Shown here: positions 1 through 64,000 of the stretch, in pieces
How the letters are laid out: every line of letters begins with the position of its first letter
How positions within the stretch are numbered: the stretch's first letter is position 1
Origin: Proteromonas lacertae
Taxonomy: Eukaryota
Length of the DNA: 64,000 nucleotides
Direction of reading: 5' to 3'
Assembly (NCBI GenBank): GCA_002245135.1
Contig: NGBS01000876.1
Location: forward strand, 186,001-250,000
Notes under the pieces: generated by a model
The model's database searches: none
What the model saw: the letters and a program-made list of their open reading frames with translations, nothing else
What the model was told of the DNA's origin: nothing
Position numbers and translations under genes: made by a program

Positions 1-313
1 GTAACAAAGATTTAATGTTTATTTTCTTTTTTTATTGTATAAATTGATTTGTATTATTGTTTATTGTTTGTTTGTTATATTCTTTATATTCAATATTTAA
101 AAAAAAGAAAAAGAAACGAGTAAATATTTTGAAATATAATCAAACAAGTTTGAAAATGTATTGTTTAAAATCTTTTGTAAATGATGTATTTACATGAATA
201 AATTTTGTAACAGTAAATATAAACTACTTAAAAATGATTACCGCTTGCTTATAAATTTTGTTCTATTTGTAGTTTTATTTTTATATTTAAAATTAAAGAA
301 TTCTTTAGATAAT

Positions 314-3300
314 TCATTTCTTTTCTTCTTCTGATATTCCATCTAATTTTATTGTCTGAACTGATGAAAATGTTTTTAGAAATGATTTTAACTCTGAATT
401 TATCTATATTTTCTTTTACTGTCATTGACAATTTAACATATCTATAAAATACTTCATTGTTTTCTTTCATCAATCTCAACCCTTCTTCATTTAATTCATT
501 TCCTGATATATCCACATAACTTAACCTTCCATACTTTTTTATACTTTTTATTAACATTTTTAATCCTTTCTCACTCATTCCAACATCTATTCATAACATA
601 ATATCATATTATATTCATAAAATACTTGAAAGATTTAGTGAATTATTATTAGCAAATTTATCAAAATATTTACATATTATCTCTATTCCTTCATCTCCAA
701 TTGGATTGCCATATATTGAAATATATTCTGCTGTTTTAGGCAAAAGACTCTATTAATTCTTTCAATCCTTTTGAAGTAATTTGATTATTGGATAAAAAAA
801 CTTTCCAATAATTAATCTTCTTTATTAATGGAATAAGAGAATCATTCAAATTCAAATCTATTTCATAACATATTTATATTATATACTTGATAAATCACAT
901 GAATATCCTTTCTTAACACAATAATTCAAATAATATTTCACTTCTTCATTTGTCCATGTTGAATTTTTCATTTCTATAAATGGATATTCTTCTTTTTTTA
1001 ATGATTTTGAACAAATTGATTTTAATGCTTTCATTTTGATATTACTTTCCTTTTAGATCTATTATTTTACATCTTTCTATTGAATCTAATGCATTTGTTA
1101 ATAATATCACACTCTTCATCATCAATTGAGATATTATTCAACTCAATGTTGTATATATAACAATCCATCCTTTAACATATTTAAATGGTTTAGTAATATC
1201 TTAAATCCATTATTACCAATTGGATTATCTAAAAATACACTATGAAAAAATACTATAAATTCTCATCTTATTAAAGCTTCTCTTATTTTTTATCAAATAT
1301 TCCATTCCTTCTGAATCAATATTATTATCATATTAAATAAAGTGTATCAAAATTCTTCTGGATATTCTTTAAACCATTAACCAAATATTTCAATCCAACT
1401 GAAGATAATCCCATTCCTATAACATAATAAATGATAATAGCTAATAGCTAGAACAATCAATATAATCTCTGCAATCACACCTACATATTAACAAATGTAT
1501 ATGTGGAGATAATATTCTCATTCCTTCATCTCCTATTTCATTTCCTTTTACACTAAGACGTGTAAGTCTTGTAAAAATAAAACATATTGTTCATTAATAC
1601 TTCCACACTTTTGTCTGTAAGTTTATTATCTAATCAATAGAAAAGCATCAAATTATACTATCCTAAATTTAGATAGTTGTATCTCTCTAAGTTCATTTAA
1701 TCTAAATGAAATGAATGATGAGAAAAAAATCATCATCAATATCTAAATCGCTAAGATGCAATCCATTACTATATCTGATGAATTTCATCAATTCAGGAAT
1801 GTCTTTATCTATCAGTAATTCTTTATTTCTTTTAATATCAAAATCAAAATCAACTTTTGAAATAGGAAATTTAGAGAATATGGCTTTCAATCCTTTTGAA
1901 TAAATTTTATTATTATTTCTAATATCTATTCTTTTAAGATTTGGATATTTATATAATTCTTTTGATAATAATATCATTGATTCATCATTCAATCTCATTT
2001 TAGAGAGGATTAATTCATTTTCTTTGCTGATTAATACATGCAAATATGGAATTAATAGTTTGAATCCCTTATTATCAATTAAATACTCTATTTCATAATA
2101 ATCAATAATAAAATAACTAATACGATTAAGACAAACTTGTTTTAATTTCATGAATAGAATTGATTTAACAAATGATTCAATAAAATCAGATGTTAGATTA
2201 TATCCAGATAAATCTATTTCTTGTAGGTTTGATAACTGTTTTAAATATGATATAAATGATGAATGATGTTGATTTGGAATATTAACACTATCTAATTAAA
2301 TATAAATTATAAAAATAATACAAAATATGAGTTTGGTTGGATTGATTAGTTTTATTATTCTGAAGAAATAATCTATTCCTTCTTTACAACAACAAATACT
2401 ATTTGATCCAACATTCATTCTTATTTCATCTCTTTCAATATAAATAGATAAATTTAATATCATTTCATCTAAATAGCAACTTTTGCCATCTTTGCACTTA
2501 TGATATACTTGTGGTATTATTATCTCTCTGATTCTTTCTTCAGATGATTTTGTTAATAATATTGATAGAATTTCATCATTACATTTAACATTATAAATTG
2601 ATAAAAGATATTTATGTATAACTATATATCAAAAATAATAATTAATATACTATCATCATTTCTATTGTAATATTTCTTTGGAAATAATATAGGAAAATGA
2701 AGCAATTTATTATCATCATTATATAACACTTCTTTTCTTTCATTATCCATCATTAATAAACTACTTTCATTTCTTCTAATTGTCTTTTTCAATAATAGAA
2801 CTTTCAATTCTTTTAAACTCATTCTATCTTCACTCTTCGCTTTCAACATTCTTTCTATCATCTCTTTCATTTTCTTGTTACTTTTTCTTTAAAACTGTAT
2901 TTACAACTCTCAATATTATTCATTGTTCTAATCATATTATAATCTTCATTAAATGGTAATTTCTTGTTTATTATCTCATATAAAATACATCCAATTGACC
3001 AAATCACACTTTTCTCATTACATTCTAATCCATTCAACTCTTCTGGACTTTTGAAACAAATATCATACAAACTCAAATCTTCTTCCTTTCTTAATACATT
3101 TAAGGTTTAAATCACACGTCTTTATATTGCACCATCATCTTCATATATCACATTAGAACTCTTCAAATTACTTATCACTAATCCATATTCATTGAATATC
3201 ATCAATATAATCACAAATTGATAGAATAATTTTACATTTATCATCACTAGAAATGGTTTTATTTTGAATTAACCCCTCCAAATCTCGCATATAATAATCT

Positions 3301-3598
3301 CTTTCTAAAATCATCATATTACACCCGATGATCTGTATTTCTGAAGGATAGGTACAAAATGAACAATAATCTAACAGAAAACAATTATTTTCACTAAATT
3401 TCAATATCTTCTTCTCTTTAATTCCATTGATATTCAACATTTTAACTACTCTGCAATTATTTTCATGTTTAATTACCAATTCTACTTCATTTTCATTCTT
3501 TTCTTTTCTTTCTTTGATCTATTACATATATAAATTAAGCATACTTCTAATTTCGGTAATTTATATTTCAATATATCTTCTATGTGATGATTTAACAT
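314..3598 (-). pseudogene. Pseudokinase + long ribonuclease-inhibitor-like LRR protein, multi-exon, with many frameshifts (pseudogene or poorly polished copy)
   Basis: Exon 1 MLNHHIEDILKYKLPKLE (ATG 3598), then a 26-nt intron. Kinase C-lobe KSPEEL...SVIWSIGCILYEI..KLPF without HRD/DFG. LRR units such as NLKRIDIRNNNKI, DLSGYNL, YVDISGNEL. Several 1-nt indels, e.g. near 3190, 2870 and 399. Confidence 0.75.
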
Positions 3599-3669
3599 TT
3601 CTGAAATTTGAGTCGTTTCAATTTTCTTTTTTCTCGCTATTTTGCCATTCATTTTACCATTCTAATTCA

Positions 3670-3880
3670 TTTCTATTCATGTTTTTCATGATACTTATAT
3701 TATTTTTATCTTGTACTACCACATCTTACAAAGTATCGCTTTTCTGATCTTTTTATTGTCTGAAAATGTAAGTTGCATAAAATAATTAAGTAGAAAATTG
3801 TCACAAGCAGCATAATATATTGTCTAGATGAAAATTTCAGCAAAATTGCTTTGTTTCAAAATATATAGTCGTTTTTCTCA
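3670..3880 (-). pseudogene. Decayed 5' fragment of another copy of the pseudokinase family
   Basis: Minus strand has ...TTACATTTTCAG followed by a broken DVVVQDKNNISIMKNMN, similar to VDLFVQHQNDIKIMKILN of the 23150 copy. Upstream sequence resembles 46021-46075. Confidence 0.45.
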
Positions 3881-4171
3881 AATAGAAAAAACATCTTTCT
3901 TACATTTAGTATATTCATAACTGTCTTCGTAACAACAACAGCTAATATTAAATAATTAGATTTAAAAAATGAATTATATAAATTACAAATATTTCAAAAA
4001 GAGTAAATAGATACACATCAAAACCAACTCATTTATCTACATAAAATGTGAAAAATACTAAAGAATTCTTGAATGTTAAATACTAATATTCTCTTTGTTG
4101 TAATTATTGATTTAATAAATCAAATAACATAAATTAATATATATTACAAAACATAACAATAAATAAATCAT

Positions 4172-6352
4172 TTAAGGGTCAATTAAAGGATAATCAACAA
4201 CAAAATGACTTTCTAAAACAAATTTCTCTTCAGCATATTTCTTATTCTCAATATATTTCTTATATTTATAGAATGCAAACACTACAATTACTAAAACTAA
4301 TAATGAAATACCAATAGATAGGAAAATTGTAATCATAATATTTGATATACCAGAAGGATAATGAGGATTAACTCCTATATATATAACAAACTGTTCCATT
4401 TGAATTATTTCATTTTCCTCATAATAAGTTATTTCTACAGTAATATTAGTAAATTCAGTACAAATAGAAACATCTAAATCTATACTATTCTCTTCAACAT
4501 ATCCACTTTCAAATGGATTTAATAGTTTTTTATATTTTATTGGTTTAATGCAATAATCAGTTGATGTCATATGTAAATAAACATCTTTATTACTGTTATG
4601 AATTTCAAATCCTTTCGGAATAGATAGAATATAATATAATTGTGAAAAATCATCAATGGGGTAAGGTGGAATAGTTGTAGTTACATATATTAATTTTGTA
4701 TTATTAATAACTATAATTTCATCATTTTCATCTTTTATATTACTTAGAAATACTAAATCTGCATTGGAAAATATCCTTTTTGGATCATTTATGTGATTAT
4801 TCAACAGAAATGGCATTTCTTCATAATATATTGTCTCATCATTTATATTGTTGCTTACATTGTAATTATCCATTAAAATATGAATATCATCTCTTATTTT
4901 ATTATATTCAATGATTGTAATATTCGATTTTGAATATATATACTTTTGATATGGTTTTGAGAAAATAAAACTATTAGAAACGGATATATTTCCAGATAAT
5001 AAATTCTCAATATCATTTAAGAAATATGGAACAGTTATATTCTTATTAATATCAAAAAATAAATATGAATTTGAAATAATAATTCTATTAGAAGCAATAG
5101 AACCAAATAGTCCAGATATATAAGGAATATTTCTATTATCATCAATCAAATGGACAATTATATAACTATTCTTTACTAAACACAAACCTACGTTTGACTC
5201 TGCAATTAGTCCTCCCATACTAATTCCTTTTCCTGGTGCTAATAGTGCAATTGTAATATAAACCCAACTTGATATAATAATAACATTATATTTACTCACA
5301 CTTATAAAACCACCAACTACACAATCTTTTCTTGAATATAATTTCACACTATTCTTAATAATTCCAATTGATTTTATAATAATTACATAATCATAACTTC
5401 TTTCAATATATAATGATAATGATAATGAATGTGGAGATGTTATAGTATTGAAATTTCTTAATATGACAATACAGTACGAAAACACTATTTTTTCTGTTGT
5501 TATACCAACCATAGCACCACCGTGTAAATTTCCATCACTATCCAATGAGTAGTTATTTCCTTTTATATATACACCAATAAAATATGTCAAAGTATCTGAA
5601 TCATAATCATCATTTTCATGGATCTTATTCTTTTTCCTATTTTTCTTCTTTGAACAATAATAATCATGATTTCTATATGTATTATTATATTTATTATATC
5701 TATTATTATATTTCCTATTGTAATTTTCACTTGTTCCACTCAATCCACAAATCAATCCAAATGATGCATTTGATGTATAATTATTAAACCCATATAACTG
5801 GATAACCATATTATTGAAGGTAATTCCTACATTCATCAATGTACTTTTATGTATTTTATTACATATTACTCCATTCAATGAAAATCCTTGTATGAGATAG
5901 GTTGGATCTTCAAATTTGATATGTACATCATATACATAACTTTCAATCACATCACCAAACAAGGACATAACTCTTAGACGAATATAATTCAGTATTAATA
6001 TCTTATAACCCAATATTTCGATGTTTAAATTATAAATCCTTTGTTGATATAAAGTACTAAATAATGTCAGATAATTTACTCTTGTATCATTATATTCGTT
6101 GTACAGCAAGAAAAGAGAGTGATTATTACCATTGAAAGCTTTAAAGAGGGGATATTGCACTTTCCACCCTGCCATATCCAATGAATAATCTTTTGTCATA
6201 TTAACAATTCCTTCGGATGTAACCATTATTCTAAATTCCTCATTTTCAGGTGAAGGATATGATAGGTACTCTCTATGTACTTGACGAAACAACGGATTAT
6301 GACAGAAAACTTCTCCAACCAACAGCGAAGTCAAGAATAAAATAGAATTCAT
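4172..6352 (-). CDS. Intronless type I membrane/surface protein with GLUG-like glycine repeats
   Basis: 726-aa ORF with N-terminal hydrophobic signal, repeats GLICG/GGAMVG/GGFIS/GGLIAES/SGLFGS, C-terminal TM helix followed by KYKK and a short tail ending DYPLIDP. Confidence 0.7.
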   Translation of the reverse strand: MNSILFLTSLLVGEVFCHNPLFRQVHREYLSYPSPENEEFRIMVTSEGIVNMTKDYSLDMAGWKVQYPLFKAFNGNNHSLFLLYNEYNDTRVNYLTLFSTLYQQRIYNLNIEILGYKILILNYIRLRVMSLFGDVIESYVYDVHIKFEDPTYLIQGFSLNGVICNKIHKSTLMNVGITFNNMVIQLYGFNNYTSNASFGLICGLSGTSENYNRKYNNRYNKYNNTYRNHDYYCSKKKNRKKNKIHENDDYDSDTLTYFIGVYIKGNNYSLDSDGNLHGGAMVGITTEKIVFSYCIVILRNFNTITSPHSLSLSLYIERSYDYVIIIKSIGIIKNSVKLYSRKDCVVGGFISVSKYNVIIISSWVYITIALLAPGKGISMGGLIAESNVGLCLVKNSYIIVHLIDDNRNIPYISGLFGSIASNRIIISNSYLFFDINKNITVPYFLNDIENLLSGNISVSNSFIFSKPYQKYIYSKSNITIIEYNKIRDDIHILMDNYNVSNNINDETIYYEEMPFLLNNHINDPKRIFSNADLVFLSNIKDENDEIIVINNTKLIYVTTTIPPYPIDDFSQLYYILSIPKGFEIHNSNKDVYLHMTSTDYCIKPIKYKKLLNPFESGYVEENSIDLDVSICTEFTNITVEITYYEENEIIQMEQFVIYIGVNPHYPSGISNIMITIFLSIGISLLVLVIVVFAFYKYKKYIENKKYAEEKFVLESHFVVDYPLIDP

Positions 6353-6507
6353 TTTAATTTATATGAAACGACTATGTTTTTTATAAATATTCACAATAAT
6401 AACTACATCCAATTAATGTTATTTTTCATATTATGGGAGAGTATTTGCACATCATATTCACATCTCAAATAAAATTCATTGAATTTTAATTAAATTGAAA
6501 TTATTAA

Positions 6508-8035
6508 TTAAATTTCTTCCCAACATCCAATAACACATATACTATCACCTTCATAATATGGTATAACAAATGGATATAAAGGTCCAGAGATATTCTTAAA
6601 ATACATTTCTTCCTTACCATCTTCATATAAAACACTTATTGTTTTACTCCTCATATTCACTATAATTTCATATTTATTCTTATTCTTCGATCTTCTGTTC
6701 ACTTTAGACATTTTCACTCCATTTCCTCCACATAAATAACCACCATTACTTCCATAAGCTATACAACAGCTACTCATTTCTTGATGTAAAGATTGATCAT
6801 CGTAATTACTCTTTTTAGTAAATCCAAATATAAATGTACCGTTATGACCTAAGATCATATATTTAATATGATAAATTCCTTTTTCAATTTGTAGATTTAA
6901 ATAACAATGATAGAAATTAGAATCTTTTATTTGTTTTACTGTTGTTCCATTATCTTGTATTTCTAAACTACTATCTTTACAATTTTCTATAAAGAAAACA
7001 TTTATATTTTTTGATTTCTCATTCATTTCTTCAGATTCTACTAATAAAGATGCTGATAGTTTTCTTGTTGGTGAATTTCTTAATAAGATTGAGTTTGTTG
7101 GTAATGGAGGTGGAATATTTATTTCAATATCTTCTCCTTCTTCTTCTTTTGGTCCTAATGGTAAATATTCTACAGATGTTATTGTTTCAATCTCAGAAAT
7201 TAGTCCTTCAATAGTCAAACGAGATGTTATATCAAACTGAAATATTTTTATCAATAAATTATTGAGAATATCAGCAAATTCAACTTCTAATGGATCATAT
7301 TTTACATCTTTAATATTATTCAATAATTCAATCAGATTATTGCCTTTGAATGGGTATTTTCCACTTATTATTTTGTATATTATCACACCAATTGACCATA
7401 TATCAGCTTCTTTAAATCCATATTCTTTATTCAATATTATTTCAGGACAATAAAAATAGGCAAATTTCATTGAAATTGTATTATCATTTTCTAGAAGTAT
7501 ATTTTCACTATAATCACATATATAATATTTGTTGGTTGGGTTATTTGATTCTGGCGTTGTATATGAATTTATATCTATTAGTATGTTTGATAATTTTAAA
7601 TTCCCATGTATGACATTATTAGAATGTAATTGTCTTATAATATTACAGATTGACATTATAATACTATAACTACCTATTTCTTTAAAATATTCTACTGTAT
7701 CTATCTCATCCAGCGAAATATCTAAATTTCTTCTTACTAAAATGAGATAGCTAGTATTCATATGTATCGATGTAAATGGAATTAAATTGGATATATTTAA
7801 ACTGCTTATCTTCTGTATAGTTTCAACAAACTTCAGTAGAGTAGATTCATCGTAATCTTTAGATAACACAATTTTTAACCTTTCAATTAAATTATTATTC
7901 TTGTTTTCAACAACAAAACTGTTAATATTGTGTTGAGATTGGTATTCTTTGACAATCTATTCTTAATAAACAAATTTATACTTCATATGAGTCATCTAAC
8001 TCAGATTTTACAACATTTGAAAATATAGATTCCAT
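6508..8035 (-). CDS. Pseudokinase-SPRY(B30.2-like) protein
   Basis: Exon 1 MESIFSNVVKSELDDSYE (ATG 8035), 25-nt intron, kinase with HGNLKLSN (HRD lost), CDYS (DFG lost), CPE, DIWSIG. C-terminal beta-rich SPRY-like domain ending FKNISGPLYPFV. Confidence 0.8.
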
Positions 8036-8402
8036 ATATAACAAGAAAATGAAAAATTAAAGTTGCTGGTTAATGAAAAGTTTTCATTACCCTAATTATT
8101 TTAATTTAAAAATAAACATGTGTATAGGTTATTTTCATCTGTATTTAATATAATAACAAAACAAAAAATAGCAAATTTTCATATCAAAGAAAAAGTGTAA
8201 TTGAAATGAGACTTACTCTCAAAGTAGAAAAATTAGTAAAAGACAAAGAATAATTGCTAACCTTTGATACATTCAAATGAGAAATAATTATTACTAATGT
8301 ATTCTACAAAAAATAATATAAAATAAAGTAGAAATATTGAATAGTGTTCCAAAGAATCATACTATCCGTTTCATTATTTTAAATATTTCGTTATTTTGAA
8401 TA

Positions 8403-9468
8403 ATGAAGATTCTACCAATGTATAATTAATATAATTATACTGATCTAGATTCATCCTATTAATATCTATATTCTGCACTTATAATGAGAAATTGAGATTC
8501 AGAAAAGATGGTACTTTCTTGATTTCACAAGTATATTATTATAATTTAGAGAATAGATTACTGATTTACATTATGGTGAAGAAGATACTACAGATATGTA
8601 TAATCAATTACTTCAATTGTCAATTCTCAAGTATGAAAATCCAGATTTCACAGCAGTTACAGGAGATTGTGTCTCAGGATGGATGTATGATGGACAAATC
8701 GGATGGTATAAGAAACAATGGGATCAATGGACAAAACCCTATCGAGATCTCAAAGTTCCATATGCTTTAGCTATGGGTAATCATGATGATCAAGCAGATG
8801 CTAACAGAAGTGAAATTCTTTCTTATGAATTAACTCATCCTTATTCAATGTCACAAATAGGTCCAAACGACATTACAGGAATAACCAATTATTATATTCC
8901 AATATACAATTCAAAATTAAGTGAAGAAATCGAATATATCTTATGGTTCTTCGATTCTATGGATCATAATTGTTATAGTGATAAAAGTTGGGGATGTGTT
9001 GGTAATGATACAGTTCAGTGGTATAAAGATGAAAGTGAAAGATTATTAAAGAAATATAAGAGAATTATTCCTGGTATTGCATTTGTACATATTCCTCCAC
9101 CTGAATATTTATACGCTACTTTTAACAACACAATTAATGGAACAAAAGAAGAAGATGTTTGTTGTCCTATCTATAATACTGGTTTGATTGGTGCTATGAT
9201 TGAAATGAAGAATGTTCAAGCAATGTTTGTTGGACATGATCATGATAATGATTATTCTGTTGATGTTGATAAAAAGATAAATTTATATTATGGAAGAAAA
9301 ACTGGATATGGATGTTACGGTCCAGTGTCTGTGCAACATGGAAGTAGAATCATTAGATTGAGTGAAAGAACTCACAGTTATGACACTTGGATTAGAAATG
9401 AAGATGGAACAAAGACTAATTATACTGATCCAAAAGAAGCACCAAAACAAGATACATGTGCTACATAA
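8403..9468 (+). CDS. Secreted calcineurin-like metallophosphoesterase, Dcr2/PAP14-type, copy 1 (2 introns)
   Basis: Signal peptide, LRFRKDGTF..SQ|ITDLHYGE, TGD, GNHD, HIP, GHDH, YGRKTGYG. Confidence 0.9.
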
Positions 9469-9613
9469 TATATATGTGTGTGAATTTAATTTGAATATAT
9501 TATACTTCAATTACTATGAAAGTACATTTTTTGTGTTTGTTTTTATCAAACTTTTTCATCTTTATTTTTCAATTTTCTAGTCAGTTTCATACATATTTCG
9601 GCATTAATTTAGA

Positions 9614-10919
9614 ATGACATTAGTATGGTGTATAGTATTGCTATTTACATGTTTAATATTCCTGTATTTTATTGTTTATTTGAATTTTATTAATTAGTTC
9701 ATACATGTGTCTATATACCACAGCATTAAAATATTCAATATGTAAAAACAATAAATGCAAAAGATTGAAATTTCATGATGATGGTACATTCAAAATCTCA
9801 CATGTATATATTTTGCATAATACTATTTAGCTTACAGATCTGCATTATGGAGAAAAAATAGAACTTGATAATAAAAACGATCAATTCATCACAAATCTCA
9901 TAAACTGGGAAAATCCAGACTTTGTAGCTGTGACAGGTGATGTAGTATCTGGTATAATTATATATTGTATTAACTGAATATAGGAATGGTATGGGATAAA
10001 GTGACAAGACCATTCCTTGAACCAAATTATAGAAAATTCTTAAATACAATGACAAATTCAAAGAAGTTATATGCTGTATCAATTGGTAATCATGATAGTG
10101 ATGGAGATTTAACGAAATTAGAAGTAATACAATTAGATATGACAAATCCTTATTCATTAACTAAAATAGGACCTAAAGATACAACTGGTATTACAAATAT
10201 ATCATTTTATTCACTTTTATATAATTAAATCATTGTTTTTTTTTAATTTTCTGTAATATTATATACCAATCTATAATTCAAAAGAAAGTGAAATTGAATA
10301 TATAATGTGGTTCTTTGGTGTTTCTGATAAAAATAGAACAATCAGTTGGTGGGAATGGATAGGTAATGATACAGTGAAATGGTATGAAAAAGAATCTAAA
10401 AAACTCAAACAAAAATATAATAGAATAATTCCTGGTGTTATATTTGTTCATGTTCCACCAGTTGAGTTTCTGACTACAGTTCATGTATATATATATATAT
10501 ATGATTATTATTGATAGAATAAGGAAATATATGGAATTCAAGGTGAAGATATATGTTGTCCTACACTTGATGCTCATTTATTAGATTCTGTTGTTAGACA
10601 GTATATAATATTTAACTATTAGTATAATTATTATTATAGAGATAATATTCAAGGTATATTTGTTGGTCATGATCATGATAATGACTTTTACTTGAAATAT
10701 AATGACAAAATTAGATTACATTATGATAGAAAGAGTGGGTATGGGTGTTATGGTCCAAAAAATATGAGTGTTGGTAGTACTACTATTATATTGAATAGTA
10801 AATTTCATAATTACACATTTTATGTTAGAGATGATAAAGGTGAGGTAATAACAAACTATAAACCTAGTATAGGTAGGAGAAGTCAGAAAGTATGTCCATT
10901 TCCATGGAAGAAAATTTAA
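9614..10919 (+). CDS. Dcr2/PAP-type metallophosphoesterase, copy 2 (about 6 introns, one AT-AA)
   Basis: LKFHDDGTFKISH|LTDLHYGE, TGD, GNHD, HVPP, GHDHDND across short introns. Confidence 0.85.
10199..10256 (+). other. Candidate U12-type AT-AA intron (58 nt)
   Basis: ATATCATTTT...TTTTTAATTTTCTGTAA. Exact removal gives GITN|YYIPIYNS, matching both paralogs. Confidence 0.7.
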
Positions 10920-11018
10920 AATAATATAATAGTCATTGTATTTAGTGTTTTTTATTTTTATTGGTGTGTCAAAAAATTAATACAATGTATTTTAGTATTT
11001 TAGTATTTTTTATAAATA

Positions 11019-12259
11019 ATGAAGTATTTAATCTTGTATCACTTTAAGAAATATATCACTAGTATAATATTTATCTCTTCAGTGCTGTGCGCATATAATG
11101 GAGTTTTGAGACTCAATCAAAACAAAGAATTCACAATATCACAAGTAATGTTATAAGTATATATACATTTAATTAGATTACTGATCTACATTATGGAGAA
11201 AGTGTTGAAAATGATACTCTTGCCTCTTCAATACAAAGAAAGATCTTCGAAATAGAACACCCTGATTTGGTAGTATTTACAGGAGATTGTGTATCAGGAA
11301 ATAAATGGAACAATGAAAGTGGATGGTATGAACAGCAATGGAATGAATATATAAAACCAGTGACAGAAATGAAAATACCATATGCACTAGTATTAGGAAA
11401 TCATGATGCAGATGCTGATTTGAATAGACAACAAGTAATGGAATTAGATATGAAAAATCCATATTCAATGAGCAAAATAGGTATAAAAGAGATAACTGGT
11501 GTTTCAAATTATTATATACCAATATACGACAATGTAGGTGATGAAATTGTGTTTATACTATGGTTCTTTGATAGTATGAGTAAAGAATGTTATATAAATG
11601 AAACATGGGGATGTGTAGGTGTAGATACAGGTATATAGATATAAATAATTATTACTATTATTATTATAGTGAATTGGTACAGATGTGAATCAGTCAATCT
11701 ATTTAATACATATCATAGAAACATTCCTGGTTTAGCATTCTTTCATATACCATTACCAGAATATATGGAAGCTGCAAATGTATAAATTGATTTATATATA
11801 TATATTTATGTATGTATGTATATATATAGATAAATGAGATTAATGGTGTTAAAGATGATCCAGTATTATGTCCAAGGTTAAACTCTGGTTTATTCGCAGC
11901 TATGATTGAACAGTATACTTATAATATGTTATGTATTATTTATAGAGAGAATATATTAGCTACATTTTGTGGGCATAGCCATATGAATGATTATAGTGTT
12001 AATTTTAATAACATTACTTTGTATTTTGGTAGAAAAACTGGTATTTCTCCGGAAATACTACAAAAGTATAAATAATCATGATATATTACATAGTTTTAAA
12101 CATGGAAGTAGAATTATAAAGTTAGATGGTAATAAGAAATCATATAGTAGTTATATAAGGAATGAAGATGGAGTAATTGAAAAATATGATTCTTCTCATA
12201 GAATAGATAATATTCAGTTGATATGTCAATTACATGCAAATGATACAGACATTTTCTAA
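11019..12259 (+). CDS. Dcr2/PAP-type metallophosphoesterase, copy 3 (about 6 introns)
   Basis: Signal peptide, SQ|ITDLHYGE, FTGD, GNHD, FHIPLPEY, GHSH, FGRKTG, HGSRII. Confidence 0.87.
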
Positions 12260-12378
12260 TATATTTTTATAATCTATGTTTGTAGTTATTCAATATTTCA
12301 CAAAATCAAGTAATAATAATCAACTCACATATAATTATTACATGAAAATTAAATGACAATTTCTTTTATTTAGATTGT

Positions 12379-12394
12379 GGTGCTTAAAAGCACC
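12379..12394 (-). promoter_or_regulatory. Histone mRNA 3' stem-loop (H2A)
   Basis: Minus strand GGTGCT-TTTA-AGCACC followed by ACAA. 6-bp stem and 4-nt U-rich loop, 37 nt after the H2A stop. Confidence 0.85.
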
Positions 12395-12431
12395 TGGTAT
12401 TCTAAAATGTTCTACATTTTCAGTTTCTCGT

Positions 12432-12824
12432 TTACTCAGCATCAGATTCATCTTTGCTGTTCTTCTTTGGTAATAAAGCAGGTTCAATATTAGCAAGAAC
12501 ACCACCAGCTGCAATTGTTACATTAGAGAACAACTTTGATAATTCTTCATCGTTTCTAATGGCTAATTGAATGTGTCTTGGAACAATTCTGCTCTTCTTG
12601 TTATCTCTTACAGCATTTCCTGCTAATTCTAATACTTCAGCAACTAAATATTCAATGACTGAACATAAGTAAACTGGAGCTGAAGCACCAATACGTTCAG
12701 CTACATTCAATTCTCTCATGTATCTTGCAATACGACCTACTGGGAATGATAAACCAGCTTTGGCTGAACGTGATACAGCTTTACCAGCACCCTTACCTCT
12801 TCCTCCTTTACCTTTACCTGACAT
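12432..12824 (-). CDS. H2A: Histone H2A (intronless)
   Basis: [48 protein letters not shown]. Confidence 0.98.
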
Positions 12825-13331
12825 GTTTATGAAAGTTTAAGTGAATATAAAACTTTAAGAAAAGTGAAAATGAAAGTTTTATAAAAAAATGTGAAACTAC
12901 AAGCTTTCTCAAGTTTGAGTTATTGATGACCAATAAAAAGAGTTAAAACTATAAGATCAAAAATAAGATCCATCACTTTCAGCAAATCAGCTTTCATTTT
13001 TTCATTTTTTATTTTTTGCTTTTATCTTCTTATTATGTAGTTTAAATCCTTAGATAATGTGTGATAATAGTAAGAACAGAGCGTTATAGTATTGTATTGG
13101 AGTGAAATATTGTAATGTCGATTTATTTCATTTGTAATTGGTGAGAAATATAAGAAAATCGTTAAATTATAACTGATTTTCTATTATATGCTAGAATAGT
13201 GTATTTTTGTTATCATTACAATAAGAAATCTTAAATTTTATGTTGTAGCAAATGTATTATTTATGTATTTGAATGGATGATATGCAAAATAATTAATATA
13301 ATCATTCATTGTTATGGATTATAAGAATTTA

Positions 13332-14882
13332 TTATAATATTGGACAAATTCCAGTTTTTCTTCATGATATATTATGTTAGGTTTTTCATTCGTTTTTTCT
13401 TCTAATTGTTTAAGTAATTTTACTATTTGCTTTTCTTTCTCCTGTTTTCTTTTATATTCTTCATTATACACACTTATTGTCTGTAAATTATTTCTTATTC
13501 CTTCTAATTCTTTTTGTTTCATTTTCATATCTTCTTTTCTTTTTTCATTTGAAATATTCTTTTTTAATAATTCTTCTAATTGGGATTTAATTGTTTCTTT
13601 TATGTGATGTTTTGAATTATATTCTCCCTGAAGTTTTTTCATTACTTTTTTCTAATTCTTCAATACACATTCTATATTCAACATCAAATTCATCACTTCC
13701 TAGTTGGATAGCATTTCTCTTGAAGAGGAAATAAGTGTTTCTATTGATTATAATGTTAGTATATTATACTTCTTTAAATTCAAATATTAGTCTGTTATTA
13801 TGACTTTCAGTAATCATTTCATAAAATATATCAGTTCCTAATTTCTGTTGTTTCAATATATTATCACACATCAAACCAAATATTGATAGTAGCTCTTGTT
13901 TATTCTTAAACTTGGGAATAAGATTCTTTGGATTTAATGAATTGACAAAGTAATGATGAATAATTTCTATAAAACACTCTCTAATAACTTTTTTATCCCC
14001 TTTAAATTCTTCATACTCAACATCTCTCCCTGGATGAGGGAATGGATAAACATGAACAGAATCTGGTCTAAAGTATTCTTTTAATCTTTCAAAATCTTCC
14101 TATTGATGTGAATTAAAAAATTATATTATACATATAAATTGGAATCTGGATTATTCAACATTAGCGATTGATATTGTTTGTATTCTTCTTTCATTTCATT
14201 TATATCACTCTTTGTATATTTTGCATCTCTCACAATAATATCTAAAGATGGTATGTTTTCTTTATCCACAGCTACTGAGTGATTAGCTAAAACTGTTAAG
14301 TTAAGGAGCTCTTTTGGTTTAATATTTCCAGAAATATTAAATATTATATGAGATGATAAAAAGTTTGTTAAAGCAAATAGAACTTGATCCACTCCTCCTT
14401 CTTGGTCTAAAGCATCTAATCCTTGGCTATCTACTAAATAAATAGCCATTTTTTCTCTTGAATTAGATGGATTATCAATGATGAAAGGTCTACATAAAGC
14501 ATGTAATCCTGATGTTACAGAATCATCACCTGAAGCATATCTAAATGAGTTAGCTCCATTTCTATCAAAATGTAAATCTTCAATGCTAAATCCATCAAAA
14601 TCTATGAATATATATATAGCACACAACATAATCATACTCCCATGATTTTCTAACCATAAGAAAACATCGATTAAAACATTAATAAGAAATGATTTACCGA
14701 TTCTAGTCTTTCCAGCAACTGACAGAATGACGACAGGCATGTTATCAGGAATGCTTGATAGCATTTTTTCACAATTGACTTTAACATATTCTAATTTATT
14801 TTTAGTTTTGTCAATTATCTATAAATCATTCATATAAAAGTAATGATCATACTCTAACAACTTCATAGTTGAAGGATGACAT
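13332..14882 (-). CDS. Guanylate-binding protein/atlastin-like large GTPase with coiled-coil tail (4 introns)
   Basis: G1 AGKTRIGKS, DSQG, IVRD, FPHPG. One extra A at the 13355-13359 run yields a C-terminal CPIL*. As assembled the stop is at 13319. Confidence 0.85.
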
Positions 14883-14909
14883 TTTAACAAAAAAGAGTCG
14901 TTTCAATTT

Positions 14910-14972
14910 TTTATGTAATTTCTATTTACATAAAAAAACTAACTATTTACATAAATGAACTATTTACATAAA
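14910..14972. repeat. Three direct CTATTTACATAAA repeats plus one inverted TTACATAAA in the GBP bidirectional promoter
   Basis: Copies at 14922-14934, 14943-14955 and 14960-14972. TTTATGTAA at 14910-14918. Confidence 0.8.
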
Positions 14973-15032
14973 TAACATCCAATTATATCACACTTACATA
15001 TATCTACAATCTAAAGATTATTTTCTAAAAAA

Positions 15033-16623
15033 ATGAGCAGCAGTTGTGAGTCTGTGGAAGTATTAATTAATAATTATTGCCAATAATATTGTATAGATTG
15101 TATATTGGGATAAAAAAAAGTTAGACTTAAAGAAAGATAATCTCATTAAGATCACAAGTAGTATTCCTTCTAACCTTCCCATTGCTATATTGAATGTATC
15201 TGGTGAGTTTAGAACAGGTAAATCAACATTATTGAATTTAATCTTCTCAATATTATTGAAATATGAGAAGTGTAGACGTATATTATGATATAATATATTT
15301 TATAGATGTATGTGGCATTCATATAGAAGATTTGAAGCTAGATTGCGGTTGTTTAAACAAAGATCATAAAGATAGTAATGGTTTTGGATGGAGAGCTGGA
15401 AATGAACCATGTACAAAGGGAATTCGAATGTTAAATCGTTATTTTGTAATTCCCAATCCTGCAGATAAGTTAAAGAATATGGCAGTGTTATTAGTTGATA
15501 CTGAAGTATAATATAATTTTTTTAATAAATGAATAGGGATTAGAAGCAAATAATACTACAAACGGAAGTGATGAAGTATTATTTGGTATTTCAAATTTAA
15601 TGAGTTCTTTATTGATATTAAACCAAAAAAGTCATATTGGTAAAAGTGATATAGCAAATCTTCGATTATTAGTAGAGTTTTGTCCTCCAGAAAAAGAAAA
15701 ATGTAATAGTTCATTCTGTGGAATAGAATTATTAATGAGGGATTATAAGTATAACAGTAGAGAGATAAGCAAACAATTGATGCAAATTAGCAAATTTAAA
15801 AAAAGTATATTTGAATCAAAAGAAGAATCTGTAAAGAATGTATAAATTCATAATAATAATATAATGATGATAGAATTTTGAGATTATAAATGCCTCTTAC
15901 AGATATGTTGATATTTTTGGATTGCCACAACCAGGTGAAGGTGTAGACAATGAAGATTTCAAAGGTAATATGGAAAAATTTAGTGATGAATTTAAAGAAT
16001 TAACATTACATTATATATTAGAGTTATTGACAGAAAAATTACATCCAACATTTGGAAATAAGGAAGAGTTTTATTGCTTATGTGAAACATTAAATACATT
16101 TTTAAGTAAAGGAATACCTCAATTAAGTCAAATGCATAGAATTTTCATTGAAAATAAGAATCAAATGATGCTAAACAAAATAATGACAGTATATTTGAAT
16201 TTTATGAATGAATAGGAATTAATCAATCCATTAAAAGAAAAATTTGAAAAGAATATCAATGTGGATCAGTTGATTAGGGAATGTGATATTGTTTCAAGAA
16301 AAGTAGAAGAATATGGAAGTAAATTTGTAGGAACAGAAGAGATGAAAAAAGAGAAAATGGATTATATCTATGGAGAATTAAAATTATTAAGAAAAGAAAG
16401 TGAACATAGAAAATATCACGAAAAACAAATCCAATTATTAGAAGAAGAAAAGAATAAAACTGCTGAAGAAAGAAAAAGAATTGAAGAACAAAGATTAGAA
16501 TGCCAAAAGAATACTGAAAAATTAAATGAAGAAATAGAGAAATTAACTCTAGAAATAAAAAATCGTCCTGCTCCAGTTTATTATATGCATAATCATCATC
16601 ATAGTAGTTGTATTATTCAATAA
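15033..16623 (+). CDS. Guanylate-binding protein/atlastin-like large GTPase, C-terminal CaaX (5 introns)
   Basis: SGEFRTGKS, GFGWRAGNEPCTKGI, DTE|G, LMRD, LPQPG, coiled coil, ends CIIQ*. Confidence 0.88.
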
Positions 16624-16780
16624 AAGCTTTAACTAATTTCATATTATTTATAAAATATTATAAGATTATTCTTAATTTTTGTTTGTTTGCTGTAACAAAA
16701 AATGTATAAAAATATAATCTTATTAAATTTGTTATACATTATTATTCATATTATTACAACTATCTAAACTATAATCACTA

Positions 16781-18281
16781 TTATTCAACATATTCATTCT
16801 TTCTTTATTACAATAATAACACAATTTTAATTCTATAAAAAATAATTATAATAAAAGAATAACATACTACGATTAAATAATCTTCTATTCAATTTCACTC
16901 CACTTCTTCTTGCTAATATACAAGCTGTACCTTGACATAACTGACAACCACTTCCCTTTGTATTATTATATAATGCAGAATTATTAATATTAGATGAAGT
17001 AGTAGGAGATGAAGAGAATGACAATAAATTATGATATCTTTCAGCATCTTTTGCATATTGTAAACCACACGCATTACACAGTATAAATCTATCTGGAGGA
17101 GGTGATCTTCTCCATTTAGGAGTATGAGTTGTACCACATTCATGACAGACTCTTTGATATATTGGAACTTTTGGACGTCTAAGAAATGACTATTTCATTA
17201 TTAAAACCAATATTATATATTTATATATACATTATCACTTTCAGTTCTTTCTAAATTTTCAACAGAGAATTCACGTGATGTTATTATTGGTGTAGTAACT
17301 GATGATGATGAAGAAGAAGAAGTAGGAAGAGAAGAAGAGAATGGATCATTAATATTTCTAGATAAATAATTAGGTTTTGTTCTAAGCAAATGGGAAGAAG
17401 AAACAAATGAATATGATTTATTTTGTTGTTGTTGTTGTTGTTGTTTGATTCTATCCAATATAAGAGGTGAATTTGGTATTTCTAAAGATAAACTATCTAA
17501 AGATTGTTGTAGATATTCTCTATTTCCCCATTCTAAGCATTCAGGAGTAGAATTCAAATCAATATCTAATGAATGAGTTAAATCGAAGTTTGGAGTTATT
17601 AATGAAGATGGTTGCGGAGATACTATTTGATTCAAATGAGTATTTTTAGAAGAATACAGAGAGAAGGAGAGAAGAAAGAAGATGATGAGTTAGGAATTGG
17701 ATTATCAAGTGAAAAGTCATTACAGCGAGGGAATGGATTTGGTGAGAATTCGTATGTATATTGCTTCATTGGACTTCTAGTTATATATATATTGTTACAA
17801 CTATTATATATACCCTGGAGCTGATAATGTTGTAGGTAATGTTAGACTAAGAGGAGGTAATTCTATTAACATATAATTATATAAATAAACAAACCAGAAT
17901 GGGATGGTTGACTAACTGGTGACCAATTATCTTCACATATTTTTTGTGAATCTGTCTATTTCAATAATATAATAATATTTATACATTTTGACATTTTTTA
18001 ATATCTTTATATTTGACATTCAAGCCCATAAAAGCATTACTCGAGTTGTTTTCACAAACAGACAGTGATTCACATTTCTGTAAAAGATTATCGTGTTTTT
18101 CTAAAGGAATCTGCTGATTAAATTCACTCTTATATATAATATTATACCTAACAAAATATACAACAAAATTAGCATAATTTGGTGTATCTGAAAAGGCTTC
18201 ACTCCTAGTTCTCATCAATTTTGGGATGACTATGTTTGGTGAAGTGATTGTATCCACCAAGGTTGTATTTCTCTCCTGCAT
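16781..18281 (-). CDS. GATA-type zinc finger transcription factor with S/P/Q-rich N-terminus (multi-exon)
   Basis: Exon near 17060-17150 (missed by the ORF track in this frame) reads CHECGTTHTPKWRRSPPPDRFILCNACGL. Confidence 0.85.
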
Positions 18282-18457
18282 ATCCGAATTAAAAAGTAAA
18301 AAAACAAGAATTCTTCAAATCACTATTTTCAAGCTTTCTTCTCTTCACACTCTTCGGAAGTAGCTAACGATACAACATCACTTTGTCGGTTATGCAAATT
18401 TGTCAGAAATAAAAAATATTATTTTTAATTTTATATATATAACACAAATTACTAAAC

Positions 18458-19935
18458 TTATATCTTTTCCATCATCATTTCAATTACTTTGTACTTATTC
18501 TCAATATTCTTTAGTCTAAAATTCCTTAACTCAAAAATCGCCAAATTTCTATCAATCTTTATAGAATTCTGTAACATTGCATGTCTTATATCTCTTAATT
18601 TAGCCACTTGTTGAGATATATTCTTAGCTAAATCTGCTGATGATGTTGGTGGTTGTTTAACATTCTCTTTCACTTCAACCTTTGGTATAGTATTTACACC
18701 ATTACTATTCTCTTCAACAGGAGTTGTATTTTGTTGTTGCTGTTGTTGTTGTATGGTTGGTATAACAGCTGGTACTTGTGGTGGTGGTGGTGGTGTTAGT
18801 GATTGTACTGATAGTGGTGGAGGTGGTTCAGTTGGTGGTGGAGGAGGAGATGAAGGAGGAGATGGTAGAGGAGGAGATTCTGAAATTTTGGGAATATTTA
18901 TATTATCATTAAAATGATAAGGAGGTGATGATGATGATGAATTATGATTATTATATTTATCATTATATTTATCGTTATTATTATCTTCATCTCTATTTAT
19001 ATTGGATTTATAATGATCATTATTATTACTATAACTTCTTTTATAATTGTTATAGTCATAATTTCTATTATTATTATTATTATAAGAATATCGATTATTA
19101 TAATGATCATTGTATTTATTATTACTATATCGACTACTACTAGCCCAATCTCTATCATTATTATTATTTGAATACTCTCTTCGTTTATACGATGAAATAT
19201 AAGGAGATGAAGTTGAAGATGATTGATTATTATTATAACTTCGATTATAGCAACTATTATTGCGTCTATATGGACTATCTATTACTGGTGTTCGTGGAGG
19301 TGATGAACTAACAGGAGGAGGCGGAGATGATCTACGATATGGTGAAGAATGAGATTCAGTACTATATTTATAATTGTAATTATTACTACGATTGTTATTG
19401 TTATAACTTCTACTATGACTTCTACTGCGACTGTAACTTCTACTCCTACTACGGCTGATACTTCTTGATCTGCTTCTACTTCGGCTTATACTACGACTAA
19501 AACTTTTACTTCTACTCCTGCTTCTACTTCTATCTCTGATAAATTGATCTTTATTTCTATCATTGTAATAACCTCTTGGTTTGTAAGTATCTTTATAAAA
19601 ATTATTTGGATAAGAATTACGAGTGAATCTATTATCTCTATAATTATTTTTATTTATATTATCATTGCGGTAATAACCACGATCTTCAGAGTCTCTTCTT
19701 TGATAAAATGGCTTTGGTCTATCATTGCTATCCCTACTACTGTAACCCCCTCTCCCACTATAACTATCATGATTATTATATGGACGAGAAGGAGTGTAAG
19801 GACGGCTTTGATAGTTATCTTTATCATAACTGTATCTTCTCCTTCCAGGGTCCTATAAGATTATTACAGAAATCATACAAAACTATTTCTATCGTAACTG
19901 TTTACTCTGTTATTATTATTTTTTGATTCATCCAT
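18458..19935 (-). CDS. RS-rich/Asn-rich/Pro-rich low-complexity protein with C-terminal coiled coil
   Basis: ATG 19935, intron 19853-19878, then a 1395-nt open exon with RSRSRSRS tracts and PPPP runs joining the ORF that ends at 18458. Confidence 0.75.
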
Positions 19936-19976
19936 TTCGGCTTGAATAAAATTTGTGTTTATAGAAACGACTATAA

Positions 19977-22900
19977 ATGATGAAATCTTTCTTTTTATTT
20001 CTGTTTCTATTCTGCGTCTGTGAGTGTAGTGTTGTGTATAATCAGACAGTAGAGATATATCAAGATGATTTAGAGAATATGTATACAAATTATGAAGAAT
20101 ATCCAAGTAATGAAATTAAGAACGCAAAAGAGTTTCATGTATATCCTGGAAGAGCATTGATCTCTTTTGAGCTTCTCAATCACAATATATATCTAAGGAA
20201 CTACAAACCTCTTCCAAATCTTAAAGAAGAGAAAAACCTTGGTGCTTACTCTCCTATGTATGGTAAAACATTGTTGATTGGAATATATCGAGCAAAAGAT
20301 AGAAAAGGTACAGGTTGCATGACAGTAGCAATATGTAAGAAATACAGACAGTATGTAGAGTTTGGTGTTAAATTATGGACAGGTAATCAAGTGAGATTAA
20401 ATACAGGAGATGATGAAGGGTATATATCTTCAGTCTGTCTTGATGTTGAAGATAAGTATTATGATGCTTCAAAAACAGGTGCTTTAGAAGCTCAAATAAT
20501 GGCAAAAGCAATAGAAGCAGATGGTGATAAAGCTAGAACATGGGCTACAAGATGGTTTATAACAGATTGGTTCGGTGGAGGTTGGGAAGGTTTAGCTGCG
20601 GTTGGAAGTCCATCTGCAATGACAAATAAAAAAACAAACTATTGGTTGTATACTCAAGATAACTATTATGGTAATGAAGATCCAAATATGGGTAGATTAT
20701 CTACTCTAATGCATGAATATACTCACAATCTAGGATTTAGCCATTCTAATACAGTCGGTGCAAAGCATTCAGGTCAATTCTATCATTTTGTTACAGTTGA
20801 TGGATATGGTGATTGTGGTAGTTATATGGGCAATTGTGCTAGTTGGACAAATCCACCGTGTATGAGTAGTTATAGATTCGTTGCTACAGGTAATAAGCCA
20901 GAACCATGGCAGTTTCCAACTGTTGCAAAAGGTAAACATACTTATCGATTATATGCAATGGATCATCCTTATTCTAGACATTTCTTAGGAACAACAGAAG
21001 CTTATCACAAGCCTGATGAAGTATTTGATGGTTTAGAGTTTAAATACCACTGTTTAGCTTTAGAAATACCAATTAGTAAAGATATGAGTAGTAAATTTGA
21101 TGGAGATAATTATGCTGCTATTAATGTTGAATATAGAATGAATGCTCATGGTCTAAGTGGTGCTAAAACGAATGGTGCAAGAATAACATACGGTGTATCA
21201 CATGTAAGTGGTTTTAAGAAGAATTTGTGTAATGTTTTACAAGCTAATGTTGATCAAATGGGTAGTTGGGAAGATAGTGAATTACCATTTGGAAGTGTAT
21301 ATTATCCTTGGGATATAGATACTGGTACTTTATCATTTCAAATTAAAAAGATTCATAAGAAACCAATGATGGCTTCTATGGAAGAAATGGTAGTTCAAAA
21401 TGATAAGAGAGGATTTAAAGATGCTCCATATCTAGATATTGAAATTAATTACAATCCAGGAGTTAAGCAAAATAGACCAAATGGTAAAGTAACACCATTA
21501 AACATGAAATTCTCTCCATCGTGGTTTAACTGTAAGAAGAAGGATGATACTTATGGATATATATGTCAAAGATCAACATCAACTGGTAGTGGATGGGGTT
21601 ATGTTGAAGATGAATATGAAAGATCAACAGGACCAAGAATCTATACCAATCAATTAAAATATTATCAACCTATTTATGGATTCAAGACATATAATGGAAA
21701 AGCTTCTTTCCTATGGATTGTATGTTATGGTGCTAGTGGAAGAGTTTGTCCCAGAATGGAAATACAAGATGCAAAACTAACAGATTTCACTCTGAAATAC
21801 TATCAATTTGCTACAGTTACGAGAGCTAAGAATGTAGTTAATGCTACTGAAGAAGATTATGGAAAAGGAATTGTACTTTACGGTGAAAATGTTAAAGTTC
21901 CTGAAGGTGGAAGTATATATGCAACTGATTTATATTATGGTGAATATAAATTATCTGTTAAGAATGGTAAATTCTTTGCCATATTACCAAATCTAGATAT
22001 TGAAGGAATAGGAGAATTAGCTGTAGTAATTAAAGACAAATCAGGAACTGTAGTTAGTTATAAACCATTCACAATATATAGAGATACAAACAATGAAAGA
22101 ATTACAGTAACTAAAATAGAAAAGGATATTATAAATGTTGATGGAAATACAACCACAACATCTACAGAAATAACCTATAACATTGGAGTAGCTGCAATTG
22201 ATGCTGGTAGATTTACATCTCCATCAATGGTAATTAAGCAGACAATTAGTGCAGAAAAATGGTTTTATTATCCATTAATGGATTTGGCTTGGAATGATTA
22301 CTTTTATATTGATTTTGGAGGTACAATTCCAAGTGGTTTAACAATGACAATTGAAGTTGATACTGGTAATTATGTGGTAGATTTATTTGAACTGGAAGGT
22401 CATAGTAGTGTGTCTTATAAAATAGGATTATTAGATTTGAATGATAAGATGGGATGTTTATGTGATATATATAAATTCAAATTCAGTAAAACAGTTGAAA
22501 TAGTGAATATAAGGCCAGTTTATGCCAATCCTACAGGTAATCAAATAGCAAAAGTTGACAATAAAACTGACACACTAGAATATGATGGATATAATTATAA
22601 AATATCAACAACAGCAACAGGAGCGAAATTTTCATTTAAATCATTTAGTAGAAATATCGATGGTAAAACATACTCATTTTCAAGTACAGGTGCTTCTTAT
22701 GCTGGTATAAAAATTAAACCAATTCATAGTAGTAGTAGTTCATCTGCAACAACAACCATTCTTATTGTTGTTGCAGTTATAGCTGGTGTATTAGTTATTG
22801 TTGTTGGTTATTGTTATATAAAGAAGAAGAAGATGAGTGGTGGTAGTAGAGCTTATAACAGTTCAAGACCACCAATGATGAATCCTGCGTATAATCCTGC

Positions 22901-23048
22901 TTCTAGACCTCCACCGATGGTATATCCTGGTTATGGTAGAACAATGGCGCCTAGAGCACCATATCCTGGTGCAATGCCTCCAAGAGGAGCATATGGAGCA
23001 ACTATGCCACCTGCAGCAGGAGGATATACTGGAGGTTATAGAAGATAG
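19977..23048 (+). CDS. Intronless membrane-anchored metzincin metalloprotease (peptidase M11/gametolysin-like)
   Basis: Signal peptide, HEYTHNLGFSH zinc motif, YGDCGSYMG Met-turn, TM helix followed by KKKK, Pro/Tyr/Gly-rich cytoplasmic tail. Confidence 0.8.
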   Translation: MMKSFFLFLFLFCVCECSVVYNQTVEIYQDDLENMYTNYEEYPSNEIKNAKEFHVYPGRALISFELLNHNIYLRNYKPLPNLKEEKNLGAYSPMYGKTLLIGIYRAKDRKGTGCMTVAICKKYRQYVEFGVKLWTGNQVRLNTGDDEGYISSVCLDVEDKYYDASKTGALEAQIMAKAIEADGDKARTWATRWFITDWFGGGWEGLAAVGSPSAMTNKKTNYWLYTQDNYYGNEDPNMGRLSTLMHEYTHNLGFSHSNTVGAKHSGQFYHFVTVDGYGDCGSYMGNCASWTNPPCMSSYRFVATGNKPEPWQFPTVAKGKHTYRLYAMDHPYSRHFLGTTEAYHKPDEVFDGLEFKYHCLALEIPISKDMSSKFDGDNYAAINVEYRMNAHGLSGAKTNGARITYGVSHVSGFKKNLCNVLQANVDQMGSWEDSELPFGSVYYPWDIDTGTLSFQIKKIHKKPMMASMEEMVVQNDKRGFKDAPYLDIEINYNPGVKQNRPNGKVTPLNMKFSPSWFNCKKKDDTYGYICQRSTSTGSGWGYVEDEYERSTGPRIYTNQLKYYQPIYGFKTYNGKASFLWIVCYGASGRVCPRMEIQDAKLTDFTLKYYQFATVTRAKNVVNATEEDYGKGIVLYGENVKVPEGGSIYATDLYYGEYKLSVKNGKFFAILPNLDIEGIGELAVVIKDKSGTVVSYKPFTIYRDTNNERITVTKIEKDIINVDGNTTTTSTEITYNIGVAAIDAGRFTSPSMVIKQTISAEKWFYYPLMDLAWNDYFYIDFGGTIPSGLTMTIEVDTGNYVVDLFELEGHSSVSYKIGLLDLNDKMGCLCDIYKFKFSKTVEIVNIRPVYANPTGNQIAKVDNKTDTLEYDGYNYKISTTATGAKFSFKSFSRNIDGKTYSFSSTGASYAGIKIKPIHSSSSSSATTTILIVVAVIAGVLVIVVGYCYIKKKKMSGGSRAYNSSRPPMMNPAYNPASRPPPMVYPGYGRTMAPRAPYPGAMPPRGAYGATMPPAAGGYTGGYRR

Positions 23049-23149
23049 ATTGTGTTGTTATTATAATAATATGAATATATAAATGTGTTTTTTTCACTTA
23101 AAAAAATGATATTAAATAACCATGAAACGACTCTATTTTCATTAAAGAA

Positions 23150-24173
23150 ATGAAATCTTTCGTAAATAATGTAATATCCTCCCTATTACCGTATGATGCT
23201 GAAGTATATTTTGTTAAATTACATTTTTAGATAAAAGAAAGAGTAGAAAAGAGTAATAGCGAAGTAGATTTGTTTGTACAACATCAAAATGACATAAAAA
23301 TTATGAAAATCCTAAATGTTGGTGAAATTAAAGAAAAGAAAGTGTTGAAATTTTGCGAGAATAACTCGTTGCTGTCAGATTATTGTTCATCGTTCATTGT
23401 ACTTTCTAAAGTGTTTCATGTGAATAATGACAATGAATATATGATAATAACACGAGATTTTTATCAAAGAGATTTAAAAGAGGTAATTCAGAGTAATTCT
23501 CTTTCACAAAGTGATATATGTAGTATGATATGTTCAATATGTGATATATTTATGATATTAAGTGAATATAACACAATGGTGAGTAATTTTATAAGCAGTA
23601 ATATTATCTATAATATGAATAGTGGTATAAAAATTGGTGATATATTTTTAAGTGATTTGCGAAAAGAAAAAGATTTGAGAGTGTATGATATATGCTTTAA
23701 ATCCCCAGAAGAGTTGAATGGATTGGAATGCATTAATAAAAGTGTGATTTGGTCAATCGGTTGTATATTATATGAAATGATTTGTAAGATATTACCATTT
23801 AATGAAAATAATAATATGAATAATATCAAAGACAATATTCTGAGATGTAAATACAGTTTTGATGTAGAATGTGATGATTCAATGAAGAAAATGATAGATA
23901 GAATGTTGAAAGTGAAGAATGAAGAGAGATTAAGTTTTGAAGAATTGAAAAAAGACATTAATAGAAAGATTAAAAGATTATCGACCATTAAGAAAGATTA
24001 ACTTATCTGGTAATGAATTTGGTGAAAGTGAATTAATGTTGATGAAAGAAAACAAAGAAGTGTTTGAGAATTTGGGTGAATTGTCAATGACATTGAAAGA
24101 TAGTATAGATAAATCAGTATTAGAATCATTTTCAGAAACATTTTCATCAATTGAAATTATTAAATTAGATTGA
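23150..24173 (+). CDS. Short pseudokinase + single terminal LRR (paralog of 314-3598; 1-nt frameshift near 23995)
   Basis: Exon 1 MKSFVNNVISSLLPYDAE, 27-nt intron, near-identical KSPEELNGLEC..KSVIWSIGC. After the frameshift, INLSGNEFGE...MKENKEVF matches the last exon of the long copy. Confidence 0.75.
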
Positions 24174-24288
24174 TAATGTTAATAACTTTCTGGAATATTC
24201 AGTGATTTTAAATTCTATTCATATATTTTAAATGGTGATTTATCTAACTCAAATAACAAACAAAAAATATACAATTGTTATTTAAATT

Positions 24289-27200
24289 TCATATATCTGG
24301 AGGAATTGTTGTTTCAACTTTCATCTGTCTACGAAATTTGTAGCACTGATAAGCTGTTAACAGCTGCAAAACAGAATAATAATGTCTAATGTTATATTCA
24401 ATATCACGATTTGTAATACACTTCATTTTTTTATACTTTCTATTCCATGCTTTTACAGCTCTATGTTCTTGTGGAAGATCAATTTTGAAATGGTCATTTC
24501 CTCTTTCTCTTAAATCATCTTCAACAATTCTCTTAGCACATGCTAATAGTACATCACTAAAGTATATTCTTGGCTCACCCTTATCTCTTTTATACATTGG
24601 AATTTTCATTTTGGCTATTCTTTTCCTTCTTTCTTCACCAATTATATCATCTTCAAAACCCATTGGCGGTGGTATTTGTCCAAATAAATCATCTAATAAT
24701 GATAAAGGAATTGAACATTTTGCATCAGTATCAAATTCATTCCATATTCTTACAAACTCTTCATATTGTTCTGGACTTAATTTGGCATTTTCACTATGAC
24801 TTACATTACCAAAACCATCCAAAATAACACCAATAAATAACTGAACTAATATTGAACTAATAATCAATGAAAATGAATAAAAGTACATGTATGATAACCA
24901 ATTACCACATCCATTTAATTCTATGCAATCTGAATCATTACTATTTAAACAATAATTGGAATTATAGGGAGGATCATCTACACATTCTGTATTGACAGTA
25001 CAATCATACATCAAGTAATTCCATATTTCACCTGTTCCACTTCTAACTAATGTTAAAAAGGCATATCCAAAATTATGAAAGTTAATTTGATCATTCAATA
25101 TCATTCCTGGTTTAACTTTTGCAAATAATTGAACTCCTATTGTCGTATAGATGAATAACATTAATAACAATATTCCACTTACATTTACTAGTGATGGCAA
25201 TGTTAAAACTAAAGTGTTAAACAAAATTCTAAGAGATTTCATATTTTGTATTAACCTAAATATTCTTCCTATTCTAAAAGTCCTAATAATTATTAAGACA
25301 CTTAAATTTGTATTAGATATTGCATATTTCAGAATCAAACCAACATCACTTCCAATTGTTATTAACATGTCAAATATATTCCAATTATCTTTTAAGTATT
25401 GTTTTATTCCTAATGCAATTATCTTTAATACCATTTCAACAGTAAATATGGTAGTAAAAATTACATTTAGATAATCCATTGCTTGAGAAAAAGCATAAGG
25501 TTCACCAAAATGACTACAAGCCATAAATATTGTATTAATTATAATACAAACCATTATTGCTAAATCAAATTTCTTATGCCTAATTAAATTATAACATTTC
25601 TGTCTATAAATGTTCTTTGGTCTTTTAAAAGGTCTTTGTATTTTCATTGCCAATAATGATTCTTGTAAATCAACCCATTCTCTTTGTTCATCAGTTAAAA
25701 ACAAATGATCTTTTCCTAACTTATGTTTCATTTCATTGAAGTTCTTAATAATAATACCAACGAATAAGTTCAATATAAAGAATGATCCAACAATAATGAA
25801 TATAATGAAATATAAGCACCAAGCTTTATTTGAATCAACAACTGGTTGCATATCAATTCCTCTTCCATCTAAACCTATATACATTATACTTTGCCATCCT
25901 TCGGTTGTAGTCATTTCATATAAAGTCATAAAACTTTCCAAAATGTTATTGAAATTCTCAGGACAGTGATATTCACTATTCCATTCACATTTCATCCATA
26001 AACAAACAGATTTTGATGTTACTTCAGTATATTGACCTTCAAACCATCCTTTTTCTTCAACTGTTAAATTATCATAGTTTCTTGGATAAATAATCAATTC
26101 TTGTTGATCTTCTGTCAAAAAATCAAAATTATCACCACTACAACCATAATTTAATCCTTTAAAATAATTTGTTCCAATAATAGCAAAGACTAAAAATATC
26201 AATACACTAATAAAGAATATATTCACTACACCAATCATTGAATTAAGTAATGCATTTGTAACTAGTTTTAAACCTGGATTTCTATTGATTAATCTCAATG
26301 GTCTAACGGCTCTTAAACTTCTTAAAGCTCGAAATGAATTGATATTTGCTTTTATATCAGCAAATGAAATTAATGATACAATTACTACAAAACAATCTAA
26401 AATATTCCATGCATCTCTCAAATAACTATTTTTATTAAATAATACTCCATAACATATCATTTTTAATAACATTTCTAGTGTAAAAAATACTGTAAGAATA
26501 ATGTCAATATAATGCAAAATCAGACTTAAAACTCCATTTGGATCATCCAGTGGATTTTCTATCGCTAATGTGATTGAACTGACAAATATAATTACTAATA
26601 TGAATCTATTAAACCATTTGTTCTGGACAATGGAACAAACAAATCTACGAAACTTATTTTCTGGCGAAAAGAGAAAAAATGATTTTCCAAATAATTCAAT
26701 ATCACTTTCACTATTTACAGAAACACTTTTTATGAAATAATCATCCACATCAAAACTACTGTTTGAGAAAGATCTTGACAATTTAGAACTTCTTCTTATT
26801 GATATAAAGGACTTTCTTTTGAATGATTCTTTTGATTTATTATCGTTTTTATTACTCTTTTCTTCATCTTCTATTCTTTGTTTTTTCATAAATGCTGCGA
26901 CTGTTACTTGTTTTAATTCTCTCCATTCTTCATTTTCTTCTTGTGATAATCTCATTGATGATCTTCTGCTTGGAGTAGGTGATGATCCAATTCCACAATT
27001 TGGACTGTTACTGTTAATAGGAATTGATGATTGACTTGGAAATTGTTGTTGTAGTTCTGGTTGTTTCTTTGAGGATGATTCTACTAAGTGTGGTTGAACA
27101 GATTTATTACGATTCTTTAATAATTTGATATTTACTGGAGGAGGAGATAGTAATGTAGATGGTGGTTTTATTAAAGTAGATGATTTATTCCCAATCATTG

Positions 27201-29862
27201 ACCTTCTAGTAGTTGTTTTTTTCATTATTCCATTTGCTTGCAACTGATTATTTTGATTTGCATGAACTGGAGAAATTGGAGGTAAGATAAATGATGTTTT
27301 CTGTGATAGCGGAAGAATATTATCTGCAGCGCTAATATCACTTATTTCTGAACCAACTCTAGTTAGTCTTTTATTCCTTCTGCATAAAGTACAACCTCCG
27401 CAACTAACAGCATCAAGAATATTAGACATTGCACTTATCCTACATAAAAATATAATGTAAAGAAATACATGCTAGTTTTCATTCTTTCAAAACTTAAATT
27501 AGAATCATCAACACTAAAATTACCAAGTAAAATAGCTAAAAATAGATTCAAAACAATCCAATTTCCAATAATAATCAAATTGAATGTATATAATTCACTC
27601 CATGCTGAAGTGGCTCTTCTTTGATCATACATTACCAAATTATAATTATCAATTGCTAAATGCTGAAAAACAGTCATAAACGAATAATAAAAATCATCAT
27701 ATCTACATCTTGATACTAAACTTGTATTATAACCATCTTCACCAATCTGAATTTGAAATCCTGTGATTGGATCAAAATGGAATTCTTTGGCAAAGAATTG
27801 CATACCAACTAATGATTCAATATAAATATATAACAGAAATAAAACAAAGAAATTCAATACATCATCAATGGATTTGCTCAACATCTTCAATAATTCTTGC
27901 AAAGATCTCCAAGATTTAATTAATTTGAATAATCTTAATAATCTAAATGACTTTAATGCAGACATTCCACTTGAATGAATGTCATTATTTGAATAGAAAA
28001 AAGAAGGAGGAGAAATCGATAATTCTATTATACTAATAATCACTACTAACATATCAAAAACATTGAATTTATCTGACAAATAGAACGTGAAACCAAATGC
28101 AATTATTTTGATTATCATTTCAAATATAAACACAATTGTAAGAATGAAGTTAATAATCTCACTCACTTGTTGTACTTTTAAATTAACTAATTATAATATA
28201 TATTAATATATTATACTTGGATATGAATCTAATGAAAGAACAACAGTATTAAGCAACACACTAAAAACCATAAAAAATTGAAATTTATTACTCATTACAA
28301 TTCTAAATGAATATTTCACTAATGGATTATTACTGTTTCCTCTTCTACCTAATTCAATACTTTTCGTCACAATCTTTTCCCCTTCTCTTTCAGCTTTAGT
28401 TTTTGCTTCTAATTGTTGTTGTAATCTAATTTCAGATCTTGCTTCATTAAATTTAGTCAAAATAACAGCTAATATTAAATTCAATAAGAAATAATTTCCA
28501 AATATGATTAGTATAATAAACCATAATGGAGGTAACCAATCATTATCACTGTCCATAAACATATACATCAAATCACTCCATCCTTCGAGTGTAATACTTT
28601 GTAATATAATCATAGTAAGATCAATAATGCTATCAAAATTAGCATAACCATAACTAAATTCTTCATAGAATTCAGCTTCATGAATATAATCTCTTTTATT
28701 GTCTATAAATCTTTGATTTCCATATTCATCCCAGTTACTTCCGCATGTATAACCATTTCTACAATTATAACCTCCACATAGTCGTATATTGTCTTGATCA
28801 GTTGGCCATACACATATTCTACCTATCAAAATACAATAATAATTATAATAAATACTTTCTTTCCAAGGAGAAGTATTCTGATTCCATTCTTCATCATCCA
28901 ATGGTATTATTGCTGAAATATTATCATCATAATGACAATAGGGAAATAAATCTCTATTATACACAATATCATACACTATAGAAGCGTTTGGCTTGCCTTC
29001 AATAAACCATTCTAACTCCAAATCTGTATATTGATCATATATACTTCTATTGACAGATATTGGATACTCAGTTAATCTACATCTTTGATGAATTCTACCT
29101 TGAAAGAATTGAAGTGAAACAATTCCAAATATTGAAAATATAAATAATAATAATAAAAGAACATTTAACAATCCTGGCAACGAAGATAATAATGCGATAA
29201 CTAATCCTTTCATACTTGGCACTAAATACAAAATACATAAATAGAATATATTACTATATACATCTATTCAGTGTTCGAAGTGGTCTTAATAATCTGAATA
29301 TATGAAATACGGCAAATGTCTTTAATTCTGGTATAAATCCTAATATACTTGTTACAACAACGATGAAATCGATCCAATTCCAACCGTCATGTAAATAAGC
29401 TCCTTCACCATATATAAACCCCATTCCTATTATTTTCAACACTGCTTCAATAGTGAATATAATTGTGAAGGGTAATTCCGTATATTCTATAATTTCGTTT
29501 CTTATTGACTTTTTATCTAATCCAGTTTCTGGATCAAATCCTATATGCGATGGAAACTATATAAATAATAATAAAATTATTAATATACTTTTGTTTCATA
29601 GTCTAAACAATCATAATCTGTTAATCCTAATAAAATAGAGTTTAATAATATAAATATCAAAATGACTATATCGAAAAAACGGTTTGTAATGATCCTAATA
29701 ACTAATTTCCTAAACTTATTATCTATATTGAAGAAGAACAACGAATTATCTGCAAATTTGTATGCCTTGTTATTTGAATAGAAGTTATATTTTGATAACT
29801 GCTCTAATATTTTGTCCCTAGTTCTAATTCAAGAAATTAAAAGACTGTGTATACTTTCCCAT
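24289..29862 (-). CDS. Four-domain voltage-gated Ca2+/Na+ channel alpha subunit
   Basis: Four S4 segments (e.g. RALRSLRAVRPLR), pore loops TLEGW / AIDNY / TTEGW / TGEIW, C-terminal EF-hand-like region. ATG 29862 with an 8-nt first exon and 6 short introns. Confidence 0.93.
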
Positions 29863-30322
29863 AAATATTCTTTTAGTAATGTGTGAAAATGAATTTTAGG
29901 AAGATTTACCCTGTTTTCAAATTTATTAAAATGATGACTAAGCAAAAAAATAGAAAATAGTGAAACGTCAGGGTTAGAATGGTGTTTAACTCAAGAAAAA
30001 TGTATTTCTATTCAATGCCTATGTTTTTATCAATTGGGTTATTATTTCATCTGCTACAATCAAGGAATTATTTGTAAATGTCTTGATGATATTAACATAT
30101 CTTCATTATTCGTTTTATTTTATTGTAAAAAATAATTATCTAAGTTATATTGAATTAATGGACCATTAGATTGTGAGAAAATGAAGAAATATTAAATCTA
30201 TTTTGAAATTCAAACGAATATATTTTTGAAACTATTAATTCGTTAACAAATAGCGCAGCATTATTAATAATATCATTAAAATATAAACAACAATAAAGTA
30301 AAAGTAAATATTAATATATCTA

Positions 30323-31366
30323 TTAATAATCTGTTATATAATGAGCAATTGTCTTTGCTTTCATACCAATTGTTCCTCCTATCTTTATTAATCTCTGAAC
30401 TTCATTTAAAGCATTTCTAAGTAATGCTATCGAATTATCTCGAAGATTTCTTTTATATGGCAAGTCATCATTTCTATTGATTGGGGTTGTTAAAGGATCA
30501 AGAAATCCTTCCAAAAATGTCAATGCATTAATAATATACAAATCAATACTGGATTTAATTAATGGAATAAATCGAGGTAAAAATAGGAATAATACTTCAT
30601 ATGTATATACAAATCTTCCTCTATAATTCTCGGGTAAATTATTTACACTCACGTCTAAGAATGAAGATACCAAACCATAATCAAACGTATTGAGTATATT
30701 ATTGAAAGCTTTAAGGTAATTGTTATGTGCTACTAAATCAAGTGCAATCTAAATAAATTAATGATATACAATATATTTAATATTACATACTTCTAACTGA
30801 GATTGTCGATTTAATAGAATTGTTCTTACTAAACTGGAGTCTGATACCACTTCTTGTACTGAATTAGACTAATTACATAATATTATTATACAGCAATATA
30901 TACTGAATTTGAATAATGTCTTTGAGGAGGTAGTTTTGATGGACTGTTTCTTCGTTTTTGTTGCTGTGGTTGTGGTCTTTCTTCTTTACGATCAGCTCTA
31001 AGAGGAGGATCATTTCTTGATTGAGATTTTATATAAAAAGTATAGACTATAGGTGAACCTCCAAATTTTATTCTATCTCCGTCATTTAAATATACTTTTT
31101 CTTTTTTACGTAATATATCATTCACATAAGTCCCGTTTGAAGAAGTTTCTTCATACACAAACTAACAAAATAATAAATGGTTGATACAATGTTATCTTGT
31201 GTTAATCTAATGTATCCATGGTGATTTGATACGCTTGGTTCTTTAATTACCTAAAATGAGTTTAAAGAATAAATACAATATCAGCTTTTGGATCTCTCCC
31301 TATCATAGTTTCATGATGAATCAGATCTATGATTTCAGCATCACTAACAAGTGTAGCATAAGCCAT
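30323..31366 (-). CDS. FHA domain + katanin p80 C-terminal (con80)-like domain protein
   Basis: FHA: IGRDP, SVSNHH, SSNGTYVN, GDRIKFG. C-terminal ILLNRQSQL...FLPRFIPLIKSSIDLYIINAL...GGTIG resembles the katanin p80/KATNBL1 con80 domain. Confidence 0.7.
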
Positions 31367-31436
31367 TATTTTAATTTTTAAAAACTGAAGTTCTTGGTGC
31401 GGAATAAAACTCCCCAAAATTCATTTTTGTCATTTC

Positions 31437-32753
31437 ATGGAAGTCGAAGAGGGAGCTGATAAATACACAGTATTTGCTTTAAACCTTGTATCCAAGAACA
31501 AAAAAGTTCAAAATGATAGTATTGAAACACTTAAAAAGTATAATTCAAATAATTATATTTGATGTAGATTTTTCTCAAGAACAAAACCATTTAACGAAGA
31601 AGAATTGCAAAAATTTATGGAAGCTATATATTATGCAATGTGGAGTGCTGATGGTGAAGAATGTCAGTTTGCTTTTATAGATGTAATTTGTAAATTAATA
31701 TATTGTCGTCCAACAAATGAAGAAAGTGTTAAATATATAGATTCAATTTTCACTATTTTGGTTGATAAATGGTCAGGTATAGATTACCACCGAGTTGATA
31801 AATTTTACAAGTTAATACGTAACTTTTTATATGAAACATTTGTATTTTTACATAAATGTGAATGGAAATCCGAATTAGTTAATTCATTTGTAGAAATTTT
31901 AGAAAAAATCTTTAGTAATGTAGAAGAAGGAGCGAAAAACCATATTTTAGATATATTTTATGAAGAATTGAATATTGCTGATAAATCTATTCCAGGTGAT
32001 ATTCTGAAACAATTCTTCACATTTTTCTTAGATCATTTTATAAATGAAAATAAATTTGAAGTAAAAAGATATGTTGATGATATATTTAAAGGTTTAATAA
32101 ATACTTATGAATTATTTAGTGATAGTAACAAAAACAATGATGAAAAGAAAAAGAAGAAGAAGAATAAGAAGCAATCAAAACAAAAGAAAGAAAATAATGA
32201 TGAAGTAAAAGAAGAAGGAGAAGAAGAAGGAGAGGATAAAAAAGTATTTTATAACTGTGATATAAGAGATTATTTACAATTATTATTCACCTATGCATCT
32301 GTAAAGAAAATGAATGGTAAAAGAAGAAAAGTATTGTATGAAATATATAATGAATATAAAAATAAAGCGATAGAATTATTCCCAAATTCTGGAATGCCTG
32401 ATGTTGTTCTTCCAGTAGAAACAGCTGAGAATTTGGAAGAAATTGAAAAAATAAATGACATAAAAGAGAGTAATATCGAAGAAGAAGAATCTTTGGATGA
32501 AGAAGATAATGATGAAAATGATGAAGAAGATGAAGATGTAGAAGATGTAGAAGAAAATAAAGAGGATAATAAAAAAGAAAAATCAAAGAAGAGAAAGAGA
32601 GTATCATTCAACGATGTTCCATTAGATGAAAATAATGAACCATACACTAAAAGACCAAAGATTAGATATCCAAGTGTAAAGAAACAAAAAGCAAAGATGG
32701 TGAAAGTGAAAATGCCAAAGAGAAGAGTTGGTAAAAAGAGAAGAAAGGTGTAA
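31437..32753 (+). CDS. RRP1: Nucleolar rRNA processing protein Rrp1/Nop52
   Basis: YYAMWSAD, WSGIDYHRVDKFYKLIR, acidic/basic tail with KRVSF PP1-docking motif. One intron near 31538-31567. Confidence 0.9.
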
Positions 32754-32901
32754 ACAATGAGAGTATGTTTTTTTTTAGTTTTTTATTGATGTTTTGATTC
32801 ATTACTATTTTTTCCACTAAATCATTCATAAACACTAATAATAATAAGAAGAAGAAGAAAAATATAATCACTCTCTCTTCCCCAAATTAATGTGTAATTA
32901 A

Positions 32902-33954
32902 TTAATTAATTTGTTCTTTTTCCCATTCTTTATCTTCAATATTCTGTTTAAACAAACAAACATCTTCATCACCTGAAGCAACAGCTAAACATTGTCCACT
33001 ATGATTCCAATTCACATTCCACACAATACCATTCATTGTTGCAATATTCTTATGACTCCAATCGCCATTTAATTCATTTTGACTCCAAATCATCACTTGC
33101 TTATCATTACCTCCACTAGCTATTGTATTTGAAGGTAAACCTGCTGAAGGTGACCAACTTACACTTCTAACTGAATCTTTATGACCTGATAATTCGAATT
33201 CTTTTTTCCATTCATTTTCTACACCAAAGGCATTAGAACCACCTACTGCATTACTATTTGAACAATGACTGTAAATTCTAATTACATTATCACTTGAACC
33301 ACAGACAAATCGATATATTGTGTGATTACTTTTATCTTGATAACCTAAATGATGGAATGGTGCCCAGCTAATTGAATTAATTCCCATATTACAGCATTTA
33401 ATACTTTTCTTCTCCCAAGTACTGTCAGCTATACAATATAAATAATATTTTTAATTATAAATACGTCTGAATGATAGTAAATATATGACTCCATCGGCTG
33501 AACCACAACATAAGACTAATCCTAGTTCATGAGGTCCCCATGCTAAGCAATTAATTGATAAATTATTTTCATGAAATGTATAAACAGCATCAAAACGACC
33601 ACGGGATACTTCTTTGTGAATCACTACACTTCCATCATATGAGCAGGATGCAAGATAAATTCCATTTTTAGGATGAGACCAGACTACTTGCCACACTGGA
33701 CCTGAATGACTATTAAATAAAATTGATAAATTATTGAAAATACACAGCAAGTTCAGCAATTTGAGCAGAATTTTCACCATTTACATCAAATATTTTAATT
33801 TTTCCATCTGAAGAACATGTTGCTAGTTTTGTTCCATAAAAGTCAAGTTCTGCGTCATGCTATTATCATACACTAAATATGGTAGAAATACGATCATATC
33901 TTCATGGTTTGTTTGAATACATGCAGTTGATACTTGTGGCTGGGGAGATTCCAT
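32902..33954 (-). CDS. SEC13: Sec13 WD40 protein (COPII/nucleoporin)
   Basis: [44 protein letters not shown]. Confidence 0.95.
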
Positions 33955-34137
33955 AGAAAAGAAAGATTAAATATTTGAGAATTTTATGCAAAATAGATTA
34001 TCAAGCATGCATTCGAACTTCCATAATTTTTATTTTCCCAAACAAAACATTTATTAAGATGAGTATACCATTAATTAGTAATAATAATAGTGCAAAGAGA
34101 GATAATGAGTTCAAATTAATGTTGTAGTTGATAATGT

Positions 34138-37100
34138 CTATATATCATCATCACTATCCAACATATTATTCTCTTCAACATGACCACTCAATGGATCTTC
34201 GTCATTATTATTATCTTCATCAGAAAGAATTGAATCACCTTTAATTGTTGGTAGTTGATCTTCATCTAATGGTGGTTGTACTTCTTCTGGTTTTTCATCC
34301 TCTGGTTCAGCAAATTCATTTACTTCTTCTTCTTCTTCTTCTTCTTCTTTTGGTTTTTCTTCTTCCTCCTCTTGTTGTTGTGGTTTTGGCTCTTCTATTT
34401 CTTCTTCTTCTTCTTCTTGTGGTGCTGGAGGTGCAGATTCATCAGCTTCAACTACATCATTATCAACAACTAATTCATTCTCATTCTCATTCTCTTTATG
34501 GATAATGGCTGTTTGAAATTCTGGTGATTGTTCCTCTGCTTCTGGATCAGCATCTTCTTCATTATAGTATTGTTCATCTTCTTCCTGTTGTTGTTGTTTT
34601 TGTTGTTGTTTTGTTGTTTCTGTTGATCTTGTTGTCGTTGTTCTTGATAATCTCTTTCTTGTTGATCAATATTAATATTAATCTTTAAACCGCTGTTATT
34701 CAATGCTTCTTGTACTACAGTCTTTTGTTCTTCAGTATATTCATCTAAATAACTATTTACTTCAATATCAGGATGATCTTTTATATAATTACACATCATT
34801 CTCAAATGAGATGAGTAAGGAATAATATAATTTTGTACTTTTTCGATTTCTTCTCGAATTATATCAAACATGGTGATTAAATATTCATCTCCAAATTCAT
34901 GTTGATCAGCTAAGGATCTTAATAAATCACCAAACATTCTACCATGAACTGTATATACTTCTTCAGTAATTTCGTCTACTTTAGCATAACATAATTCACA
35001 GAGTAATAAGTAAAATGAGTTGTACATTTGAGTACCATATGTTTTCCATGTTCTACAGTTGAATAATTGAGAATATAACTTCAATGTTTGAATTAAATCA
35101 TAGTGAACGAATGGTTCATTATTATTGTTTCTTTCTACAAAGGCTAATCTGTTAATTATCTTATTAATCAATGTAAATTGTGCTTCATATTCAATACCTT
35201 CTGGTTCTAATTTAATCAACATATTGATGATTGCTTTTAATACTTCTTGACCTGTATAAATGTGAGTCATATGAGATATCAATCCATGAATATAACCTTT
35301 GTATTTCTCTACTTGTTCATCAGCTAATGGTGGATAGGTTATTGTAGCAATTAAGTGTTTGAATAATTGAGATTTGTTATTATCAGATACTTCACTAATG
35401 AATAATTCATTGTTTAGGATTGTTGATAGACATAATGTTACATTATAAATCATTGCTACATCCATTTCAGTTAATGGAATAACTTTAGTACCTCTTGCTA
35501 CAACCAATATGTTTAACAACTTCTCAATAATACGGTTAATATCAAAGGTTGTAGGTATATTTGGATAATCACATATTGTTAATAAATCTTGCATTAATTT
35601 AGTAGTCTTATTGTATGGTTTTGGTTCTTTTGTTGCTAAAGATTGTGGGAAGCAAAGAATTGAATATTTATCTAAGATAATATCAAATTGAGTGATTAAA
35701 TCATTGTATAATTTAGTATAATAGTCTTCATCAGGTAATTCCTGTTCTAATGATTCTTCTGGTGGCATTGATTCATCTACTTCTTGTATAGATGTATTTA
35801 CATCAAATCTATAATCAGCCATTCTTGAGCTAACACTTCTATTACTTGCAGTGCTTTTACTTCTTTCTACATTATTACTTGATGTTGATCTAGATTCTTT
35901 TTCTTTTGGTATTTCCTGATTGACTAATTCTTCAGATTCTTCAGCTGGTGGTTCTTCATATTGATCTTCATTAGGTGAATATTTACGTTGATCATCTTCA
36001 ACATCTTGTTCGAATGAGTTTTCATCTTCAATATCAACATCTTCAACTTCAATATCTGGATTTTGTACTAACATTAATGTATGTTCATCATTCTCTAATT
36101 CAGGGAAATATTGTAAGAAATCTGATAAATCCATCTTAGTGAATTGATATATTAATCTCAAAATATCAATACAAGTTGGACGATAAGCTTTCTTATGTAA
36201 ATAAGCCATCACAATTGGTTGAACTGGTTCAATATCCTTATCTTCAAGATTAATCATAAATAAATCTCTAATTGTATTCAAACATTCTCTTCTTTGTATT
36301 CTAGTTACATACTCTTGAATTGTTTCAATTAATGATTGGAATATAACATCTCTTGAATATATTAATGAAATATGACAGATTGCTTCTCTACCAGATTGTC
36401 TTACATCCTTCTTCTTATTGGGGAAGATACTGTCTAATATTGGTTTATAGATAATCTCCCATTCTTCATCTAACATTTGGTATCTTATATCATATAAGAA
36501 CATAGTAATATCAGTTAATGTTTTCATTGTCTTAATGTTTGGAACAGTGTAAGATTTCTTAGAAATTGCTGATTTGAAGATGTATAATATAATATCGAAT
36601 ATTGATGCATAATTATGAGCATTTCTAATATCATTTCTTCCTTCTAATAATATATCATAAGCAGCAAAGTAATCAATATCTCTCACTATCTTTCTAGTCA
36701 CTAATTCAAAGAATTTAGTTGGAACGAATGGTTTCATTTTCTTGTAGATTGTGTAAACATGAACATGCTTCTTTTTCTCAGGTAAACCGTAGTATTGTCT
36801 GTTATATTCTTCTTCACTATCCACTTCAGTATCAGATACTTCACCAGTATAATAATCAGGGTAGAATTTAAGATGACTTAATCTTTCATACTTTTCATCT
36901 TTTGAACATAAGCTGAATAAAGTGACTATTGGTTCTTTCTCTTCTGCTTTTAATCCTCCACTTGTTTTCTTCTTTCTTAATGATTTATTTAATCTTGATT
37001 TTCTAGCTTTCTTTGTTGCTTCGCTCTTCTTTTGATTCATTTCTGTTACATCCTCTGGTTTTTGTGTCTTACTAGTACCTCTTCTTTGTTTAACTTTCAA

Positions 37101-37367
37101 TGAGTTATATTTGAATGGAATTGGATTAATATCATTATCTTTATAAACCCAATATAACTTCTCTTTAATAGCAGCATTAGAATCAGCAATATTCACTATT
37201 AAATCCTTTGATACTTTAGGAATTAAACAGGCCATTACATCAGCAGCAATATCTCTTGTTTGTTCACTGTTATGGATTAATACTTTGGCAACATGGCGTG
37301 TTGTATCAACTAACTTTTCTTTCAAACTTTTGGCATACTTTAATAACCATTTTAATATATCATATTT

Positions 37368-37405
<38 letters not shown>

Positions 37406-38747
37406 TATATACGTTAGTCATATTAATAGCATTACATATATATGGCATAATACTATTAAATATCTCTTTCATTACACTTTCACCATAATGACACCAACTA
37501 TCTAAAGTGTTATATAATACAGTAATAAACTGTCTTTGTTTACTATTAGTAAATGCCATTAATGTTGGCATAATGATATGATTGTATTGTATAATGTTAT
37601 TACTACCAGATTTACCTATATAACCAACAAATTCTAATAATATCAACTGTAAATTGGCATTTTTATCAGTTTCTAGTTTATTCTTTGCTGCTTTCAATAG
37701 ATTCACAATTACAGTTGGTATGTTTGGTGTAAAATGTTGTGTTTGTAATAATAATCCACAATCGATATAGGCTTGTTTCATTACTGCCCAGTTAGCTGCT
37801 CTGGCTGTTATTATGGCATGGTACTTTGTTATTTCTCTCATTGCATCACTGTCGTGATATTTGAACTTGGATGGTGAAGAGGATGATTCGTTTAATGCCA
37901 CTATATATATAATATAATATAATATAAATATACTCTTTGATTCTACTTTTCTTTGTACTTTAGGAGGACATTCATTGATAATATTCTCCTTATCATCAGG
38001 AAACTTCTGTACAAATCCACTTACTAACTCAACTATAGCTTCTTGTACATAAATGCTTGTATCTAAACAACAACTATTGAATTTATCAGTTAGAATGAGA
38101 TCATGAACCATGTCGATTGTGTAGTTGTCACTTTCTGATATAATATACTGTAAAGTGTTTAATCTGACATTCTCATATGGTTGATCAATACTAATATAGT
38201 CATAATAAAGGGAATAATCGAATTTTTCATCTTCTTGACCAATTCCGAATTGGTTTAAAGCGTTAAATGTTTCAACTATTATAAATTATAGAAAATTGAT
38301 ATACATATTGCACTTTGAAGCTCTTCAGCAAGAATTTTGAATAATCCCATTAAGAATTCAATTAAAAATTTACCCTAATGACATTAGATACTTATGAATT
38401 ATACTTTATCTGGGAATGGGCTTTGTAATTTAATTAAAATGTTTCTAATTGTAGTAACTCCTGATATAATCACTTGCAAATTTCCACTGGTAGAAGCTTC
38501 CATGAGTTGTTTTATAATTGAAGTACATTTGCTAGGAGCGAGACTGAAATCATCCTGACATGCTGAATTGATTTGTTCAAATGCACTAATTCGATCTTTA
38601 GGTTCGACACTCTTGAACTATAGAATTAATAAATGTGACAGTTGATACTGACTGTTGGATTGACAAATCCCTAAAAATCAAATCCACACTGGTCATTGAT
38701 TTTCTGTTGGAACTATTGAAAATAAATAACTGCGTTAAATACCTCAT
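34138..38747 (-). CDS. Large HEAT/TOG-repeat protein (XMAP215/CKAP5-like, divergent) with acidic tail; 1-nt frameshift near 34610
   Basis: 5-nt first exon (ATG 38747) and several short introns. HEAT-like helices AANWAVMKQAY...DKNANLQ, KKDVRQSGREAI. The acidic tail continues in another frame to TAG 34138. Confidence 0.6.
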
Positions 38748-39315
38748 CTATGCAAAATGAATTTTTTTGAAGTGACTTGATCAAACAAAAGCTCGAATGA
38801 TTCTAACGGTTAATCAAATGATTTAATTTGAAAATTTGAAATGGACTGAATACTTTTGATGTGAATGATTTTTATAAATGAATACCATGTAGTATATATA
38901 TTCAAAAATGCTTAAAATGGGAATAAAATATGCTAGATCCTCTGTTTACACATTTAGTTAAGAAAGTTATCTAAGGGTATTAACATTGTCATTTAAAATA
39001 AGATTGATAAATGATATTGTATTTAATACAATTTTCGTGTAAGTTATCCAAAAACTTCACATAGATTATAATTATTAAATATTATCTTATAAGATATACT
39101 TACACTTCTGTGAATATTTTCATTTGCTATTTTTTGAAGATTCAAATTATAAATGTTTTCTTTATTTTAATGCTTCTAACTATTGCTATGATCATAATTA
39201 CTTCATTTTTAATGTTTTTGTTCTCATTATGTTCACATTTATAAAGATATTTCAAAAATATCTTGGCTTGAGAAAAGCTCGAAACAGTTTTATATTTTTT
39301 ATTCTTATCTTCATA

Positions 39316-42300
39316 TGAAGTCTGTTACATCGTATTTATTTCACAGAAAAAAGTTACCAGGTATGAACGGATTTATATAGATGATAGAATCTCGTTTTAG
39401 TGCTCAACTGACTGAATTAGTGTCAGGCCCTTTTCTTATACAGGAACATGTTGAAGAAGTATTTTATCTTATTTTTATTGCAGTTTATAAAACGAATCAA
39501 TAACTCAATTCTACCGAACACTTGTCCAGAGTGTATTCAAGAAATTGACTTAATATTAAACTCGCCAAAACATTCAACCACAACTAAAGCTAATGCAATA
39601 GTATATCTTTTTATTTAATTGTTGTAAAATATACAATCTTTAATTGTTTTTACTTTATTTGATCTACTGACATATGGAAGTGAAAAATTTCCGAAGTTCA
39701 ATGGATGAATTCCTAATGAGAACATTAAAAAGAATAATTAAATATCATGAAGATACAGAATTAGAATTGTTATTAAAACCATTAGTGAAAAAATGGGCTA
39801 AAGAATTCATTAATGAAAAATACAAAGAAGGTGTAAAATACTACATAGAACTAGGTGATAAATTATTCACTAGAGGATTAATAGAAATGAATTCAGCAGA
39901 TTCAGCTCAAAGTAATTTTGCTCATAGAATAGTCTCAATGGAATCACTAAACAATGTAAATGGATATGCCAGTGTAGTAATTCGTCCAAATAAAGAAATA
40001 GATAGAGTAAAAGAAGAAGAAGAAACAACCAGCAATAGAAGAGATTCAATAGATGTTGTAATGACAAAGAAAGAAGAGAGTAAGCCAAGTGTAGTTGGAT
40101 TAGATTTAGAAACATTGAATGATAAGTGTGTAAAAGTATTAAAAGAAGCAAAAGAAGTGAATCAAACTGGAAAAGGTGTAGAAAAATGTTTAAAGAAATT
40201 AATAAAATTAAAATCATTGATTGAAGCTACTTTAGATTCACAGAAAGATATTGATATTAGTAAAAGAGAATGGTTTCAAGGTGTGGAAACTAAAATGTCT
40301 AAAGTGATCGAAAGATTTAATGAATTATCAAATGAATCAAAAGAAAGTGATGAAAGTGAAAATGGTGAGAGTGATACAGATAATGAGATTGAACATATAA
40401 GTGTAGTGAAAAAAAATTCAAAGAAACATATAAAACAAGTAGAAGAAGAAGAAGAAGAATATGAAAAAGAAGTGGAAGATGAAAAACCAAGAAAGAAATC
40501 AATATCTAACAGACATCTCCATTCAAAAGAGGAGAATGAAGAAAATAGTGAGAATAAACATCGAAAACATTCAAGTAGACATTTGAAAGAGGATAAACAA
40601 CAAAATGAAAAAGATGTGGAAGAAGGATTGAGAAAGAAATCATTATCAAATAAACACCTTCATTCAAAAGAAAGTAATGAAGAAGTTAATGAAAATAAAG
40701 GTAGAAAGCATTCAAATCTACATTTGAACCAAGGACAACAACAACAATTAGAAACAAAAGTGGAAAAAGAAAAAGAGAAAAATCATAAGCATCATCATAA
40801 AGAGCAGAAGAAAGAAGAAAAAGAAAAAGAGGAAGATAATGATGATGAAGAAAAAGAATCAAAATTACCACCTCCTCCATCTACTCTTCATATAGTTACA
40901 TCTCCTCCTCCAGACCAAACAAATCAAAAAAGACAAAGAACTGCTTCCTTACCATCACCATCTTATGATTCATCTAAACCATCAACAAATGTTTTTAATT
41001 ATAATAACAATCAAAGAAATATGGATTTAACCAAATCAATAAGTGATGTTTCAATTTCATCTCATAATCTTAATCTCTCATCTAGACAACTAAGTAAATC
41101 AACATCACATTTAGGATCTAAAACAAGTGGTAAACCTCCATTAAGTCCTGCTAGTTTGAAAAGAAAAGAAATGCAACAGCTAATATCACCAGTAGGAGGA
41201 AGAAATACATCAATTCCTCAACAAAGACAATTTTCACCTACTAATCCATTTTTAAATCCTGAAATTGTTAATAATACAAGACATCAAAGATCTAATTCTG
41301 ATCAAATATTTAACTCTATTTCTGGAATAACTAATCCATTCTTAAAACCTCCGCCACCACCTGCTCCAAAGATTCCTAACTTTAATAATCCATTGAAAGT
41401 ATATCTAGATACACCATCAGGGAAATTAGAGCCAATTGAAGAAAGAGAGTATATTAATTTACTGTTTATTGTTTTTAATATAGTTCAAATTGGGATTTAG
41501 GAAATAATGATTTAGATATTAAAGATATTGTATATATGAATGTTTATAGTTTATATTTCATAGTTGCAAAAGAAAGAAAATGATACTGCAAACCCATTCT
41601 TAGGTTCAACAACTCCAAAGAAAGAGAATTTATCATCAAGACATATCACAGGTAAAAATCCGTTTGAAAGTCCAACAATAGTTGAAGAAGAAGTAGAACA
41701 ACCACAACAAAAACCAGTAACAGCACCATCACAAGTAACAAATCCATTCATAAAATTACAGAAAGAATCAAGTGATTCGTCAGTACCGAAGAATCCATTT
41801 CAAGGGATATCAGATGCAAATCCATTTAGTAATACAAGAACTCGAAGTAACTCAATGCCTGTTGATTCATCATCCACCAATTTGTTTACCAATCCTTATT
41901 TCATGAGTCAAACTACAACCTTTAATAATTCATCTCCATCAAATATATTTACTCAAAAACAACAACCTGCAACAGAAAGTAGAAAAAGATTTAGTACAAA
42001 TCCATTTGATATGGTTGATGATGAAGATGTAATAAGAGCAGCAAATGAAGATTTCACACCTGTAGCTGATGAATTGGATAAAGAAAAAGAATTACCAGAT
42101 CATCAAGAAACAGTAGAAGAAAAACCAGAAGATGAAGTGGTAGAAAAACCAGAATCTAATTCTGATTTATTTGCTTCAATGTTTGCTTTCAATCCAGAAC
42201 CACCACCACAACAACAATCATCTGAAGAAGGTGAAGAGAAAAAAGAATCAAATTCTGATTTGTTTGCATCTATGTTTGATTCTATTGAGTCAAAACCAGA

Positions 42301-42445
42301 TGCAATAGAAGAACAAACCAAAGTTGATGATATAGAATCACCCAAAAAGCCAACAGTGAGTGACCAGTTTATATCGTCAATGTTAAACACAATACCTGAT
42401 AAGGTTGAATTAAATAATAAAAATAGTGAAGAAAATAAAAACTAA
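39316..42445 (+). CDS. VHS-like domain + long low-complexity region with multiple NPF motifs (endocytic adaptor-like)
   Basis: Spliced N-terminus ...CPECIQEIDLILNSPKHSTTTKANAIV|LFDLLTYGSEKF is VHS-like. One frameshift between 39671 and 39706. Eight NPF motifs and two SDLFASMF repeats. Confidence 0.65.
39603..39653 (+). other. Candidate U12-type AT-AC intron (51 nt)
   Basis: ATATCTTTT...TCTTTAAT-TGTTTTTAC. Removal continues the frame A-N-A-I-V-L-F-D-L-L. Confidence 0.75.
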
Positions 42446-42666
42446 AAACTAAATATCAAACTGTATAACTATATACTCTTAATTTGTTTAAATGATTATA
42501 AATATAGTTTTTAATATTATTGTGTATTAACTTTATTTTGTTCTGTAAAGGGTTATATAGAACTTATACCTCTTTTTGTTATTTTGTTTTAATTAATCAC
42601 ATAAATAATTATATATATAAAGATTGTAATATAACATTAAATAAATAAATTTCTGCAAGTATTTGT

Positions 42667-42682
42667 GGTGTTCAAAAACACC
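42667..42682 (-). promoter_or_regulatory. Histone mRNA 3' stem-loop (H1)
   Basis: Minus strand GGTGTT-TTTG-AACACC followed by ACAA. Confidence 0.85.
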
Positions 42683-42721
42683 GGAAAAATACTCTACAAG
42701 ATATTGTAAGTATCAACAAAT

Positions 42722-43513
42722 TTAAGCAGATTCAGCTTCTGTCTTGTCAGCACCTTTTTTACCTCCTTTCTTTGGACTTTTCTTCTCAGGCAGCTGGTTT
42801 TTCAGCTTTCTTGGCTGGGGATTTCTTTTCTTTTGGAGTTGATGTTTTCTTTGGAGTTGCTACTTTCTTTTCTTCAGCTTTATCAGTTGCTGGAGCATCG
42901 GTTGTGGGAGAATTATTATCTACTGCTGGTTTGCTTTCTTCTTCTTTCTTCTCATCCTTTGATTTCTTGGCTGCTTTTGGTTTCTTTTCAGCCTTTGGCT
43001 TTTTCTCAGCTTTTGGTTTCTTTTCTGCTTTGGGTTTAGCAGCTTTCTTCTCAGTCTTTGGTTTTGCTGCTTTCTTTTCAGTCTTTGCTTTTTTGGCGGG
43101 CTTGTCTTTCTTGGTTGTAGATGGAGATCTTGCTCTCTTCTTTGGCTTTTCACCATCAGCAGCTTTTTTAGCTGGAGATTTGGTTGTTTTCTTGGCTGAT
43201 TTCTTACTTGATGATTTGGCGCCTTCAGTGAGTTGGTATGAATTCTTGTGGAATCTGTTTGGCTTTAGTTTCTCATCTTCTACAGACTTTTTTATCACTC
43301 TTCTCAACATATGATGTTGAAGTTCAATTCCAGAATGATGTTCTTTGATGTATTTTTCAATGGCTTGAACAGAGGATCCAGTACGGTCCTTTAATCCTAC
43401 TATTGCTTCTTTGATCAAATCTATAAAAAACAATTAGCTATAATAATAATACCAAAGTAGTGAATAGAAGGCTTATGTGGCTTCTTTTTATCAGTGGTTG
43501 ATGCAGCTGGCAT
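42722..43513 (-). CDS. H1: Linker histone H1 with globular H15 domain; one intron (43421-43452); 1-nt frameshift near 42790
   Basis: LIKEAIVGLKDRTGSSVQAIEKYI, Lys/Ala/Pro tail with KPKAEK repeats and S/TPKK motifs. The shifted frame adds EKKSPKKGGKKGADKTEAESA* ending at 42722. Confidence 0.92.
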
Positions 43514-44588
43514 TTTTGTTAATATCTAAGAAAAGTGTGAATAAAAGGCGGTTAAAAATAATACACTCAATACACACAAATTCGAATGAAGCAATTTTAT
43601 TGGCTAAACTTAAAAAAGTGGGGTTTTGATCTTTCAATTCTATTTTGCACTATAATCACGCTTTATTTTTCAATTTGTTTTATATTACATTTATCGATAA
43701 CAGTAATTTGCATACATCGATTTATCATATTTAGTGGTTCATTAAGTTTTATAGGGAAGCTTTATTAGACTTAAATCAAATATTGCGGCTCATGAATAAC
43801 CGTTTAAATTTCATAATAAAAAAAGTAGAGTTTATTAGGCAATATGGATTAGTTACATATTGATACTATATGTAGCTAATGTATGACATGTATACTATAG
43901 AATCAAATATTTGTTTGTCCCAAAATCTAACATGAACATGGTGAAAATAGAATAAAAAAGAAGGAGATTAGAAATTTTATTAATCATTTTTTTTATGTAA
44001 AAGAGAAAGAAATAAGAAGTTATACTTCTAAGACATATTAGTTTATAGCTGACTAAGTAAATGCCCATATTACATACAAGAGATCATGAGTTTTTGACTT
44101 AATCATCGGAATAATCATATCACTGTCTTATATTTATGACTTGTAAAATATAAAATTTGAATTTACATATAGTCATAAATCCTATATACAGAGTTAATAT
44201 ATAAATATATAGATAATTTATAAAATCATGATTCAACACAAAAACCATATAACTCTTACTATATATCTATAGTGTCTTTTTCTATATAATGCAGTATTCT
44301 TCATACTCATATCTTTGACAAAAATATGATCATATGCTTATTACCTTAATCCAATTACATTTATTCTGCATTTACATTTTATGTATATCCTATTTCATAT
44401 TGAAATCATTCTTATACCAATTATGAAAATCACTTATATACTATATTTTATCTATAATATTGTTTTTATATATTCAATAATTATCTTGAAATGAAGAAGA
44501 TATTGACGATTTTATATTTTTGATCCAAAATTTTCACTCAACGTTTTGATACACCAATTCTTTAAATCATGAATAATTATTTTAATTA

Positions 44589-45365
44589 ATGCATTTAATC
44601 ATATATGTTTATATTTTTGCATTTATTAGCATTTTATCTAGCATAAATGCACAAGATATATCATATAAGAGCAAATCAAGAACTTCACATCTTATCCAAA
44701 GTATGTTTGTTAAACGAAAAACAGTATGCAATGAGCAAGGATGTTATAATCCAGGACCAAAAGCTCATATATCATGTGGTTTTGGATTACTCTATTGTTC
44801 CAATTGTCCTTCACCTGATGATGAAGGAACGCTATGTATTAATGTGATATATATGTATAATATAATAGTTGACACTTGGGAATCTGATGTAAATGATTCA
44901 CAATGTGAAGTTGAAGGCTGTATATATTAATTTATACATAATATTAATTATTACACAATAGTATTAATCTTCACAATTCCAAACGATGCTTCTGATGAAA
45001 TAATAAATGAAGAATTCATAAATGGAAATATAGCCTTAATCGAAAGAGGGAAGGTCTCATTAGCAGAAAAAATACAAAGAGTTCAGGGTGTAGGAGCAAT
45101 AGGAGTCATTATAATAGATAATGATGGTGAGTGTGATGATAATTTTAATTGTGGAGTTTTAGGTAGTAAGGAATCTGGAGATGGATTTGGTAAGAATGAT
45201 ATGTGGGAATTATGGCAAAACATAGAAATACCAAGTGTGTTAATAACTAAAAGTACAGGTGAGAAAATAAAATCTACAATGAGTTTAGTGAAATCTAATA
45301 TTTCACCATATGGATTGCAGTATTATGATAAGAATATGTATAATTATTTTGAAGAAGAGTTGTAG
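44589..45365 (+). CDS. Secretory-pathway PA (protease-associated) domain protein
   Basis: Signal peptide, Cys-rich segment, GNIALIERGKVSLAEKIQRVQGVGAIGVIIIDN, ends EEEL* (KDEL-like). Two introns. Confidence 0.8.
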
Positions 45366-45559
45366 TAAAAGTGTTATATATGTTTTTTTCTCTCTACATT
45401 TTATAATATATTTTTAATATTAAGTTTATTTATATTTTATTTTGTTGCTTATTGTTTAATGTCTTATTTGAATATTCAATTCTCTTTCATTTATATCATT
45501 TTCTGATATATTTATTTTTCTTATTGTTTTGTTATAATATTTAAGTTTTTCTTTTAATG

Positions 45560-46030
45560 GATGATATGTAAATGATTAATAAATCAAGAGTAAATCACAC
45601 ACTTTTAAATCACCATTCTCTATTACAACATTTGAACTCTTCAAATTACTTATCATTAAATCATTTTCTCTCAGTATCATCAATATATCACATATCTCAA
45701 AAATAACACCACAAATATCTTAAATAATAATCTCTCTTGTATATCATCATATTATCCCCGCATATATAAATTTTGTGTGGAATTGAGATAAATATAAAAC
45801 ATTTTGACAATATAGAGTAATTTTCATTATCTTATTTGCTTTTATTCTGCATAACTTTAATATTTTCATTGTCTTATTATCATTTTGATGAGTTACTACC
45901 TAATCTTCTTCATTTTCACTCTATTCTACCCTTTGTTTTATCTACATAAATAAAACAATAAAAATTCATTTGCATAAGATGGTAATGTCGAGGATATTAC
46001 ATAATCTACGAAAGTTTTTAAGCAAAACAT
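45560..46030 (-). pseudogene. Relic of the pseudokinase family
   Basis: KTFVDYVISSTLP and IKQRVE*SENEED*VVTHQND align to the 23150 copy. In-frame TAG stops, lost 5' splice site. Confidence 0.7.
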
Positions 46031-46205
46031 TTTCAAGCTTTGTTTGATGTTTCAAAATATTGAGCCGTTTCATAATTATTTATTTTATTCTTTATTAATT
46101 ATAGAGGAGACTATAGCAAATCTAATTTAGTACAATTAAATAATAACCAAAGAAACAACAGAATAGAGTGAAATTAAGCATAATATTATATCATAATTCA
46201 ATATC

Positions 46206-49200
46206 TTATCTATCCAAATATCTGATTTTAGATATAAATAAGTATAAACATAAAATCACCACAAATATGGCTATAAATTCATATCCAATGAAATTCCATA
46301 ACAAATCAAATCTCATTCCATAAAATCCAAGTAAGTATTCATGAATTGTCAAAGTAATATTACCTTCAATACGAACAGTTGGACAAGCAGCTTTATTTGT
46401 TTCAAAACTATCACATTTAAACTGATTTATAGATGCTGCTTGTAAAGCATACATCTCAGGATTTACCCAAAATAACCATTTCCATGGAGCTTTCAATGTA
46501 CTGTATGGAGTTAAAAATCCAGTAAATGTCATTAACATACTAACTGACATTCCTATTACTGTAGCAGCAATACCATCTTTAGAGAATAAATAAGAGAAAC
46601 ATTGAGCTAATAAAGAGCAAAACATAAACCATTCAAATGTCACTAAGAATTGTATTAATACTTTCTTTATATCACCATCTAATCCAACCATTGGATAGAA
46701 TATCAGATTAAATCCTAAAGCAATTATAAAAACACACACTGCTTCAACAAATACAATAGAAAATAAATGTGAAAATGGATGATATGTTTTCATTGCATCT
46801 TCTCTATAAAACATCATTCTTGATCTTATTAAGAATTCCACAATGGGATTCATCACACTCATCGCCATAAACATCATTGTAGTACTTATTCCAGCAAATT
46901 TACTTTGAAGTCCACCTTGATAACTATCATCTACTTGAAAATATACTACACCATAGGCTAATGTTACTATGAAGATTTCTTCAAATCTTGCCAAATTAAA
47001 ATCAAGTTTTCTCCAATTCATTCGGAAATTTCTTTTGGTTACTTCATAGATTTGTCTGAATATTGAAACTGAATATTTTGATTTTGATTTGACTGATGGT
47101 TGATCAGAATTCTTTATTTCATTTATTATACTCAAATTATCTTCATACAATTTGCTTTTCATATAATAATCACCAAATTGAATAGTGTTTTTACCATCTA
47201 CACCAGCTCCTGTTACTTCTAACATCCAACTAGCTGGATTTTCATTCTCTTTAATCTTTGGTACATTTTCTATCTCACTTATATATTCTACCACTTTTGA
47301 ACCATGTTCACCTAATGGACCTAAATAAACTACTTTTCCACCTCTTTCCAATAATAATACATCACTAAATAATTCAAATATTTCATAAGATGGTTGATGG
47401 ATTGTACAAATTATACTTCTTCCACTTTCAGCAATTCTTTGTAAGACTTGACATACTAACAATGCAGATGAACTATCTAATCCAGTTGTTGGTTCATCTA
47501 AGAACAATATTGATGGATTAGCTGCTAATTCTATTCCAATCATCACCAATTTTCTTATACCCATTGGCAAACCATTCTCTTTTGTTCCTATCATCATATT
47601 TTTATATTCACTCAATCCTAATAATTCGATTGTTTCATCTACATATTTCATTATCACATTATCTTTGGGATTTCCTGGATATCTTAATCTACCACTAAAC
47701 ATTAATGCTTCTTTCACAGTCTCAGTTTCAGGTAATGTATCTTCTTGTTCTACATATCCACTTAACATACACAAATCATTGGGTTTATATTCTTTTCCAT
47801 TCAATAAGAATTTACCTTCGATCTTTCCTTGTGTTTTTCTGTTTGCTAATACATCTAATAATGTTGTTTTACCAGCACCACTTGCTCCCATTAAAGCAGT
47901 CATACTGTGAGATCTTACAAATCCACTTACATCATTCAATAACACTTTATCTACTTTTCTTTTTGTTATTGGATCTTTTACTCTTACACTGTATTTGACA
48001 TGTTCAAATGAAAAATCTACATTTTTTACTGGATTATCAAGTGAACTAGTTTTTCTTTCACTTATATTTTTCTTTAATTTTTCCATTTCTTTTACAGAAT
48101 CTTTATCTACTGTTTTGCTTGGATAGAATGGATCATATTGGAAGAAATGAATTACTAATATTTGACATATTACAAAGAAGATATGTTCACATAACATGAT
48201 TATCAATGAATACCATATTTCACTTCTTTCTGTTGGAAAATCAAATGCTCCAAGATAGATTGCTGATTCTTCTTTTGTATATTTATTACTCGTAAATTCA
48301 TTTATTATTTGTGATTTTGTCATATGAGCGACTGGACTAAAGTAATAGAATTCAATTAACCAAACTGGAATACTCTTTCTTGTAACAGTAAAACCACCAA
48401 ATGTATTCATAATAAAACTAACAACAGGTAAAAATGAGCTTAATCCACCCATTGTTTCACATAAATAAACAAATATACCATTGCATGATAAGAATGTAAC
48501 ATAACCAAGAAATAAAGATAATATGTAAATGAAATAATATTCACCATTATTATCAAATGAAAATCCCATCATTGAATAGATTATTGTACCAAATAACATT
48601 GTTTCTATGAATTGAATCAGATAATTGCTGATCACATAACTGATTATATAAGCACTACTACTATAATAACCTTGTTTTAATTGTTTATATAATGGTGGTT
48701 TATTAATGAATGATGGGAAAATTACTGCCATAGAACCATTTACCAATGTTGCTAATGCCATATATATTCCACCAATTTTAGATATAAAGTCATTCTTATC
48801 AAGTCCAAAGAATATCCAACCAATAATTATACTAGCTGATATTTGTTGCATTGATCTTGCTATCATAACACCAGGATTCTTGTATATATTCTTACAGTGG
48901 TATTTAAATAAATACCATAACTGTTGAAAGAAGGACATTGTATGAGCTTGATAAAACATTAAATCATTATAATTATTGTGAATTTCTTTGGATGGAATTG
49001 TTTCTTCATTTACTTCTCTTTCAATCTTTTCATAACTTTCACTTTTATGATATAAGTCAACCATTGACTTTGTATCAACATTCACACTTTCATCTTTTCG
49101 AAATGATAATCTTGATTCTTCTTTTCCCATATCTGATAAAAATGAAGCAATATCTTTATTATTTGGAATAGTATAGCCAATTGAATTAAAATAATTCATA

Positions 49201-50159
49201 ATACACTCTTCATTTGATGATCCACCATAAATGATCTCACCTTCACTCAGTATTATCACATTATCAAACAGTTTTATTACCTCTGGATCTGGCTGTAATA
49301 AGTGACATACTAATATTCCTTCAAATATCTTTACCCATTGATTTAGGAATTTACATATGTCATACGTAACTGCACTATCTAATCCAGTACTGACTTTATC
49401 TAATAACAATACTCTGGCTGGACCTAGCTAATGCCTCACCTAATGTAACTCTTTTCTTTTCACCTCCACTAATACCTCGAATCATTTCATTACCAACTAC
49501 TGTATTTTCACATATGCTCAAACCTAATCTTTCTATCAACAGTCTGGTTTTATTACTCACATCTTCTTCTAATTTGGTATGGCCTTTCTTTGATAGATTA
49601 CCTTTACCATTCAAACAATGCACAGCGAAGTCGAATGTTTCTTTCACGGTCAAATTACCCAGTTGAATGTCATTTTGACCACAAAAACTACACAATTTCT
49701 TCCAGTTCAAACTCTCGATTGGCTTACCATCACATTTCACACTTCCTGTATGTTTACTGGATGGAATATAACCTGCCAATGCCATTTAAGAACGATGTAG
49801 TGCCAGAAGAAGGAGGACCAAATACCTAATGATTAAAATGCAAATATAAATACTAATGTAGATGAGCCAGACTGGAAATGGTAGGTAATATCTTTAAGAA
49901 CCACTTGTCTCTTCTTGCCTGATAAACGTAATCCATCTTTTAATTGATAGTAAACTCCAGTAACGACATTTAGCATTGTATCATACTCTCTTTTAGTCTT
50001 TTTTACCTCAAAAGTGTAGTCTTTAATCACAATATCAACTTTTGGTAAGTCGGGTAAATATGTTTTTAGCTCCTTTGCATATGTCTTATATTGCGAGTTT
50101 TCAACTTCTTTGACATCTGTTTGTTGTATAGTTGTTGGTAACATTTGAAGATCACTCAT
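46206..50159 (-). CDS. Full-size PDR-type ABCG transporter (NBD-TMD)x2; one intron and two 1-nt frameshifts (near 49786 and 49426)
   Basis: GISGGEKKRVT, STGLDS, LLQP, GASGAGKTTLLDVLA, FLDEPTTGLD, TIHQPS, NPASWMLE, two TM bundles. Confidence 0.92.
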
Positions 50160-50528
50160 TATAAATGCAACAGAACTGAAATTTTATTGGTAGTTTAAGA
50201 AAATATTTTGACAAAATGAGATATATAGTAGTGCCGATTAAAATGACCCTACAAATATTAAGCATTTTGTTATTTATAATTATTCCTAAAATAATCTTTG
50301 CATACAATGAATTATCATTGAAATCTAAATGTGTTTTAAAAACACAAAAAATCATGGCATAGTAAATATATTATGTGCAATGATATTTATTTAACAAATA
50401 GATATTGTATTTATAAAAATTAGTAAGAATTATAATAAATCATGATATAACCTTCTAATATATGCATTTTTATACACAAAAGAACATAAAACATCGTATT
50501 AATATATTAATAAAATATAATGCAGTGA

Positions 50529-51999
50529 TTACAGATGAACTCCTTTTACTTTGTCTTTAGCAAGCTTATCAGCTTCCTTTGCAAATTCTTTCTCTTCTTT
50601 ATCCAATATATTTTGATCTAATTCACCACTACTTTCAGGTAAACAAAACAAGCAGAAGAATGTACCAAAAGCACAAATTCCAGCAAATATGTAAAAACAA
50701 GCATCTCCACCAATTGCCTTATTCAAAATAGGGAATAAAAATGTGACACCAATGTTAGCAGCATTATCAATAGTAACTGAAAAACTCATACCTGAATCTC
50801 TAATAGGAGTTGGAAATACTTCACTGGCAATTACCCAAAACAAACATCCTGGACCACATTCAAACATAAATAAGAATATAATAATACCAATGATTGATAA
50901 AGCAGAAACATCAGCTGAAAAACTAATGCCAATTAATAAATTACCAAGTGTTAAACCTGCATAAGTAGCAATCATCAGTGTTCTTCTTTTGAATTTATCT
51001 AAAAATGGCATAATTATGACAACACTGACAGTATTCCATAATCCAGCTACTAAAAATGTTGCAATTAATGGATTATCCATTCCAACTTCACTTAGAAACG
51101 AATTACTGTAAAACATAATTGCATTAATACCTGATAATTGTGCTATAGCTCCTAAAGTACCTCCAATTGCATAAAACTTTGCTTTTTCTAATTTTGGAAT
51201 TTGATTCTCAGCTGACATAGAAGCTCTTCTTGATTTCTCTTTATCTACCATTCCTTTTTTCACAGGATCTTGTTTCATTAACCATATTTCAGTTTCATTT
51301 GTCCAAAATAAAGTGATCGCTAATACTACACCAATTATTGTACCAAGACCATATTGTACACCCCATTGCCAGTCTTCCAACTTTTTATTTTCATCATATT
51401 TTCCATTTGCAAATATCCAATTTACTAAATAACCTAACGCTAAACCAGTACAGATAAATAATTGATATAAACTACCTACTCTTCCTCTGTATTTGGCTCG
51501 AACTGTTTCTGTAACGTATAATGGACCAACACAACTACATAAACCTTCAGCAAAACCTAATATTAGTCTAATAAAAAATACAACCCAATAATCCTTAATA
51601 AAGGTTAATAGAAGAGGGGTTATTATTAAGATAATTGCAGCTAAAGCTAAACTTTTCTTTCTACCAAAACGATCAGCTATATACACACCAAAAGTACTAC
51701 CTACAACCATTCCAAATAATGGAGTTGAACTATAAAACCCCTATAATGATATTATAATCTAAAATTAAATACATCATAAAAAGAAAGTATATCAGATCCT
51801 GGATTATTGAAATATGTATATTTTATAAGTGGGACTTTGATGCCACTGACGTAACCATTATGATAACCATAAGCAATACCACATAATGAGTTAATTAAAC
51901 CTATTTCATAAAAATATGATGAATATAATAAAATAAATTGCAAAAGGGATAAAGTTGTATGTATGTGAATATACTAGGCACAATTAATTCGGTCAACAT
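50529..51999 (-). CDS. MFS sugar porter family transporter (2 introns)
   Basis: DRFGRK, ETVRAKYRG, QLSGINAIMFY, SEVFPTPIR, LPES. Confidence 0.92.
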
Positions 52000-52114
52000 T
52001 AGCAACAAAAGAATAAAAGCCCAAATATATCTTTATAAAAGATTTGAGTTTTGCTTGAAATAAAATTAAAAAAGAAAATATGTAATAAACAAATAGTAAA
52101 AAAACATTTTAAAG

Positions 52115-53815
52115 TTATATTTCCAATGTATCACCAGTAAATTGCATCGACTTCATTCCAACCTTCGGAGTCTGCTGTATCATAGTTGCGTGAAATTCGT
52201 CATAATCTATTTTACCGTCTTTATTCAAATCAGCTTGTTCAAAATATTCATCAAGATTATCATCAATACCACGACTAATAAAATCTTCCTTGGTAATATA
52301 CCCATCACTGTCTATATCAAAGTATCTAAAAGCAGCCAACATTCTCTCTTTATTTAAATACGCTGCTCTCTTCATAGTAGCTGCTAACAACTCAACATAG
52401 TCAATTCTGCCAAATGAATCGACTGGAATATTATCTAGGTTCTCATAGAACTCTTTCAGTGTTTTATCTAATCTACTTTCTACCATTGCATTTCTTAACT
52501 CATCTAGGGATATAAAACCAGTATTTTCTTGATCAATTTCTTTAAGTCTCTTAATTAAGGATGACAACTGTTCTTGTGATAGATTATTCGCCATAACTCT
52601 TAATGCTGCTCTTTTCAATTTATTAGTTGAACTAAATGCTATTAATTTATCTCTAAATTCTGGGCCAGTTATTAAAGGTATATCACTACCGCCTGATGTT
52701 ATCCATGGATGATGAAGAGCTTCTTCTGCAGTTAATCTAATCAAAAAATAAGAAAATTTGAGTAAATTTGAGAATTATATAGAAAAAGATGTTTATATAT
52801 ATATACCTCTGTGCTGGATCTAATACAATCAAATTCTTAATCAAATCTTTAGCACTATCACTGATAGGATCCCAATCCTTGCCAGTTAACTTATAAGTAC
52901 CTCTTCTCACTCTTCTTAGTATTTCGACATCATTATTACCATAGAATGGAGGATATCCACATAATAATATATACAATATCACACCTAAACTCCACATATC
53001 ACACTCTTTACCATATTCTTTCTTCATAACTTCTGGAGCTATGTAGAATGGTGTACCAACTCTTGTAGTTAGATGTTCTTCTTCTGTATTCTATATATTT
53101 AGATAATTAGTTAATTAATCATTAATTTATATTATACGTATATTTTTGAAAGACCAAAATCTATGATTTTAATGGGAGAATCATCTTCTTTGGTTAGATA
53201 GAGGAAATTCTCTGGTTTCAAGTCTCGATGAACAATGTGGTTCTGATGACAGTAAGCTACACCATCAAGAATTGACTTCATCAGTGTAGCTGCTTCTTTT
53301 TCTGTGTATTTAGATTTTTGTAATATTCTTTCAAATAGTTCACCGCCTTCACATAATTCAGTCACAATGTGTAAATATCGAAGATCTTCATGCACTGCTA
53401 TGAATTCTACAATATTGGGGTGATGAAGTGACTAAAAATATTAATGAAGTATGAATACTCTTAGAATATTGATTTCATTTCTTAAATTATCTAAATTATT
53501 CACTTTTTCTTTCAAAATTGATTTCACTGCTACTTTACGTTGTGAGGACCTTTCAATTGCTTTCCTAAAAATAGTAGTAAGTTCATACCTGACTATGCCG
53601 TATTGGCCGTGTCCTATTTCTTTATGATCCATGTCATAATATTTTGTAATGTCAGTAAACATCGTAGTTACCGACATCTTTCTTAATCTCTTTCTTCGTT
53701 CTTCTTTTTCTTTTTCGGTGGGAGTCATTGGTTTACTCTGTGGCTCTGCATCATATGGACTAGGTGTCTGTGCTTTTTTTGATTCTTCCTTCTCTTTGTG
53801 TGGTTTATTTCCCAT
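52115..53815 (-). CDS. CDPK: Calcium-dependent protein kinase with EF-hands and N-terminal MG myristoylation site
   Basis: MGNKP, GHGQYG, HRDLKPEN, IIDFGLS, GTPFYIAPE, junction KLKRAAL, EF-hands DIDSDGYIT and DLNKDGKID. Confidence 0.95.
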
Positions 53816-53907
53816 TTTTAAAGAATAATTATGTAACTGACTCAAATTAGTTTTGAAAAGAAACAATACAAATAATTAGAAATTCATTTCTATTCTATTT
53901 TGAATTG

Positions 53908-54297
53908 ATGATTCGTCAACATTATGACGAAATAGTGTTGATCCAAGTATATTTATTAAATAATTCATAGAGTGTTTTTCGTGGATATTTTGTAAGAAAG
54001 ATAATAAAGCAAGTTCAGGAAGAGTATGTAGAATTAGCGAAATTAATTGATACAGAGAATGTACCAACTTTTAAAGGGTCTTTATCATCTCTTCCTTCAT
54101 TTAATGATGGAATTGATGTATCCTCTATATCTTTTCATCACAATTTGACTACTTCTTCTATAAACGATGTTTCAATAGAACCAACCACTGTAGATAATTT
54201 TTCAGCACAATCTAAAGAAGAAATATGGGGAATTATTACTCTGTTGTATTATAATTTGAAACAGCAAATTGAAGAAAAGAAAACCAAAAAGTTATAA
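53908..54297 (+). CDS. Small IQ-motif protein (IQCC-like); absent from the ORF track
   Basis: Splicing the 24-nt intron 53947-53970 gives IVLIQ|SVFRGYFVRK (IQxxxRGxxxRK) in an open 121-codon frame. Confidence 0.8.
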
Positions 54298-54449
54298 TAA
54301 TGTTAATTTAATTTGTATGTAATTTGTTTTGAATGTATTATTGTGATCAGAACTCATAAAAAATAGAATTTAAATTTGCTGGTCATCCAAAAAAAGGAGC
54401 GAAATTCTATTTTTGTTTTTTCTATTGATATAAAGGGCAAAGTACAATA

Positions 54450-55581
54450 ATGGCAAATGAAATAACATCAGATGAAGCATATCTATTATTTGTTGAGGAA
54501 AAAAAGAAGACAAATATAGATCTTGCAGAATGTATATATTACATAGCTATAGTGTAGTACCAAGTGATGAAATAGAGAAAATACTGAGTGATAAATGGAA
54601 TAGTATGACTGATGAAGAAAAGCAAGTATTTTTATGAATAATATACTCTAGAAATATGGAAATGCAGATAAAGAACCGGAAAACAGTAGAAACAATGAAA
54701 TTAGAGATAGAAGTAGAAGTCCACATAGAAGGGAAAAAGTCAATAATAAAGATCAAAATGAAGAAGTAGTGAATGATGAAGTTGAAGTAGATGAAGAAAC
54801 AGAGGATGAAGAAGTAGATGTTGATGATAATGATAATGATATGGAAGAAGAAGTTCATGATGAAAAGAATGAAATTGAGAATAAAAAACAATCAGAAGAA
54901 AATGGTAATAATGATAAACTAAAACCTCCAAAGAGACCATTATCTAACTATATGATATATTCATCAGAAATGAGAATAAAATTAAAAGACACAATGCCAT
55001 CAGCTTCCATAGGACAAATACAAAAAGAAATATCAAAACATTGGAAAGAATTAAGTGAAGAAGATAAACAAACATACAACAAAAAAGCAGAAGAAATGAA
55101 ATTACAATATGATAAAGAATTACAGGAATATAAAGATAAATATGGTGATATTATCAATAATTTAAATTCTAATAATAATAATTCAAATGGTACAATTATT
55201 CAATTAGCAAGGTTGAAAAGATTGATTATGATTGATGATGATATAAAAAGAATTACAAAAGATGGATTGAAAACTATCGCATTTTCTATTGAAGAATTTG
55301 TGAAGTGTTTGACAGATTCTTCACAGAAATTGGCTCGTATTCACGGAAGAAAGACTGTTGCAGTATTTATTTATTTATTTATTGACTATATTGAATAGAT
55401 ATCTGATGTTTATGAATCAATAAAAGCAAATGATAGGTATGAGTTTTTAGAGAGAGATATGAAGTTATTGATGAATAAATGTAATGCAAATAAAAATAAG
55501 AATAGTGAAGCTGCAAGTAAAGAGAAGAAAAGAATAGAAAGTGAAGAGAATACTAATAGTATTATGTATTTTTTTAAATAG
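54450..55581 (+). CDS. HMG-box (x2) + NF-YC/Dpb3-like histone-fold protein
   Basis: Degenerate N-terminal HMG (AYLLFVEE...KWNSMTDEEKQ), PPKRPLSNYMIY HMG box, LARLKRLIMIDDDI...RKTV histone fold, ends SIMYFFK*. Confidence 0.85.
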
Positions 55582-55736
55582 TCATATTTTGTTTTAAATT
55601 TACTTTGTTTGATATGATTCAAATAAATTATGAAATAATTGACAGTAATGAGCACTATTTAGTGTAATACAAAGAAAAAAGAAATATCCACGATCTGATC
55701 TGAATCTCATTTCAAAATTCAATTTTCATTTTTCTC

Positions 55737-57474
55737 ATGTTTAGAATTCAGAAATGTACTCAAAATGCAATTAGAATATCAAAACAAGGGGAAAAATCAG
55801 TAAGACAATTTTTGAAGCCTAAAAAAACAATGAATCAGAAATATGCTTCTACTAAATTCAGTACTGAAGTCTTACCAAAAAATGAAATATGTAATGCAAA
55901 ATTTGGAATAAAAGACAAAAAAGTTGGCCAATGGTTGTTATTTGGTGGAATAGTCGGTGGATTAGTAGCTTATTCATATAATGTATATGGAGATGATATG
56001 AATAATGAATTAAACATCTATCAGTCGGAATTATCAGAAAAAATAAAAACAGTAAGAAAAGAAAATTGGCCTTCTGAAGATCAATATCCAAGAGTATTTA
56101 TTATTATTTATACAATCTTAATAGTTATCGTTGTCGATATCTGAAGATAAAATCATAATATTAACAATTGATCTCTCTTCAATCGAAGATCCAGTTATTT
56201 TATTCAATAGAATCAGAAAAGAGTTAAATATCAGATTATCAAGTGTAAATAAAGGCGAAGGAGTATATAATTGTAATGATTACACGGTTGAATACCAAAC
56301 AAGTGGAGAAAATAATTCAAATAAATACTTAATATTGACATATGACATAACAAAGAAAGATGAAGGAACAAAAGTGTTATGTGATTTATATAAAATAACA
56401 CTAGAAGAAAGTGAATTTTGGAGAAAACAAAATGTATGCTTTTACATATTATTATTATTATTATTATAGATTGTTAAACAACTTAAACAATTTGGCGTTG
56501 ATGTTTATTTATATGAAAAGCATAAGAATCCTCAAGATGATATAGAAAAATCAACCAGTAAATCAACCACGAAGTTATCTTGGGATAATTTAGTTGGATA
56601 TGAAGACGTAAAACAAACAATTATTGATTCAATAATATTACCGTTACAACATCCTGAAATGTATGCATTAGTAAGTGAATCAACAAGGCAAATGTATTTT
56701 TTATTATTTTTCTATACTTTATTAGTGATGAAGATAGTAAACCATGTTCAATCTTATTTGAAGGTCCTCCAGGAACAGGTAAGACAACATCAGCAAGGAT
56801 ATTATCATCTATTGGAGAAATACCATTAATGTATTTATTTTTAATAATTATATTTGTTTAGTGTATTGAAATTTCAAAATTTTGCAAGTAAGTATTATGG
56901 TGAAACAACTCATCAATTGAGTGATATTTTAGACTTATGTAGAAGATTAGGAAAGTGTTTTGTCTTTATTGATGAAATTGATGGAATATTACCATCTCGA
57001 GATAAAGATTCACATGAAGTAACACATCGTTTATTAAATCAATTTTTAGAGTATAATAATGTGTTTATTTTAATAGATTATTAGATGGATTTGATCAGAA
57101 TAGAAACTTAACAATTATTTGTGCGACAAATAGAAAAGAGGATTTAGATCCAGCATTATTAAACAGGTTTACTTTAACATTACAATTTGATTTGCCTGAT
57201 GAAAATACAAGATTTGATATCTTTCATTTGTATATATAAATTATTATATTATTATCTTTATAGTTATGCAAAACAACTAAGTCAAATCGATTTAAAGTAT
57301 TTATCATCAAACAGTGATGGATTTAGTGGAAGAGATATTCGTGAAGTTTGTTTAATGGCTGAAAGTAAATGGGTTGCTAATTTGATTAGAAAGAATTTGC
57401 CACCTGTTCCACCACCAATGGAGTATTATAAACAATCATTTGAGAAAAGAAAGAAGCATTTAGAAAAGAAATAA
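55737..57474 (+). CDS. AAA+ ATPase with probable mitochondrial/MRO presequence and TM helix (multi-exon)
   Basis: EGPPGTGKT, FIDEIDG, ATNRKEDLDPALLNRF, GFSGRDI. Basic N-terminus and WLLFGGIVGGLVAY. Confidence 0.88.
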
Positions 57475-57574
57475 AAAATGAATTAATTATTTTCTACATA
57501 TATATATAATGTTATGTATATACAATCCACAATAAAATCATAAAATAATGTTAAATATTATAATTATCTGGTAA

Positions 57575-58911
57575 TTACTCTTCATCGTCTTCATTATCTT
57601 CTTCTTCTCCATTCCCTTCTTCTAAAGCCTTTTCTCTAGCAATTCTTCTTTCTTCTGAAATTCTTTTCATCTCTTCCTTCTCTTCTTTTGTAAATTCAAT
57701 ATCATCTAATGATTTCAAAGTAGATAAAGTAATATAAACCTCTTGTCTATAATTATCAATACCACAAATAGGACTATTTGCTAGGGACAACTTCTTTAGA
57801 GTAGCTAAAGCAGTTAAACATTGAATTTGTGAACATTCTTCAATTCCACTATATTCCAACTGTAGATTCTCTAATAATTCCAAACTAGTTAAACCAGTAA
57901 TATCAGATAAATCTCTATTTAATATATATATATATCAATAATAATACTGATTTCCACTTAATGATAATGTTGTTAAGACTGTAAGGTTTTCTATATCTGG
58001 TAATTTAGTTATTTGATTATCTTCTAAATTTAAACTCACTAATTCAGTCATTAAACCGCATTTCTTTGTAGATGTCAGTTTATTATGAGAAATTGATGCT
58101 TTTTTTAGATTTGGGAATTTATCTAAACCATCTAAATCTTTTAATAAATTATCTACAGAAATATATATATAAACAATTAATTGTATATGTATACAATCTA
58201 AATATAGTGTTTCCAATGTTTCTGAACCAGTTTTCTTTAAATTGGCCAATCGATTATGAGAGACATCCAAAACTTGAAAATGGGTTTGAGGGAAGTTTGG
58301 TAAAGATTCTAATACGTTATATGATGCATTTAAATATAACAAATTATCAACATGACTTACTCCTTTTATTTCTTTGAAATGATTTCTACTGAAATTGATA
58401 TATGTTAATGATGGGTATTTTTGCATAAATTTACCTAATGAAGATACTCCTTGCTTCTATTCATTTATCATATAATAAGATCAATAAATACAGATAAATC
58501 TAATTTAGTATAAGCCCATCCTTCTCCTGATATTGTTTTGTTTAAATCACCTAAACCTTCTGCTAATGTGTCTATATTTAATGCATTATTATCACTCCAC
58601 ATATATCCTTCATTTGGATCTTCTTCTTCATCTTCCTCTTCATCCCCAGATTGAGCATTTTCATTCTCTTTCTCTTCACCTTCTCCATTACCTTCTATAT
58701 TTGCTCCATTCTCTACATTTTCACCAGTAGGCTGTGCATCATTATTTTCATTTGATCCATTATTTTCATTATTATCTATGGTTGTATTTTGATCTATTGC
58801 TTCTTCTGGACCTTTTAGTTGTTCTTCATCACCTTGTGGCATTTCTTGTTGATTTTCATTTGGTGGCTCAGTGTTATTTATGTCATCTGGATTATTATTA
58901 TCTTGATCCAT
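57575..58911 (-). CDS. SDS22-like LRR protein, LRRC23/LRGUK-like (ciliary radial-spoke type)
   Basis: Acidic N-terminus, GLGDLNKTISGEGWAYTKLDLS, LRR units, LRRcap YRQEV...LKSLDD. Confidence 0.75.
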
Positions 58912-59057
58912 TATCTCCTTCCTATCAAAAAAATAAAAACGTTTCTTTTACGTCAAAACGTCAAAAAGTGTCAAAATTACATTAATTCTATTTTCTTCAA
59001 ATTCTAATCAACTCATAACCTCATATATAATTATTAATATTTTTTCAAATAAATAAA

Positions 59058-60206
59058 ATGATAATCTATAAGAAGTACTTATTAAAATTATCATACAAAC
59101 CATTATCATATCAATACACATATTTAATATTTAGTAGACAATTTTCAAAATGTATATATTTATAGGACATTATGTAAATAGTTATTCTTCCAGAAATCAA
59201 TGAGATCATAAAAGAGAAAACATTGTATTATAATTCTAACTTTATTAGATATGTAATTCCAACACCAATAGGAAATTCATATGAAATATCCTTAAGAGCG
59301 TTACATATACTGTCTAAAGTGAATTTAATAGCTGCTGAAGACACTAGAACATCAAGTAAATTCCTGTTAAAGTAATGCTTTTATCTAATCATATTTTATT
59401 GTGTAATAGATATGGAATAAATAATTCATACATTAGTTATAACAACAAAAATATGAAAGAAAGAACAAAATTATTGATAAATAAATTGTTACATAGTATA
59501 AATTGAAGAAATTATGATTTTTATCTAGATAATTCAATTGGATTGATAACTGATGCTGGAACTCCATGTGTTAGTGATCCAGGTTATCATTTAGTAAAAG
59601 AATGTTATAACAATAATATTAATGTCGTTGGTCTATCTGGTAGTTGTGCATGTGTTACTGCATTATCAATAAGTGGTTTAAAAAGTGATAATTTCACATT
59701 TGTTGGTTTTTTTGATAGAAATGAAGAGAAAAGAAATGATATGATTAGAAGGCTATTACAATTGGGAAATACATTTATATTCTATGAATCTCCATTAAGG
59801 ATTAGAGTATTTGTTTTAATGTATATACTTATATATAGAATACTATGAAAGCATTGAAAGAAATATCATTATCTTTTTCAGAGTTTTTGAATGTAAAGTA
59901 TTTTATAAGTAGAGAATTAACTAAATTACATGAAACATGTTATAAAGGAGAGATTATTGATTTAAATGTTGATGAATTAGCAGAAGAAGGAGAATATACC
60001 ATTGTTATAAACTGTGAAAATAAAGAAAATATTGATAATTTGAAGTTATATATAGTGAATAATGTGTTGAAAGGGTTAAAGATGAATGGAGTTGATAAAA
60101 AGAAGAGAATTAAGTATTGTTCTGAAGAATATAATGTATAATTAATAGAAATATATTATTTATTTAGATAATGAAAAGAATTGTGAATGAATTAGATAAT
60201 AATTAA
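59058..60206 (+). CDS. rsmI: SSU rRNA cytidine-1402 2'-O-methyltransferase RsmI-like with N-terminal extension (about 6 introns)
   Basis: LYVIPTPIGN...AAEDTR, ITDAGTPCVSDPG, FYESPLR, SRELTKLHE, GEYTIVI. Confidence 0.92.
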
Positions 60207-60253
60207 TAGAATTATTAAGATAAAAAACAACAAATAACATAATGTTTTAATTT

Positions 60254-61850
60254 TTATATATTTAATTCTTCTTCTTCATTTTCTTCTTCATTTTTAGCTG
60301 TTTCATCTGGAATTCTACCAAACAAAGATGCAAACAGTTGTTCTTTATCTATCTCACAAGGTGGATAAGGAACTGGACCGCAAAAATTAACAATCTTAGG
60401 ATGAACTTGAAATCTCAACTTTCTTCCTTTGCTTGCTTTTCTATCTACATTCTATTTAAACAATAATAAACATTAATAATATAATACAGCTTTCTTTGTA
60501 TGGTGTCTCATTTTTAGTTTTAACAAACTATTTGTGTTATTTACATCTAAATTTTTTCTATTCAAAATTAATTCTTTTAATTGTTGTTGATAAAAATCAT
60601 TATCATCATATATATTTTCATTTCTTATTGTGTGATTTGATATACTCAACTCTTTTGTATTACTGTCATCTTTCTTTAAATTTGTATGTTCAAGTCTATA
60701 CAATTGACATCTTTTCAATAATCTCTCTTTATCTTTCAGAATATCATTTATCTATACAAATAAAAATATAAATGAATATAAAATATATAAATTATACTTG
60801 ATTTATTGGACTTTGATTAAATGTTTTATATTGTTGATGCTGTTTTGATAAATTTCCTTTTGATTCTTGGACTTTGTTACTTATTGATTCTATTGTTGAG
60901 TCTCTGTAAGGTTTCCATTCATTCCATTCGTTGTTTAAATTATCCCATATTTCATCCAATGACATTTCACTTGAATCTTCATTTATTTCTTCTATTGATA
61001 TTGGTTGTTTTGCAGTTGCAGTTTTAAAAAGTGATTTGTTTATATCAATTTCATTTTTTAATGATGAATATAATGTTGAATATACTGATTCTTCATCTTC
61101 TTGATCAAAACTTTCTTCATTCTAAAAAATATATATATATATTAAATTGAAATATAATAAATACAATTGTCATTTTATTCAATTCAGAAACAACTTTCTG
61201 TAGATGAATTCTAACTGTTAATATATTATCGTATATTTTTAATTGATTATTGACACTTATTGCTTTATCTTTCATGCTTTCTTTGTCATCTTTTTTCATT
61301 AATACAACCCCTTGATCTTCTTCTTCTATTTGATCTAATTCATTTAATATATCATCATCATCATCAACATTATCATTTTCCATATTTTCATTTCCTTCAT
61401 CTTCACTTTCTTCGTTTTGTTCTAATTTTTTGTGTAAATGTTCATCCAATACATTCACTAACTCTTCATCTATTTCTTCTTTGTCTTTATCAACTCCAAG
61501 AATATCTTTTGCTTTTACTACTTTACCTTTATATTTTTCATCATCATCTAATGCAATTGATGATCTTATTGGGAGTGATTTTTTCACATGTTTCAGTTTA
61601 TCATCATCTTCAGTATATATATCACTATTTCCCAAACTCTTTTTGAATGAATCTACAGTAATGAATTCTTCATCATCATCATCAATTGTAGAAGTCATTT
61701 TCTTTTCTCTTTCTTCCAATAACTACAACATATTAGATAGTGAAATACTTTATCAAGTGTTATTGAATCTTCTTTTTGTGGATTTTCTTCAGTGACAATC
61801 TTCTTTTTCTTTTGACCAACTTTTTTCTGTTTAGTATTTGGCTGTTTCAT
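60254..61850 (-). CDS. AATF: AATF/Bfr2 nucleolar protein
   Basis: SVNNQLKIYDNILTVRIHLQK, IYDDNDFYQQQLKELI, DRKASKGRKLRFQVHPKIVNF. Confidence 0.93.
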
Positions 61851-61932
61851 AGAAAATGAAAGAAATGTAATTTATATGTTTGACAAATGCTTGAATAATA
61901 AACTTGGCTTGAACGTTTCTTTTTTGAAAAAA

Positions 61933-63258
61933 ATGTCAACTCTCAATGCAGAGGTACAGAATAATCTTGCTAAATATATGAAAGATTATAAAATTGAAGA
62001 TATGATGAATGGAATTCTTGAGAACGTTTTAATGTCAAGATCTAAATTACCAGCCAGACAAATAATATCTTATTTAGTCGAAGCATTTCCAGAACAGACT
62101 AAAGGAATTGTCATTGCTCCATTACTGGCTGTTGAGACTGCAACTGATATTGTTGTTCCTTTTAGTAATGTACAAAAAACTGAAGATGTTCAATTAAGTG
62201 ATAAATCGCGTGTAGCTAAATTCTTGAATAACAACCAACGTGTATTTTTAAATCAAGAATTCAGTGATAATGTCTATAAAATATCACTATGTGCAAGATT
62301 TAACGGTAAAATGAAATTTGGTTTTTATCAAGCAGAAGATACAGATATAAATGCTGAAGAAACAAAAACAATTTATAATAATAGTCTAACATATACAACA
62401 TCTGGTGATTATTATCAAGTGGGATGGAGTGGTCCAAAGAACTATGAAGCAATTGATAGTGGTGCAATAATTGAATGGATAATTGACTTTTTAAATCATG
62501 TAATAGCCATAAAAATCAACCAACAGGATTATAGGATAATATTTTATAAGATAAAAGATAATTGTAGATTCTTTATTGAAGGAGATAAAGAGATGGAAGT
62601 GAGTTTATTAGGATTATGGAAGAACGATAGATCATTGAAATCACGTATATTATTATTATTATTATTATTATTTATATAGATGTTGATTGTAATGAAGATT
62701 GGTTATGGGATTATAAATTCGTTGAAACAAATCCATATACTGATGATGAATGTATATCCAACAAACGAAGAGCTAATTTCTTAAATGAAAATGTAGTTAA
62801 AAATGCAACTCTCGTATATAAATATATATATATTAATAATAATATTAATAATAATGATATAGGGTATTCTTCCACCCAACAAAGCTGTATCAATAGTTTA
62901 CAGAATTAATAAAGTTACTGGAATATTATATATTGGAGGATTATATGGTAAAATGCCAGTAAGTGTTCATGATTATTCACCTTATTTCTATGGAGTAACT
63001 CCACAAGGGGATTGGATAAGTCCTAAGAATAAAACATCATTACATCCGAAGATAAGTAATGGAGATTTAGTTGAAATAACATATGATCAATTTAATAGAA
63101 GGTTGTTAATGTCTTTGAATAATAAATTTTTGGGTGTGATATTTAAAGATTTGCCTTCTGAAAGATGTATTCCGTGTTTGAGAGGTTCTTATTATGCTGA
63201 TATTGATATTGTGCAGGTGATGGGAACAAATGATCCTCCCATTAGTTATTTAACATAA
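61933..63258 (+). CDS. RIIa/Dpy-30-like dimerisation-docking domain + two SPRY-like domains (2 introns)
   Basis: LAKYMKDYKIEDMMNGILENVLMSRSKLPARQIISYL. SPRY-like GDLVEITYDQ...NNKFLGVIFKDLP..CIPC. Confidence 0.6.
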
Positions 63259-63415
63259 TATAAATATGCTATATGTTTAACCATTGTTTTTTTTTAACTC
63301 ATATATATCCAACATATAATATATGGAAATCTTATATATTTATAATAAATTAAATTATTTACACTTTTATATTAAATTGAGAAAAATGGTGTGTGTGGTA
63401 AAATAGAAAATTGGT

Positions 63416-64000
63416 TTAAAACATATGCATATTCTTAATCTGAATCTTCTGATCTTGTGATAAGCTTGTTGGGAATTGAATATTATATTCAATTATCAAA
63501 TCTCCTCTTTGACCAGGTTGTTTTGATATTGGCATACCTTCTTCAGATATTCTATCTCTTGTCTGTGGTGATACAATCCTTCTAACAGGATATTTTATCA
63601 CTCTTCCGTCTAATGTTTCTATTGGAACTACACAACCAGTTAAAGCTTCTTCTAATGTAATATTTGCTGTATAAACTAAGTCATTCTTTTCTCTCTTGAA
63701 TTTTGGATGAGGTTTTTCTTTAATAATGAATTTAACATCTCCTGGTATTTGTCCTGGCACTTGATCTCCTTCATTTTCAAATGTAAGTGCTGTTCCTTCT
63801 TTCCAACCTGGTTTTACATTGATTTCTAATATTTTTGATTCTTTTCTAGAAGATCCACTCCTATCAGCAACAGTCTTTACTATTTTCATTTTCTTTGTAC
63901 AACCTTTGAATAATTCTTCTAATGTGCAGTATATATCATAATTGGTAGTTTCTTGTTTTGCCATCTTTGGACGATATTCACTATTTGATTGACCTGGCTG
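63416..64000 (-). CDS. DnaJ/Hsp40 class B C-terminal part (5' end outside the window)
   Basis: CTLEELFKGCTKKMKI, VKPGWKEGT, GDVKFII..HPKFKR, GMPISK..GDLII. Confidence 0.93.
   Translation of the reverse strand, partial: QPGQSNSEYRPKMAKQETTNYDIYCTLEELFKGCTKKMKIVKTVADRSGSSRKESKILEINVKPGWKEGTALTFENEGDQVPGQIPGDVKFIIKEKPHPKFKREKNDLVYTANITLEEALTGCVVPIETLDGRVIKYPVRRIVSPQTRDRISEEGMPISKQPGQRGDLIIEYNIQFPTSLSQDQKIQIKNMHMF

What the first reader, a model, noticed from the sequence alone, without database searches (positions are those of the whole stretch)
10199..10256. AT-AA minor-spliceosome-type intron present in only one of three tandem paralogs
Seen: a 58-nt insert ATATCATTTT...TTTTTAAT-TTTCTGTAA interrupts copy 2. 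Exact removal restores GITN|YYIPIYNS, which is uninterrupted in copy 1 (GITNYYIPIYNS) and copy 3 (GVSNYYIPIYDN). The nearest GT-AG alternative would delete this conserved strand. The 5' end is one mismatch from the U12 consensus ATATCCTT, the length is about twice the local U2 mode, and a TTTAAT branch-like site lies 9 nt before the end, the same spacing as the AT-AC intron at 39603. Known: AT-AA is a rare U12 subtype and de novo U12 intron gain is considered very rare. Inference: either a recent U12 gain after duplication or independent loss in two paralogs.
Basis: partly seen in the sequence, partly recalled or inferred. Interest (0 to 1): 0.85.

Follow-up and report, generated by a model that had tools for sequence, protein, structure and literature searches.

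The report
Ancient AT-AA minor intron, twice lost
A 58-base insert with rare AT and AA ends interrupts one of three neighbouring phosphoesterase genes of a protist and sits at the same spot in related species and in distant members of the gene family, so it is likely an old intron of the rare "minor" splicing system that the two sister genes likely lost, not a new gain.

Summary
The insert is real (10199-10256, 58 nt, phase 0). Removing it restores the reading frame and the strand found unbroken in copies 1 and 3. The splice motifs alone are at chance level in this AT-rich window; conservation is the evidence.

Protein fragments from unnamed public assemblies read into the intron at the same codon in 14 of 14 copy-2 orthologues (65-73% identical). 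Two long read-throughs fix an AA end and a 56-nt length, so the AA is not a sequencing error. A family member only 31-36% identical has a 50-nt AT-AC intron at the same codon (14 of 14 members), as does a third group by its 5' end (2 of 2). A tree weakly rejects one intron-bearing clade (AU p = 0.035). Copy 1 has also lost 4 of 5 ancestral GT-AG introns.

Best reading: an old U12-type intron, AC changed to AA in copy 2, lost from copies 1 and 3. Recent gain is not supported. No RNA and no minor snRNA could be examined. The host is likely a Blastocystis relative. The scan noted AT-AC introns in two other protist genomes, not this one.

The parts
10199..10256 (+). 58-nt phase-0 AT-AA intron, predicted U12-type
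   Evidence: conserved in relatives
10199..10207 (+).
   Evidence: read-through ISF in 14 of 14 orthologues fits positions +1,+2,+4,+5,+7,+8
10242..10247 (+). branch-point-like TTTAAT, A's 11 and 10 nt from the 3' end
   Evidence: same motif decoded in relatives
10255..10256 (+). AA 3' terminus
   Evidence: AA forced by read-through in P0138 and P0146 and by a two-frame check with P0134
9705..10919 (+). copy 2, calcineurin-like metallophosphoesterase (start codon uncertain); other GT-AG introns 9804-9830, 9952-9983, 10485-10517, 10601-10639
   Evidence: 341 aa, no internal stop, five metal-binding motifs present
8403..9468 (+). copy 1; introns only at 8420-8448 and 8531-8556; no intron at the site
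   Evidence: (PF00149)
11019..12259 (+). copy 3; GT-AG introns 11145-11176, 11631-11669, 11780-11829, 11913-11945, 12066-12093; no intron at the site
   Evidence: (PF00149)
39603..39653 (+). candidate 51-nt AT-AC intron in another gene, same 9-nt spacing
   Evidence: not independently verified

Best explanation
The insert is likely a working U12-type intron, predicted to be removed by the minor spliceosome, that likely predates the three-gene tandem array, likely changed its end from AC to AA in the copy-2 line and was likely deleted from copies 1 and 3. Shown: the insert, exact frame restoration, and (decoded from read-through peptides) the same position and signals in relatives. Inferred from established U12 mechanics: U11 and later U6atac pair with the 5' signal, U12 pairs with the TTTAAT branch site, and the 3' end is chosen by distance from the branch point, which tolerates AA in place of AC. 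Inferred: exact loss through recombination with spliced cDNA, 3'-biased and nearly complete in copy 1.
For: 14 of 14 members of three copy-2-orthologue clusters end their ORF with N then ISF at the intron codon while the rest of the intron differs. Its relative P0318 also shows ISF. The P0157 cluster (31-43%) shows ISF in 2 of 2. Trees keep copies 1-3 together (100/99; 99; 90/73) and place P0227, P0157 and P0206 outside; 0 of 200 bootstrap trees make the intron-bearing rows one clade, AU p = 0.035. All 5 GT-AG introns of the Blastocystis-like locus L004 match paralogue introns in column and phase; copy 1 keeps 1 of 5, copies 2 and 3 keep 4 of 5 each, so loss is common here. Literature: AT-AA is the commonest non-canonical minor subtype in animals and plants (PMC10639083); AT-AA/AT-AC switching between orthologues is recorded for MSH3 (PMC1557818 Table 3); U12 loss far outstrips gain (PMC2831892); optimum branch distance 11-13 nt (PMC3584512).
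Against: No transcript and no minor snRNA were seen for this organism; Rfam finds nothing in the window, which is only 64 kb. The motifs alone do not beat chance. Relatives' introns are decoded from peptides, not read as DNA. The outgroup L004 and its two near-copies lack the intron, so at least three losses are needed. The AU rejection is marginal, rests on fragments filling 21-32% of columns, and P0227 is a long branch. The organisms behind P0227, P0157 and P0206 are unknown, so the age is relative (older than the array), not absolute. The search profile held four ISF-ending rows of nine, which may favour such hits.
Confidence: 0.75

Rival explanations
1. The intron is real and old but was gained once inside this protist lineage, in an early paralogue or the stem gene, and copy 2 inherited it or received it from a paralogue by gene conversion.
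For: Every carrier is an unnamed AT-rich fragment that may come from the same group of organisms. No named outside eukaryote could be shown to carry it. It is phase 0, and PMC10639083 suggests that Blastocystis minor introns, 49% phase 0, may be recent gains. Starred branches alone do not force more than one origin.
Against: Carriers are 31-43% identical to the three copies and are not one clade in any of 200 bootstrap trees; gene conversion at that distance is unlikely except very long ago (inference).
Confidence: 0.15
2. De novo U12 gain in copy 2 after the tandem duplication.
For: Absent from copies 1 and 3, from their orthologues (12 of 12 that span the junction, and 7 of 7) and from L004. 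Copy 3 has a private GT-AG intron, so gain may occur in this array.
Against: Needs independent U12 gains at the same codon in at least two other, distant family members, one with the canonical AC end.
Confidence: 0.04
3. Not U12-spliced: copy 2 is broken here, or the insert is removed by the major spliceosome or at another 3' end (AT-AT, 61 nt), or the AA is an error for AC.
For: No RNA evidence; 5' signal differs from consensus at +6; copy 2 is on a long branch; the AT-AT excision keeps the frame.
Against: Both flanking exons stay conserved in the spliced frame across species, both Tyr codons are kept, AA is shared by independent assemblies of other species, and all five metal motifs are intact.
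Confidence: 0.06

Closest known systems
Non-canonical AT-AA U12-type introns of animals and plants (PMC10639083; PMC1557818 Tables 2-3, e.g. MSH3 AT-AA in human, AT-AC in mouse)
   Same: AT start, AA end, U12-like 5' signal, branch motif about 11 nt from the end, AC/AA switching at one position
   Different: Found in a protist; very short (56-58 nt); 5' signal has A at +6; the switch is between deep paralogues; no transcript support here
U12-type introns of Blastocystis ST1 (PMC5608401: 346 introns, all four snRNAs; PMC10639083: 253 introns, 77% AT-AC, 49% phase 0, median 39 nt)
   Same: Short, AT-started, phase 0, longer than the local GT-AG introns; host gene shares 5 of 5 intron positions with a Blastocystis-like gene
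   Different: AA end; host appears to lie outside the human and tortoise Blastocystis clade; the Blastocystis-like homologue L004 lacks this intron
U12 intron loss by deletion or retro-type events (PMC2831892)
   Same: Loss exceeds gain; loss accompanies loss of other introns in copy 1
   Different: Here seen among tandem paralogues of one locus

Membership tests
U12-type intron | Extended conserved 5' splice signal | tested here: met
U12-type intron | Conserved branch sequence about 11-13 nt from the 3' end | tested here: met
   TTTAAT with A's 11 and 10 nt from the end; TTTAAT decoded in both relative groups; only the core matches and the motif is common in AT-rich DNA
U12-type intron | No polypyrimidine tract between branch site and 3' end | tested here: inconclusive
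   Only 9 nt follow the motif, T-rich; the whole intron is T-rich
U12-type intron | Excised from the mRNA at these ends | not testable with these tools
   No RNA run could be laid; support is indirect, from frame and exon conservation
U12-type intron | Host has U11, U12, U4atac, U6atac and splicing depends on them | not testable with these tools
   No whole genome held; none in the window; present in Blastocystis ST1 and ST7 (PMC5608401)
De novo gained U12 intron | Absent at the position in outgroup genes | tested here: not met
   Present in the P0227, P0318 and P0157 groups outside the three-copy clade; absent in L004
Calcineurin-like metallophosphoesterase (PF00149) | Pfam match and five metal-binding motifs | tested here: met
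   Copies 1 and 3 pass the cut-off; the two single exons of copy 2 scanned gave no hit; motifs present in all three spliced copies

The most novel reading that the evidence does not exclude
The intron was created inside the Blastocystis-related lineage, before its phosphoesterase paralogues split, as part of a lineage-specific wave of phase-0 minor-intron gain; one codon then records all later fates (AT-AC, AT-AA, conversion to a GT intron, loss). This would be rare support for minor-intron gain outside Physarum and would document minor splicing in a Blastocystis relative where I found no report of it.
Probability: 0.2. Interest if true: 0.6.

Novelty: new member of a known kind. Interest (0 to 1): 0.32.

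Why it matters
It adds an AT-AA minor intron conserved across species, and indirect evidence of minor splicing, in a protist that appears to be a sister of Blastocystis. It bears on an open point in PMC10639083, whether the phase-0-rich minor introns of this lineage are recent gains: this phase-0 intron is older than a deep paralogue split and is missing from the Blastocystis-like gene examined. That is one case only. The three tandem copies give a compact natural series of intron loss.

Tried and rejected
No whole genome is held. The look-up of sequencing runs: none was listed, no RNA holder listed; this is no evidence either way. Rfam at gathering score: 0 matches in the window. DNA of copy-2 orthologues was not found in genome contigs (1 locus, an 11-residue match in a planctomycete) or viral contigs (0 of 35 stretches); the metagenome scan gave 19 loci, none a close relative (best 47-48%). 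The motif scan as proof was rejected because it is at chance level. A GT intron at the same codon in the P0206 cluster is only suggested: 4 of 4 tails start with V and differ from one another, but decoding of the 3' end gave no clear best. Host identity: atlas searches gave only generic families; an LRRC23-like flagellar gene was inconclusive, generic LRRs scoring higher. No solved structure matched copy 1. Literature: 'Proteromonas' + 'spliceosome' gave 0 papers; 'purple acid phosphatase' + 'U12' gave 3 papers, unrelated by title and abstract start. Candidate 44309-44358 was set aside as lying in no evident gene. In one search, 179 of 290 proteins held had the junction aligned: 16 IS[FL], 1 V-start, 144 continuous, 18 other; many are bacterial, spliced or redundant, so the continuous rows are not counts of intron absence.

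Full report
Observation. The window holds three tandem calcineurin-like phosphoesterase genes (PF00149 for copies 1 and 3) at 8403-9468, 9705-10919 and 11019-12259, 38-49% identical to each other. Copy 2 is interrupted at 10199-10256 by 58 nt that begin ATATCATTT and end AA. Removing exactly these bases, with four ordinary GT-AG introns, gives a stop-free 341-aa protein with all five metal-binding motifs. Keeping them gives a stop after 9 residues. The only in-frame GT-AG alternative in the range tested deletes 13 conserved residues; an AT-AT end three bases later keeps the frame but drops a Tyr. A TTTAAT motif ends 9 nt before the 3' end. The insert is 1.8 times the median GT-AG intron of the array (32 nt, n = 11). 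The motifs alone prove little: a window-wide scan gives 16 hits against 17.6 in shuffles, and 1 against 0.57 under the strictest setting.

Host. No genome or sequencing run was available. The window is 27.2% GC. Its genes share all 5 intron positions, in column and phase, with locus L004. L004 has 41% GC, 30-32-nt introns and TGTTTGTT after the stop, features described for Blastocystis (PMC5608401, passages), and it groups with named Blastocystis proteins. The three window copies form their own clade, sister to the Blastocystis clade in the quick tree (94) and unresolved in the careful one. GC matches the 27.0% tabulated for Proteromonas lacertae rather than 21-23% for tortoise or 39-55% for human Blastocystis (PMC12129017 and PMC10690189, passages). 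A Blastocystis relative, possibly Proteromonas-like, is therefore inferred, not shown.

Conservation in orthologues. Gene callers that ignore introns read into them, so protein fragments report intron positions. The exon before the insert found three clusters at 69-73% identity. All 14 members end with N then ISF at the intron codon, followed by tails that differ between clusters. ISF is what ATATCnTTy encodes; a random AT-rich 9-mer gives it about once in 1000, though cluster members are not independent. P0138 and P0146 read through the whole intron. Combining P0138 with P0134, which reads the same end in another frame, also forces TTTAAT and AA. The AA end is therefore shared by other species and is not an assembly error. 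Orthologues of copy 1 (12 of 12 that span the junction; one fragment does not) and copy 3 (7 of 7) are continuous there.

Age. A profile search of 1.84 billion representatives brought two further groups with ISF at the same codon that are not copy-2 orthologues. Its relative P0318 also shows ISF; P0319, the third hit of that search, ends before the junction. The P0157 cluster shows ISF in 2 of 2, with its 3' end unknown. The P0206 cluster has V-starting, variable tails in 4 of 4, hinting at a GT intron at the site, but the decode was inconclusive. These rows fall outside the clade of copies 1-3. None of 200 bootstrap trees makes the intron-bearing rows one clade and the AU test gives p = 0.035 (24 of 47 aligned rows used, the rest left out for run time). 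This is a weak rejection on short fragments with one long branch, and the organisms are unknown.

Loss. Against L004, copy 1 keeps 1 of 5 ancestral introns, the 5'-most; copies 2 and 3 keep 4 of 5 each. Absence from copy 1 thus says little, and single exact losses occur in the other two. L004 itself lacks the minor intron; PMC10639083 reports 11 of 12 alignable minor introns lost between two Blastocystis genomes (passages).

Mechanism. Most likely the minor spliceosome removes the insert. The 5' signal and branch site define U12 introns, the branch-to-end distance (optimum 11-13 nt) helps set the 3' end, and non-canonical ends are spliced, often less efficiently (PMC3584512, passages). Pairing with U11, U12 and U6atac is established knowledge, untested here. 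The canonical AC in the distant group suggests AC was ancestral and changed to AA in the copy-2 line; the direction is inferred. Loss by recombination with spliced cDNA is inferred from the exact deletions and the 3' bias in copy 1.

Comparison. AT-AA is the commonest non-canonical minor subtype in animals and plants (PMC10639083). AT-AA/AT-AC switches between orthologues are tabulated (PMC1557818, Tables 2-3). Loss far exceeds gain (PMC2831892, passages). Blastocystis ST1 has hundreds of short minor introns and all four snRNAs (PMC5608401, section 8 and one supplementary table; 21 of its 33 supplementary files were not fetched and 9 held no text, and they may list AT-AA cases). One search for Proteromonas with spliceosome found no paper; subscription papers are not covered.

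Verdict. Observation confirmed. It is a new member of a known kind: very likely a real AT-AA minor intron, old and lost from two paralogues. Recent gain is not supported; an old gain inside this lineage is not excluded. Interest 0.32.

Noticed in passing
window 8403-9468: Copy 1 lacks four ancestral introns, all 3' of the first shared one; its orthologues (P0001, P0002) are also long unbroken ORFs, so the loss predates the species split.
   Followed up: yes
window 11631-11669: GT-AG intron private to copy 3 among the four genes compared; the ORFs of 7 copy-3 orthologues break at the same place, so it is conserved in relatives. Gain or retention not determined.
   Followed up: partly
window 10305-10330 and 11970-11985: Copy 2 has FFG where copies 1 and 3 have FFD, and is on a long branch; copy 3 has GHSH for the usual GHDH motif. 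Possible change of substrate.
   Followed up: no
window 39315-41500: Gene with a candidate AT-AC intron (39603-39653, 5' signal with T at +6) and a 25-nt GT-AG intron (39696-39720) that together give a 685-aa ORF; suggests +6 of the minor 5' signal is relaxed in this organism.
   Followed up: partly
window 44309-44358: AT-AC-like stretch with a good branch-like motif but in no evident gene; within chance expectation.
   Followed up: partly
window 57575-58947 (-): LRR protein with an acidic N-terminus that resembles axonemal LRRC23 (recalled); PDB search lists LRRC23 at 1e-9 but generic LRRs score higher. If true the host is flagellated and so not Blastocystis.
   Followed up: partly
window 13764-14818 (-) and about 15030-16623 (+): Guanylate-binding-protein family gene (PF02263) head to head with a similar-looking gene; the second was not tested.
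   Followed up: partly
window 19977-23048 (+): Intronless 1023-aa ORF with a zinc-metallopeptidase-like motif (weak reprolysin hit, E 0.007) and a C-terminal membrane-like segment, unusual in an intron-rich genome.
   Followed up: partly
window 9534-9541: TGTTTGTT, the Blastocystis polyadenylation-linked motif, 66 nt after the stop of copy 1; may be chance in AT-rich DNA.
   Followed up: no
proteins P0206, P0315-P0317: ORFs break at the same codon with V-starting tails, a possible U12-to-U2 conversion at this position.
   Followed up: partly
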